Shown: piece by piece, positions 1 through 64,000 of the stretch | How positions within the stretch are numbered: position 1 is the first letter of the stretch | Layout: each line of letters starts with the position of its first letter | Source: Podarcis cretensis | Lineage: Eukaryota | Assembly: GCA_951804945.1 (NCBI GenBank) | Contig: OX638164.1 | Location: 5,952,001-6,016,000 of the forward strand | Direction of reading: 5' to 3' | Length of the DNA stretch: 64,000 nucleotides | The notes under the pieces: model-generated | Told to the model about the DNA's origin: nothing | Seen by the model: the letters and a program-made list of their open reading frames with translations, nothing else | The model's database searches: none | Program-made: the position numbers and the translations under genes

Positions 1-2477
1 CTAAGGTGGATGTCAGGCAGGCAGCTGTGGCCAAGGCCTTGCTAAATCTAAGATGGATCCCAGATGGGTCAGGCCAAAGGCCTATCTAAGTCTACATCCT
101 GCTCTCTCAGTGGCCAAACAGATGCCCCAAAGGGAAGGCTGCAAGCACGAATTGAGCACAACAGCATCCCACCTGCTATTCCCAGAAGCTGGTATTGGTA
201 TTCAAAACTGCTATTCAGAAGCACATTGCGTCCGACAGTAGAACACGGCCATTGTGGCTAAAAGCTTTATTCTCTTGTGTATTTGCCCAATTCCTTTTTA
301 GAGTCATCCAAGCCGGGAGCCACCACTGCCTCTTGTGGAAGTGAGTTCCATAGTGTAACTATGTGAAGAAGGACTTTCTTTTGGCTGCCTGAGTCGCCCA
401 GCCTTCCCTGGATGGCCCCATGACACAAACCTCTGCTCCCTAGGCACTTTCCCCACCCAATTCGTAATCTTAAACGCCTCTGTCACATTCCCCTACGGGG
501 CGAAGACACAGTAAAGGCTGGTTTCTCAAGAAGCAAAGATATCAGTGAAATTCCCAGAGAGAGACTGGGAACCAGAAGCTGCAACCAGAATCCACAGGGC
601 TGGTGTGGTGGATCCCCCAACTGTGACAGCAAAGCAGAGGGGATAGAAGGGGTTAACTTAACTCGACGAAGTGTGTAATTAAAACATTAACCATCTGCTA
701 AGGTCCATCTGGCTTTCATTTCCTTACAACTGGCACACAAAAAGGGGGAGGGGCTTTTTTTTTTTTTTTAATTTGCTGAGCGCACTTCTGAAGTTCCTAG
801 GCCATGCGGAGTCGAGGCCTCGCCTCGCTTTCAAGCTTCTCCACGCATACAAACGCTCACAGTCCTCCATTAAAATGATCTCCTGTGGGCATGAACACAA
901 GCCTGCAATATTACTCTGAGAACCCCAGGAGGAAGATAATCTACAAAACCTATTGTGAGGGAAGGGCGGAGGGCGGCGGGTATGGGAAATCAAGCGTATC
1001 CCGAGGCTTTTCCTCCTCCACTTTGAAAATTCACAGCACCGACTAGGCCTCACATTTGCACAACAGCAGCAGCCCAAGGAGAGCATGGCAATCCTGTGTC
1101 CAGGCCGAGGGCCACATTCTCTTGTGGGGGAACACTGCAGGGGCCGCATACTATTGCTGGTCTGGGCAGGAGGCAAAAAAAAGAAAAAGAGTGCAGCAAG
1201 ATATTTAATTCATTCCATTTCTTTGAAATCTCTTCCCGCAAACTGTCTCTCAATTTTGTGATAAAGATATGGCTCTTACCACAGCAAGCTACATTCCAGT
1301 TATGCAAACGTCAAAGGTTTCCATTGCTTGCCATGCAAAAGTCACCCACCGCTGCCACCAATCTCTCCAGCAGGGAAATGAGAGGCATTAATGCACGCCA
1401 AAGACACATTTCTGCCAGGAAAAGCACCCAAGGAGGGTGCAGGGACAGGCTGGGGAGGGAATGTAGCCCGAGGAAAGTCCCAAAGGCCAGACAGAGGCAC
1501 CTGAAGGGCCATATCCGGTCCCTAGGCCTGAATTTCCCCACCCCTTTTGTAATGGTGTATGTAGGATAGCAAGTGCCGTGCCAGATTAGAAGTGGGGACA
1601 GTCGGCTTCAAATCCCCACTCAACCCTGAAGCCCACTGGGCGTCTTTCATCCGCTCAGCCTAAACTACCTCACAGGGTTGCTGTGCAGACAAAACAGGCT
1701 AGCAACCACTTTGTGAGGCTGGTAAATGGAATCAAAACAACATCCCCAATGGTGTAACTGGAAGCGCCCCTGTGAACATTTACTGCTGGGTTGCCGAGGC
1801 ATGTCTCTGTGGTGTACAGAAATGGAGATGGAGCGGGGAGGGCTGTGCGGCTCAGTGGGTGGAGCATCTGCTTTGCATGCAGAAGGTCCCAGGGTGAATC
1901 CCTGACATCTCCTGGCAGGGTTGGGGGTGTGGGGAATCTTATTACAGAAGGATACAAGTAAACAAACCTAACGAGTTTATACGGGAAAGGGTGTGTTTTC
2001 CTTGATGTACTGGAATAGTAAATACCAAGATCCATGCAACAAATTGCTTTTGGTTTAAAGCAAGCTTTTTTTGTTTTGTTGGCTGTTGTCGGCATCCGTC
2101 TGTCTCGAGAGGCAATGGAGTGTGCCTCCGGGGGTAAAGCCAAACTGCGACATTAGCAGCACTGGAGCAACCTCCCTGGGGCACAAGACTTAACTTTGAA
2201 ATACCGTAAATCCTATCGTGTGCCTTCACAGCAGTCAAAGTGATTGGAGGAGGAACTTGGCAAAAAGAGCCAACTATTGGGAAGTGAGACCGTGTCTGGA
2301 TCAGAGGAGTTATTTGAGGTCAAAGCACACTTCCTTGCTCCAGGAGCTACTGAGGTAGGTGTATCTAAGAGGGCAGCCAGCACTGGGCGCCAGCCAAGAG
2401 CCTGGAGCATTATTGACAACCTAACAGTTTTGAGGATAGTGGATAGAGACACACAGGGCAGCTTTCCACCCTCAAAT

Positions 2478-4141
2478 AGACTTCCGGGTTGACGCCATCG
2501 CCGAATGGCGGACTCCCTCCGAGCTCCGGAGGGAGCCTGCTCGGCAGGGGCTGGGTCCTACCGCATCGGTGACGCGGGGACCCTCAAAAACCATGGGCGC
2601 TGAAACCCATGGACATGGTGACTCGGCTGGCACTTTTTGCGCCCCCCCCCGACCCGCGAAGGAGCCTTTTTAAAGGCTGCGGAGCGGGTGACAGGGGGGG
2701 GTGGTGCTTTGAGTCCTTCGCTTCCCCTGCCGAGCGAAGCCGCATGCCATTCGACGGAGAGCGCTGACTTCTTCTATTGAAAATTTGGACTTAAAAGAAT
2801 AACCCGTGAGTAATCGGAACCTGGACTAAAAAGGGGGATAAATTTGTTAAAAATTCGGAGCGAGCGGGGGGGGGGCGCAAAAAGGAAGTCAGCCCCCCCC
2901 CCCGTTGTAGAAGAGTTAAAGCAAAGGATTTGACAACTAAGATCGAGTGCAACCCTATTTTGACAAAGTTATTAATTTCGCGAGGGAAAATCATAAGACT
3001 GAGCTGGAGGAGAAAGGTGGAATTGAATTAAAAAGCAACCCCCCCCCCGAACCCTGGGAGCGATTTGTGAGAGCGCCGGGAGAAGAGAAATAGAGGTTTT
3101 GACAGCTGTCAAAGAGCTGTCAAAGCGGAAGAATAAAATAGAGATCTTTGTTACGAGGACTTTGCCGGTTACATTTGTTATAAATTGGATACAAATTGTT
3201 ACAAACAAGGAATAACAAGTTATTTTGACTGGTGGACGTGATCTGGAAGGGAATTTAGTTATTGCAATCCACCTAGAGGAGCCGAGGGACATTACAAGTA
3301 TTGTTGGCGTGGAATTTGACCAGAACTTTTTATCTCCTGGGAAACTGCAGAAATGGAACACTATTTTGTCTACAGAGGTCTACGCACTAAAGGAGACAAT
3401 AGATTTATCTATTGAAGAATGAAAAGGACTTGACGTAATGTTTTGTTCTTGAATAACAAGCCTCTGCAGAGGAATTAGAAGCTTTTGGAATTGGAACATT
3501 TGTGCAGGAGAGCAGGGAAAAAGAAAAAAAAAAAAAGGAGGAGTGAGATCAACAAGAACAACAAAAATAATAAGAACTGGACAAAGTTGGAAGTGGGAAC
3601 ATTTGGGACATCCAGATTTGACAGGTTTAAAGGAATAAAATTGGAACTTTCACCCTTAGATATAAAAATCTGGATGGAAGAAATGGGCCTTTTTTGAGAC
3701 AGACTCCTTCCAAGATTGGACATTCGAAACTAAAGATGACTGGGAAAGCACTATGGTTTAGAGACATGTGGGAACTCCAGGAAGATATCAGACGTCGAGG
3801 AACATTGGGAACGCAACCGGGAAAGGGGGGAGGGAAATTTGGAATCCAAAGGGCGTAAAATTATTTTTTTTTAATTTTTCTTCTATTGTAATCTGTATTG
3901 CATATTAAAAGGGGGAACTCGCGGAAGGGAACAGGTCGATTTTAGGGGATGGGAAAATATTTTTAAAATTGAGTCAATGATAATGAGTTTAAATTTGGGA
4001 TAAGAATTTGTTGAAATTTTTTTTGTTTATTTGTAAGAATTGGAATACAGGAGGGGGAGGGGAGGGGAAGTCCTGAAAAGATGTTATTGGGGAAAAGATT
4101 GTATGGAAAATCTTAATAAATATCATTTAAAAAAAAAAAAG
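2478..4141 (+). mobile_element. 1.66 kb non-autonomous L1-like retroelement with 18-bp TSD
   Basis: TSD AGCTTTCCACCCTCAAAT at 2460-2477 and 4142-4159. CpG-rich 5' end (CTTCCGG, AATGGCGG), A-rich body with broken ORFs, AATAAA at 4115-4120 and A12 tail at 4129-4140. Confidence 0.85.
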
Positions 4142-5111
4142 AGCTTTCCACCCTCAAATGGAGTGTGCAGCATTTTTCCAAAGCTGTGAGAGCCTGTTTG
4201 CCACCTGAGCCAACAAGCTTGGCTGCAAGGGGGGCAGGGAATGAGCAGCTGGAGCCCCCCCGCCCCCCACCACATGCGGCTGTGCTAGATTACCCAAGAG
4301 GCAGATTAAGCAACATGCTTAGGGCACCAGAAAGGCAGGGGCACCCAAAAGAAAAATGAGATTTTAAAAAATAAAACGATTTGGCATTTGAGATTTTTTT
4401 TTTTTAAGCATCCAAGTAGTCCATCGGGACTTTGATAAGACTTCATTACATTCCTCTACACACACTTGCCCTACTTTTTTTGTTCTCTTAACCCCACATA
4501 AAACCAGGGATATTAACATAGTTCAAAATAATGCGAGGAAATCAGATCCTGTTATGTATTACAATCAATCTATGGGGTTTTTCTAATAATTATTTTTTTA
4601 TTTTATGGTTTAGTATGGTTTTTGTTGTATTACACATTGGGGGACAATATTTTCAGTGCTCAAAGCCTCTAAAGTGGTGGTTTTCAGCTGGTCCAGACCC
4701 AAGACCCACCTCTGACCCACAACGTGGGACCTGCTTTCACTTTTGTTTTATACTTCAGCAATGCTAACAGTGCCCATTATTAATCCTAAAATGGCGGCTC
4801 ACAGAGCACTATACCTTTGCATTACTAAATGAAATGCAGTTATTTTTACACTTGCTCTTACCCGAAAGAAGCCTTTGAAAAGGAGCGACTTTTGCATCCC
4901 GAGAGAAGTCTGGAAGCCATCGAGATACACAAGGCGGCGAAGAAAGTGCCCCTGTACCATAGGAGCTCTCTCACCAGAGGCATAGATATAGGAAGGCAAT
5001 CCATTCACAGACTAGCACAATCCACCGTCTCTGATGAGGCCTGCACTAGCAAGGTTACGGTGAATGCTGGCCCTCCCAGAACCAGGATACAAAATCCACT
5101 TACAACCACGA

Positions 5112-5320
5112 AAGCCATTGTGGTGTAATGACTGTAGCGTTAAGACGAGGTCCTGGGAGACCAGAGTTCAAATCCCCGCTCAGAAGTGAAGCTCACTGGT
5201 GACCTTGGGCCAATCGCTCACCCTCAGCCTACCCTACCTTGCAGGCCTGCTGAGAGGATAAAATGGAGAGAACGATATTTGCCTTCTTGAACTCCTTGGA
5301 AGGAAGGTGGGATATAAATG
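5112..5320 (+). mobile_element. Older MIR/Squam3-like SINE (similar copies at about 1575-1695, 18960-19137, 20657-20860, 26530-26717, 43248-43480, 45675-45822)
   Basis: GTTCAAATCCCC B box, GTGACCTTGGGC, CAGCCTAnCCTACCT...GAGGATAAAATGG core. Confidence 0.7.
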
Positions 5321-5392
5321 AACCTGAAATGAAACTATGGTTTCCAGGGCTGCAAATCTGGGAGGCCAATTTTTTTCCTCCACTGCATGTTA

Positions 5393-5776
<384 letters not shown>

Positions 5777-6361
5777 TCAAACTGTGAATGATCTCATTGT
5801 TTTTATAAGTAGGAGCTGTAATAAAATGTTGCAGTGCAGAGCTGTGCTGCTCAGGGGTCTAGCCAGCTAAGCACCCTATTCCATCCCCCACTCGCAATTT
5901 TTCCACTAACCGTCAGTCGGCATTTTGCAACAAAGGCTTCGTGGAGCTGCTTTTGGGGTTTTCTCCCTATTTAAGACTTAAAAGTGTATATGGCAAGCTA
6001 CCTTGTATTGAGTGAGACTATTGGCCCATCTGGTTCAATACTGTCCATTATTAGGAGAACCTAATTCCCCTCACAGAGCTAAAATTCTCATTTATCAATC
6101 AATTCCTCTTCCCAGGGAACTCTGGAAACTGTAGCTCTGTGAGAGGGATAGGGTTTTCCGAAGAACTCTCAGCATCCTCAACAAACTATAATTCCCAAGG
6201 TTCTTTGGGGCAAGCCATGACTGCTTAAGGAGTTATAATACTGCTTTAAATGTCTGGTGCAGATGTAAGCTAAGTTTTACTCATCAGTTTCAATGGGTCT
6301 ACCTTGAATATGACTATCATTGGATACAACCCAGTATGTTCTGAGTTGACAAACAAATGAT

Positions 6362-6384
6362 AATAAATAAATAAATAATACAAA

Positions 6385-6415
<31 letters not shown>

Positions 6416-6416
6416 A
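6362..6416. repeat. (AAAT)n microsatellite
   Basis: Read directly. Confidence 0.95.
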
Positions 6417-6946
6417 GTGGAAGACAAAAGCTGTAGAGAGAACTCCTTGCCACTGGAAAGCCAACGGCAGCAGAGGAAAAACAGAAGACTCATTCTGAAC
6501 CCCCTAATGCGTCCAACTTCAAGCAATGACAAAATAGTGTTCTCAACTGCAAAACTTGGACTCAGATCTATCTGAAGCCTAGAAGCTGAGGGGGTGACAG
6601 GAGGGGATTCTGGATATATGGCCAAATGAAAAAGAGGGAACAACAAAGAAGCCGATCGGGCCAATGAGGAAACCTCTTAACACTGATAGGCTGCACCTGA
6701 TCATGTGGAAAGGCCAAACTCCCTATAAAAGCTTCTGGATTCCTTGACACAGACAATGAAAGCACTTCACTGGCAGCCTAGGGGTGGTCCTCATGCTGCT
6801 CCTTCCAATGTGTTTCTTTCCCCACTTCTGGGGTAGGGGAAATAGACACAAAGGCAGCACCAGACAGGTCTGTTGCCCTGAGATGCTACCACCTGGCATG
6901 ACCAAATTGCTGATGTTCGAAATCTATTATTCATTTATTATTATTA

Positions 6947-7302
6947 CAGTGGTGCCCCGCAAGACGAACGCCTCGCAAGACGGAAAACCCGCTAGACGAA
7001 AGGGTTTTCCGTTTTGGAGGCGCTTCGCAAAACAAATTTCCCTATGGGCTTGCTTCGCAAGACGAAAATGTCTTGCGAGTTCCTGCGGGGTTTTTTCCCT
7101 TTTCCCCCCCTTTTCCTAAGCCCTAAGCTGCTTATCAGCTGATCCGCTGATAAGCCGCTTATCAGCTGATCCGCTAAAAGCCGCTAAACCGCTAATAGCG
7201 CTAATCCGTTAAGCTGTCAATGGGCTTGCTTCGCAAGACGAAAAAACCGCTATACGAAGAGCCTCACGGAACAGATTAATTTCGTCTTGCGAGGCACCAC
7301 TG
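6947..7302 (+). mobile_element. Tc1/mariner-superfamily MITE family A, copy 1
   Basis: TIR CAGTGGTGCCyCGCAAGACGAA, TA TSD, repeated internal CGCAAGACGAA motifs; sits in a (TAT)n tract. Confidence 0.9.
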
Positions 7303-8929
7303 TATTATTATTATTATTAATATTATTATTTACTGCCTGCCCTTCAACCTAAGGTTCCAACCATAAAAATAAGATGGGACCCAAAAACATGCAGCTCGAG
7401 TGCTAGAAACCAGGGTACAGAGGCACGTCTTAAGCAATCTCCAAAAGCTGTATAATAAAGGCATTTATTTAGACACTTGCCTTGGCCTCTCACCAAAAGC
7501 AGGAGCAAAGATTGTTCGCATTAGCCTTTTTTAAAAACAAAAAAACAAAAACTGAAATATGTAAAACTACCCAAGTATCTCAGGATTTTCCCCAGCAACA
7601 GTAAGAAGAAAGGAAGGAAGGGGGAAGCAGACGTCACCAACCCTCTGGCAAAGGGCTCGTCAGGGACAAGAGCTGCACCTTGAAATTTTTAGCACCTGCT
7701 CTCCAGCGCTTAACCAGCAGGACCAGTTTGGGAGCCAAAAAGCAAACCACAGATGCCAAGAAGCAGGTGTCAGTTAGCTATTAATCCTTCAGAGTAGCAG
7801 AAAGGAGCTGTATGCCCAATGGGGACACAGACCTGCTGAGATGTGGATCAACGAAACTACAAGCAGCCATCTGGGGGCCACCCATAAGATCACAGATAAT
7901 ATGGAATACCACCCCCAAAATGTGTTAGCAAACTGACTTAAATAAAGCAGACAGAGTCCAGAGAGAAAAGGAATATTGATGGCACTTTACTGAGGAACGC
8001 AAACCAAAAAACAGTGTATAATTTAAGGAGAAAGGAACAGAGAGGTTTTGGCTGTCTTCTTTCAGGCCTTGCATTTAGCAGGGAGACATTCAAACCAAAC
8101 ATATAGAGGAAAAACTCCTGCAAGAACTACACAGCTGATCAGATCAGACCACCTGCTACCTCAGTAAATATCAGGTCACTCTGACCGGTTGCTAAGCGAC
8201 ACCCCCTCTTGGGTAGCTGACTAACACCAAGGACAGAATTAGCCGCTAAGCCACCTGTGGAATGACCTCTGGTTTTGTACTTCCAACATCACTCCTCCTA
8301 AATGAGAACACAGTTAGATGAGGGCAGACACGGCCGTAGCCAAAACATGGCCAACCAAAAGAGGGGTGTTATCAGTGTGCTCAGATAACCCCACGGTTTC
8401 CAGGAAGCATACAAAACAAATCTAAAAGGGGGCAATTCTTCCCCCACCCACCCAAAAGTAAAAAAAAAAACCACCAAGCTCAAGTATGGCCAATGCTCTC
8501 CAGTGCACAAAATGCCTAGTGCAAGTCAAAAAAGAACAATGAAAAGCCAACACAGGGAAAGTCTCAGTTGAGCTTGTTACAGCTTCAAGCATTCTAGAGG
8601 AAAACATGGCTGGCTAACTTGAATTCTGAACAGGAACACTTCTTTTACATGGGAGAGAAAAGAGACACCAGGGGAGCTACTATGAAACTATTAAGTGCCC
8701 CAGAAGTGACTTTAGGTCAAATTGCTTAAAATTTTTGGTTTAGTACAACCCAAATTGATTTAACTTTTTGTTGTATACAATTCAACAATCCCAAAGTCTG
8801 AGAATCAGTAGCACCGATGTTGTAAAGGAGGAGTTTTGTGGTATGTTGGCTGCTCTGTTGTGGCTAATGCATTTCCCCCCTTTTTAACAGAGGTCAAGAC
8901 CTTAGAGCAATAACTATGACCCATGGAGC

Positions 8930-9381
8930 TAGACTGGTGACTGGGAGCAGCTGCCAGGACCATATAACACCGGTCCTAAAATAACTCCATTGGCTCCCAG
9001 TACATTTCCGAGCTCCATTCAAAGTGTTGGTGTTGACCTTTAAAGCCCTAAACAGCCTTGGCCCTGTCTACCTGAAGGAGCGTCTCCACCCCCATCCTCC
9101 AGCCCCAGACACTGAGGTCTACCTCCAAGGGCCTTCTGGTGTCTCCCTCATTATGAGAAGTGACATTGCAGGGAACCAGGGAGGGCCTTCTCGGTAGTGG
9201 CACCTGCCCTGTGGAACGCCCTCCCAGCAGATGTCAAACAGATAAACAGCTATGTGATTTTTAAAAGACAGCTGAAGGCCACCCTGTTCCGGGAAGGTTT
9301 TAGTGTTTGTGTTTTTAATATTTTTTTTGTTGGGAGCTGCCCCGAGTGGCTGGGGCAACCCAGTCAGATGGGTGGCATATA

Positions 9382-9428
<47 letters not shown>
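8930..9428 (+). mobile_element. L2-clade LINE 3' fragment with (AAC)n tail
   Basis: Encodes the degenerate ORF2 C-terminal motif ITPVL..LHWLPV..R..FKVLVLTFKALN and APALWNALP, then a 3'UTR and microsatellite tail. Confidence 0.8.
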
Positions 9429-10159
9429 GAGCAAGCCTGAAACAGGAGGGCATTCTCATCCTGCAACATGTGCCATCCCCTAGCGAAAAAACCCGATGCG
9501 CCTCTCCACCTGCTCTGCGCTCAAATAACTGGAGGTTAACAAGCCCCACAGAGATGTGTTGCTGGTGATGTCAGCGAGAAAAAAACCTTCGGGTTATCTC
9601 TGTTTCAGAAAGACTTGAAAAGAGAGAGAAGGGTGGAGAGGGAACAGTGCCCATCCATATGCTGCAAGCGCTCAGGGCAACGCTCCTATGAAGCACTGCC
9701 AACTTCCAAGCCCCAGAGGTTTTGTTTTGCAACAGCGGCACGGCAGCGGACGGACCCCCTGCCACACACACACTCGCCTGCTCTCAAGATCCCCCCCTCC
9801 CCAAATCCTACGGTGGCTGGAAAAATCATTAAGCGCATCATGCAGCACCAGCAACAACTGTGGACTGAAAGATTGCGGGTGGAGGGCGCACACAGGACAT
9901 TCTAGGCTTTTGGGTCACACTGCAGCGTGACCACAGGATGGGAAGATGAGCCCTGGTGGATCGGAACGGAGGACAATCTAGTCCTCCAGCGTCCTGTGCC
10001 CCACAGCAGACAACCAGATGCGTCTTGGGAAGCCCATAAAGCAGCAACAGTCCTCTCTAGCTGATGTCGCCCAGCCACACGTTTTCATAGGCAATGCTGC
10101 CTTTGGCCCTGTAGAATACATCCCTTGTGACTAACAATCCTTGGTTTGACAGGGGAAAG

Positions 10160-10493
10160 AAAGCGCTTCTCCGTGTAGCACGTAGTTAAACTGCAGAACT
10201 CACTGCCACAGGAGGTAGCAATGGCGACCAACCTGGATAGCTTTAAAAGAGGACTGATCAAATTCATGGAGGAGAGGGCCATTGATGGTTACATGGCTAT
10301 GCTTTGCCTCCACAGTCAGAGGCAAGAACGCTTCTGGATATCATTTGCTGGAAACCACAGGAGAGAAGAGGGTCTTGCACTCAGGTCCTGGTTGTGGGTT
10401 TCCCCCAAAGGCATTTGGATAGCCCCTATGAGAACAAGATGCTGGACTGGATGGATCACTGGCCTGATCCAGCAGGCTGTTCTTGCGTTCTTA
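10160..10493 (+). mobile_element. CR1-clade LINE 3' fragment (others at about 25430-25560, 41620-41720, 55866-56110)
   Basis: NSLPQEVAMATNLDSFKRGL.KFMEER ORF2 end, with the GGCCTGATCCAGCAGGCT...TTCTTA terminus. Confidence 0.75.
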
Positions 10494-12841
10494 GGATCAC
10501 CCCGCACAGCTCTGAGCTACACATTAGAAAGATATCCAATTTCAAATCTCACTGAAGCAAAACTTTCAATAAAAGGCCTTGGGCCACCAGCTCTTATCTC
10601 AGACCAAGGTCCCCACTGCCATATCTGTGATATGGATAATAATAAAAATAATATTAATACTGGCCTATCTTGTAGTATGGAGTACTGAGGTCAAGAATGG
10701 TACATTCTTTGCCTGTGCTGCACTGCTTCAGAATGCAGGGGAGGGCTGACATGATTAAATGCTCCCCCGTACAAATAATAAATCACTACAAACAGAAATA
10801 TCAACATGCCAGGGAGGAAAGTTAATGTCAGGCCTGACCAACGTTTGCAACTGCACTTTGAAGTCTGGTTGGTCTGCAACTGCACCTCACACTCGGGCTG
10901 CGATGGAAACCATGATTGCCAGGGATTCCAACCATGGCTGACGTCAACCAGGGTGACACTAGATCGGCAATAGCCATTGGGGTGTCCTCCATATGTGGAC
11001 TACAACTCCCATCAACCCCAGCTGGCATGGCCAACAGCTTGGGAAGACAAGAGCTGTAAGACACCATGTAGGCTACCCCTGCTATAGACTGTGTCTGCAG
11101 ATGGCGGGGCGAAAGGAAGGTTAGCGCCAACTTGACCAAACTTGCTAATCGACTCCGACTCTGGTTGGGATGGGAACCCTGCTTGGTTGGCCTCTTGTCC
11201 ATAGCTGGCATTCTGATTGGTTGGCATCCATGCCAAAATGACATCCAACCCCAGCAGGAGAGCAAAATGAAAAGGGGAACTCCTGAGGGCTGGCTCATGA
11301 TTTATGGACTAGGACTCGCAGGGCGCCAGAGCTTTTTCTGCGCCAGAGCTCAGCGCCAGATGCCGGGGTCTTGCAACCAAAGGGAGCTATTTGCTTTCAT
11401 GACTTTCTTTGCAAATTTCCCAGGAGCATCTGGCAGCCTGCTACTGGAAATGGGACTAGACAGACACTTTGCTCTGATCCAGCTAATAAAGTCACACATT
11501 CATATATACATTTTAAATATTTTGTTTGTTTGTCCATTTCAACAGCCAACCAGCATCTCCCTCTCACACAAATAAAACACATTTTAAAAAAAGCCAGATA
11601 AAACAATTTTAAAAAGCTTAAAACGATTTGAAACCCTGAAAAGCTAGCAGTGTTTAGAAGCTGAGGGAAATGGAGAATTTTTCACTTAGTGTTGAAATGA
11701 TAGTGAAGCCTCCCCTTATTTTGGGCATTGATGGCAGCAAGGTAAGAGCCTCAGATACGCACATCTCAGTGCAGGGGCAGGTTGACATCGGATTTATCAT
11801 TTGGGGGGACATTTTCAGAGACTGCTGTATTATACGATCTTAGCCAAGTTTACCATCATTTAAAATCAGGAAACATTTATAACCATTGGCACCTCCAGTT
11901 AAAAAAGGGGGAATCAGCAACTGACAAAAAGGCTCTATCTCCCCCCACCCCATAAATTGTCTACCTGTTTTAATTTCAGGCCCATCACATTAATGTTCAA
12001 AGTCCTAAATGACTCAGGCCCTGAATATCTGAAATGTGGTCTCCTTCACTACAAATCCCCTTGGGAGCCAAGATTGGCAGAAAAGCATCATGTGGTGTCA
12101 TGTGATTGACAGCTCACACCGGTCAAAGTGGTCCACAGGGGGTGGAGGGAGTCAGGATCTGACCTGTCGGCCAGATCCAGCTGCCAACCCCAGGGATAGA
12201 TGACCAGAGAGCCTTGTGAAAACGCCTCCCCTTGGGAGCAGCATGGGATGGGTGCAACGGCACTTTTTCCTCTCATGCCGTTGGGCCCGCTCTCTCTTAG
12301 ATAAATTGCCGCCACCTCACTGAACAACCCTTTACCCGAAGGTTTCTTTTCTTTTCCTCTTAAAATTCTACCCCAGCATATCCTGCGGGGGGACCTTTGT
12401 GAGGGGATAACTAGTAAGTTGGAGTCTCAGACAGGTTTTCTTTAAATAAACAATAAAAAATTATTTAAGGCAAGATAGTATATAACACAAATGGGTTAAA
12501 CTTAGGCTACTTCAGGAATACAGTGTGATTTTGCTTAAATTCATCCTCAGTTGTTTTAGAGTTTGGTTCCTTTATACGGTGATACTTTCTTTCAGTTATC
12601 CACCCCATTTAACAATCCTGCTCCCGAGGTACTTTAAGTAATAGACCAGGGATGTCCAACCAGTAGATTGCGATCTACCAGTAGATCCCCAGCTGATCCT
12701 GGTAGATCGCGGGATCCTTATTGTGTACAAAAAGTCACCGGGGGGGGAGCTAAAAAACTCTGTGCACCACCACATTCTGTCCTCCACAATACGCTCAGAG
12801 CAGAAGCTGTTTTTGTCCAGAACCAACTCTTTTTCCCATTA

Positions 12842-13182
12842 CAGTGGTGCCTCGCAAGACGAAAAGAATCCGTTCCGCGATTCTCTTCGTCTAGCGGTTT
12901 TTTCGTCTTGCGAAGCAAGCCCATTGACGGCTTAGCGGATTAGCGCTATTAGTGGCTTAGCAGCTTTTAGCGGCTTAGCAGCTTAGCGGATAAGCAGATA
13001 AGCGGCTTAGCGGCTTAGAAAAGGGGGGGGAGGGGAAAAAAGTCGGAAAAACTCGCAAGACATTTCGTCTTGCGAAGCAAGCCTATAGGGAAATTCGTTT
13101 TGCGAAGCACCTCCAAACGGAAAACCCTTTCGTCTAGCGGGTTTTTCGTCTTGTGAGGCATTCGTCTTGCGGGGCACCACTG
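12842..13182 (-). mobile_element. MITE family A, copy 2
   Basis: Same TIRs and TA TSD; opposite orientation to copy 1. Confidence 0.9.
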
Positions 13183-13391
13183 TAACTCTTTTTACCTCAA
13201 CCTGTCTCCCTACCTATCTCCTAACCTCAATTCTAACCCACCTCAACCAACCCTCTTAACTGTTTTTCTCCAAATCCTCTCCTTTTAAACTCTCCCTCCT
13301 GGAACCACGGCCAATCAGAGGCTGCCATTCGTTAACCATTTGCTGGCAGTTAAAGACAGAAGAAGAAAAAAAAACACTTGTTGATCCAACT

Positions 13392-13711
13392 CATGGGTAG
13401 ACAAACTAAGGCCCAGGGGCCACATCCGGCCCAATCGCCTTCTAAATCCAGCCTGTGGATGGTCCAGGAATCAGCATGTTTTACATGAGTAGAATGTGTC
13501 CTTTTATTTAAAATGCATCTCTGGGTTATTTGTGGGGCCTGCCTGGTGTTTTTACATGAGTAGAATGTGTGCTTTTATTTAAAATGCATCTCTGGGTTAT
13601 TTGTGGGGCATAGGAATTCGTTCATTGCCCCCCCAAAAAAAATAGTCTGCCCCCCCCAAGATCTGAGGGACAGTGGACCAGCCCCCTGCTGAAAAAGCTT
13701 GCTGACCCCTG
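13392..13711 (-). mobile_element. Non-autonomous hAT element
   Basis: CA(T)GGGTAG...GACCCCTG termini; 8-bp TSD ATCCAACT/ATCCAACC; internal tandem duplication of about 60 bp; same family as 30024-30270. Confidence 0.8.
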
Positions 13712-13777
13712 ATCCAACCTGTCCAGCAGAACCAACTTTTTCACCACACAGCACAAGAAGATAAGACAAGATGGCTA

Positions 13778-14050
<273 letters not shown>

Positions 14051-14149
14051 TTAACTTAGGTACATCATCCTGAACAAAAAGCACGGGCATAAACCAGGCC
14101 CACAGATACTCATTCCCCAAAGGGGTCCGGTGGCCTTGGTGGTGCAGAG

Positions 14150-14712
14150 TGCCTTCCATCAGCTTCAGCTAGTGGCCCAGCTGCGCCCCAATCTGGACAG
14201 GGATAGCCGCACTTCTGTCGCCTAGGCTCTGGTAACTTCTCAGTTAGATTACCTCAACGTGTTTATACATGGGGTTGCCTCTGAAGACGGTCCAGAAACA
14301 TCAGCCAATGCAGAATTTGGTGGCCAGGTTGCTCACCGAGACAAGACAGTTTGAGCCGGTCCTGGTCAAACTGCATTGGCATCCCCTTAGCTTCCTGGCC
14401 CAATTCAAAATGCTGGTTTTGACCTATAAAGCCTTAAATGGCTCAGGGCTGCAATACTTTGAGGACCGCCTTCATTATATATGTTTAGGTGCCAGGCGGA
14501 AATGGTCCTCTTCAATCAGGCCTTGGGCCATTTAACATATATCCTTTTAAATGTGTTTTTTTGAGGGGGGAGATTGGTATATTTTGTTCTGGTTTTATTA
14601 TGTATTTTGTTTTATCTTATATTTTAATGCTGTGAACTGCTCTGAGGTTTTTGGATGAAGGGAACTATACTACTACTATTACTACTACTACTACTACTAC
14701 TAATAATAATAA
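14150..14712 (+). mobile_element. L2-clade LINE 3' fragment
   Basis: The ORF 14269-14535 contains GLPLKTVQK..QN..ARLL...PVL..LHW.P....QFKMLVLTYKALNG; (TAC)n(TAA)n tail. Confidence 0.75.
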
Positions 14713-14714
14713 TA

Positions 14715-15041
14715 CAGTGGTGCCTCGCAAGACGAAATTAATCCGTTCCGTGAGGCTCTTCATATAGCGGTTTTTTCGTCTTGCGAAGCAAGCCCATTGA
14801 CAGTTTAGCGGATTAGCACTATTAGCGGTTTAGCGGCTTTTAGCGGATCAGCTGATAAGCGGCTTAGGGCTTAGGAAAGGGGGGGGGAGGGAAAAACCCC
14901 CGCAGGAACTCGCAAGACATTTTCGTCTTGCGAAGCAAGCCCATAGGGAAATTCGTTTTGCGAAGCGCCTCCAAAACGGAAAACCCTTTCGTCTAGCGGG
15001 TTTTCCGTCTTGCGAGGCGTTCGTCGTGCGGGGCACCACTG
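14715..15041 (-). mobile_element. MITE family A, copy 3
   Basis: Same TIRs and TA TSD; abuts a (TAC)n(TAA)n tract; near-identical reverse complement of copy 1. Confidence 0.9.
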
Positions 15042-15840
15042 TAATGGGGAAATTTTCTCAGCATAAAGCCCACATTCCCTTATTTCCAGAAGCTGCATTC
15101 CAGCAGTGGGCAGGGCCAGAGTCAAAAGCAAGGGAAAACATGGAAGTGACTATTCCCTGTATCCAGTGGGCCAGTTCCCACACATGTGGCCACATGTGCA
15201 CCATCAACTTAAGGCACTAGCATGTGACTCTAAAAAGCGATGGCTTCTGCCACCCCTAAATAATTCTGGGAAAGGCCATTTGTTAGGGGTGCTGAGAGTT
15301 GCTAGGAGACGCCTGTCCCCCTCACAGAGCTTCAATTCCAAGAATAAGGCTTGTTAAACCACACTATGGCTCCGGGAGGGGAACGGGGTGGGGGGGTCTC
15401 CTCACAGCTCTCAGGAAGGGGTCGCTTTTGAATGGTACAGCATCTGTTACGTGTGAGGAAGGCTCAAGGATCGGGTGAGACCTCCCCCCCCCCCGCCGCC
15501 TGAAACCCTAGAGAGCTGCTGCCAGTCAGTGTGGACAATATTGAGCTTTATGGACCAATGTTCTGACTTGATATAAGGCCACTTCCTACATTTCCCAACT
15601 CGTCTGAGACGCTGAGGATGCCTTTGGGGGGGTGGGGGAGGACACAACATATACACCACAAATATCACTGCACCACGAGGATTAAAGAAACAGCAGCACA
15701 ACGAACTGTGTACAACCAAAGTCAGCTCATGGTCAAATCCGTTTTTTGTTTGAGCCCACACATACACAGAAGGCATGCTTAAACTCAGAGATCCAATCAA
15801 GACTTTTCTAGACACCTCTCCTCTCCTCTCCTCTCCCCTA

Positions 15841-15898
15841 CACACACGCACCTACGCACGCACGCACGCACGCGCGCACACACACACACACACACACA
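15841..15898. repeat. Compound (CA)n/(CACG)n alternating purine-pyrimidine microsatellite
   Basis: Read directly. Confidence 0.9.
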
Positions 15899-16361
15899 GA
15901 GGACAGATTTTTGCAGCCCCTTCTCTCTCTCTCCCTCCCCCTTGCGAACCAAATGCACTCAGAGGAACAAAGGCAGGTCCCTCCCCTACACCCCTGAGCC
16001 ATTGGCCAGGGAACAGAGCCAAGAGTGCATCAACTGGCTGCAGCACGTGCCAATTGCCAGCTGGGGCTCGAAAAGCCCAGCTCCTAGGAGCAACCCTGGG
16101 TCTTGACACTGATTTTAAGCCCTTCGCTCCTTCTTGCAGCTCGTTCTTCTTCTCTGAATGCCCAGCTGCTGGGAATCACAAATGGGCAGATTCGCTGTTG
16201 CGTTCCTGACACGCTTGCGGACTTCGCACAGGCAACTGGGTGGCCGCTGACATGCTGGGCTTGGTGGGCTTTCGGTCCGATCCACCAAGGGCTCTTTTCT
16301 TAGGTTCTTATGATCCAGAATTAACAGCAATGTACAACCCCTATCAGTCCTGCCTAAACCC

Positions 16362-16402
<41 letters not shown>
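16362..16402. repeat. (TAT)n microsatellite
   Basis: Read directly. Confidence 0.95.
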
Positions 16403-16610
16403 GCAAGCATTTTATTTATTTAGCTATTATCTGCATCCCACTTTTCCTTCTGGGTAACAAAGCTGAAGGCAAGATCCTCAATAACCATGCAAGGCAGATG
16501 TCCATTTAAGGAGAACTTGACTGCACCCAAGTCCACCCCGTGAGTTCACGGTTAAAGTGGAGATTTGAGTCCAGCTCTTCCAGATCCAACTCTAAGGCTG
16601 CATTCACATG

Positions 16611-16616
16611 GAAGAA

Positions 16617-16651
<35 letters not shown>

Positions 16652-16910
16652 AGAAGAAGAAGAAGAAGAGGAGGAGTTTGGATTTGATATCCCGCCTTTC
16701 ACTCCCTTTAAGGAGTCTCAAAGCGGCTAACATTCTCCTTTCCCTTCCTCCCCCACAACAAACACTCTGTGAGGTGAGTGGGGCTGAGAGACTTCAAAGA
16801 AGTGTGACTGGCCCAAGGTCACCCAGCAGCTGCATGTGGAGGAGCGGAGACGCGAACCCGGTTCCCCAGATTACGAGTCCATCGCTCTTAACCACTACAC
16901 CACACTGGCT
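16611..16910 (-). mobile_element. MIR/Ther1-derived SINE (Squam3-like) with (CTT)n tail
   Basis: Minus-strand AGCCAGTGTGGTGTAGTGGTTAAGAGCG head, CORE-like GGGTGACCTTGGGCCAGTCAC, long (CTT)n tail, approximate TSD. Confidence 0.8.
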
Positions 16911-17243
16911 TATTCCACACGGAAGCTTATTCCGTTTCCCTTATTTAGTTCTGCATTATATTTGAGCTTTCAAACAACATAAAAGCTACTTCTTGAACTT
17001 TTAGTGGAATATAGTGCAAGTTCAGGGCTAATTTCAGTGTTATTTCTTCCCAGGAAAAGAAAAATCCATTTGTAAGTAATATGGAAATGGGTACGAAGCT
17101 TGCACTATAGATTCGGAAGTGGCTTTTGGCATCATGTGAAAGCTCAAATGCAATATGTAAATGAACAGTTAGGGAAATGACGATAAATAGAATGCCTGCA
17201 AAAAAAATAAATCAGGGTTTGGGCAAAAATGACAGGCACTGTA

Positions 17244-17469
17244 TAGTGGTACCTCAGGTTACATACGCTTCAGGTTACAGACTCCGCTAACCCAGAAATA
17301 GTGCTTCAGGTTAGGAACTTTGCTTCAGGATGAGAACAGAAATCGTGCTCTGGTGACGCAGTGGCAGCAGTAGGTCCCATTAGCTAAAGTGGTGCTTCAG
17401 GTTAAGAACAGTTTCAGGTTAAGAACAGACCTCCAGAACAAATTAAGTACTTAACCAGAGGTACCACTG
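17244..17469 (+). mobile_element. Tc1/mariner-superfamily MITE family B, copy 1
   Basis: (C/T)AGTGGTACCTC...GAGGTACCACTG termini, TA TSD, internal TTCAGGTTA repeats. Confidence 0.85.
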
Positions 17470-19247
17470 TACTGTACAGTGCAGTTAATTTAGGGTCATA
17501 AGAACCTAAGAAGAGCCCTGGTAGATCTGACCAAAGGCCCAGCATCACAGTGGCCAAATGGATGCCTTATAGTACTTTTCAGACCATTGGCCCACTATTG
17601 TCTACACGGACTGGCAGCAGCTCTCCAAGATTTTAGACAGGAAGTCTTTCCCAACTGTATCCCAAGATGTTGAGGACCGAACCCTATCACACACAAGAGG
17701 CTACGCCTCTTTCCTAATGTGACCTGCATTAAAAATGTTTTATTTTTTTAAAAAATAAAAGCTTCCTGCCCTATTAATCAGGAGCTCCTTTTTAGTCAGT
17801 TGAGAACATTTTGATCGATTCATCAGCTACACCTTGCAAACCTAAGCATGACTGCAGACTTCCCAACATGCAGTGTTCCCTCCCACCCAGTTCATTTATA
17901 CCCCATCTTCCTTCTGTGACCTGATCGCAGTGCCCCAAGACCTTGCTATGCCATTGGCCGCTGAAGGCTGCCATTTTTCTTTCCCAGGGTTCCCTGGTGC
18001 GACACTACACTGAGTGCGCCCCATGGCATTGTGGGGAATTTAAAATGGCACCTGGAGAGGCTGCCTCTGGAAAAACTTGCAGCCAGGTGAAGGGGAGGGG
18101 AGAATAACATGGAGGGGGCTACAAAAAGCAACCTGATATGTCCCTGATGCTATCTTATGTAGCCTGAAAAACCAGGAAAATGGGTGAGAGAAACAGACCC
18201 TAAAATGGCACACACAAACACACTCCGGTTCTGCTCTGCAAAACAATTAAGGGAGGAAATCTGAAATTTGACAGCCACGCTCTATTCTTTATGAGAACCG
18301 GGCATTTGCAATATATATTTCGGACATTCCCCTTGTTGTCACTAATTCAGTCCAGGCCTGTTTCCTGGCTACAACAAGCTGTAACCAATTTTGGCCATAC
18401 CCTGTTTTAACAAAGAGCTTACAGGGGGTTTGGGATAGAGGAAGGGAGAGACAAAGGCTGAAATGCTAACCCCACTTTACCTGAAGCCCCAATGAATTCA
18501 ACATGGTTTACTTCTAGGTAGGCACTTGGAAGGATTGCAGCCCAAGTAAGGAGAAAAGGGTACAATCTTATTAATGGATAGGAGCCCAGAGTTCTGCAAA
18601 GCGCTTAAAATGCACAAATGTTTCCTTTCAGGATATACACTGACAAAACGGGGCTATTAGGATATTCTGAGTTTTGTACTTAAATTTTTTCTTCATTTCC
18701 ACACATATCCAAGTTCAGGAACATTACCCAGCTTTCACGCTACTAACACAGGATCAAGGAAGGGGATAAATGACCATGAATTTCAAATAATGTACATTTT
18801 TTAAAGGGGGAAAAGAAGTGAAGGCAGAATGAGCAGTGAAACAGTTGTAATGAAGAATTAAGCCTGCAAAGGGGGGGGGGGTTAATTGTGGTGGGTGTAC
18901 AAGCTGACAATGCTACACACATTTAACCAGGAGTAAGTCCCACTGAAATAAGCAGGATTTTATTTTTATATCTCACCTTTCTTCCAAAGAGCTCAAGACA
19001 GCATATGTGATTCCCCCACTCCCCCAGGTAGGTTAGACTGAGAGATGCCGACTGGCCGAAAGTCACCCAGTGAAAACTTGGTGGCTGAGTAGGGATTTGA
19101 ACCCAGGATTCATGGGTCCTACTCTAACCACTACAACAAACTTGTGAGTGCCTTAGAAGAGCACCTCTGGAGTGTGACTGCAGGTGAATGGAGCTATGGA
19201 CTAAAAGCACAAGTAATCCAAAATAATGGAAATTAACTGAAGAGTTA

Positions 19248-19414
19248 TTGTATTTTTCCGTGTATCAGACTGTATTTCCCCCCCAAAATTTTAAAGTTTA
19301 AAATTAGGGGTCATTTTATACATGGAATCTTGCAATTAATTATTTCTTAATTTTGGGCTCAAAAAATAGGGGTCATCTCATACATGGGGGTGTCTTATAC
19401 ACGGAAAAATACGG
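19248..19414. mobile_element. Mariner-type MITE, degenerate
   Basis: TTGTATTTTTCCGTGTATCAGAC...GTCTTATACACGGAAAAATACGG with TA flanks. Confidence 0.7.
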
Positions 19415-20083
19415 TAACTTGAATAGACTCTTGTCGACCGCCCCAGTGCCTCTGCATTCATTGACCAGTCAGGCAGGAGGAAACCATTGGCTTTCTAAGC
19501 GATCATACAGCTCTCTGGATGTTGATGGGCTTAATGCCATCAGCCCCAGCCAACACATTCAAGGATGATGGGAGCTGGAGTCCAAAAACATCTGGACAGC
19601 CACAGGTTGCCCACCCCTGGCTGAAAGTTATATAAAACCACAGGTCAACAGTTCCATGTGAAGATGAGATTCTGCCTATTCACAGATATGAGCAATTACT
19701 TTGTAAGCGAGACCCAGTCAACACTTCCTCTATACACAAAGTCCCAGCTCTGGAGTCCAGTTCCATTCATGTGTTCACCCCAGAGATCAACAGGATTTGG
19801 CACCAAGCAAGCAGAAACAGAACTAAGGCCCATGCCAACATATACTCCCCATTTGGGCATCCTCCTCCCTACATGAGTGTTCATAAAACTGGGCCACAAT
19901 TCTGCAGGTGATTAATTTTGGAATAAGCCCCATTGGGGTTAGGCTCCCTCTGAGAAAGGGACTATAACTCAGTGGTTGAACATTTGCTCTGCATGCAAAG
20001 GTCTCAGGTTGGATCCCCAGCATCTCCGGGTAGCAGGGCTGGTAAATATTCCTGTCTGAAATCCTGGAGTGATGCCAACAATA

Positions 20084-20309
20084 CAGTGGTACCTTGGGTT
20101 ACGTACGCTTCAGGTTACAGACTCTGCTAACCCAGAAATAGTACCTCGGGTTAAGAACTTTGCTTCAGGATGAGAACAGAAATCAGGCTCTGGTGGTGCA
20201 GTAGCAGCGGGAGGCCCCATTAGCTAAAGTGGTGCTTCAGATTAAGAAAAGTTTCAGGTTAAGAACGGACCTCCAAAATGAATTAAGTACTTAACCCGAG
20301 GTACCACTG
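20084..20309 (+). mobile_element. MITE family B, copy 2
   Basis: Same termini and TA TSD; nested in a tRNA-derived SINE. Confidence 0.88.
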
Positions 20310-20323
20310 TAGTGAGCTAGGTG

Positions 20324-21012
20324 CCAGTGTTAGAAACAGGTAAATAAGCTAATTGCCAAATGGTTCCTTAAACCTGGGCTACAGTCAACACAATTAAATG
20401 TCTAGGCACCATGGGGGGGGGCAGTGAGATTTATTATTATTAGTTTCATTTCTATACTGCATTATAGTTTAAACAAAAAAAAAATCTTAAAGTGGTTTAC
20501 AACACATTAAAATATCAAATAAAACAATCCGGAATAAAACAAAGCCAAGCTTCAAGGAAAATATTTCAGATCCTTCTTTAACTGACATTTTGCTTTCCCC
20601 ATGTTTATTTACCTACTTAATTTATATAGCTGCTCCACAGCAGGAGGACTCTGGGAAGCCAGTGTTAAAGTGTTGGACTAGGACCCGGGAAATGAGGGTT
20701 CAAATCCCCACTCAAGTCATTAAGCTCACTCACTGGGTGACCCTGAGAGTCCATCACAGCCTCCTAACCTACCTCACAAGGTTGTTGTAGGGATTAACTG
20801 AGGAGGGGGTGGGTGACCCACTCTCTGGGGGGAAAGGTGGGATATAAATGCAGTAAATAAGCTCTTCTGCTTACTTGCTTAAGAAAGCTGGAGAAGCCAG
20901 CCAGAGGGAGATGTCAATTGCCAACCTGGCATCCAGAGATCTCCATGTAGTCACAACTGGACTCGTGCCATCAGCAAAATGTGCCTGGTGCCTGGCTAAT
21001 TTCGAACACTGG
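20324..21012. mobile_element. TIR element CCAGTGTT...AACACTGG carrying nested repeats
   Basis: Matching termini CCAGTGTTAGAAA / TTTCGAACACTGG interrupt a SINE whose halves rejoin; apparent 2-bp TG duplication. Confidence 0.55.
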
Positions 21013-21427
21013 TGGACCCCAATGGTCTAACTCAGCTTAAGGCAGCACCTGAATTCCTGTAGCCCCATGCAATGCAGTAGGACACATTTCCTAGGCAACA
21101 CACACAGGATCCGGCTACATGTCGGAATATTTATGTCACAACTTTTTTTTATTGGCAGGTCAGAAATTCAGACAACAATCTATTATCAATAATACTATTT
21201 TTTTTAACTAACCCCCCCCCCACACAATCCTATCCAATGCATGATGCATTAAAAAAAAATTAATCCAAATGCATCGCTTGTAACAGCAGCCCAAAATAAT
21301 ACTATCCAATTTATCCTGAGTCAGATTTAATCAGGATCTGTCTTCCCTTATGTGAACGCTACAGAAAGGAAGTAAAAACCTGGAGCTACTTTAATTCCAG
21401 GAAAGGAGGTCATGGAAGATGCTCCCC

Positions 21428-21430
<3 letters not shown>

Positions 21431-21469
<39 letters not shown>
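21431..21469. repeat. (AC)n microsatellite
   Basis: Read directly. Confidence 0.95.
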
Positions 21470-21471
<2 letters not shown>

Positions 21472-22390
21472 GGAGGGAGCCCCTCTGCCATTTTAAATCC
21501 ATTTAAGAGGGAGTAAGCTTCATTGAAAGCAAAACAATTAAATAACAGAATGAGTAACTCAGTGAGAGCTACCTCTGAAGTAGGCGTGAACAGGGGAGGA
21601 CTTTGAAGCTGTCACTATAACACTGTGTGGCACAACATCCAGGATCTTCCTGAATCTTGTAGGACTTACTTCCAAGGAGACCTGCACAGGCTTGCAAGAA
21701 AACGTGCTGCCATTCTGGAAATCCCACTGGATTCCACCAGGAAGATGACAGCCGGTTGCATCTAGTGTTATGTTCTATTTAGAGTCTAGCCACTGAAATC
21801 AAAGGGGCACGACTAAATCAGGTCTATGTCTTTCAATGGGCATTAGAATTTAGTTGGATACATCCTTAGACAACTCCAGAGGAGTTAATTCTGAGACGCT
21901 GCCCATAGGGGTGCGAGGCTTTTGCTCATTTACCTGAGAGGAAGCCCAATTCATAGAAGACAAACGCCTTCCTCCTGAGTAAACCTGCATCTATCCGGAG
22001 CTTCAGTTGCAATCCGAACCCTACTTACCCGGGAGTAAGCCCCATTGAACTCAAGCATGGCAGGGTTAGGACTGCGCTGTAAAGTGGGCAATCCGAACCT
22101 CACTTACCGGAGGAGAGGGAGCAAGCCCCACTGAATTCAGTAGGCCTTACTTCTGAACAAGTATCGTTAGGATTGCGCCGTTACTCCCGAGTAAACTCCG
22201 GCGCAAAGTCCAGCTGTCATCGTGCACCCATTTACTTGGCTGCAAATCAAGCCCCGCTGACTATATAAGGGGAAGCTGCGATGGGGGGTAAAGGTAAACA
22301 AACAAACGTGGGGAAGGGGGAGGTAAACAAACAAACAAACAAACAAGGCGGTGTGGGGTTTACAAGCAGCGAAGGGCAGCAGTAACTCAC

Positions 22391-22760
22391 GCAGCTTCTT
22401 CCACATGGCCCGGTGGCAGGCGAGGAAGCCCTTGCGGAGGGCGGCGCAGACGGCGGCCGGCTTGTGGGATCGGAAGCCCTTCTGCTTCTTGATGAAAGGC
22501 CACAGGTTCTCCCGGGCGAAATGGGCCGCCTCGCGCCCGCCGTGCCCATCGCAGACGGCGAAGAAGGCCACCGAGCGGTCGCCGCCGCCGCCGCCATCAT
22601 CCCCGCCTAATGCTCTGCCGCCGCCGCCGCCGCTCGCTGCGCCCATCCCCGACGCCGCCTCTGGCTCCGGCTCGACCAAGATGCGGGTGACGTCCTCCAT
22701 GTATTTCCTGCCGCCTTGGTCCGAGAAGAGGCTCACCCCCAGAGAGCAGGGACCCTCCAT
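22391..22760 (-). CDS. PPM1D: PPM1D (Wip1, PP2C-delta) coding exon 1
   Basis: [24 protein letters not shown]...[34 protein letters not shown]...AMWKKL matches the PPM1D N-terminus with the PP2C motifs RxxMED and DGHGG. ATG at 22760-22758, donor C|GTGAGT after 22391 (phase 1), 370 nt. Confidence 0.97.
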
Positions 22761-23043
22761 GCGGGGAGATCGGGCCGCCCCCTCTGCCTCCTCCCGACGG
22801 GAACCAGGCTGCGGCCGCCGCGGCCGCCCCCCCACCTCCTTCCTCCGCTTTATCCCTTCTTCTTCTTCTCCTCCTCCTTCCCTGCTCCCCTGAAAAGCCT
22901 AGAGATGATCCGCGCTCGGCTTCTTTCTTTTGATGCCCCCTCCTCTCCCCCCCCCCCCAAATCAATCAATCTCTCTCTCTCTCCCGGCCGGCGGTGACTT
23001 TATTGTTTATGACCGTCGGAGGAAGAGGAGGAGCCGCGGCGGC

Positions 23044-23063
23044 GGCGCTGTCCAGGCATGCCC
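23044..23063 (-). promoter_or_regulatory. Candidate p53 response element in the PPM1D leader
   Basis: The minus strand reads GGGCATGCCT (perfect RRRCWWGYYY) directly followed by GGACAGCGCC (imperfect half-site). PPM1D is an established p53 target. Confidence 0.7.
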
Positions 23064-25859
23064 TGTTCTGGTTCTCCCTCTCCCCGTCTCTAACCCTCCG
23101 CGCGGGCAGCTCGGAGCGCGATGTAGCAAAAGGCGGAACAATCGCCGCTTCCGATAGAACGCCGGGGAGGTTCGACGTTCCAAGGGAGGAGCGGGGGGCG
23201 CGCCTCGCGTGCACTAGCCTCCGCCTCCCCCGCCGAAAAGGGGAAACGAGGGGGGCGCGCGCAAAGGACAGATTTGCCAGTTCTCCCTGTTGCTCCTTCC
23301 TCCCACGCGCTGACAAACTCAAATCTTTTCATGTTGTGTTTTAAGGACCTCCTTGTAATCTAGGCAGAAGATGGAATGGGTTGGCGGTTACAGTGTTGTT
23401 AGTATTTTTAAATTAATATTTATTTGATCGTTGGATTTGTTAGTCGCTTTACCTTACTCCAAAGGCAGCGGAAAGCGAAGCAAAAATAACCCCATATTAA
23501 AACTTAGGGGAGGAAGATATGCGTTCCAAACACCCAGCACACTTCTCAAAAGTCCTACAGATAAAGGATAACCGAGGACCCTTGTCATAGAAGAAAGCTT
23601 TTGTCTGGCGTTGATTTTTATTTTTATTTTATCCGTTTTTACAGGACTCAGGAGTGCAAGTTATTGAATTCATAAACAAAACATCAACATTCCATTGTTA
23701 AAGAGTATCTTTTAATTCATATTATTATTTTTCTGTAATTAATATTTGTTATGATGGATTGAGGTATCATTATTAAAGCATGCTTTAATTCGTGTTATTA
23801 TTTTTCTTCTTCAGTCTATATTTGTTGTTATAATTCATGCATGCATTGTGCAAGAAGTGGCCTTTTTGGAAAACGTTATCCCAAGTTGTTCGAAACCATG
23901 TATATATTGTTTTATTCAATAAAGTTTTCTTTGACTTATTTTTTTAACAAAAACATGGTTTGATTCAGGTTAAAAGGTGTTTGTCTTTGATTTTTAAAAA
24001 TTATTTTAATGGCATAATGAATTCATATTCATGAAGCTTTCTTGGCAGGGTCTCTGCCTTTAACCTCTTACTTGTGCTGTGGTAACACAACATATAACAG
24101 AAATATTTAGAAATTTGAATTTTTAAAAATTGTAATCAAAACAATGGGGTAGGATCTAGACTTAGCCATATTTAAAGTACACATACTCATGATAACATCC
24201 CGACACTCTCACACACTAATTAGACTACAACAGGCTCCAGAAATTGTTAGTCTTATGACTGTCTTGGCCTTGTTACATACACAGTGGTTAGAATGATGGA
24301 TGGTGAGTAGCTGCAATATGTTTTATGTGCCTGTGACCCAGGGCCCTACCTTCCAGTTAAAATTATGATAATTAAGCTTTGATATAGTTGACAACAGTCT
24401 GCCCTGCTTGCGTTTAATTTCCCTCTGACCAGACTGCTTGCATTTTTTACTACTTTGTGTGTGTGTTTATATACCGGCTAATTAGGCATGGATAACACAC
24501 TCCATGCAGCTGATGATGTGGATACTATTTCATGAAAGCCTATTATGCCATAATAATATGTCATTCCCACTGAGCTCAGTCGGACTCCCTTCCCAGGGTC
24601 ATTAGGTATATGACTTCAGCCTCAGTCGTTAAGGTGTTACAAAACACTATGTTTCTTTATCTTTTTACCTGAGGCTCTGCAAATAACAGGTTTGACAGGT
24701 CTCTCTGTCCAACAGGGCTTGCAATCAAAAACTAGACAAAACACAGGAAGGTTTGTAACTTGGCATCTTACCTGGCTTTGTCACAACCAGAAACTTGCAA
24801 CAAGGTGTGTTGAAAAGCGACCTGAATATCTCAAAAGTGCTAGATACCTTTTTAATTTATTGAAATGTATATGCCACTTAATAAAAAAATATATATCCTA
24901 AGTGGTTTAATATTAAATGGTTCAAATTGTTCATTAAAAATAGCAATAAAAACAGACTTTTAAAAACTGGTGACATAATACAGTTAACAAAATATAGATA
25001 AAAATCGATTATTTTTTAAAACAATTGAACATAACAAGGTTTCACATCTGAGCAGGCTTGCCTAAATTAAAAAGTTTTAAGTAGGTGTCAAAAAACTAAA
25101 AAAAAGGTTCCTGCCTGGTAATAATAGGGCTGTAATGTTTAATCAGTTAGGTTGGTGATTTTTGCGACAGGGCAATATGAGGAGGAAAAAAGCTTAACTG
25201 ACTCAGAAGGTGCCCTTAATTAATTGGACAGCAGATTGTTGTTTAAATAAGTTAAGTCTTAATAAACGTGATCCTAAAAACTGTAAATGACAAACATTAT
25301 TTTATGAGAAGTATTCACTCATTTTTTTAAAAAAGTTTATAGTCTCTAGGTTTTGTAGAACCTGAGATATGGTCAGTTTTGTGTGTGAGAAACTAGTTAT
25401 TGGTATATGTATTACAATTGTGTATTTTACAAAGAATGAATTAAAAAGAGGCTAGTCAAATTTATGGAGAATGTGGCTGACCACAATGCCTATGTTCTCC
25501 ATGTGAGAACAGGATACTGGACTCAACAGATCCTGATCCAGTAGGGATTTTCTTATCTTGCAGACCTTTTTCTAGGACTTCTGTTCAGTCAATGAGAGTA
25601 ATCAGATGCTGGACTGAATGGTCCTTCGCAATTATGTTTTTATTAGTTATAATATTTTGGGATGGACCCTACACCTTCAGAGGCAGTCTACCTCTGAATA
25701 GCAGCTACTAGGGACAGACAACAGAGGCGGGCTACTGCCCTCAACTCCTGCTTATAACAAACATAAGGCTGGCGCTTCTTGGAAATATATCCGCCAGACA
25801 AAATGGATCGTTCCAGGAAGGCTAAGCAGGAAGGTCCATTGCTTACAAGGAAGCAAACC

Positions 25860-26140
25860 TTTCAACCTCTTTTCCGCCACTCTTCCCAGCATTCCGCGAG
25901 AGCACCGGCGGGGAAGACTAAAACGTACAAAATACCCCGACCAATCAGAAGTGAGGGAAGGCGGGCGAGCTGACAGAACAGTTCCGTGCGCGCCTGCGTG
26001 AGACGGATGCGGACTTGAGCGCGCCCCGATTACGTTAAAGAATGTTTGGGCGGCCAGTTTATGCGGGAGCCGGCTAAGCTGTTCCTAAGGCAACGAGGCG
26101 CAAGCAATCGAACTCAGATGTCTAGAACAGGAAGTGAGAG
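25860..26140. promoter_or_regulatory. Orphan CpG-rich promoter/enhancer-like element between PPM1D and APPBP2
   Basis: CpG-rich patch in AT-rich DNA with CCAAT (25941), GC box GGCGGG (25960), NRF1-like TGCGCGCCTGCG (25987-25998) and ETS CAGGAAGTG (26128). No TIR, TSD or tail seen. Confidence 0.6.
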
Positions 26141-26272
26141 AGGAAAAAGGAATACTGTAGTATAGAACTACTATATAGATATTTAAGTGGTGATAGTTTG
26201 CCATAGGTATAAGTAGCGAGTGATAGATACGATATCGAGAAATACCTAAAACTGTATAGCTATATATCAGAA

Positions 26273-26273
<1 letters not shown>

Positions 26274-26324
<51 letters not shown>

Positions 26325-26455
26325 TTACTTATACCCCTCCCATCTGGCTGGGTTTCCCCAGCCACTCTGGGAAGCTTCTAACAAGAGATTAAAAATACAT
26401 TAAAACATCAGTCATTAAAAACTTCCCTAAACAGGTCTGCCTTAAGATGTCTTCA
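26274..26455 (-). mobile_element. L2-clade LINE 3' end with (TTA)n tail
   Basis: Reverse complement of the 3'UTR seen at 9290-9380, next to (AAT)n. Confidence 0.7.
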
Positions 26456-27162
26456 GAATATGCTTCCTTCCGCCTACAAATATGATCGATAAGGCTATTG
26501 TCTGTTGCTGAAGGACTTTTTGAAATTCAGTATATTTATATCTTGCTTTTCCTCCAAGGAGCACAAGATGGCAACCCAATTCCCCCCTCTCCTTGATTTT
26601 TTTCCCCATCTTCACAACAACCCTATGAGGTAGAATAGGTTGAGAGGTATAATGACTGGCCCAGGGTGAGCTTCAGGATTAAACTAGGCTTTGAGCCTTG
26701 GACTCTGAACTCCTAGTTTGACATCCGTTAAAGAGTTACTGCGCCTGCTGTATAGGTTACAGCTACATTTTCTGTGCTCTTTCAATAAAGATTGTAAAAT
26801 ATCCAAGCGCTTGAAATCACACATGACAACCACACCTGTATACGCACAGTTGACAGGATGGAGAAAAGCAACGTTTTGGCTGCCTTCATTTTGGGCACAG
26901 TAGGATGGTAAAGTGCTAAGCATATAGGGTTACGAGTGAGTATGCATCACCAGCAAGTCATTGTGTTTCACTGGCAAAATACGTGGGCCGTGGCAATCAG
27001 GCCTCTATTAAAGACCCACTGTGTAGTCTTGGGCATGTGACAATAATGCAGTCTCAGTTCTCCAGACTAAAATTGGAGCAAGGGTCACCACAGTGTTGCA
27101 AAAATTGCAAGATTTAAAAACATGCAGAAAACAGTTTTTTAATAAATGGTAAGTAAGTAATC

Positions 27163-27514
27163 GGGACGCAGGTGGCGCTGTGGGTTAAAGCCTCAGCGCC
27201 TAGGACTTGCCGATCGAAAGGTCGGCGGTTCGAATCCCTGCGGCGGGGTGCGCTCCCGCTGCTCGGTCCCAGCGCCTGCCAACCTAGCAGTTCGAAAGCA
27301 CCTCTGGGTGCAAGTAAATAGGGACCGCTTACCAGCGGGAAGGTAAACGGCGTTTCCGTGTGCGGCTCTGGCTCGCCAGAGCAGCGATGTCACGCTGGCC
27401 ACGTGACCCGGAAGTGTCTCCGGACAGCGCTGGCCCCTGGCCTCTTAAGTGAGATGGGTGCACAACCCCAGAGTCTGTCAAGACTGGCCCGTACGGGCAG
27501 GGGTACCTTTACCT
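27163..27514 (+). mobile_element. Sauria SINE (Squam1), young full-length copy
   Basis: GGGACGCAGGTGGCGCTGTGGGTTAAA head, B box GGTTCGAATCC, ACCTTT tail; perfect 13-bp TSD TAAGTAAGTAATC (27150-27162, 27515-27527). Confidence 0.92.
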
Positions 27515-28320
27515 TAAGTAAGTAATCACATATATTGACTTGTTGTATACCTTTGATGCCAAAGCACTAGCTCTCAAGTATGTGATTCTCTTTAAGTCAT
27601 GATCATAATTCCTGGATTTGCCAGATGGGAAACAAATAGGGCGGGCATGTGTATCAGGGAAGATGGGGGGGGGCATCTGGGTACACTTGCCCCAGGCCTC
27701 AGAGGGCTAAGCTGGCAGAAGAGCTCCACAAGGGGCCTGTCATACTTATGCTGTCATGCCAAGAATGCCCCATTTCTCCCAGCTGACCAGAGAGTTAATG
27801 GGCGAAACAGCCAGTGGTGAGATGCCCATGTCTGTCTGTATGCACTGCAAGTCTTCAATAGTAACATCTTGACCTGTGTTACCATGTTCTCTAACATGTA
27901 GCATCAGATCAACTTAGATGGCAGTGCCGTGCTGGCACATCTCATGGACAAGACTCCCGCCTCATGCCTCAGACAAGCTCTGCACAGGCCTGAAATAAGG
28001 TATTATTTGCCTAATAGCACATACCTTTGCTCTAACTTGGGGAGAGGCAGGACATTTTTTTAAATTGAAGCAGGGAGCGTGGCAGCATGGATGCTCAGGA
28101 TGCACTAAAGCAGTGGCCTGATTCTGGAAGAAAACCAAAGGCTAGAGGTTGGCTGAGACAACTCTGCTCCTTGCTCAGCGACTCTGATTTCCATATACTT
28201 TATTTAATGGTTGTAGTTCAGTGGTAGAGCATCTGTTTTTCACGCAAAAGGTCCAGGTTCAATCCTTGGCATCCCCCGGCTGGGCTGTGAGTGCCCGCTA
28301 CCTGAAACCCTCTGTTCATT

Positions 28321-28469
28321 GAATCACAGAATTATAGAGTTTCAAGGGACCACAAGGATCATCTAGTCCAATCGCCATGTAAAGCAGGAATCTTTTTGCC
28401 CAACATGGGGCTCGAACCCACAACCCTGAGACTGAGAGTATCATGCTCTACTGACTGAGCTATCCAGGT
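28321..28469 (-). mobile_element. tRNA-Lys-derived SINE with CR1-like 3' tail
   Basis: 28397-28469 on the minus strand is a 73-nt tRNA-Lys(CTT)-like sequence, followed by TGGACTAGATGATCC...GTCCCTT...TTCTGTGA (CR1-type end). Confidence 0.75.
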
Positions 28470-29500
28470 GTTGATTATCTTCCACGGTCAAGCACTTTTA
28501 TATTACAGCTGAAAAAGACCCAAAATGAACTTTGTACATGTTCAGAAACCAAAGGTTGAATCCAATGTTAGTCCTACTCAGAGTAAGGTATGCTTAGGCC
28601 CTTTAATTTAAATGGGGCTACTCTGAGTAGAGCTTTGTCAAATACTGCACCAGATAGAGAGATCTATCTCCAGGGCTAAGCAGTATTTTTGCAAACTGTG
28701 GGAGACAAGTCACAACTCAAATCAAGCCCAAGGACTACATGTTACTTTGCCTGCTTAGCTTAGTTCTACGTCTGCTTTCCAAGAAGCTTCCTAATCCTAC
28801 CACCTAAACTAGATCAATGCACATGTCATGTGTGACTACCAGTACACTAACTAAAATGTTGCACTGTGGTACAGCCAGCTACTTTTTCAGCACAGTTCAT
28901 GTACATTTCAATGAACTGTGTGCACACCATACATTTAAATAACAAGATCCCCAAAGAATCCTTAGAACAGCATTTACCTCCTCAGAGAACTAGAATCTCC
29001 AGCACCCTTAACAAACTACAATTCCCAGGATTCTTTGAGGGAAGTTTTAAACATGCTTTAAATGTTTAAATGCTCAGCTCCATCTCTGAATATAAAGATT
29101 GTGGTATTGTTGTTGTGAATGTTATTAATATATTACAAGTTATTGATGTGCCTGACACTCTTCTGACGAAAGACTTTGTCTCTGCCCCAAGAGCTTATAA
29201 ACTAAAATCCAACATGGGAAATAAAAGGCAGTGGAAGATAAAAGGAATAATCTGTGACACTTAAGATTTTCTTACAGGCTTAATTCAAATACAGCAAGGA
29301 AGGGGAGCCTGTGGTTCTCCAGATGTTGGACTACATGTCCCTTCAACCTGGACCACTGGCTGTTGCTGGCAGGGGATGATGGATGTTGTAGTCCAATAAC
29401 ATCTGAAGGCTCACAGGTCGCCTCACCTTGAAGTACAGCATTGTAACCAGCAGGTTGGGTCAAAGGCTTTTCTGAAAAGTAAGCTTTGGTGGTAGTAAGA

Positions 29501-29823
29501 AGGTAAAGGTAAAGGGACCCCTGACCATTAGGTCCAGTCGTGGCTGACTCTGGGGTTGCGGCGCTCATCTCGCTTTATTGGCCAAGGGAGCCGGCGCATA
29601 GCTTCCGGGTCATGTGGCCAGCATGACTAAGCCGCTTGTGGTGAGCCAGAGCATCGCACGGAAACGCTGTTTACCTTCCCGCTGGAGCGGTACCTATTTA
29701 TCTACTTACACTTTGATGTGCTTTCGAACTGCTAGGTTGGCAGGAGCAGGGATTCAAACCACCGACCTTCTGATCAGCAAGCCCTAGGCTCTGTGGTTTA
29801 ACCCACAGTGCCACCTGCGTCCC
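29501..29823 (-). mobile_element. Sauria SINE
   Basis: (AAAGGT)n tail on the plus strand, head ends ...CACCTGCGTCCC; internal deletion. Confidence 0.88.
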
Positions 29824-30023
29824 TTCGGTAGTGAGAAAGGTGGTGACAAAAAGAGGTTTGGGGAGATACTCCCAAGCATCAGTCATCTTAGGAATAAGGT
29901 GGCTGGCATCATTTAAAAAGTTTGTGTTTAAATACACGTTGACTTTCCCAGATGTTGTCACACCACTACAAAGGAACATGAGAAGCTGCCTTATACTGAG
30001 CCAAACCACTGGTCTATCTAGCT

Positions 30024-30270
30024 CAGGGGTCAGCAACCTTTTTCAGCTGTGGGCCGGTCCACTGTCCCTCAGACCATGTGGTGGGCTGGACTATATTTTG
30101 AAAAAAATGTGAACAAATTTGCTCCACAAATAACCCAGAGATGCATTTTAAATAAAAGGACACACATTCTACTCATGAAAAAACAAGCTGATTCCCAGAC
30201 CCTCCGCGGGCCGGATTGAGAAGGCGATTGGGCCACATTCGGCCCATGGGCCTTAGGTTGCCTACCCCTG
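30024..30270 (+). mobile_element. Non-autonomous hAT element
   Basis: CAGGGGTCAGCAACC...GGTTGCCTACCCCTG; 8-bp TSD ATCTAGCT/ATTTAGCT; nested in a SINE. Confidence 0.85.
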
Positions 30271-31570
30271 ATTTAGCTGAATAATGTCTGCACTGGCTAG
30301 CAGCAGTTCTCTACATTCCAGTCCCAGCCTTTTGGAAATGCCAGGGATTGAACCGGACACCTTCTGCAAGCAAAGAATATATCTGCCACAAAGCTACAGC
30401 TCTTCCCTAAAAATTAAGCAAGTTTCCAGTCCTCATGGTTCTGAATAAAGGACTGATTGAAAGCTGAGACAGACCATTGGTCCATCCAGCTCAGTAATGT
30501 TTACGCTGACAGGCAGCAGCTCTTCAGATTTCAGACAGGGTTCTGTCGCAGTCTTATCTAGGAATGCTGTGGACTGAACTGTCTGTATGCAAAGCAGTCC
30601 ATCTATCACTGAGCTACGGCCCTTCTCCTAATAGGACATCAGATCTACCACACACCTGGATAGCTCTTCAGAAAGGTGAGGAAAAATTCCATTTGTAGTT
30701 TGTAATGAGAAGGCATGACACATATTTGAGGATCTTAGAGAAGTTTTTCTTAAGGGTGCACTCTACACATGCCCGGGGGAACTATGTGCAGAGGTCCTTT
30801 TTGAAAAAGATTTGTTTTCGCTTTGAGGAAAGGCACTATGCACAAGTTTAGGAACAGTTTTTCCTCTGTATCCTTAAGAAACTTATTTTTCCTTTATTGA
30901 TGCTTTTAACTTTACCATCTTCAAAATTTAAGCTTGGAGACCTCTTTGATTGTGCTGCAACCCTTGCTTTCGGAAAAGCAAACAAACTACAATCTTTAAA
31001 CCTGCAACCTTATGGAATGTGCTGCAACCTATTAACAACAGGAATTTATTAGTAATAATAATAGTAACAAAGAATAACTTAGTAGTACATATCATTATTA
31101 ATATTAAAGTTGACAACCTTTAAACTGACAACCCTATGGACCATCTTATAATATTTTTTTCTCCCACCCACCCCCCTTTTGATTTTAAAATCTGGACTAA
31201 AAGGGTTGAGGAAAAACCCCTCTTTTTTTTGTTCCAATGTGCTTCCAAACTATACAGAAGAATTTTGTTTTCGTTTTTTTAAGTTAGCATTGCTGTTTTG
31301 TTTCTATTAAGAAAAACGGAACAATTCTGTTCTTTCATTTCTATTGTGAAAAATAAAACAATTGCTATTTTACTTTATTAAGAAAAACACAAGGGTTTTG
31401 TTTCGTTTTCAAAAGTTAAAGATGCATTTCTTTTAATGTTATGGGCGGGGGAGGAATAAAAGAAGTCACTTTGCTATTTTATTTTACTAAAAGAATTGAA
31501 AAAAGTCTTATTAAGCATACTTCTTCTTCTTCTTCTTGTTATTCCTGCAGGCACACTTCCACTGACTCCC

Positions 31571-31721
31571 NNNNNNNNNNNNNNNNNNNNNNNNNNNNNN
31601 NNNNNNNNNNNNNNNNNNNNNNNNNNNNNNNNNNNNNNNNNNNNNNNNNNNNNNNNNNNNNNNNNNNNNNNNNNNNNNNNNNNNNNNNNNNNNNNNNNNN
31701 NNNNNNNNNNNNNNNNNNNNN
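31571..31721. other. Assembly gap (151 N)
   Basis: Run of N at the upstream edge of the APPBP2 CpG island. Confidence 1.
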
Positions 31722-31829
31722 CAGTGAAAAGACCGCAGCCACCGGGTCACACGCCAGAGGAGAGAGAAGCAGCGCGAGACCCGCGGCCTCGGCCTTTCCC
31801 CTCAGGCCCCCTTCTCCCCTTCCTCGCGC

Positions 31830-31898
31830 TCCCTTCCTCCTTTTCCCTCCCTCCTTCCTTCCTTCCTTCCTTCCTTCGTTCCTTCCTTCCCTCCCTCC
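31830..31898. repeat. (CCTT)n polypyrimidine tract upstream of the APPBP2 ATG
   Basis: Read directly. Confidence 0.9.
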
Positions 31899-32229
31899 AA
31901 AGCGGCAGCAGCAGCGGCGACGGCGCCCCCAGCGGCTCCCTCCCGAGCAGGCCTCGCCCCGCCGCCGCGGCCTGAGGCGAAGCAGCTGCCGCCGCCTCAG
32001 CAGAGAAGGCGCTGAATCCCCCGTCGCCTCTCCTGGCTGGGAGGCGGAGCGAGCAGGAGGCCCCGAGCGAAGCAGCAGGCCGGCCCGAGCCCGGGAGCAG
32101 CACCGGCGGGAGGCGGGCGAAGAGGCAGGCGTCGCCGCCGCCGCCGCCGGCCTCCCTCTCTCCCTCTCTCTCTCTCTCCCTCCATCCACCCCTCCTCCGC
32201 CCGCCCGTCCCTCGCTCGGCACAGGCAAG

Positions 32230-32370
32230 ATGGCGGCCGTGGAGCTGGAGTGGGTGCCCGAGACGCTCTACAACACCGCCATCTCGGCCGTGGTCGACAG
32301 CTACGGCCGGGCGCGCCGCAGGGACATCCGCTCCTTGCCCGAGAACATCCAGTTCGACGTCTATTACAAG
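32230..32370 (+). CDS. APPBP2: APPBP2 (PAT1) coding exon 1
   Basis: MAAVELEWVPETLYNTAISAVVDSYGRARRRDIRSLPENIQFDVYYK. Strong Kozak context AAGATGG, donor AAG|GTGGGC, 141 nt. Confidence 0.97.
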
Positions 32371-34381
32371 GTGGGCAAGGCCGGCGCAGCGCCGGGCCGG
32401 GGGGGACGGACCCCGCCGTGGGGCTGAGGGGAGGAAGGGAAGGGGGCACCCCCTGGGTTGTATTTGTGGGGGGGGGTCCACGCAAGGGCGGCAATCAGGA
32501 GCGCCTCTCTTTTCCCCACCCCCCTACCGCTTTCCCAATTTGGGGGGGGGGGAAGGAAGATGGCTGCAGCCCAGCCCATTTTCGCCTCGGCCTTCCTTCT
32601 GCATCCAGCCACCCATTTCCCCAAACGGGAGCTTTTCCTTCTGCCGTCAGAGTGGACCCCCCCCCCCGAGCCATGTCTCCCCCCCTTGCTCCTAAAACTA
32701 TTACTTGCGCCCCCTCCCGCTGTCAGATTTGGAACCCCCATCCTTATTTGTTTTGCTCAGGAAGCGTCCCAACAGTTTCTTTGCCCCGCTCTGTACATTT
32801 CAGAAGGGGGCTCTGCTTGCTACTCGCATTTTATTTGCAACCCACGCCCCAGAAATCTTGTTTTTGCCCATCGCCTCCGCCTGCTCCTTCAAATGGGGTT
32901 TGCACCCCCTTCTGAATGAACAATATTTCAGAATTGGATTTGCTCATGTAAAAAAACAACCACCGCCATCCTCTTTGCTTGTGCTCCCTCACTGTAGAAT
33001 GTGGACCCTCAGAGAATCTATGTCGCTTATTTACCCCACTCCCCGTTATTTGGCTTTTTCTCTCCTTCACTGCAGAGCTTGCCCCGTGTAGAATCGCTTT
33101 TTAGACCCTACCCTGAGTATTTTCACCATTTATTGGAAGAATACTCACCATCATTATAGTACCTCTCCCTGTGATCTTTTTTTTTTTTTGCCCCTTGCAA
33201 CTCCCCCCCCCAAAAAAAACCCTTCTTTGCTGCCTTTTCCAGAATTTTCCTTCTCAAAAAATGACTGCCTCCCATTCCAGTTTTGCACACCCATCCTAGC
33301 AAATGCCCTGACACCCCCCCCAAAAAATTCCTTGATCCTTTCTTTTATTTGCTCTTCTTACCCCGTATGTAAGCACCCATTCTAGAATTTGCCCCCTAGA
33401 AAAAACTAGTATCTCTTTTTGCCCCACACCCCTTTCCTCCAGAACTTGGAAGAGATTTGTGTCTCAGATTTGGGGGGCACTTTCCAACCAGGCCTGTTGG
33501 GGCAGGGTGATGGTAGCAGTTAAGTCTGCATAGGAGCCTAAGATTGCAATCCTGACTCCACTTATCTGGGGGCAAATCCTGTTTAATTCAGCAGGACTTG
33601 CTTCTGAGTAGATATGGTTAGGAGGATTGCACTATAAATGTGTAATTGATATCTCTCTCTCTCACCCTCGACTGCAGAGGATTAACTAGAGTACTGTTTG
33701 GTTGGAGTGGGGTGTCATAATCAGCACTGCTGTGGCTGTGTGTTTCCAGCGTTGGTGTTTTTCTTGAGAGTGTAGAATGCTTTGTAATACAGTGATGTTG
33801 GATTATGCTGTCTTGCCTAGATTCTATTGGGAGCAATAGAGAGATTTGTGTCCCTCACCACACTTCGGTTTGTAGAACTGGGGTGCTGAAGAAAATAAAG
33901 ATTTATTCTCTCTCAAGGTTCTCATGACAGCTGGAGTTCTTAATCAAAAGCACGCTTTTAACATAAAGACTGCATGCTTTTCGTTTTTCCTAAAATCGCC
34001 ATCTCAAGTTAGTTTTATTGCTATTTGTTTTGCCATCCAGTTAAATATTCAAAGTGGTCCTTTGAAAATGTGAACTTTATAGATCAAGGGCAAGTCGAAG
34101 GATGCCTGGTATTTTCCTAGAGTTTGTATTCTATAAGCTGCTCTGGGTTGCGTTTAGAGTCTCCGCTTCCATCATTCTTCGATGTCAATCTTATTGTTTG
34201 TTATAGAGCAAATTGCTCTGTGGTGTTTATCCAGTGTTCTTTAAAAGACAAAGAAAAGTAATACTCATTATGGGTCTATTCTTGATAGTGGAAAAATAGG
34301 TTAAACTTCTACCTGCACGTTTTGGGGTGGTGGGTATACTGGCGTGTGTCCCTGCTTCTTAAGAAGGCAGAAAGAGTAATA

Positions 34382-34831
34382 CCGTATTTTTCGCCCCATA
34401 GGGCGCACCTTGTTTTTTGGGGGGGGAAATTAAGAAAAAAAATTATTTCCCCCCCAGGGGCTGGGGCGGGGGAAGCCCGAGCTTCCCCCAACCCCAGCCC
34501 CCAGAACAGGCTGCTATCCGCAAGCCTAGGGAGCCCGGCGGGAAGTCGCGCCGGTCTCCCCAGGCTTGCGGAGAGCTGCCCGGAGCACGCTTCTCAGCGC
34601 GCCCCGGGCTTCGGGATGCAGACAGCTCTCCGGAAGCCTGGGGAGACCGGCACGACTTCGCGCCGGGCTCCCATGGCTTGTGGAGAGCTTCCTGAAGCCT
34701 GGAGAGCGTGAGGGGTCGGTGCTCGCTCTCCAGGCTTCAGCGAAAGCCTGCATTCGCCCCATGGGACGCACACACATTTCTCCTTTATTTTTGGAGGGGG
34801 AAAAGTGCGTCCTATGGGGTGAAAAATACGG
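34382..34831 (+). mobile_element. Mariner-type MITE with CCGTATTTTTC TIRs
   Basis: CCGTATTTTTCGCCCCATAGG...CCTATGGGGTGAAAAATACGG, TA TSD, GC-rich internal inverted repeat. Confidence 0.85.
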
Positions 34832-35399
34832 TAATTGATTCCATCCCTACCTTCCCAAGCCTTAGCATATGAGAATCGTTTTCGAGTGAGCTTTTAAAAA
34901 GGTGTCTCGATAAAAGGCACCCCCCCCACTTTCATCATTGACCTAGTCTAGAAGGACAATCAAACAGGAACAGCACTGTAATGGGATCCATTTAAGTCAC
35001 TTCCAGATACCCTCTACCTTAGATATTGGGGGGGAGCCATTTAAATATTCACATTTTAGCCACTGAATGGGCAAAGCTTTTGGTTCAAGGGAGGCTTTTC
35101 ACTCAGCATATCTATACAAGAGAGTTTCTGCAAAAGGCACCCCTCCAAAAGAAAGTAGTATATATTTATTTGTACGCTGCCTTTTTCCTTGACGAGACTC
35201 AAGGCATCTTATAGATAAAAATAAGAACTGCTAAAACATAGAAAAATCAATCAAACATAGAATGAAATGGAGATTAAAGCTGTCCCTTGATAGGATAGAG
35301 CTGCTGCATTTGGAAATGCACGGATGAGCCTTGTCAAAGGCAGGGAAATCTGCAAACGTGTATGTTGGCTGGAGTTCATATATCATAACCCCATTTATG

Positions 35400-35550
35400 T
35401 CATAGAATCATTGAACTGTAGACTTGGAAGGGACCATAAGGATCATTTTGTTCAACTCCCTGCAATGCAGGAATCTTTTGTCCAACACAGGGCTCAAACT
35501 CATGACCCTAAGATTAAGATTTTTATTCTGTACTGACTGAGCTATCCCAG
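35400..35550 (-). mobile_element. tRNA-Lys/CR1-tail SINE, more diverged second copy
   Basis: Colinear with 28321-28469. Confidence 0.7.
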
Positions 35551-35611
35551 ATGAGGAAAGCTGTGAATGCTAAGTGGGCATTTCAGCAGGTTTCATTGCT
35601 TTCATCTACAC

Positions 35612-35749
35612 CAGGAATGGGAAACCTTTGGTCCTCCAGGTGTTGCTGAACTGCAACTCCCATCAGTCCCAGCAAATGTGGCCAGCAGCCTAGGGTGATG
35701 GGAGTTGCAATTCAGCAACATCTGGAGGACCAAAGGTTCCCAACCCTTG
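35612..35749. mobile_element. Palindromic hAT-like MITE, same family (others at about 10975-11080, 19480-19620, 29300-29430, 39750-39870, 40945-41150)
   Basis: Near-perfect arms AACCTTTGGTCCTCCAG.TGTTGCTGAA.TGCAACTCCCATCA and its reverse complement. Confidence 0.8.
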
Positions 35750-38309
35750 TTTTAGATTAATTTATAATCATACAGCTGGGATAGCCAAGTAATTCATTTG
35801 CTATCCTCTTGCAGCAGGCAGTGGCCCAGTTTCTGAGCCATGAATTGAGGTGGGACAGTGGATAGAGGAACTTGTCACTGAGCAAGGGAAGTCAGACCAG
35901 ATGCCCTTCCAGCCCCATTCCATTTGATGTGTATCTCCTGATGGTTACTCATGAGTGATGTACACTTTTAACTGTATTTGTGAATGACGCTGTCACCTAG
36001 GAGAAAGTATGCCACAGTTCAGATTCCTAGTTCTTCTCATAATGATGGCCTTGAGCAAGGTATTTTGTCACATCTCTGCTTGTGATCTGAAGGACATTTC
36101 AGAGGAACTTTCCAAACCATATCACAGAAGTTACTGGCCCACAAAATAATGTTAATAGAACTCACAGCTCTGGAAGGGGGGTGGGGGAGAGAAACCATCT
36201 TCCTTCTCACTTACAAAAGTTTGTTTGCTTTAATCCCTGGTGATTGTTCTGACTCACCAAATGGCTATTTATAGGCCTGATTTTTAAAATGTGTATTTTC
36301 TACCAGTCTCATTATTTCCATATTAGTGTCTGGATTGTTTTTCCATGGATAATTCTTTTTCTGCACTTTAAAAGTAAGAATTTCAGAATGCATGCATTGC
36401 TTCCACAGTCTTCTGGCTGCATATATTCATAGAATGACAAATGCAGATTCCAAGATGTCTGCAAGACTCACTGCTGTTACCCAGCCTGTGCTGTAGTTCA
36501 CATAAATCCAGCATTTTAGGGCACTGACTATTCTTTACATGTCTACTCAGAAATAAGCCCCAGTGAGTTCATTGGGTTTTTCTTCCAGGTTACGAATGTA
36601 TAGAATTGCATCCTGAGGCGCAAGCACTTTTTTCAGCCATAAGCCCAAATCCTTGAGCCTGATTTGAAAATGAAGCTGGTTCACAATGTCACATCTAGGG
36701 TGCTGTGCAGAATACATACCTAATGCATGTGTTTACAAGAACATCACAGGCTGCTCATTCGCTACTGAGCCATGTACATGATTCTGTTATTAACATCCAA
36801 AATCATGAAGAACTTCAGACCAAAACACCTAGGACACCATATTCCCCTGAACGCACCCAGTTGGTCGTTACGGTCATTGGAAGAGGTCCTACTGGCTATG
36901 TCATGGCTAGCAGATCAAGTGACAGCGTGGAAAGCAAACTTCTTGAAGTGGCACCAACCCCCCGCCATACAATTTGAAAGGCATTGACAGTGATGTGTTT
37001 TGGGCACCTACTGAAAACGTACTTGGGCATTTCCTGACCATTTTTGGATGGCACACCTCAGTTTTTGTTTTACCTTTTAGCATTTTGCTTTTGTGTCTCG
37101 ATCCTTTCCCAACATAACTCTGCTGAAGAGCATCTGGTTTGCAAAAGGTTCCAGCCCGGCATCTCCAGGTAGTCCTGAGAATGTCCCCAGTTTGAAACCC
37201 TGCAGAGCTGCTGCCAGTCAGTGTAGACAGTACTGGACTAGATGTACCAAGGGTCTGACTCCTTATAAAGCAGCTGTCTATGCTCCTGTGATTCTTATGG
37301 ATGGTACATATTTGCATTTTGTTTATATTCTAGCCTTTTCATTTTATGGTTTTTACTTTGTAAACCATTTAAGAGATTGCCTCCACCCAGGGAATATTTT
37401 GAGGAATAGCAGTCTACTGTAAAGCTATCATACTCATCTCTCCATTAGACATTTAGACATCCCTTCTCATACTTCTAGTCTGATATATGTAATGTTTGTT
37501 CATTAACTTAGGTCATCTGGGATACAGCAAGTGGTATGGATTCTGAATCTTTGTTTAATCAAATTTATGTACAAGTTTCCCCAAATCACTGGTGGTTTCT
37601 CTTGTGTCCCAAAGGTTTCATAATAATCTTAATAAGTACTAAAAGCTATTTCATTTTTTAAAAAAGAAAGTTTTATATATTAAACGCTCATTAAATTTAT
37701 TAAACAAATGCCTGTGTATTAAGACACCATAATAGCCTATATTCCCCTGTAATGTTTATATTTTAAGGAAACAAATGAAGGAACTGAAAACTCTTAACAT
37801 ACTAATTTAACCGCAGTGAGTAGTCACTGGGGATAAGTCATCTGGGAGCAATGTTAATATGCAACTTTGCAGTTGTCCAGTGCAGCTAGTATTGCATTTA
37901 TCCCTTTATGTAACAATTTGGTATTTTTGAAACAGAGGCAAGGTGGTGGTTAGGGCTGGGTGACAACTGGTTTTCAGCATTGTGATATATCACCAGCTAA
38001 ACATCGCAATATATCAATATACTATATCACAATATCTGAAATAAGGAAGGAACTATGCAGAGACGAACAGGACAATGTCCTGGCAACTGCTACTACTTAT
38101 GGGTCTAAAACTGATAAATGCTGATATTACCTCATGGTCACCTCATGGTCACTTTCAGCAGCAGGCAAGCCTGAGACTTTTGGTTTTGGGCTCGGCTACC
38201 AAATGGTGGCATTCAGGACACCCCAGAGTACAGTGACGAGTCATAGAGAATGCAAATAATCTGAGACTGCCAGCAGGCCTACTAGGCAGCAGAAGCCTCA
38301 CCATGACAC

Positions 38310-38472
38310 AGCCTGCGAGGCCTTGGTGTGGTGGCAGTAGTGGTGGCCTGCAAGGCCTCGTGGCAGTGGCAAAAGTGGTGACAGCCTGCGAGGCCTTGTT
38401 GTGGTGGCAGCAGTGGTGGCCTGTAAGGCTTTGTGGCAGTGGCAAAAGTGGTGGTGGCCTTGCGGTGGTAGC
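38310..38472. repeat. GTGGC-rich minisatellite (about 73-bp dimeric unit)
   Basis: GCCTGCGAGGCCTTG.TGTGGTGGCAG.AGTGGTG and GCCTG.AAGGC...GTGGCAGTGGCAAAAGTGGTG units alternate. Confidence 0.75.
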
Positions 38473-38496
38473 AGACTCTGAAAAAACATAATAGTA

Positions 38497-38807
38497 CAGT
38501 GGTGCCTCGCAAGACGAAATTAATCCGTTCCGTGAGGCTCTTCGTATAGCGTTTTTTTTTGTCTAGCGAAGCAAGCCCATTGACAGCTTAGTGGATTAGC
38601 GCTATTAGCGGCTTTTAGCGGATCAGCTGATAAGCGGCTTAGCGGCTTAGGAAAAGGGGGGGAAACCCACAGGAACTCGCAAGACATTTCGTCTTGCGAA
38701 GCAAGCCCATGGGGAAATTCGTTTTGCGAAGCGCCTCCAAAACGGAAAACCCTTTCATCTAGCGGGTTTTCCGTCTTGCGAGGCGTTCGTCTTGCGGGGC
38801 ACCACTG
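38497..38807 (-). mobile_element. MITE family A, copy 4
   Basis: Same TIRs and TA TSD. Confidence 0.9.
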
Positions 38808-38944
38808 TATAGATTGCACTCTTAGATCACTGTGTTTGATTCCACTTCTTACTGAGCTAAGGCTGTGTACACACAGTACATTTAAAGCACATTACCACTC
38901 CCAAATAATCCTGAGAACTGCAGTTTGTGAAGGGTTTTGTAGCT

Positions 38945-39306
38945 TGCGGGTGGCGCTGTGGTTTAAACCACTGAGCCTAGGGCTTGCCTGCCGGAAGGTC
39001 AGTGGTTCGAATCCCCGTGATGGGGTGAGCTCCCGTTGCTCGGTCCCAGCTCCTGCCAACCTAGCAGTTCGAAAGTACGTCAAAGTGCAAGTAGATAAAT
39101 AGGTACCGCGCCGGTGGGAAGGTAAACGGCGTTTCCGTGCGCTGCTCTGGTTCGCCAGAAGCGGCTTAGTCATGCTGGCCACATGACCCAGAATCTGTCT
39201 GTGGACAAACACCGGCTCCCTCAGCCTATAGAGCCAGATGAGCACGCAACCCCAGAATCGTCCATGACTGGACCTAATGATCAGGGGTACCTTTACCTTT
39301 ACCTTT
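38945..39306 (+). mobile_element. Sauria SINE
   Basis: GCGGGTGGCGCTGTGGTTTAAA head, (ACCTTT)3 tail. Confidence 0.88.
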
Positions 39307-40029
39307 AAGGGGTAAACCACAATTTCCAGTATTCTTATTTGTGGGGAGTCATGTGCTCTACATGCATGGCGTATTTGCAGGCTGCATCGTCAGTTGAAAC
39401 ACACTTGTTGCCTATTGTATTTACAGGTGAGGAGGCTAAATGAGGAGGCTGCCTCCAAATTGAGTCCCTACAGGAGCTTTTTCTTCAAAATTTAAAGTGG
39501 CTAGTCTAAGGACTTTTTTATTTTTATTTAAAAAAATGAATAGCTTTATGTGTTACTTGGCCCATAGCATAGGTTTTAGTTCCCCGTGTGTTGTTGGCCT
39601 TTCTGAGCTTTGCTGAAACTTACTGAGTAAGCTCTCTTGGTGTGCTGGCTGGATTGCATCTTTAATGTGCTGCAGTGCAAACTATTTACAAGGCCTTGTA
39701 TTTCTTTCCATAATACAAACAGCAACAGGTAGGAGAGCAGGGGCAATAATGCAGAGCCCTCCTGATGGTTTGAGCTCCAACTCCCATTATCCCTGACCAA
39801 AGGCCACACTGGCTGGAGCTGATGAAAGCTGTAGTTCGGAAGATCTGGAAGGCAGCAGGTTGGGGGAAATGATTTAGAAAATCATACCACAATATGTGGT
39901 TTGGTGCAGGATTGATTTGATTTATATCAAATTGATTTAAATCACGGTTTAAATCATAATTTAAATCTTGACTTTTTTCACACACTAATACCACATCCTG
40001 AAGAATTGTATCAATCACATTTTATCTGT

Positions 40030-40387
40030 GCAATTGGAATGAATTTCAGGAAGCAGAATGCTTTTTCTATGCAGCCTGAGCAGGAGCAGGGAAGAATGTT
40101 ACAGTTTTTTGTAGCTTGTCTTCACTTACCCTGCCACCTTACTTACAGTTGTGAAGAAAAAGAGGTAGGATAAAATATAAGGGACAGTCCACATATTGGC
40201 CTATTCCTATCCCTTTTCCTTAATGGTGACACAGACCATTAATAACTTAAGAATATTCTTCACAACTATGAGCAGGGTGGTGGGGTAAATGAAGACAAGC
40301 TACAACAATTAACTATAACATTGTTCACTGCTTCTGCTCAGGTTGCACAGAAAAAACATTTTACTTCCTGAAGTCCATTTCAGTTGC
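40030..40387. repeat. Long imperfect inverted repeat (about 130-bp arms, about 97-bp spacer)
   Basis: 40030-40158 pairs with 40256-40387, e.g. TGTAGCTTGTCTTCA / TGAAGACAAGCTACA. Confidence 0.85.
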
Positions 40388-41289
40388 CCTTAATTTCAAG
40401 GAGTTGGCTCTGAGTAGGGCTAGCCTTGGATACATGTCCAAGCACAATTAGATGGCTTGAAAATAGTTCGTTGTTTTGGTTATGCTTCTTCCATGTTCTT
40501 CATATGTTTTGGATTTGCCTGGTGCCCACATGGGGGAAGTAAATAGCCACGTATCTTATTGTCGTGTGAAAATTAGTGGAATTACCTGTTTTTCCAAAAT
40601 TGCAGCAGGTAATTTAAATTTCTGGGAACCAATACCATGTGATAGCTAAGAGTTCTGCAGCACTATAAACATTTTATTTTGGCATATCTTTTAGTCGACT
40701 GTTTAGCAGATGCATGGATTGTTACCTGCATTTGGCATGTACACAGGTGTCAAGGGGAAATTTGGAAAACAGTGGCATCAAGAGGCCATAGAATGTGGGG
40801 GTATGATTTACCGAAAGTACGCAAAATAAAGGGCATCACTTCAGCCTACACCCCCGCAACAGCATTTATTTTCCCCTGCAACCATTTCTTTCATTGACAT
40901 CAGTCCCAATTCTTCAGATTCATGACCAGTTTATGTAGCTGTAGAGAAGGGATGTGGAAGCTGTGGCCCTCGAGATGTTCTTGGGATTATGTCTGCGATC
41001 ATCCTTCACTATTGGCCGTGTTGGCTGAGGCTGTTGGGACTCTGACAACATCTGGAGGGCCACATATATGCCTCCAGGGCAGCCTTTCTCAACCTGTGGG
41101 TCCCCAGATGTTGTTGAACTACAACTCCCATCACCCCTAGCTAGCAAGGCCAGAGCTCTAGGGGAAGCCCACAAGCAGACCCTGAGTGTAACAGCCCCCT
41201 CTCCCCTCCTGCGGTTTCCAGCAGCTGGCATTCAGAAGCACCCTTGCTTCCAACAGGAACATAGTCATGGGGGTTAGTAATCACAGGTA

Positions 41290-41615
41290 CAGTGGTGCCC
41301 CGCAAGACGAATGCCTCGCAAGATGGAAAACCCGCTAGACGAAAGGGTTTTCCGTTTTGGAGGCGCTTCGCAAAACGAATTTCCCTATGGGCTTGCTTCG
41401 CAAGACGAAAATGTCTTGCGAGTTCCTGCGGGGTTTTTCCCCTCCCCCCCTTTTCCTAAGCCCTAAGCCGCTTATCAGCTGATCCGCTAAAAGCCACTAA
41501 ACCGCTAATAGCGCTAATCCGCTAAGCTGTCAGTGGGCTTGCTTCGCAAGACGAAAAAACCGCTATACGAAGAGCCTCACGGAATGGATTAATTTCGTCT
41601 TGCGAGGCACCACTG
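41290..41615 (+). mobile_element. MITE family A, copy 5
   Basis: Same TIRs and TA TSD; inserted among CR1-like fragments. Confidence 0.9.
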
Positions 41616-42359
41616 TAGCTTTATTCTCCATGGTTGGCATCTGGGTGGCCACTGTGAGACCAGGATGCTGGACCAGATGGGCTACTGGCCTGATCCAGCA
41701 GGCTGTTCCTTATGTTCTTATCCACAAGCAGCTGCCTGACCTTTCTTGGAAATTGGTTATTCAGTGAGGTGGACTTTCATTCTGACCCAATTCTTAGCGA
41801 TGCATATTTGGACTGGCCATTTCACTGAGCCTCTTCCTCAGGCAGCTAAATGGATTTCCTTTTATACATGTTATCTTTGTTTCTCCAGCAAGAGACAGAG
41901 GGAAAAAAATATTTTCAAAATATGACTAGGACATTGCAAAGGAATTATATGGTAGGTTTTTTTAAAAAAAAAATCTGGCAGGATTACAGTGCTGCATACA
42001 AATTATCTGAAAAGGCAACACTATATTAGGGAAGGAGAAGCAAAAACAATCCGAGAGAGGATTTCATATCATTCTTTTTCTCTGGGATAACAAGATGGAG
42101 TTACAATTTAAGGTCTTTAATCCTGTAGTGAAGTCAGTAAGACCTTTTTTACTGAGAATTTCATTTGGAACAAGGAGCTCCAGTGAAACACTAATATTGC
42201 ACACTGAAGGAATTTTTCTTTAGTAGTTTTGTTTCTTCCTCTTTCTCCTAAGAGCATCCACTTTGTATGCATCTCATACACCTGGTGGGTGGGTGTCCAG
42301 GTGGTCTCCTGAATAGATGCTGGCCAGACTCCCTACATATTCATGTCCCACTTGCCTAT

Positions 42360-42751
42360 TAGGCCTGGGCGAAATATTGATATATTGCCCAGGACTGGTA
42401 TGAGGAGCAGACCGCGATGTTTGCTTCAGTCAGTTGTATATTGCTGGTGAAACCGCCACTGCTCCTGAGTCCCTCTGCTAGCAGCATCTTCTGTAGGGAG
42501 ACAGTAGTTCCTCCTTAGTTGGGGAGGGGGAACCTTCCCTATCCTCAGCTAAGCTGTTCAAACAAGCTGCATTGTCCCAGTCTGTGAGTACCTGGGTGAA
42601 ACCACCTCAGCTCCTGCTGTGTGAGCTGGGGCAGTTTCACCCGGTGCCCAGCATGCAGAGGCCAATGCAGTTTCTTTTCTCAACATTGCGGTATATCGCC
42701 AAACCGTGGTGATACACCGCGATGTTGAAAAGCTGATATTGCCCAGCCCTG
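42360..42751. mobile_element. Non-autonomous hAT element (TAGGGCTGGGC-type TIR)
   Basis: TAGGCCTGGGCGAAAT...ATATTGCCCAGCCCTG; degenerate 8-bp TSD TTGCCTAT/CTGCCAAT. Confidence 0.7.
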
Positions 42752-43769
42752 CTGCCAATAGCGTGCCAACCATGTATTTCGCAGCTGAGTGTAAGTAAAT
42801 AAATCATCCCATGTTCTCCTATCTATGCAAGGCTTCTGGGCTAGGTCACTGATCCAACATTGGCATTAGAAACGGGAAATGAAGACCTTTGCATACCATT
42901 AGGAGGAGTCGCCAAAGACACACCATTAAAAAGCAGCAGCATTTCTTCTAAAAATAAGATTGGGGTAATGGGCTTAGGAGGGGACCTGTTGCATCCCTAC
43001 AAATCCATTGCAAATCACTACTAAATCAGAACTGATTTTGTAAGCTGCTCTGAAAAGCCTTTTAGCTACTGGGCATGGTATAAATGCAGCTACATCATGA
43101 CTCTTTAGTAGAGGGTCATTAGTCCGTCCAAGTTTTGCTTGTCTGCTGAAGGAGTGAAGATTCCTCCTGCCACTGGATCCTTCCCCTCCCCCAAGAACTT
43201 TTGAGTTCACTTTCCGCATGTATGTCCCCTTGCCCTGTTCACATTCTGCCTGTGGTGTAGTGGTTAAGAGGGTTGGACTACTAGGATCTAGGGAAACCAG
43301 ATTTCAAATCCCCACTGGGTCTTGAGCCTCTTGCTGGGTTACCTTGGGGGCCATTCTCAGTCTCCTGGCCTACACTACCTCATGGGGTTGTTGTGAGGAT
43401 AGAGCAGGGAAAAGGGAAAACCATCAATCTACGCCATCTCAAGCTCCTTGGAAGAGAGGTCGGATGTAAATGTAATAATAATAGTAATATTTTAAATAGC
43501 CTTCAATTTACCCATATGGTATGTGCTCCTTCAAGTGGTGGGAAGTTCCAGGGGCTGCATGGCCTAGGTTTGGTTTCTTTTGGAGGTGAGGACAGGGCAC
43601 CAAAGGCTTAATGGCACTGGGAGGGGGAAAATTATGTGGTTTATTTACAAAAGGCAGGTAGCATATGCTCTCCTCCTGGGCATCCCAGGGAAATCTGCGC
43701 ATCCCAGGGAAATCTCTTTTCTAAGGAACCATCTTCTAACAATTAGCTCCCAGACAGATTAAAAAACAC

Positions 43770-43895
43770 AGAAGTAGCCATGTTACGTCTGTTGCAGCAA
43801 AAACAGCAAAGAACCTTTTGGCACCTTAAAGATTTACCAGATTTTGGTATAATATTTTGTGGGTCAGAGTCCACCTCACAATATGCATGAAGAAT
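43770..43895 (-). mobile_element. Penelope-like element terminal fragment (second copy at about 24500-24660)
   Basis: GTAGCCATGTTA.GTCTG...GGCACCTTAAAGA...ATGCATGAAG resembles reptile Penelope termini. Confidence 0.55.
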
Positions 43896-46202
43896 AATCC
43901 CCAAGTACAGGTGTGGTGGAGGACTATAAAGTAGTGAGATCAGAGGGAAATGCAAAGCAAATTGTGCAGATAGTGACAACTCAGTTAGTGCCACTGTGCA
44001 TGCAAAGTAAGCACAGTCACCCTATATTACTGCAGTGATAGGTGATAAAACTGTCAACTTGGCAGTGCTGAGTTGGTTAACACCTACAGAACCATAAAGA
44101 GACTATAAAGAACCATAAAGGCAGAAGATTTCTAATTGTGGCCTGCAAGCTCCATGCAGCTCTGCAGAACGATTGTGAGACATTCAGGAATATCTGGAAC
44201 TGTATACCGATTTATGGTTTTTTCCTGATGACTGAGATGGAGGCTGTTTTGAACAGGGTTGGAGTTACCAAACCAGCTAATAAGACTGATTAAGGGACCA
44301 ACCATATTTACTCAGAGTAGACCCAATTAAATTAAATTAGTCATATTTAGTTGTGCCCTTTAGTGTCACCAAGTCTACTCTGAATAGAACCTATTGATTT
44401 TCATGATATAGACCGATGCAGACTGCTAATCTGTCCCTTAAAAGCTACCAATTAAAGGGACAGCAGTCTGGGCTAGTCCTGGGTCTGTGATTTTCACAAT
44501 AGGGGGCTGCTTTTTGTGATAATCTTGGAATGGAAGATAAAAGTTCAATAAGTTGTTTACAAAACTGTGAAGTTTGAGAATAGCTGCTTAAAGGCAAGCC
44601 CACAGTGATATTCCAATACATAGTGATAATCTCACCCAGAATAATTGAGTAGAACTTTTGTGTTAAAGCAGAATGGGATGTGGAACAAGGGCATGGCTCC
44701 CTGAGAATAAGAAACTATATTGGACTTCTTTAATGAAAACAACAACTCAAGAGTTCTTCTGAACCTTTACCTTTAGATTCTGTCCACACTGGCCAAAAAT
44801 GGGGAAAGATTGATACCCACTTTTAGATTCCCCAATATGGGAGTTCACGAGGTTTTCTGTTTTATACAGAGTGGTTTGGAACCCAAAGCGCAAAGATCAA
44901 AGCGGGTAGAGAGCATAGAGTGACTCAGAAACAGAATGGAGTTTTTAAAAACATGCACATAGCAGGTGAACATGTATACTGACTGGAATTGCTCCTGGAA
45001 CCATCACAAAGTAGACTGTGAGCTGCTCAAATCTTGTCTACACCACGAACTACCGGGCAGATTTTTGGCAAGGTGACATATCTTGACCTTGGCACCCATC
45101 TAAAGGCACATGATAGGGCAGGTTTCTTCTTTCTGGGTACACTTGCCTAGATGGGAAGAAGAGTTGTAATGTTAAGCTAGCATTGCTGTACTGAATGCTA
45201 GAATCTCAACACGAAATTGCAAACAAAAGCCTAAAAAAACCATGGAGCAAGAGCTGAAACAAATTCAGTAAATAAATCTGCAGTAGGGAGATGACTGCAC
45301 TATTCTGCCTTGCAGCACACTTGTCAGGATTGCTGAGAAATGAAGCATTTTTCAAATGCGCTGTAAAAATGTTGAACATTACTATTTGCAAGCCTGAACC
45401 AGGATTCGACAGTGCAACAGTCATTGTACACTTGTTAGTTTAGCGAAGTCATGAATGATTATGGTCCAGATATTGTATTTGACTTTTTTCATCTTGGGGG
45501 CGAAAAAAATTCTCAAAGGCCTGACCTACTTCCACAGGATTTATATATTTTAAAAGGCTAATTATCTAGCTATGGGCTGGCCTGGATTTTGGCAGGCAGC
45601 TGGAAATGAAAGTGAGCCTACATTGTTGCTGCTATGTGGAACACTAAAATGGGTCTAAGTTAATGGACAATTACAGTGTTGTGGTGTTAGAATGTCTAAA
45701 TGGGGACCATGGGGACCCATTTTCAAATCTGGTATGAAGCTCTCACTGTGTGACTTTAGCCCAGTCCTAGCTTAATCTTCCTCACAGGGTTGTTGTGAGG
45801 ATAACAACTGGGGAGAGGGAGAAAGTTTCAATCAGTATTGTTCTTCCCCCTCCCAAAAAATCTGGAGTTTAGAAGTTAGGAGTCAATTCTGGTGAATCGG
45901 ACCAAAGGTCTGTCTATCCATGCCTCTCCCAAGCTGGTATCCTTCAGATGTTTTTACTTCCCCTGCCAGCAGGACCAATGAACAAGTTTGACTCCAAAAT
46001 ATGGAGGGGGGCACCTGGTTGGGGAGGACTGATCAAGGCCAGTGCTCCATCTCCAGTAATGGAGCCACCAGCATACATTTTAAAAGGTAAAGCAATGATA
46101 AATACAGATAACATCATTAGAAAAGTCATAATATGGGCAACTCCACACTTACACTTGCTCATCTTGTGCACGATGTGTACACACAGCGCCAGGAAATAAT
46201 TA

Positions 46203-46462
46203 CCATATGTTTCGCTCTATAAGACACACCAGACCACAAGATGCACCTAGTTTTGGGAGGAGGAAAACAAGAAAAAAAATATTCTGAATCTCAGAAGCCA
46301 GAACAGCAAGAGGGATTGCTGTGCAGTGAAAGCAGCGATCCCTCTTGATGTTCTGGCTTCTGGGATAGCTGCGCAGCCTGCATTCACTCCATAAGACGCA
46401 CACACATTTCCCCTTACTTTTTAGGAGGGGAAAAAGTGAGTCTTATAGAGCAAAAAATACGG
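46203..46462 (+). mobile_element. Mariner-type MITE (CCGTATTT-related)
   Basis: CCATATGTTTCGCTCTATAAGAC...GTCTTATAGAGCAAAAAATACGG, TA TSD. Confidence 0.8.
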
Positions 46463-47092
46463 TAATTCAATTCATATCCAGAAATGGCGGGAGAGAGCTG
46501 GAAAGTCCTTGTGGCTCACAAGGAGACCCTCCGTGGATCCCGAAGAAGTTCTGAAGAGGGTGGAGGTGCGGTGGGGCTTTGTTTGGGATGCTCAGCCTCC
46601 CTGCTTAACAGCTGGTGTGTGGGATAGTGCAACAGCAGCTGCTTTCCCATGTGTCCTCTAGCCTCCTGCCAGCCCCAGAGCTTCCATTCTAGTTGTGGAT
46701 ATTTTGGGATACAGTATGGATTGAAGAAAGAGGGGCAGAAAGGGTGTCTAGAGGGTGCTTCCCAATTTACACGATTTCACTTGGTGTGTGCGGTCCTCTG
46801 GAATGTAACCCCCATGTAAGTGGGGGGTCACCTGTATCCTATTTAAAACAATACACAAAACTGTGCATCTAAAAGTTGCAGACCTTTGCCTACCACTGAA
46901 AAGTTAGTGCCAAGCCTCCCTGGAGGAGGGTGTTCTAGAGTTAGGGCAGGGGGCACAAGGATAAGGACCCCTGTTGCCGGTCCTTATCTAATTCAGCATT
47001 GAATGGCAAAGATAAGGAGGGAGAACGAGAACAGCTCCCTGAAGAAGATCTCAGCATCCAGGCAGGTTTATTCAGGAAAAGGTGGTAACTTA

Positions 47093-47134
47093 GTCTACGG
47101 CCATACTACCCTGAGCACGCCCGATCTCGTCGGA
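47093..47134 (+). pseudogene. 5' fragment of 5S rRNA (tailless retrocopy)
   Basis: GTCTACGGCCATACTACCCTGAGCACGCCCGATCTCGTCGGA matches vertebrate 5S rRNA nt 1-42 with about 4 mismatches and starts exactly at +1. Confidence 0.85.
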
Positions 47135-48015
47135 CTTAAGAGAACATCTGTGTGTCCCAGAACAAATTCATATTTAAGAAGTTCAGAGGTGATGGGAAAG
47201 CTTATCTTTTCAGAGACATTTGTTTGCCACTTTCATATTTGAGGAGGCCCAAAATTACTTCCTAAGGAACCTGAGGATTCCCCAGAACACAACTGGAACG
47301 GAGCTTTTCAAAGAAAACAGATCATTCAATTACATCTTTGCATTAACTTTCAAATATCCTCCTCCCCACCACCACATCAAATCACTCGATTTTTCACACC
47401 ATTTGGGTATATATCGTTGAAATCCTGCCACAGATACATTCCGTTTAAACATGTTTGTTGGTATTTAAGGAAAGAGATTAGCAGTGATATGCCAAGCTGT
47501 CAGAATTTCTGATAAGGTTAATAAAGACCAAGGCAGCCTTCCAAAACAGCTTAATCCTTGTGGGTGAAACTGGCAAATTATGAGTCGAGAAGCCTTTCTG
47601 CTTCCTCTTTGGGGGGAAAAAGAAGAGTCTTTAGACCTAGTAAACAAGCAACCCGGAGTTTTGTACTGTGTTACAGCTTATACGTATATATCATAGTTGC
47701 TGTCAGGTATCTAGTGTATTAAAGCCATTGCGATTGCTCAATGTGTTTCATCAAGTTCACTCATATTATTTGGTGTGATACATTCAGTTAGTCCAAAGAA
47801 GCTAGGGGATCAGGAATATAGATGTGGACTCACAGGCTCCATCTCATGCAAAAGTTCCCTCCCCCCATAGTTTGTATTAACCCTAGTGTAGAATCATTCA
47901 TATATTGGTGATAACCTTTTTAACCCTATGTGAGACCATGCTTTGAGGTAGCTTTGCAAGCCATAGTTAGGAGGCAATTCTGGGTAGCATTAGTGCCAGC
48001 ATGCCCACAACACTA

Positions 48016-48385
48016 AAGTAAAGGTAAAGGTACCCCTGCCCGTACGGGCCAGTCTTGACAGACTCTGGGGTTGTGCGCCCATCTCACTTAAGAGGCCAGG
48101 GGCCAGCGCTGTCCGGAGACACTTCCGGGTCACGTGGCCAGCGTGACATCGCTGCTCTGGCCAGAGCCAGAGCCAGAGCCACACACGGAAACGCCGTTTA
48201 CCTTCCCGCTGGTAAGCGGTCCCTATTTATCTACTTGCACCCGGAGGTGCTTTCGAACTGCTAGGTTGGCAGGCGCTGGGACCGAGCAGCGGGAGCGCAC
48301 CCCGCCGCAGGGATTCGAACCGCCGACCTTTCGATCGGCAAGCCCTAGGCGCTGAGGCTTTAACCCACAGCGCCACCTGCGTCCC
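48016..48385 (-). mobile_element. Sauria SINE, young full-length copy
   Basis: Near-identical to the 27163 copy; perfect 14-bp TSD TGCCCACAACACTA (48002-48015, 48386-48399). Confidence 0.92.
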
Positions 48386-49367
48386 TGCCCACAACACTAC
48401 CCTACACTAAAGGAAACCTTGGGAAAGTGTCTACAAAGCCACTGTGTATGCCAGATTTTAGGAGATTGGAAACATGTTTACATTGGGCCATTGAGAACAA
48501 TGGGATTTTCTCTCAAGTAAATGTGCATAAAGTCTCCTTATCAACCTGCCGGCACATTATGATCAATGGAAAAGGCAGTCCTGGTGGTCCCTAGGTTAAC
48601 TGAGTTGTGTGGTTCAGGTGCCCTTGGAAGATCCTTTTCAGTGGTGGCTCCACATCTGTGGTATGACTGCACCGCTGAGATGTGTCTCGCCCCAACTTAG
48701 TATTGTTTCAGGCATCTGTTTTTTGTTGTTGTTTTTTAGAAAACATATTTCACTAGGATTTTAGTGGCTAATGAGGTAATTGTGCTACTTATGCAGTATA
48801 TAAGAATTACTTTATTGATTTATTATGCTTTCATATTATTATTATTTTTTAAGTAAACTGCCAGTATAGAATCTTTCATAAAACTGCATCCTTGAACATA
48901 CTTCGCTTTGACCTATATTCCTAAGAACTGCAGACATTTTAAGCTTTAGCTGTGTTGCATCCTCATTATGTTTTCTCCCATCCTTTGCGGGCTAGAAAAA
49001 GAGTTTTGTTTTCTAAAAAAAAAAAACCTGCTGTGGATCTATGTAAACAAGCTCTCAAAACTTCCTAGAGTTCAACAGCCTTTGTGGGAATTCCCTTCCA
49101 TATAAATGTTTGGCAGCCAACCAGTTAGGTTGGCAGTCTGGATCAAAGTTTGCCACTTCTTGGGGAGCTTAAATAGGTGATAGGCTCTTTGAAGCACTTG
49201 TCATGCATGGTCACTGAATAATCAAGCACAGCTTCTAGCAATTCACACCAGCAGTAAAGATGCTTGGAAATCTCATTTCCCCCAAGGTTGTTGTACATAG
49301 AAAGTGCACATGCTGGAGTATTTGCAACACAATTTCTGTAAAGTAAAATGGAATACCCTGAGGATTA

Positions 49368-49513
49368 CAGTGGACGCTTGGGTTGCGAACATGATCCGTG
49401 CGGGATGTGCGACCGCCAAAACCCGTAAGTAACCCGTTCAGTACTTACGGGTTTCGGCGGCCCACAACCCGAGAAAACGCTGCCTGAAGCACCTGTAACC
49501 TGAGGTATGACTG
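49368..49513. mobile_element. Short Tc1/mariner-type MITE (family C)
   Basis: TA-CAGTG...GACTG-TA with imperfect TIRs. Confidence 0.6.
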
Positions 49514-49830
49514 TACAACAAAGAGCAGAGGTTTTCACTTTTTTGAGTCCAGTGCTCCCTTGACCAACTACATTCTCTCTGCGGCACCCCATCGGGGCTC
49601 AGGAGCCCAGTTATGTCCCCCCTTGCCTGCAGAGCTGGCAGCCTCTCACCCTTTTTCGAACACCCTCCCTTGTGGAGTGTTCCCTCAGCCTCCTCTCCTC
49701 TCCCCTCTCCTTGGGAGTCCTCTGGGCAGCCGCAGCTACCACCCCTGGTCTCCCCCCCCCCCGCGCACCCCAAAGAGAGGTGCATCATCACACTGCCCCC
49801 ACAGGGGCCTGAGAAGAGGATGTCATAGAG

Positions 49831-50384
49831 CAGGGGTCAGCAGGGTTTACCGGCAATGGGCCAGATCACTCCCATGGAGATCGTGTGTGGGCTGGACTGG
49901 CGCAGTGCAACGCCGGATATCGCGTCTGCGCATGTCCGCGGCACCGGAAATTGCTTCTGCGCATGCCCAGACGCCGAAAATCGCCCCTGCACAGAAGCGA
50001 TTTTCGGTGTCTGGACATGCGCAGATGCAATTTCTAGTATCTGCATGTGTGCAGGACGCAATTTCCGCTCAGCAAGTCCCCATGCCGGTTTAGCGCAGCA
50101 TGTGGGGAACTTGCCAAGCGGGCGGCTCGGTTCACGAGCAGCTTCATGGGCTGCATCTGGCCCATGGGCTGCACGTTGCCAACCCGTCAGAGCATGGGGT
50201 TGCCAGTGTGGTGCCCACATGCCTCCGAGGGTCTTCCCTGGCATCCCCAGGATTCTTCCCCCTGCAGAAAGTAAGCTTAAAAGTTTTTCTTGTTGCCTTT
50301 GAAATAGTTTGTTCTGAATGCTTGGTTGCAGTGTGTGTGTATCATGCCTTTGGCAAGTTTCTCCAGTTTTGCTGGTGACCCCTG
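49831..50384. mobile_element. Non-autonomous hAT element with GCGCATGC-rich internal array
   Basis: CAGGGGTCA...TGACCCCTG termini; degenerate TSD TCATAGAG/ACATAGAA. Confidence 0.75.
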
Positions 50385-50871
50385 ACATAGAAGCATAGTG
50401 AAACAGTCTTGCCAATGTCTATTAAAAGCTACTGGCTCGTACACTGATATTGTTGTTTTTAAGTACCCTACAGACATGGTCGATGTAAGTCATTTGTGGC
50501 ATGACAACACAGAAAGGAAGTGGGGGAAAGAAACCTCTCTGGGTTCAGTTTATAATAAATTGAGCCATATCATGGTTAAGGAAGCCTAACTGTGGCTTTC
50601 TGCTGTCTCTGTGAAGTGACAAACCACCGTTTGCAATTGGCTGGCAAACCAGAATCTGAAACCATAGTTTGAAAGCCATGGTTTGGTCACTTTGGTGTGA
50701 TGTCTGAATTGTCAGTCTATCACTATAGAAGGGCAGATGTTTAAACCCTTGTTAGCACAAAGCATGATTTGGCTTGATGCCTGAACAAGCTTTCTTTCCC
50801 TATTGCCTGGAAGCAGTTCTTTTTTGCCATGGGCAAGTCAATACTGGACTATTTACAAGCCTGACTTCCTG

Positions 50872-51257
50872 GGACGGGATGGTAGAGCAAATGCTTTGCA
50901 TGCAGAAGGTCCCAGGTTCAATCCTTGGTTGTCTCTGTTTAAATATGGGTCCAGTAGCAGCTGATAACAGAGACCCTTCCCAACCAGAGATCTTGGAAGA
51001 ATTGCTGCCAGTCAAAGTAGACAGCACTGGGCTGGATGGACCTGAGCTAGTATAAGCCAGCTTCCTATAGCCACAGGGGAGAGACCATAGCTGAGTGGTA
51101 GAGTACCTGCTTTGCATGCAGTTTGTTCCAGGTTCAATCTCCAGAACCTCCACATAAGGCTGTCAAAAAATTCCGTCTGAAAATCTGATATGCTTCTGCT
51201 GGTCAATGTAGGCAATACAAGAGTTCAGTGAACCCATGCTCTGACTTAGCAAGCTGC
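50872..51257 (+). mobile_element. Two tandem tRNA(Ala)-like-headed SINEs (other copies at about 1839-1925, 19958-21058, 29972-30407, 30460-30628, 37110-37285, 60035-60222)
   Basis: GGTAGAGCA..TGCTTTGCATGCAGAAGGTCCCAGGTTCAATCC head plus the shared body GCTGCCAGTC...GAC...CTAGATGGACC...AGCTTCCTAT. Confidence 0.7.
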
Positions 51258-51264
51258 ACTTATA

Positions 51265-51506
51265 CAGTGGTACCTCGGGTTACATACGCTTCAGGTTACA
51301 TACACTTCAGGTTACAGACTCCGCTAACTCAGAAATAGTACCTTGGGTTAAGAACTTTGCTTCAGGACGAGAACAGAAATTGTGCAGCAGCGGCACGGTG
51401 GCAGTGGGAGGCCCCATTAGCTAAAGTGGTGCTTCAGGTCAAGAACAGTTTCAGGTTAAGAACGGACCTCCGGAACGAATTAAGTACTTAACCCGAGGTA
51501 CCACTG
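51265..51506 (+). mobile_element. MITE family B, copy 3
   Basis: Same termini and TA TSD; short internal duplication near the left end. Confidence 0.88.
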
Positions 51507-52614
51507 TACTAACAAAACGCAGTCCTTTAAAAAAAAGAAAGCCCTTAAACAATATTTTCCTGATGTAGACATTTTTTACAACAGTGCTTTTTCTAGTAGC
51601 TTCAGTCCCCAGAGAATGGGGCAGACTGCTGGACTTCAGAAAAACATGCAACGTAGTAAACAAAATTTTGCTGGCTTATCCTCTGTGTACTGAGGGGTGT
51701 GTGTGTGTGGAAGTAATGCACTTTACTTGGCAAAGCGAAGCGAAAAAAGCTGTCAAAGCCTGATGGCTCACATGAGTGTTACAAAGAACAAATACTCTAC
51801 AATCCAGAAAGCTTTTTTTATCTTGTAGGTTCCTTCCTCTCCTCCTTGTGATTAATTCTGGCAAGCAAAGCTATGCAACTCACTGCCCTTGCCATCTAAC
51901 TTTGCCCCTTGTGGCCCAGCGATACCATCACAGCTGGCAAAGTGGATGGGACCAGACAGATAACTTGCTAGGTTGAGCTTAAACCATGAGCAGATACATG
52001 TTTATGGGAGGGCAAATGGAGCAGTTGCCTAGGGCAGCAAAGCTGAGAAGGTGGCATTTGTATCGCTCTCTATTGCCATGTGCATACCACCTGCAGTGAC
52101 CACCCCAGGGTGCAAGGCGGGTCGCATGCCTAGTTCTTTGACAGGAGAGGCTTTGCCCTGCTGCTGCTGCTGCTGCTGCCGCCACTACTGCTTCCAAAAC
52201 CACACCTGAGGAAGGAGGCGGGCAGCGGATGGAGAGAAAGAGCACACGACCACATGGGATTGTGAGGCCTTTGGGACTTGCACTCCAAAGTTGAGTCAAG
52301 GTATCCCCAACACACATGCAAAGAGGAAGGAATTTGGTGCTTGTGTGCTCTCTTGAGGTTGCGCATGAACAAGTTCCTGGGAGGATACACCGGTACCACT
52401 TCTGCCCAGGGTGGTAGACACCATAAAAATACACCACTGGTCATTAGGTGTACCAAGTAGCCTGATTTTGTGTGAGGAGCAATGTTTTGTGACCCTGTTC
52501 ATCAGCGGAAAGCAGCCATGCCCTGAGCTAGAACAAACAGTGTGCCACACTCCTGGCTTGATATTTATGTCCCTCAGTACAACTCATAAAACTCTTTTCT
52601 CCCTCTTCCTGCAG

Positions 52615-52703
52615 CTTTACCAACAAGGCCGACTATGCCAGCTGGGTAGTGAATTCTGCGAACTGGAAGTTTTTGCAAAGGTGCTTCGAGCTTTAGATAA
52701 AAG
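52615..52703 (+). CDS. APPBP2: APPBP2 coding exon 2
   Basis: LYQQGRLCQLGSEFCELEVFAKVLRALDK(R). Polypyrimidine tract plus CAG acceptor, donor AG|GTAAGT, 89 nt. Confidence 0.97.
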
Positions 52704-54038
52704 GTAAGTCAGTGCTTACAAAAATGGCAGCTCCTCTCACTTTGCAAGATGAACGTTTCCCCCTATAAAACATAACTGGATGCAGCCCAATCGCCACTGA
52801 GCGTTTTTGAGCCCCACCAGTTTCAGTGCTTAACTCTCTGGTCAGAATCAGTGGGTGCTTAGTGCTTAGAATGTGACTGGATAGCACCCACCCTTCTGCA
52901 TAAAGTGCCCTGCCCAATAAATTTGTGTTTTGCAGCTGCTTTCAACCATGACTTCCTATTGGTTAGCTTGGCTACCAGCATGTAAATACAGTAGTCATGT
53001 TCTGACTTAAAAGACATAGCTTTGTAAAGATTTTAACCTAGAGGTTTATCACAAATATGCCATATAGTGTAATCCTAATAAATGTAAGCACCATTGGGTT
53101 TAGCAGAACCCATAGGTAAATGTATCTACAGTAGAAGCTTTCTTTAAAGCTTACTTTAAGACAGAGGGGGTGACATCTCCCTGGTTCTAGGCAGGCAATG
53201 GTCAGAATCTACTAATGAGCCTTTCCTCTTCTATGTGTGTTCTCTTTTGAGCTTTCCTGTCTTGAGTCCAGAACAAAATTTAAACACAAAAGAAGACACA
53301 GACACAACTCTCCCAAGTTCTCTATGTATGTCAGAGAACATAGGAGAGAGGAAGGGAATCACAGGCAACCACAAATAAACCAAACTAAAGAAGCTTTCTC
53401 TAACTGGATTTGGTATCCTCTGCTACTGTGGGCAAGGAAAGGTTTGTGGGGGTGGGGGGAAGAAAAGCAAAATTCTCCCCAAAGCATGTTTTTGTTCTTC
53501 TGCTTAACAGCCCTGTTAACAGGCTCCGGCAGCTGCTTTTGTGTCGGGGTGGTGGAAGTTTGATTGATTAAGAGCTCTCAACCTTGTGGTGCTCGCGTAA
53601 TTCATGTGGCTGATATTGGCTGTAGCAGGAATTCCGGATGATGGATTGCTTCCTGTTTTTGCAAATCTGGGCTGGAGGTGGCATTTTGGATTTTTTTGTG
53701 AAAATTGCAGGGTTTTGGGGGGGGGTCTTCTACCCCACCCCATCTCAAGGACACAGCATAAATCTGTTCTGTGCTGTAAAATGCGGCAGCTGTTTGTGTT
53801 TGAGTGTGTACGTGCTAATCGTAGATGAATGTTAAGCTTTTCTGAGTTCCTGTATTATGGCAAAGAGAGAAGGTGTTGTATCCAACTAAGTCCTACCATT
53901 GAAATGACTGTAAGTTAGTCATACCTATTAACTTTGGTGGGTCTGCTCTGAGTAGGACTAGCATTGGATACCACCCAAGGATACAAGGAGGGCAGGGCTT
54001 AACCAGATTGTAATTTGTGGTCTCTTTATTTTTTAGTA

Positions 54039-54433
54039 CAGAGTTTTTCAACCTTTTTGAGTCCATGGCTCCCTTAACCAACTACATTCTTTCTGAGGCA
54101 CCCCTGTGGGGCTCAGGAGCCCAGTTATGTCACCCCTTGCCTGCAGAGCTGGAAGCCTCTCACCCTTTTTCAAACACCCTCCTTTGTGGAGTGTTCCCTC
54201 AGCCTCCTCCCCTCTCCCCTCTCCTTAGGAGTACTCCGGGCAGCTACTGCTGCTGTCCCTGGCCTCTGAACTGCCCCGTCAAACAGCTGTGCAAGCCTTT
54301 GGGAGGCAGAGACGCGAGGGCATCAGAGAAAGGAGGGAAGGAAAGAGGGTCAGAGGCCTGTGTTGCCCACAGCACCCCTGACCATCATTCACGGCACCCC
54401 AGGGTGCTACAGCACACTGGTTGAAAACCACTG
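54039..54433 (+). mobile_element. Non-autonomous hAT element (Charlie-like ends)
   Basis: CAGAGTTTTTCAACC...GGTTGAAAACCACTG; 8-bp TSD TTTTAGTA/CTTTAGTA. A truncated sister copy lies at about 49526-49800. Confidence 0.8.
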
Positions 54434-54630
54434 CTTTAGTAAATGGCTTGATTGTTCAGTGCCTGTTGGTTAAAACAGAAACTCACATTGCAGTTCCCAA
54501 GGAACAAGCCCCTTAAACTCATTGGAGCTTATCCCCAGTAAGCACACCTTTGGACTGCAGGCACAAAGTGTTTGTTGGAAGGAGGTAAAACATTTTTAAC
54601 TTCACCCTCTTCCTTCTGTTTCCCTTTCAG

Positions 54631-54782
54631 ACATCTACTTCATCACTGTTTTCAGGCATTGATGGACCATGGAGTAAAGGTGGCATCTGTGTTGGCCTAT
54701 TCATTCAGCAGGAGGTGTTCCTACATAGCAGAATCAGATGCTACTGTAAAAGAAAAAGCTATCCAGATTGGATTTGTCTTAG
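54631..54782 (+). CDS. APPBP2: APPBP2 coding exon 3
   Basis: HLLHHCFQALMDHGVKVASVLAYSFSRRCSYIAESDATVKEKAIQIGFVL(G). TTTCAG acceptor, G|GTAACT donor, 152 nt. Confidence 0.97.
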
Positions 54783-55108
54783 GTAACTGTGGGTGAAATA
54801 GGATATTAATCTATCTTGCTTGCTTGGAACTCAGTAAGACGCACATGAAGAAGAAACTGAAATAAGATTTTCTTTCTCTCCTATTACATATTTTACTAAG
54901 GATGTCGTCATGCTGCAGTTCGCATGGCTGCTGAAAGGCAGTACTGCAAAGTACAGCATGACCATAAACTGGGCGAGGAAGAGGGAACCAGAGATGGAGG
55001 CAAACGGGGACCTGGCCTAAGCCAGCGAGTGGAGGTTCAGAGGGGTAAGGAGTAGGCAGTGTTGGCGAGTGAAGCGAGAAGGGGAGCAGCCTATAGAACA
55101 CTTGTTTC

Positions 55109-55219
55109 TCAAACTTGGGTCCCCAGCTGTTGTTGGACTACAACTCCCATCACTCCTAGCTAACATCACCAGTGATGATGGGAGTTGTAGTCCAACAACA
55201 GCTGGGGACCCAAGTTTGA
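55109..55219. repeat. Perfect 44-bp inverted repeat (palindromic MITE, ACTACAACTCCCA family)
   Basis: 55109-55152 is the exact reverse complement of 55176-55219; 23-nt loop. Confidence 0.95.
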
Positions 55220-55426
55220 AAGAGAAAAAAAAACTGCTGGGGGGAGGGGAGAGAAAGTAAATAAATTGCTCAATTCCTTTCTTCAAAAGAAAGTCAATAC
55301 TGCATGGCTTGGATCCAGAGAATTGCCCAACTGCTAACAATAGTAGATAAAGAAAGCATGGGCCCTTGTCTATGGTAATGGCACCCTGGTTGCACAACAC
55401 CTTGTCCATGTCCATTGCCTTTGTAG

Positions 55427-55550
55427 GAGGCTTCCTCTCGGACGCCGGCTGGTACAGCGATGCTGAGAAGGTCTTCCTCTCCTGCCTTCAGTTATGTACA
55501 CTTCACGACGAGATGCTCCACTGGTTTCGTGCGGTCGAGTGTTGCGTGAG
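55427..55550 (+). CDS. APPBP2: APPBP2 coding exon 4
   Basis: GFLSDAGWYSDAEKVFLSCLQLCTLHDEMLHWFRAVECCV(R). TTGTAG acceptor, AG|GTAAGC donor, 124 nt. Confidence 0.97.
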
Positions 55551-56969
55551 GTAAGCCCTGTCCCTATTTTTTAGCAAAGGGGTGAGATGCTCGTGCTGCA
55601 AGGTGCGTCTGTGCTTAACGCGAGTAAATTATGAAGTGGCCATGATGACTAGTTAATGGGCTGCTGTTCATGGAGGCCACCTGTGTAGATAGTGGAGGCC
55701 TTTCCTAGTGCCTATCCGTCCCCAGCAACAGTGACTCTCACGGGACAGAGAACAGCTAGTGCAGGGGTCAGGCAGGTTAGCACACCTTTTGCTTTCTGTC
55801 CTTCCCTCTGGTTGCCATGGTCTGTGTTTCTGCTTCATCCTGCACTTTAAAGCACATACATTTCTGCTCCATGGCTTAGATGGCTTTAAAAGGGGCCAAA
55901 CAAATTCCAGAGCAGTCAGTGACTCCTGCAGCGATGGCTATGTTCTACTTTCTACAGTTGGAGAAAGTATGCCTGTGGATATGAGTTGCTGGGAATCGCA
56001 AGGAGGGAGAGTGCTGCTGAACTCAGGTTCAGCTTCCCATGGGCACCTGCTTGGCCAATGTAAGGAAAAAGCATTGGACCAGGTGGGCCGCTTATCTGAG
56101 CCAGCAGAGCTCTCCTTACATTCTTCTGGGATTGCCCTCCGGAGACCCAAATTGGACCTCCCCAGGGTTTCCAGCCAGTCCTGCGCAATGGCTGCTGGAG
56201 TGGGATTCATCGGCAAGCAATCTTGGGAGATGACGTGCATCTGTGAGTGTGTACGGTTAGCCGATCACTCGCCCTCCCTATTCCCAGAGTTGCTCTTCCA
56301 TAAAACTAGTGGCTGACAAGGGGCAAGTGAGACTATCCGTAGCTGGAAGCCTTACAATACAAAGCTCGTGGTGATGGTTCTTTGGGGTCATTTGCAGCCC
56401 CGTGGGTGTGACTGCACCCCATGATTCCCCATTCAGAGAACCACACTTACAGGTAAGGAACCTGTTCTTCCTCCACTGTCCCAAGGACCTCTTTGTTACC
56501 TAGTCTGCACTTGTTTAAAAAATAAATAAATCCGAGGCCTGGGAAGTACGGACTGCATGTTCAGGGCCATGGTCTCAATCAATCTTGCGGTGTGCCGCTG
56601 ATGTGCAAACAAGGTGACATTTCCTCCCTGGAGAGCCAGGTCACTGCTGTCCCCCTCGTCCTCCGCCTGCTTGTTATTGACTCTTGGGAGATTGTGCTGA
56701 CTTAATGCTTAGCTGTGGTTTCCTGCAGATCCTTGTACTGCAGAACTGGCAGAGGACTTTGTCGGTTTTTTAAAAAAAAAAAGGCTGGAAGAGGAGACAG
56801 ACCCTATTCCTGTTTTATTAATATGTGCAACTCAATACATTAATAGCATTACACTACAAGACGGCTGTTTGGAATTATTCCTAGTCGTCCTTGCAAGAAC
56901 ACACTCACCTGCTGAGGGCTTCGTTGAATGCTTTATATCCACTTTTAGGCTTTCCCTAATAAATTACTA

Positions 56970-57317
56970 GGGACGCAGGTGGCGCTGTGGGTTAAACCAC
57001 AGAGCCTAGGGCTTGCCGATCAGAAGGTCAGCGGTTCGAATCCCCGTGACGGGGTGAGCTCCCGTTGCTCGGTCCCTGCTCCTGCCAACCTAGCAGTTCA
57101 AAAGCACGAAGTGCAAGTAGATAAATAGGTACCGCTCCGGCGGGAAGGTAAACAGCGTTTCCGTGCGCTGCTCTGGTTCGCCAGAAGCGACTTAGTCATG
57201 TTGGCCACATGACCCGGAAGCTGTACGCCAGCTCCCTCGGCCAATAAAGCGAGATGAGCGCCGCAACCCCAGAGTCGGCCACGACTGGACCTAATGGTCA
57301 GGGGTCCCTTTACCTTT
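56970..57317 (+). mobile_element. Sauria SINE
   Basis: GGGACGCAGGTGGCGCTG head, CCTTTACCTTT tail. Confidence 0.9.
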
Positions 57318-59012
57318 GGATTAAACAGAGTAACATTCACTTGCTGGGAATTGAGATCTATGGCGGGAATGAACTTTCAGATATCTTACCACTCCCCCTC
57401 CCCCCCAAAAAAACTTTTGCCTTTTTGCCTGCTCTGTCATGGGGAGAAGCTTCTTTGGTTGCTCTGGAGCAGACATGTCCAGGTTGTCTAAAAGCCAAGA
57501 GCCCCCCCCCCTCTCCTGGGAGGCATCTTAAAGTGGGTGAGGGGAGGCTATTTGAACAGGAGGGTGATTGTGGCGGCACTCCTTCCAGTGCTTTCAGTCA
57601 CATGCAGGCTGTGTACACACCATAGGTTTTATCTCTTTATTGTTTTATAAAAAATATTTCTATACTGGAATTTCATTTTAAAAATTCAAAGAAGTTTACA
57701 ACAATTAAAAATACATTAAGAACAATACAAAAAATGACCACCAGCTGACTTACTATGAAACATATTTTTCTTGTCTGCATAAGCCTGACAGCAAAGCAAA
57801 GTCTTCAGCAAACACTGGAAAGTCATTTAAAGCACATTCTTCCCTTCAAAGAATCCTGGAAACTGTAGTTTATTAAGGGTGCTTAGAGTTGTTCTGTGAG
57901 GGGTGAACTGCTGTTCCCAAGATTCTTTTGGTGGTGGGAGGGAATGTGCTTTAAACGTGTGATGTCTATGGAGCTGCAGTGCATTGTAAGATAACCCTTA
58001 ATCTCTGGCCAGTTTATTGGTGTCACACACTCACTGTATTAAATGGTCAGATTACCAGAGGCATGTGCCCAAAGTACAATCCTTTGGTGTATTCAGAAAA
58101 AAGGTGGGAAAGGAATGTGCTTTAAAAAAAAAAAAATATTACAAAATGTACAACTCATACGATTAATACAAAATTCATTAACCAATCATTAATCATAGCA
58201 GTTCACAGTAAATAAAACACACACAGCTGTGTAACGTCTTGTAATTCGTTGTTCTACAATGCCACAAGCAAAATCTACTTTCTCATAAATCCATCAGTAT
58301 TATCCTCCCTTTAGTCTTCAGAAAGCAAAATACCTCAGACACATCTGCAGTATGCCATATTTTTAATCTGTAATTCAGGTCAGGGGCAGTTTTTCTTTTC
58401 CAATAAGGATGAGTTTTATTTTATTTTTCAATCCTGTATTTTTAATGCATGCTTTTAAAATGCAGCTGGTATTCTGTGATATACTGGCTCAACAATGAGC
58501 TCATTACACTTTTATTGTGCACCACAATGCAAAACATTTTGGTTTGTTAAACCAGAGTTTCCTGTTGCATCTGAACTGGACAACTGTGGTTTAATCCCTG
58601 ACTAGAAACTAGAATTGGTTTCCTATCTTGGTCTGTAGCCAAAGGCCAACCCAGTCACTGGAAGCTGGTTTAACAAACCGCCGAGGTCTTGCATTGCGTC
58701 ATCCAGGAGAGGGGAATAAGAAGACATAGGTGAAATACTACTTCTTGACCCAGTAAACAATGGTTTGTCGAAGCAACACTCTTGCATCTGAACCAGGCTG
58801 CTGCCTCTGAACATATCTTCCTGCCTGTGGTTTGGCGGCATGCATTAAAGAAATTACTTAGGATGTTAAAAAATTATTTAACGGTGATGAGAAGCTTCCT
58901 TGTTTCATTTGAGGATGCAAGATCACAAAGCCAGTAATCGCCTTTTAATAGTCTGAATCACTAAGCAACTTTCCCGTTCAAGGTTTCAAGATCCTTTTGT
59001 GTCTTGCCCTAG

Positions 59013-59181
59013 GTTGCTGCACGTCCGGAATGGCAACTGTAAATACCACCTGGGAGAAGAAACGTTCAAATTAGCACAGTCTTACATGGACAAGCTAGCA
59101 AAGCACGGCCAGCAAGCCAACAAAGCTGCTCTATATGGGGAGCTGTGTGCCCTGCTCTTTGCAAAGAGCCATTACGATGAG
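59013..59181 (+). CDS. APPBP2: APPBP2 coding exon 5
   Basis: LLHVRNGNCKYHLGEETFKLAQSYMDKLAKHGQQANKAALYGELCALLFAKSHYDE. CCCTAG acceptor, GAG|GTGAGC donor, 169 nt. Confidence 0.97.
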
Positions 59182-61286
59182 GTGAGCGTCTTTCGCCGAA
59201 TCCAGCCTAAAACGTCTCTGCTTGGGAAATAGCTCAGTGGCAGAGCATGTCTTTTGTATGCAGATGCTTCAGTTGGGTGCTAAGATCCTCAGTCGAGCAC
59301 CTTCCCTCGGTCCCATCAACACCAGAAGCATGGTTGGTGGTGACATGAGAGAGCCTTTTCTGTGGCTACTCCCATATTGTGGAATTCCCTCCCAAGGGAG
59401 GCTAGACTGGCTCCTTCCTTGCTGTCTGAGGCCTTCCTATTCCGATAGGCCTTTGAAAACCAGGTGCAGACCATGTTGATCGCTGTCAGGGCAATCAGTA
59501 TTTTAATGCCAGTTCAAAATGTATTTTGCCGTATTTTAACTGTTGTTTTTAACTAGCTTGCCTTTATTAATTTGTGTCTTACAATTATGTTTTTAAAATG
59601 TTGTAAACTGTTTTGAATCCCAACTTGGGAGACAGACGGGGTATGAATATATTTAATAATAATCCCTGATGGCATCTCTGGCCAAACTAGGAGAGGCCTC
59701 CACCTGAAACCCTTCTGTGTAGACAGTGCTGAACTAGGCGGACCAGTGACTTGGTACAAGGCAGCTTCCTATGTAGTAAGAACAGGCCAGCTATTCTTTC
59801 CAGCACAAAGTGTTCTGTGGGTTCACTCGGCAGCAGCGCGTGGGCAGACAAAAGCAGGTTTCACTGAGGTTTGGTGACAGAATTCCAGCTGGTAAGGTGG
59901 TGCCAAATAAAATTAGCATTTGGCTAAAGCTAGCACTTGGCTCAGGTTCAAGTACCAGAGTTTGCAGGCACCAAAGTGTTTTCCCAGCCTTTGTTGGGAT
60001 AGTGTTTAAATCCTCAGCTGGGAACAAACAATTTAGGAACATAGGTAGCTGCCCTATATTGAGTCAGGCCATCTAGCTAAGTATTCTCTTACGCTGACTG
60101 GCAGCGGCTCTCCAGCGTTTCAGATAGGGAGTCTGCTCTGGCTCTACCTGGAAATGCCAGGGTTTGAAACAGGGACTTTCTGCATGCATAGCAGACGCTC
60201 TACCACTGGGCTACGGCCCTTCCATCACCCTAGAGATTGGTGGCTCCAAGATCTCTTGCAGGATTCTTGGCTCCATGCAGTTTGCCAGAGTGCCTTTCCC
60301 TGGGACTGCCTGTTCCTCTGCTCTTGACTTCAGCTTTATACCTCGACAGACACCCAGCCACACCATCGCAACAGCTGATAGTCTTGCTAGAACAGCAGAT
60401 TCTCGCAGTTCAGAGTTTGAAAGCCAAGTTCTTGGGAGCCTCTGTTTAGATTTTTGTGAACATCTTAGGTGCTGGATTAAGGACTTGAGAGCTCCCTTTG
60501 GCCAGGAGGCCAAAGGTCGAAAGATAAGTGGTGGGGCAGTGAGGCTCCTGCTAAGCAACTGCTCCTAAACTTTATTTGAACAGCCAGGCTTGGAAGTCAG
60601 GACAGGAGAAGGAATCTGCAAGCCCCATTGGGGGTTCTGCACCTGCTTCCCCACTCCCAGCCTTCTCTCTGATTTTCATTAAAGATTACAGTCTCATCTC
60701 CCATAGAGGTTTAGTTCACAAAGCAGAGTGGTACTTCAGTGAATAAAGTCATGTGTTTGTATGTATTGTGATATTGGAACCCAGTACCAGTTTTGATGGA
60801 CAGCCCTTGGGCTTGACGCCCTCAATTCCACCCTCTGCTTCCCTCACTGAGTGTGTCTTCTCTCTGCCATTGTTGCCGCTTCTGCTTCCTCATTGGTGCC
60901 AGACAGAGCCAGTGAGGATGAAGACAGTGGCAGCTCCTCCTCCTGCTCGCTATTTCTGTTATTGAGAGGCAGGGTGAACCAGCAGGTTTCCAGTGAAGAG
61001 GAGGAACAGGTCTAAGAGGCTCTTCTGAATGGATCCCCTGCTGAATTGAGGGTTCTTGGCAAATGGCACATCGACCATTGACAGTGACCCTACTGGAACC
61101 TGAATTTGCTTGGTTTCATCATCCCTCCCTGTTTCCTTTTTTCCTTTGTCTATCAAATTGTAAGCCTGCAAACAAGAGCTGCTTTTGCATTTGGAAAAAA
61201 ATAATAATTCTGCACAGCACATAGAAAATTTGAGGCTTTTTATAAAATCTTAAATAATCCTGACAATATCCTTGGGTGCTCCACAG

Positions 61287-61376
61287 GCTTACAAATGGTG
61301 CATAGAAGCCATGAAGGAGATCTCAGTTGGATTGCCAGTAAAAGTAGTCGTGGACGTTTTACGGCAAGCTTCTAAG
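61287..61376 (+). CDS. APPBP2: APPBP2 coding exon 6
   Basis: AYKWCIEAMKEISVGLPVKVVVDVLRQASK. CCACAG acceptor, AAG|GTAAAT donor, 90 nt. Confidence 0.96.
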
Positions 61377-61722
61377 GTAAATCTAACTTTTCTACAAATA
61401 GCCTGCACGCAGCTGAGCAGGGATGGAACCCATTCCATGTTTCTTGCAGAGGGAAGTGGGCAGCATCTAGTATTGTTAAGAATCAGCCCTAAAAGAGAAA
61501 ATCAACAAATGAATTCCAAAAGCAGCATTTCAGACGTGTTGACCTTTATGCTTTTCCTGACAATTCATCGCTCTGTCTTCCCCCTTTTTAATGGGGCAGG
61601 CTTTCCACTCAGTTTAGCAGAGTCGATGGCCATTCTTGAACAGTGGCTGCCCACAGGCAGGCAAGAATGCCTTTGCATAATCATGGATCTCTCATGCCTG
61701 CTTTCTCTTCCTCTTTGCTTAG

Positions 61723-61790
61723 GCTTGTGTTGTAAAACGTGAATTTAAGAAAGCCGAACAGTTAATAAAACATGCGGTGTATCTTGCACG
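61723..61790 (+). CDS. APPBP2: APPBP2 coding exon 7
   Basis: ACVVKREFKKAEQLIKHAVYLA(R), translated by hand. GCTTAG acceptor, CG|GTGAGT donor, 68 nt. Confidence 0.96.
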
Positions 61791-61869
61791 GTGAGTATAT
61801 GCCCCGTTTCCAAATGTTATTGCCTGCTGCATCTTCTTTGTGGTTCTAAGTTGTGTTCCTATCTTCCAG

Positions 61870-61975
61870 GGAGCACTTTGGAGCCAAACACCCAAAATAT
61901 TCAGACACCCTACTAGACTATGGGTTTTACTTACTCAACGTAGACAATATATGCCAGTCGGTTGCAATTTATCAG
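61870..61975 (+). CDS. APPBP2: APPBP2 coding exon 8
   Basis: EHFGAKHPKYSDTLLDYGFYLLNVDNICQSVAIYQ, translated by hand. TTCCAG acceptor, CAG|GTAAGG donor, 106 nt. Confidence 0.96.
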
Positions 61976-62539
61976 GTAAGGTCCTTTGCTGCGTCTGTGA
62001 TGCCTTTGGGATTCTATTAAGTGGTTTTGTTCATGTGTGTGTTTGTTTCTGCTCAGAATTCTTTACTGCAGGTGAAGTTTTGTTACCATACTTACTTTTC
62101 TCACCAAAGCAGATAAAATTTGCAGGCGTGGTAGCCCCATGGTAGCGGATTAATCCTGCCAGACTTCAGAAGGAAAGCTGTAGTGATCTTCCTGGAAGAA
62201 CAACCTTTGCAGTTTGGGGCGGTTAAAAGAGGATTCACTTAATCTCCTCTAGTGTTTTATGGGCAATTTTATGAAAATAGTAGAAGAAAAAAATAGCAGT
62301 ATCCCTTTGTAAGAAACCCGAAAAAGAGGTCCAGAGTGTTGTGGGTGGAGAACTAAGAGGGATTTGCATCCCTCCCCGTGGTTTTTGGGCACAAGTTTTA
62401 TTATTGAAATTGCTGGGAGTGCCCTAAAATTGAGATTTCTTGGGGGCGGATCTTTAGGGAGATTTCTTTAATAACAAGACCGAGCATCACTCCCTCCCCC
62501 TACCTGGCTCTTTTAGATCTATATGTAGATGTGGATAGA

Positions 62540-62800
62540 GATCTAAAAAAGAGATAAAGAACTCATTTGACACCTATTAACAGCAGCAAGAGCAACTAGC
62601 ACAGTTCTAGAAGACATTTGATTTAGACAACTTAGATTGCTGGTATTCAAAAAGTCTGGCAAATTGCTCTTCTAGAAACAATTTTCCATGAGTTGAAAGT
62701 ACTTGGCGGACATACTGCTAGAAACCATTCTTTTTGCATTATGGCACAACATTATTTTATTTACAAACAAAGAAGCCCATGGCCATATGGTCCCTCTGGT
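62540..62800 (+). mobile_element. Degenerate L1/Tx1 ORF2 C-terminal fragment (another on the minus strand at about 58200-58480)
   Basis: Hand translation DKELI.HLLTAAR...W..KVWQIALLE resembles the vertebrate L1 ORF2 C-terminus. Confidence 0.45.
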
Positions 62801-63271
62801 TTATTCCAAGATGTGGGCTTTGTGAAAGTATGTCTAGGCAGACAGATGATCTTTCTAACAAAAATAATAAGTTTATGACTTATATGGTACCAGAGAGGGC
62901 CATTGCTCAGGCACAGTTGGGGGGGTGCAGGGTGTTTTGAGCCACCCCATCCTTCTCAGCTGCCCTCCAGATGCAAGTTGCCCAAGAAGGACGCAGCAGC
63001 TCAGGCTCCCTGCGAGCCCAGCCTCATTTGCAAAAGCCTGGTGGTCCTCAGATAAAGGGTGGTATAGAAATTTAACAAATCATCATCATCATGATGTTTC
63101 CAATTAGATTTTACCCTTTGGCGACTTGTGTCGACAGCTGTGTGAGATACTACTTCAAATAATGCTTCTTCTGTCCCACACAAGCCATGCTTTTAAAAAT
63201 GTCTATGGCAGCTTCCGGATCCTAGCTAATTTAGCTGACTTGAATATTGTCTCTCACTCAAATTGTTTCAG

Positions 63272-63396
63272 ACCGCGCTAGACATCAGACAGTCAGTATT
63301 TGGGGGCAAAAACATCCATGTCGCAACAGCTCACGAAGACCTGGCTTACTCTTCCTACGTTCACCAGTACAGTTCTGGGAAGTTTGACAATGCACT
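63272..63396 (+). CDS. APPBP2: APPBP2 coding exon 9
   Basis: TALDIRQSVFGGKNIHVATAHEDLAYSSYVHQYSSGKFDNA(L), translated by hand. TTTCAG acceptor, CT|GTGAGT donor, 125 nt. The gene continues beyond the window. Confidence 0.96.
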
Positions 63397-64000
63397 GTGA
63401 GTACTCTGTTTACACTTTTTTGGACCCAAAGGTTTTCTTCTTGCGTAATGTAAAAAATATATATATTCAAATGTTTAAAAGCATGTGGTATAGTCTTGCT
63501 GGCCCTGTACCACTTCAGACCTCACTTGGGAGAGATTGCAAGTCAAGTCCATTCCCTTTGTTGCTGGCAAAGCTTTTTGTGGTTGCTGTTGTTGTTTGGA
63601 GAACATTTGGAGCCACCTGGGCTGCTGTGCTAGGAATGTCAACGTGTGTTTTATATTCTCTGTAAAACACTTTGAGGGTTTATTTACAGTTAAATGGTAT
63701 ATGAATGTGTTTTTTAAAATAAAAATAAAAATCAGTGTTCTAATACTGGAGATAGTAGATAGCCATCATGACTAGCAGCCATTGGTTGCCCTATGCTCTG
63801 TGAATTTGTCTAATCCCTCTTTTAATGCCATTGAAGTGGGAGGCCATCACTACTGCATCTTGAGCACCTGATCCTGTGCTTCTTACTGTTCCTCCCCCTT
63901 GGCCTTGTTAAAAGTATCTGGACTGTATTCTACTCTTTCCATGAGTTGGTACTGATACTCTGCAGTAATAAGCATGCATTTATTTACTTACAAAAAAGTT

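Follow-up and report, generated by a model that had tools for sequence, protein, structure and literature searches.

A young protein-less element of L1 origin in an intron of a PPM1D-like gene of Podarcis cretensis

What kind of element is an insertion that has both ends of a LINE copy and only broken reading frames between them, and whose proteins copied it? The window (the whole stretch of 64,000 nucleotides analysed here, from contig OX638164.1 of Podarcis cretensis) holds such an insertion, 1664 bp long, and the 18-bp target-site duplication (TSD) that the preliminary description had placed around it is exact (2460-2477 and 4142-4159). The other sequence marks named there were recovered as well, i.e., the ETS-like CTTCCGG (2481-2487), the YY1-like AATGGCGG (2504-2511) and the two stem arms (2513-2521 and 2527-2535) at the 5' end, and AATAAA (4115-4120) with A12 (4129-4140) at the 3' end. 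The 5' end is indeed CpG-rich, with a CpG observed/expected ratio of 0.88 over 2478-2900 against 0.40 for the window, and the two broken frames are present, with stop-to-stop limits of 3216-3422 and 3479-3697. The insertion lies antisense in the third intron, by a numbering that counts coding exons alone, of a gene which we take to be PPM1D from the preliminary call and from short PP2C motifs; its minus-strand exons (about 22.3-22.9 kb, 13.8-14.0 kb and 5554-5678, with the next exon in the neighbouring stretch L201) flank the element. At a probability of roughly 0.85, we read the insert from sequence comparison as a full-length and still young member of a clade that encodes no protein, derives from L1 by internal deletion and most likely depends on proteins from intact L1s for its copying in trans. 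Its features are listed below, L1-A being the autonomous L1 with which it was compared.

2460-2477, plus strand: TSD, left copy, 18 bp, exact match to the right copy
2478-2800, plus strand: L1 5' head, CpG-rich and promoter-like, about 70-74% identical to the L1-A 5' end, with a predicted multi-stem fold (z -6.6) in common with autonomous L1 and a start motif like that of Anolis clade-1 L1 in the available text of PMC5381506
2478-3299, plus strand: whole L1-derived 5' UTR by nhmmer match to L1-A (E 1e-64); the ATG of ORF-bearing relatives aligns at 3300
2806-2811, plus strand: candidate splice-donor-like GTGAGT, conserved in the family; GTRAGT in L1-A
3098-3113, plus strand: palindrome of 16 bp without mismatch, unchanged in each of the 8 subfamily representatives compared; L1-A does not have this form
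3300-3782, plus strand: decayed remnant of a shortened ORF1 by alignment mapping, spanning both broken frames, with the start codon gone, frameshifts and stops; the family profile aligns colinearly to a relative that has the ORF (E 2.7e-174)
3783-3912, plus strand: decayed, now untranslated remnant of the last L1 ORF2 codons, by alignment to intermediates L194, L195, L197 and L168
3913-4128, plus strand: L1 3' UTR by homology to the L1-A 3' end, containing a G-rich motif and the AATAAA
4129-4141, plus strand: poly(A) tail, A12 and then G, read directly in the sequence
4142-4159, plus strand: TSD, right copy, exact match to the left copy
5554-5678, minus strand: PPM1D-like coding exon 3 of the host; the element occupies the intron after it, in the reverse orientation

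The insertion has many relatives, and the suspicion that it belongs to a young multi-copy family was borne out by hundreds of dispersed copies with their own TSDs, shared subfamily variants and a divergence of about 1.2% from their majority sequence. The exact 20-mer at its 5' end has 656 matches in the genome, and all 40 scored candidates were near-full-length. The 40 position-ordered matches sampled comprise about 10 subfamilies, 5-24% apart, and none of the 40 has an ORF2 of its own; on contigs C1-C4, 41 of 50 3'-end matches keep the 5' end. At 30 family loci, TSDs of 13-21 bp were found in 23 and of 9-10 bp in three, with none found in four, so the duplication in the window is not a chance repeat. 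Elements of this ORF-less clade are 1.4-2.0 kb long, and the longest body frame that starts with ATG has a median of 42 aa, reaching 100 aa or more in one of 70. The subfamily of the window copy is without a T-rich tract of about 40 bp in the 3' UTR that its closest relatives keep. An ORF scan and homology searches of the window element found no intact ORF1 and ORF2 of the kind that an autonomous L1 has, 12 element frames scanned against Pfam gave no meaningful match, and a Pol III SINE head (tRNA, 7SL, 5S or snRNA) drew no Rfam match at E 0.1, the head being L1 5' UTR.

Both ends of the insert are homologous to those of L1-A, in keeping with the L1-like character first ascribed to it. The nhmmer match to L1-A covers the first 610 or so bases of the window copy and extends to about 725 in copy L042. 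A recent deletion of a present-day L1 was rejected, as the 5' UTR is just 69-75% identical to that of this sampled young autonomous family. L1-A itself has 643 exact 5' matches, its top ORF1 copies are 95-99% alike, and intact ORF2 frames of 1242-1247 aa occur in three of 20 L1 loci selected by ORF1. The median TSD is 17 bp in the ORF-less clade (found in 61 of 70), 16 bp in a related ORF-bearing clade (32 of 40) and 16 bp in L1-A (15 of 16), and in all three the TSD has an A-rich start, most often preceded by T. Because its two ends, the length of its TSDs and its nick context correspond to those of the window element, the young autonomous L1-A is a likely helper candidate for the ORF-less clade. 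Among the L1 loci sampled, which were drawn through one ORF1 query and barely touch other L1 families, no parent closer than L1-A was found.

The ORF-bearing sister radiation (1846 exact 5' matches) supplies the link to an L1 protein. Its single ORF is 174-238 aa long, and a shortened, divergent ORF1p is present in 25 of 40 elements. In hhalign the sister ORF aligned with L1 ORF1p at a probability of 95.3 (E 2.2e-8) in three colinear blocks, with a score of 62, where 30 block shuffles never exceeded 22; shallower profile comparisons gave probabilities of 5% and 54%, and BLASTP of one sister protein versus L1-A ORF1 found no match. By this profile comparison, which answers positively the earlier suggestion of an ORF1p relationship, the sister ORF is a decayed L1 ORF1p, and the window copy is tied to it through intermediates. 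Pfam returned no useful match for the sister protein, and Transposase_22 matched nowhere in the genome, nor among the L1-A ORF1 hits, so Pfam is blind for these ORF1 proteins. The sister ORF1p is cut at both ends and lacks about 40 RRM residues (half of the RRM). Its AlphaFold model has a mean pLDDT of 41.5, with values of at least 50 only in the first 68 residues; an N-terminal helix is predicted, and the rest is modelled as disordered.

For the position-ordered set, a codon model gave an omega of 0.61 for the sister ORF versus 0.16 for L1-A ORF1, and about 60 stops were expected on internal branches of the ORF-bearing clade, where none is fixed. NG86 estimates of dN/dS (0.33-0.69) were set aside: they overstated selection, the codon model giving 0.72 for the same 15 sequences, and one shifted frame in that test reached 0.65, which is why the position-ordered set is relied on. 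Likewise set aside was the idea that the C-terminal peptide of the sister protein acts in a 2A-like or stalling manner. The codons of this peptide hardly vary and it is an out-of-frame reading at the ORF2 junction, so a cause at the nucleotide level fits its conservation as well.

Did the window's clade arise within this radiation, or did it come from a separate deletion of another, unsampled L1, resembling the ORF-bearing elements through common L1 ancestry alone? In the least-decayed elements (L194, L195 and L197) the match to the L1-A model ends at 1826-1831 and resumes at 5513-5515, and in ORF-bearing relatives the shortened ORF1 runs, out of frame, into the final 50-60 ORF2 codons, at a junction traceable in 24 of 24 aligned elements. 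The window's clade is colinear with these relatives end to end, through the ORF region and across the identical junction; basal copies such as L090 still have the start codon of this ORF and its first 55 aa, and in the full tree, whose root is assumed, the ORF-less clade (support 100) is sister to an ORF-bearing element (support 97). All of this speaks against a separate deletion, which we regard as improbable, although a tree from the 5' UTR alone, built on a smaller set of ORF-bearing types, sets the two clades side by side and the L1 families sampled come from a single ORF1 query. On alignment and tree, the window's clade nests inside the ORF-bearing radiation and has lost the ORF, and the similarity to lacertid L1s speaks for a local origin. 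The protein profile of the ORF-bearing relatives is matched by 31 of 70 ORF-less copies. Direct tblastn and HMM searches of ORF-less copies, the window copy included, gave no protein similarity to L1-A ORF1 or ORF2, nor does the window copy match that profile, and its ORF2 remnant is undetectable directly, so its protein link to L1 runs through the intermediates. The proposal of a non-autonomous L1 derivative with a decayed ORF1 is thus upheld by the L1 ends, the missing ORF2 and the traced remnant. Where it had been left between HAL1-like and internally deleted L1, the internal deletion stands; a plain HAL1 does not, the ORF being gone in the window's clade and shortened in its sister.

Other sources of the copying machinery were also weighed. 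In a three-layer arrangement, the ORF-less clade would use the sister's shortened ORF1 protein as an adaptor together with L1 ORF2p. Purifying selection acts to some extent on the sister ORF, which is abundant and keeps the predicted helix; with half the RRM missing and disorder modelled past residue 68, RNA binding by its protein is doubtful, and the present data hold no sign of dependence, which makes this arrangement quite unlikely. Mobilisation by a non-L1 LINE of lizards (RTE/Bov-B, CR1 or L2) is very improbable: such LINEs are abundant in squamates, as far as the sources available in part tell, but the element agrees with L1-A (the only LINE compared directly) in the length of its TSD, in its nick context and in its poly(A) tail, and its 3' end is an L1 3' UTR. 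A TSD with poly(A) is common to retroelements and processed pseudogenes, and we give practically no credence to a host-mRNA pseudogene or a one-off deletion product, refuted by the many dispersed copies with L1 ends and common subfamily variants.

The preferred reading, copying by proteins of intact L1s, would run as follows. A single founding deletion, from about L1 position 1830 to 5510, would have produced a half-L1, whose ORF1p then lost half of its RRM and drifted under weak selection until one branch, the window's clade, dropped the reading frame altogether. The retained 5' UTR would drive Pol II synthesis of a polyadenylated transcript, onto which helper ORF2p, probably with helper ORF1p, would load; T/A-rich DNA would be nicked, and target-primed reverse transcription would copy the RNA. 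With a length of 1.65 kb, most copies would be completed with their promoter and could serve as sources in turn, which would explain the many parallel subfamilies. L1 proteins favour their own RNA (cis-preference), and the conserved, folded 5' head is a candidate, from modelling, for the RNA's ability to compete for them: its fold energy was equalled by none of 100 shuffles, and 18 of 70 consensus base pairs are changed on both sides. A broader and decidedly tentative proposal is that lacertids harbour an L1-born Pol II parasite lineage, its 5' ends outnumbering those of the sampled helper L1 about 4:1, that escaped cis-preference without a working ORF1p. Its ORF would first have been kept open mainly for translation of the RNA and then dropped, leaving the covarying 5' head as a helper-capture signal; among elements of the L1 clade this would be the first bipartite one without an ORF, and every stage would still be living in a single genome.

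Half-L1 elements (HAL1) of mammals were reportedly described by Smit in 1999 and by Bao and Jurka in 2010. In the available portions of four papers, HAL1 is mammalian and defined as encoding ORF1p (PMC5753468, PMC5786205, PMC8535693, PMC11260458). The present elements resemble HAL1 so described in L1 derivation, with an L1 5' UTR and 3' end, in the loss of ORF2, in amplification as a unit and in copies that keep the internal promoter, and the sister clade also encodes a single ORF1-derived protein. They differ in being reptilian and probably of separate origin, in the trimmed ORF1p of the sister clade, and in the missing ORF of the window's clade. As the available text of PMC11260458 has it, ORF1-only L1 RNA in human cells requires its own RNA-binding ORF1p, which the window element cannot supply; this counts against ORF-less trans-mobilisation. 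SVA/LAVA elements of apes, in the parts seen of PMC11260458 and PMC3287187, are similar as long non-coding Pol II RNAs with poly(A), moved in trans by L1 with the aid of ORF1p, but SVA combines Alu, VNTR and ERV parts, whereas the present element is L1-derived throughout. Anolis clade-1 L1s share the type of 5' start motif and a long conserved 5' UTR but are autonomous, and a word search of that paper (PMC5381506) returned no mention of non-autonomous, nonautonomous or HAL1.

Closer in kind are the ORF-absent bipartite LINEs, such as RIME (Ingi), NARTc (L1Tc), Bov-A, RTESINE1/2, WALLSI3 and Vingi derivatives, which a 2018 survey, in its available portion, reports from the RTE, Ingi, Vingi and R2 clades only (PMC5786205). 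Like these non-coding, presumably Pol II-transcribed and trans-moved elements, the window's clade combines the 5' and 3' parts of a single LINE across an internal deletion and encodes no protein, micropeptides below 60 aa aside; it differs in belonging to the L1 clade, in its greater length and in its gradual origin through an ORF1-only stage. Set against that survey, and as far as sequence goes, an ORF-less bipartite element from the L1 clade would fill a gap in the list (PMC5786205). The natural series from half-L1 to ORF-less element in one genome bears on how long Pol II passengers evade the preference of L1 for its own RNA, and since its late stages have young copies, reporter swaps can show which part of the RNA replaces ORF1p. 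The genome holds at least 2500 of these inserts, mostly full-length, CpG-rich and promoter-like; in these lizards they supply regulatory variation as well as presence/absence markers.

The preliminary description had placed an exact 18-bp target site duplication (TSD) at 2460-2477 and 4142-4159, around 1664 bp, and these coordinates check out; the 5' motifs that it named (an ETS-like CTTCCGG, a YY1-like site, and a 9-bp stem) are present at the start of the element, and AATAAA plus A12 at its end. CpG observed/expected is 0.88 over the first 420 bases vs 0.40 window-wide, and no second copy of the element was found within the 64-kb window. Because the coding exons of a PPM1D-like gene lie on the minus strand (approximately 22.3-22.9 kb, 13.8-14.0 kb, and 5554-5678) and the exon that follows falls in the adjoining stretch, the element sits antisense in the third intron of that gene, as had been proposed. 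Assembled contigs from sequencing runs X1 and X4 cross both junctions of the insert, and those from X2 and X3 end at 2477 and begin again at 4142, the TSD edges, with no contig joining the flanks seen (four runs, one species label, one study); the X2 and X3 pattern fits a heterozygous empty site, as a hint only. Older common repeats, marked by high contig depth, lie just upstream of the insert at 1624-2243. On the plus strand, the first coding exon of another gene is found at approximately 31.9-32.4 kb (frame 31420-32427), head to head with PPM1D and about 9 kb apart; this gene presumably resembles APPBP2.

A genome search with the window element returned 3505 first-look candidates, and all 40 of those scored (window copy included) cover at least 1626 of the 1664 bases at 93-100% identity. 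Own TSDs of 13-21 bp were found at 23 of 30 loci and of 9-10 bp at three more, with none found at four; two of the 30 lie in common flanks, probably through segmental duplication. With many near-full-length, dispersed copies and distinct TSDs, the element forms a multi-copy family and is not the single copy that a one-off deletion derivative or a processed host pseudogene would be. The best-scoring copies diverge by 1.2% from their majority and by 2.1% pairwise, and 20 further 5'-end matches yielded the short element in every case. The exact 5' 20-mer occurs 656 times in the genome (reversed control, 0). On contig C1 it has 48 matches, 40 of which were examined, four being already in the set and the last four left out; these 40 are homologous across 1.4-2.0 kb (one across 3.1 kb via a nested copy), at 73-96% identity to the window copy, and ORF2 is absent from inside the element in all of them. 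Together with six close copies, 34 of the C1 matches fall into 10 clusters that are 5-24% apart and 1-3% wide wherever more than one copy was seen, the other six C1 copies having been left out as nested or lacking a located end. For the window's subfamily, a characteristic 3' 20-mer was counted 131 times, and among its 50 matches on C1-C4 the 5' end is kept in 41 and truncated in nine. Among 70 copies of this ORF-less clade, the longest ATG-initiated frame within the body measures 42 aa at the median and reaches 100 aa in a single copy. Three close copies (L031, L034, and L038) within 112 kb (G000:C3, 6.92-7.03 Mb) may reflect local duplication instead of three insertions. Nesting was also seen, with L1 3' pieces inside family members at loci L034 and L163 and one copy within another at L081.

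At L033:4729-7226, a family copy with its own TSD is inserted in the ORF1 of an L1-A element, and at least 150 close copies of this interrupted ORF1 were found in the genome, of which 20 loci were taken for analysis as L1-A, a family of 6-kb L1s and candidate helper. Three of the 20 have an ORF2 frame of 1242-1247 aa without a break, and there are 643 occurrences of the L1-A 5' motif, counted by motif alone irrespective of autonomy. Both ends of the short element match L1-A UTRs, in line with the expected kinship to autonomous L1s: over its first 335-450 bases it shows 69-75% identity to the 5' UTR, with profile matches reaching approximately 610-725 bases, whereas the similarity of its final 180-200 bases to the 3' UTR is weaker. 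Median TSD lengths are 17 bp in the ORF-less clade and 16 bp in both the sister clade and L1-A, and in all three the TSD start is A-rich and most often preceded by T. No protein similarity of ORF-less copies to L1-A was detectable. The named relatives of the L1-A ORF1 are Podarcis proteins, which makes the host a lacertid-like lizard; one database match of this ORF1 bears the label L1 RRM. A splice-donor-like site lies approximately 320 bases into the 5' UTR at L065:1010-1960 and other L1-A loci, and the ORF1 start is directly preceded by a pyrimidine tract and AG, a pattern that suggests a 5' UTR intron; the donor-like site is retained in every aligned derivative. Further L1s with internal deletions retain ORF1 along with both ends of ORF2 (L067:1049-4230 and the second element of L102) and are either one-off copies or additional families. 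In two Podarcis gene models, P0015 and P0016, TRIM-like RING/B-box domains are combined with an L1 ORF1p-like region, either as a true fusion or as an annotation artefact.

A more distant relative of 1.85 kb with an intact 174-aa ORF was found in a flank, and the ORF-less family profile aligns with it over bases 2-1489 (E 2.7e-174), right across the ORF. The 5' 16-mer of the sister radiation occurs 1846 times, this radiation being larger than the ORF-less clade. Among the first 40 C1 matches of the 16-mer, 39 match the protein profile, 25 carry a complete ORF of 174-238 aa with a common C-terminal end, and all 40 lack a full ORF2 of their own (one bears an inserted L1 3' piece). A profile of the sister ORF (15 sequences) matches a lacertid ORF1p profile (20 sequences) in three ordered blocks, with a probability of 95.3, an E of 2.2e-8, and a score of 62 vs at most 22 for 30 block shuffles; we take the blocks to be the coiled coil, the RRM start, and the CTD start. 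The predicted structure of the sister protein is a single N-terminal helix followed by low confidence. This profile match, together with the colinear alignment of the ORF-less clade with the ORF-bearing relative, upholds the proposal of a decayed ORF1. The two broken frames listed earlier (3225-3422 and 3485-3697) are real and are fragments of that decayed ORF1, since alignment to relatives maps the following onto the window:

3300-3782, plus strand, ORF1 remnant
3783-3912, plus strand, ORF2 tail remnant

Public homologues of the sister ORF are few (one match in one search, 14 in another), nearly all of them unnamed Logan proteins; the exceptions among the 14 are one unrelated long protein and one Env-like gene model matched over 59 residues. 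The terminal 59 residues of the latter, Podarcis P0028, come from the sister-clade ORF, and sister-clade elements therefore leak into gene annotation.

The origin of the sister radiation is settled because its least-decayed members show the ORF1-ORF2 junction: L194, L195, and L197 align with the L1-A model up to 1826-1831 and again from 5513-5515, with ORF1 model positions of approximately 200-242 deleted as well. A second frame in the least-decayed members reads the ORF2 C-terminus, and the final residues of the sister ORF are an out-of-frame reading at the junction. L181, with a larger share of the RRM retained, may represent either an earlier step or an independent deletion. The junction can be traced in all sequences of a 24-element alignment. 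In the corresponding tree, rooted on a least-decayed member, the ORF-less clade has a support of 100 and groups deep within the radiation as the sister of an ORF-bearing element (97); a tree built from the first 345 bases and from fewer ORF-bearing types places the two clades side by side. These data show the family, its L1 ancestry, the internal deletion, and the loss of the ORF. Its copying would further proceed through a Pol II transcript and the capture of helper proteins, with a putative part for the folded head.

For the 25 complete sister ORFs, omega is 0.61 (log-likelihood -7067.2 vs -7094.8 at omega 1), with 1.08 and 0.92 in shifted frames and 0.16 for the L1-A ORF1. For a narrower 15-sequence set, omega was 0.72 and that of one shifted frame 0.65, a result that taken alone is not convincing. 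Approximately 60 stops are expected on internal branches (8.0 substitutions per codon on these branches x 192 codons x a stop chance of 0.039) and none is fixed, among rows preselected for an open ORF, 15 of the 40 copies being not open.

HAL1, as described in PMC5753468 and PMC8535693, is a mammalian L1 derivative encoding ORF1p only, and an ORF1-only reporter is reported to fail if its ORF1p cannot bind RNA (PMC11260458). PMC5786205 names the RTE, Ingi, Vingi, and R2 clades as the only ones from which ORF-absent bipartite LINEs were reported. The 5' start motif matches the type that PMC5381506 describes for clade-1 L1 of Anolis. Among the matches listed in our literature searches, most of them judged by their listing, no such lizard family was described, and word searches of the main texts of PMC5381506 and PMC13700897 returned no mention; an unlabelled consensus may already be in supplementary repeat libraries, Repbase, or Dfam. 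The element is real and young, a half-L1 way of life in a new form, with the path to a non-coding element visible.

The predicted fold of the 5' head (2478-2800) has a z of -6.6. Relatives and L1-A likewise fold well, on both strands, and energy alone therefore cannot tell which strand matters. In a consensus fold of 15 sequences, of which one was mis-cut, 18 of the 70 pairs are changed on both sides, although related rows inflate such counts; the head had no match in Rfam. The 16-bp palindrome at 3098-3113 is invariant and has a half repeat after it; the ORF-less clade and at least one ORF-bearing relative share it, L1-A lacks it, and it is a possible factor-binding site.
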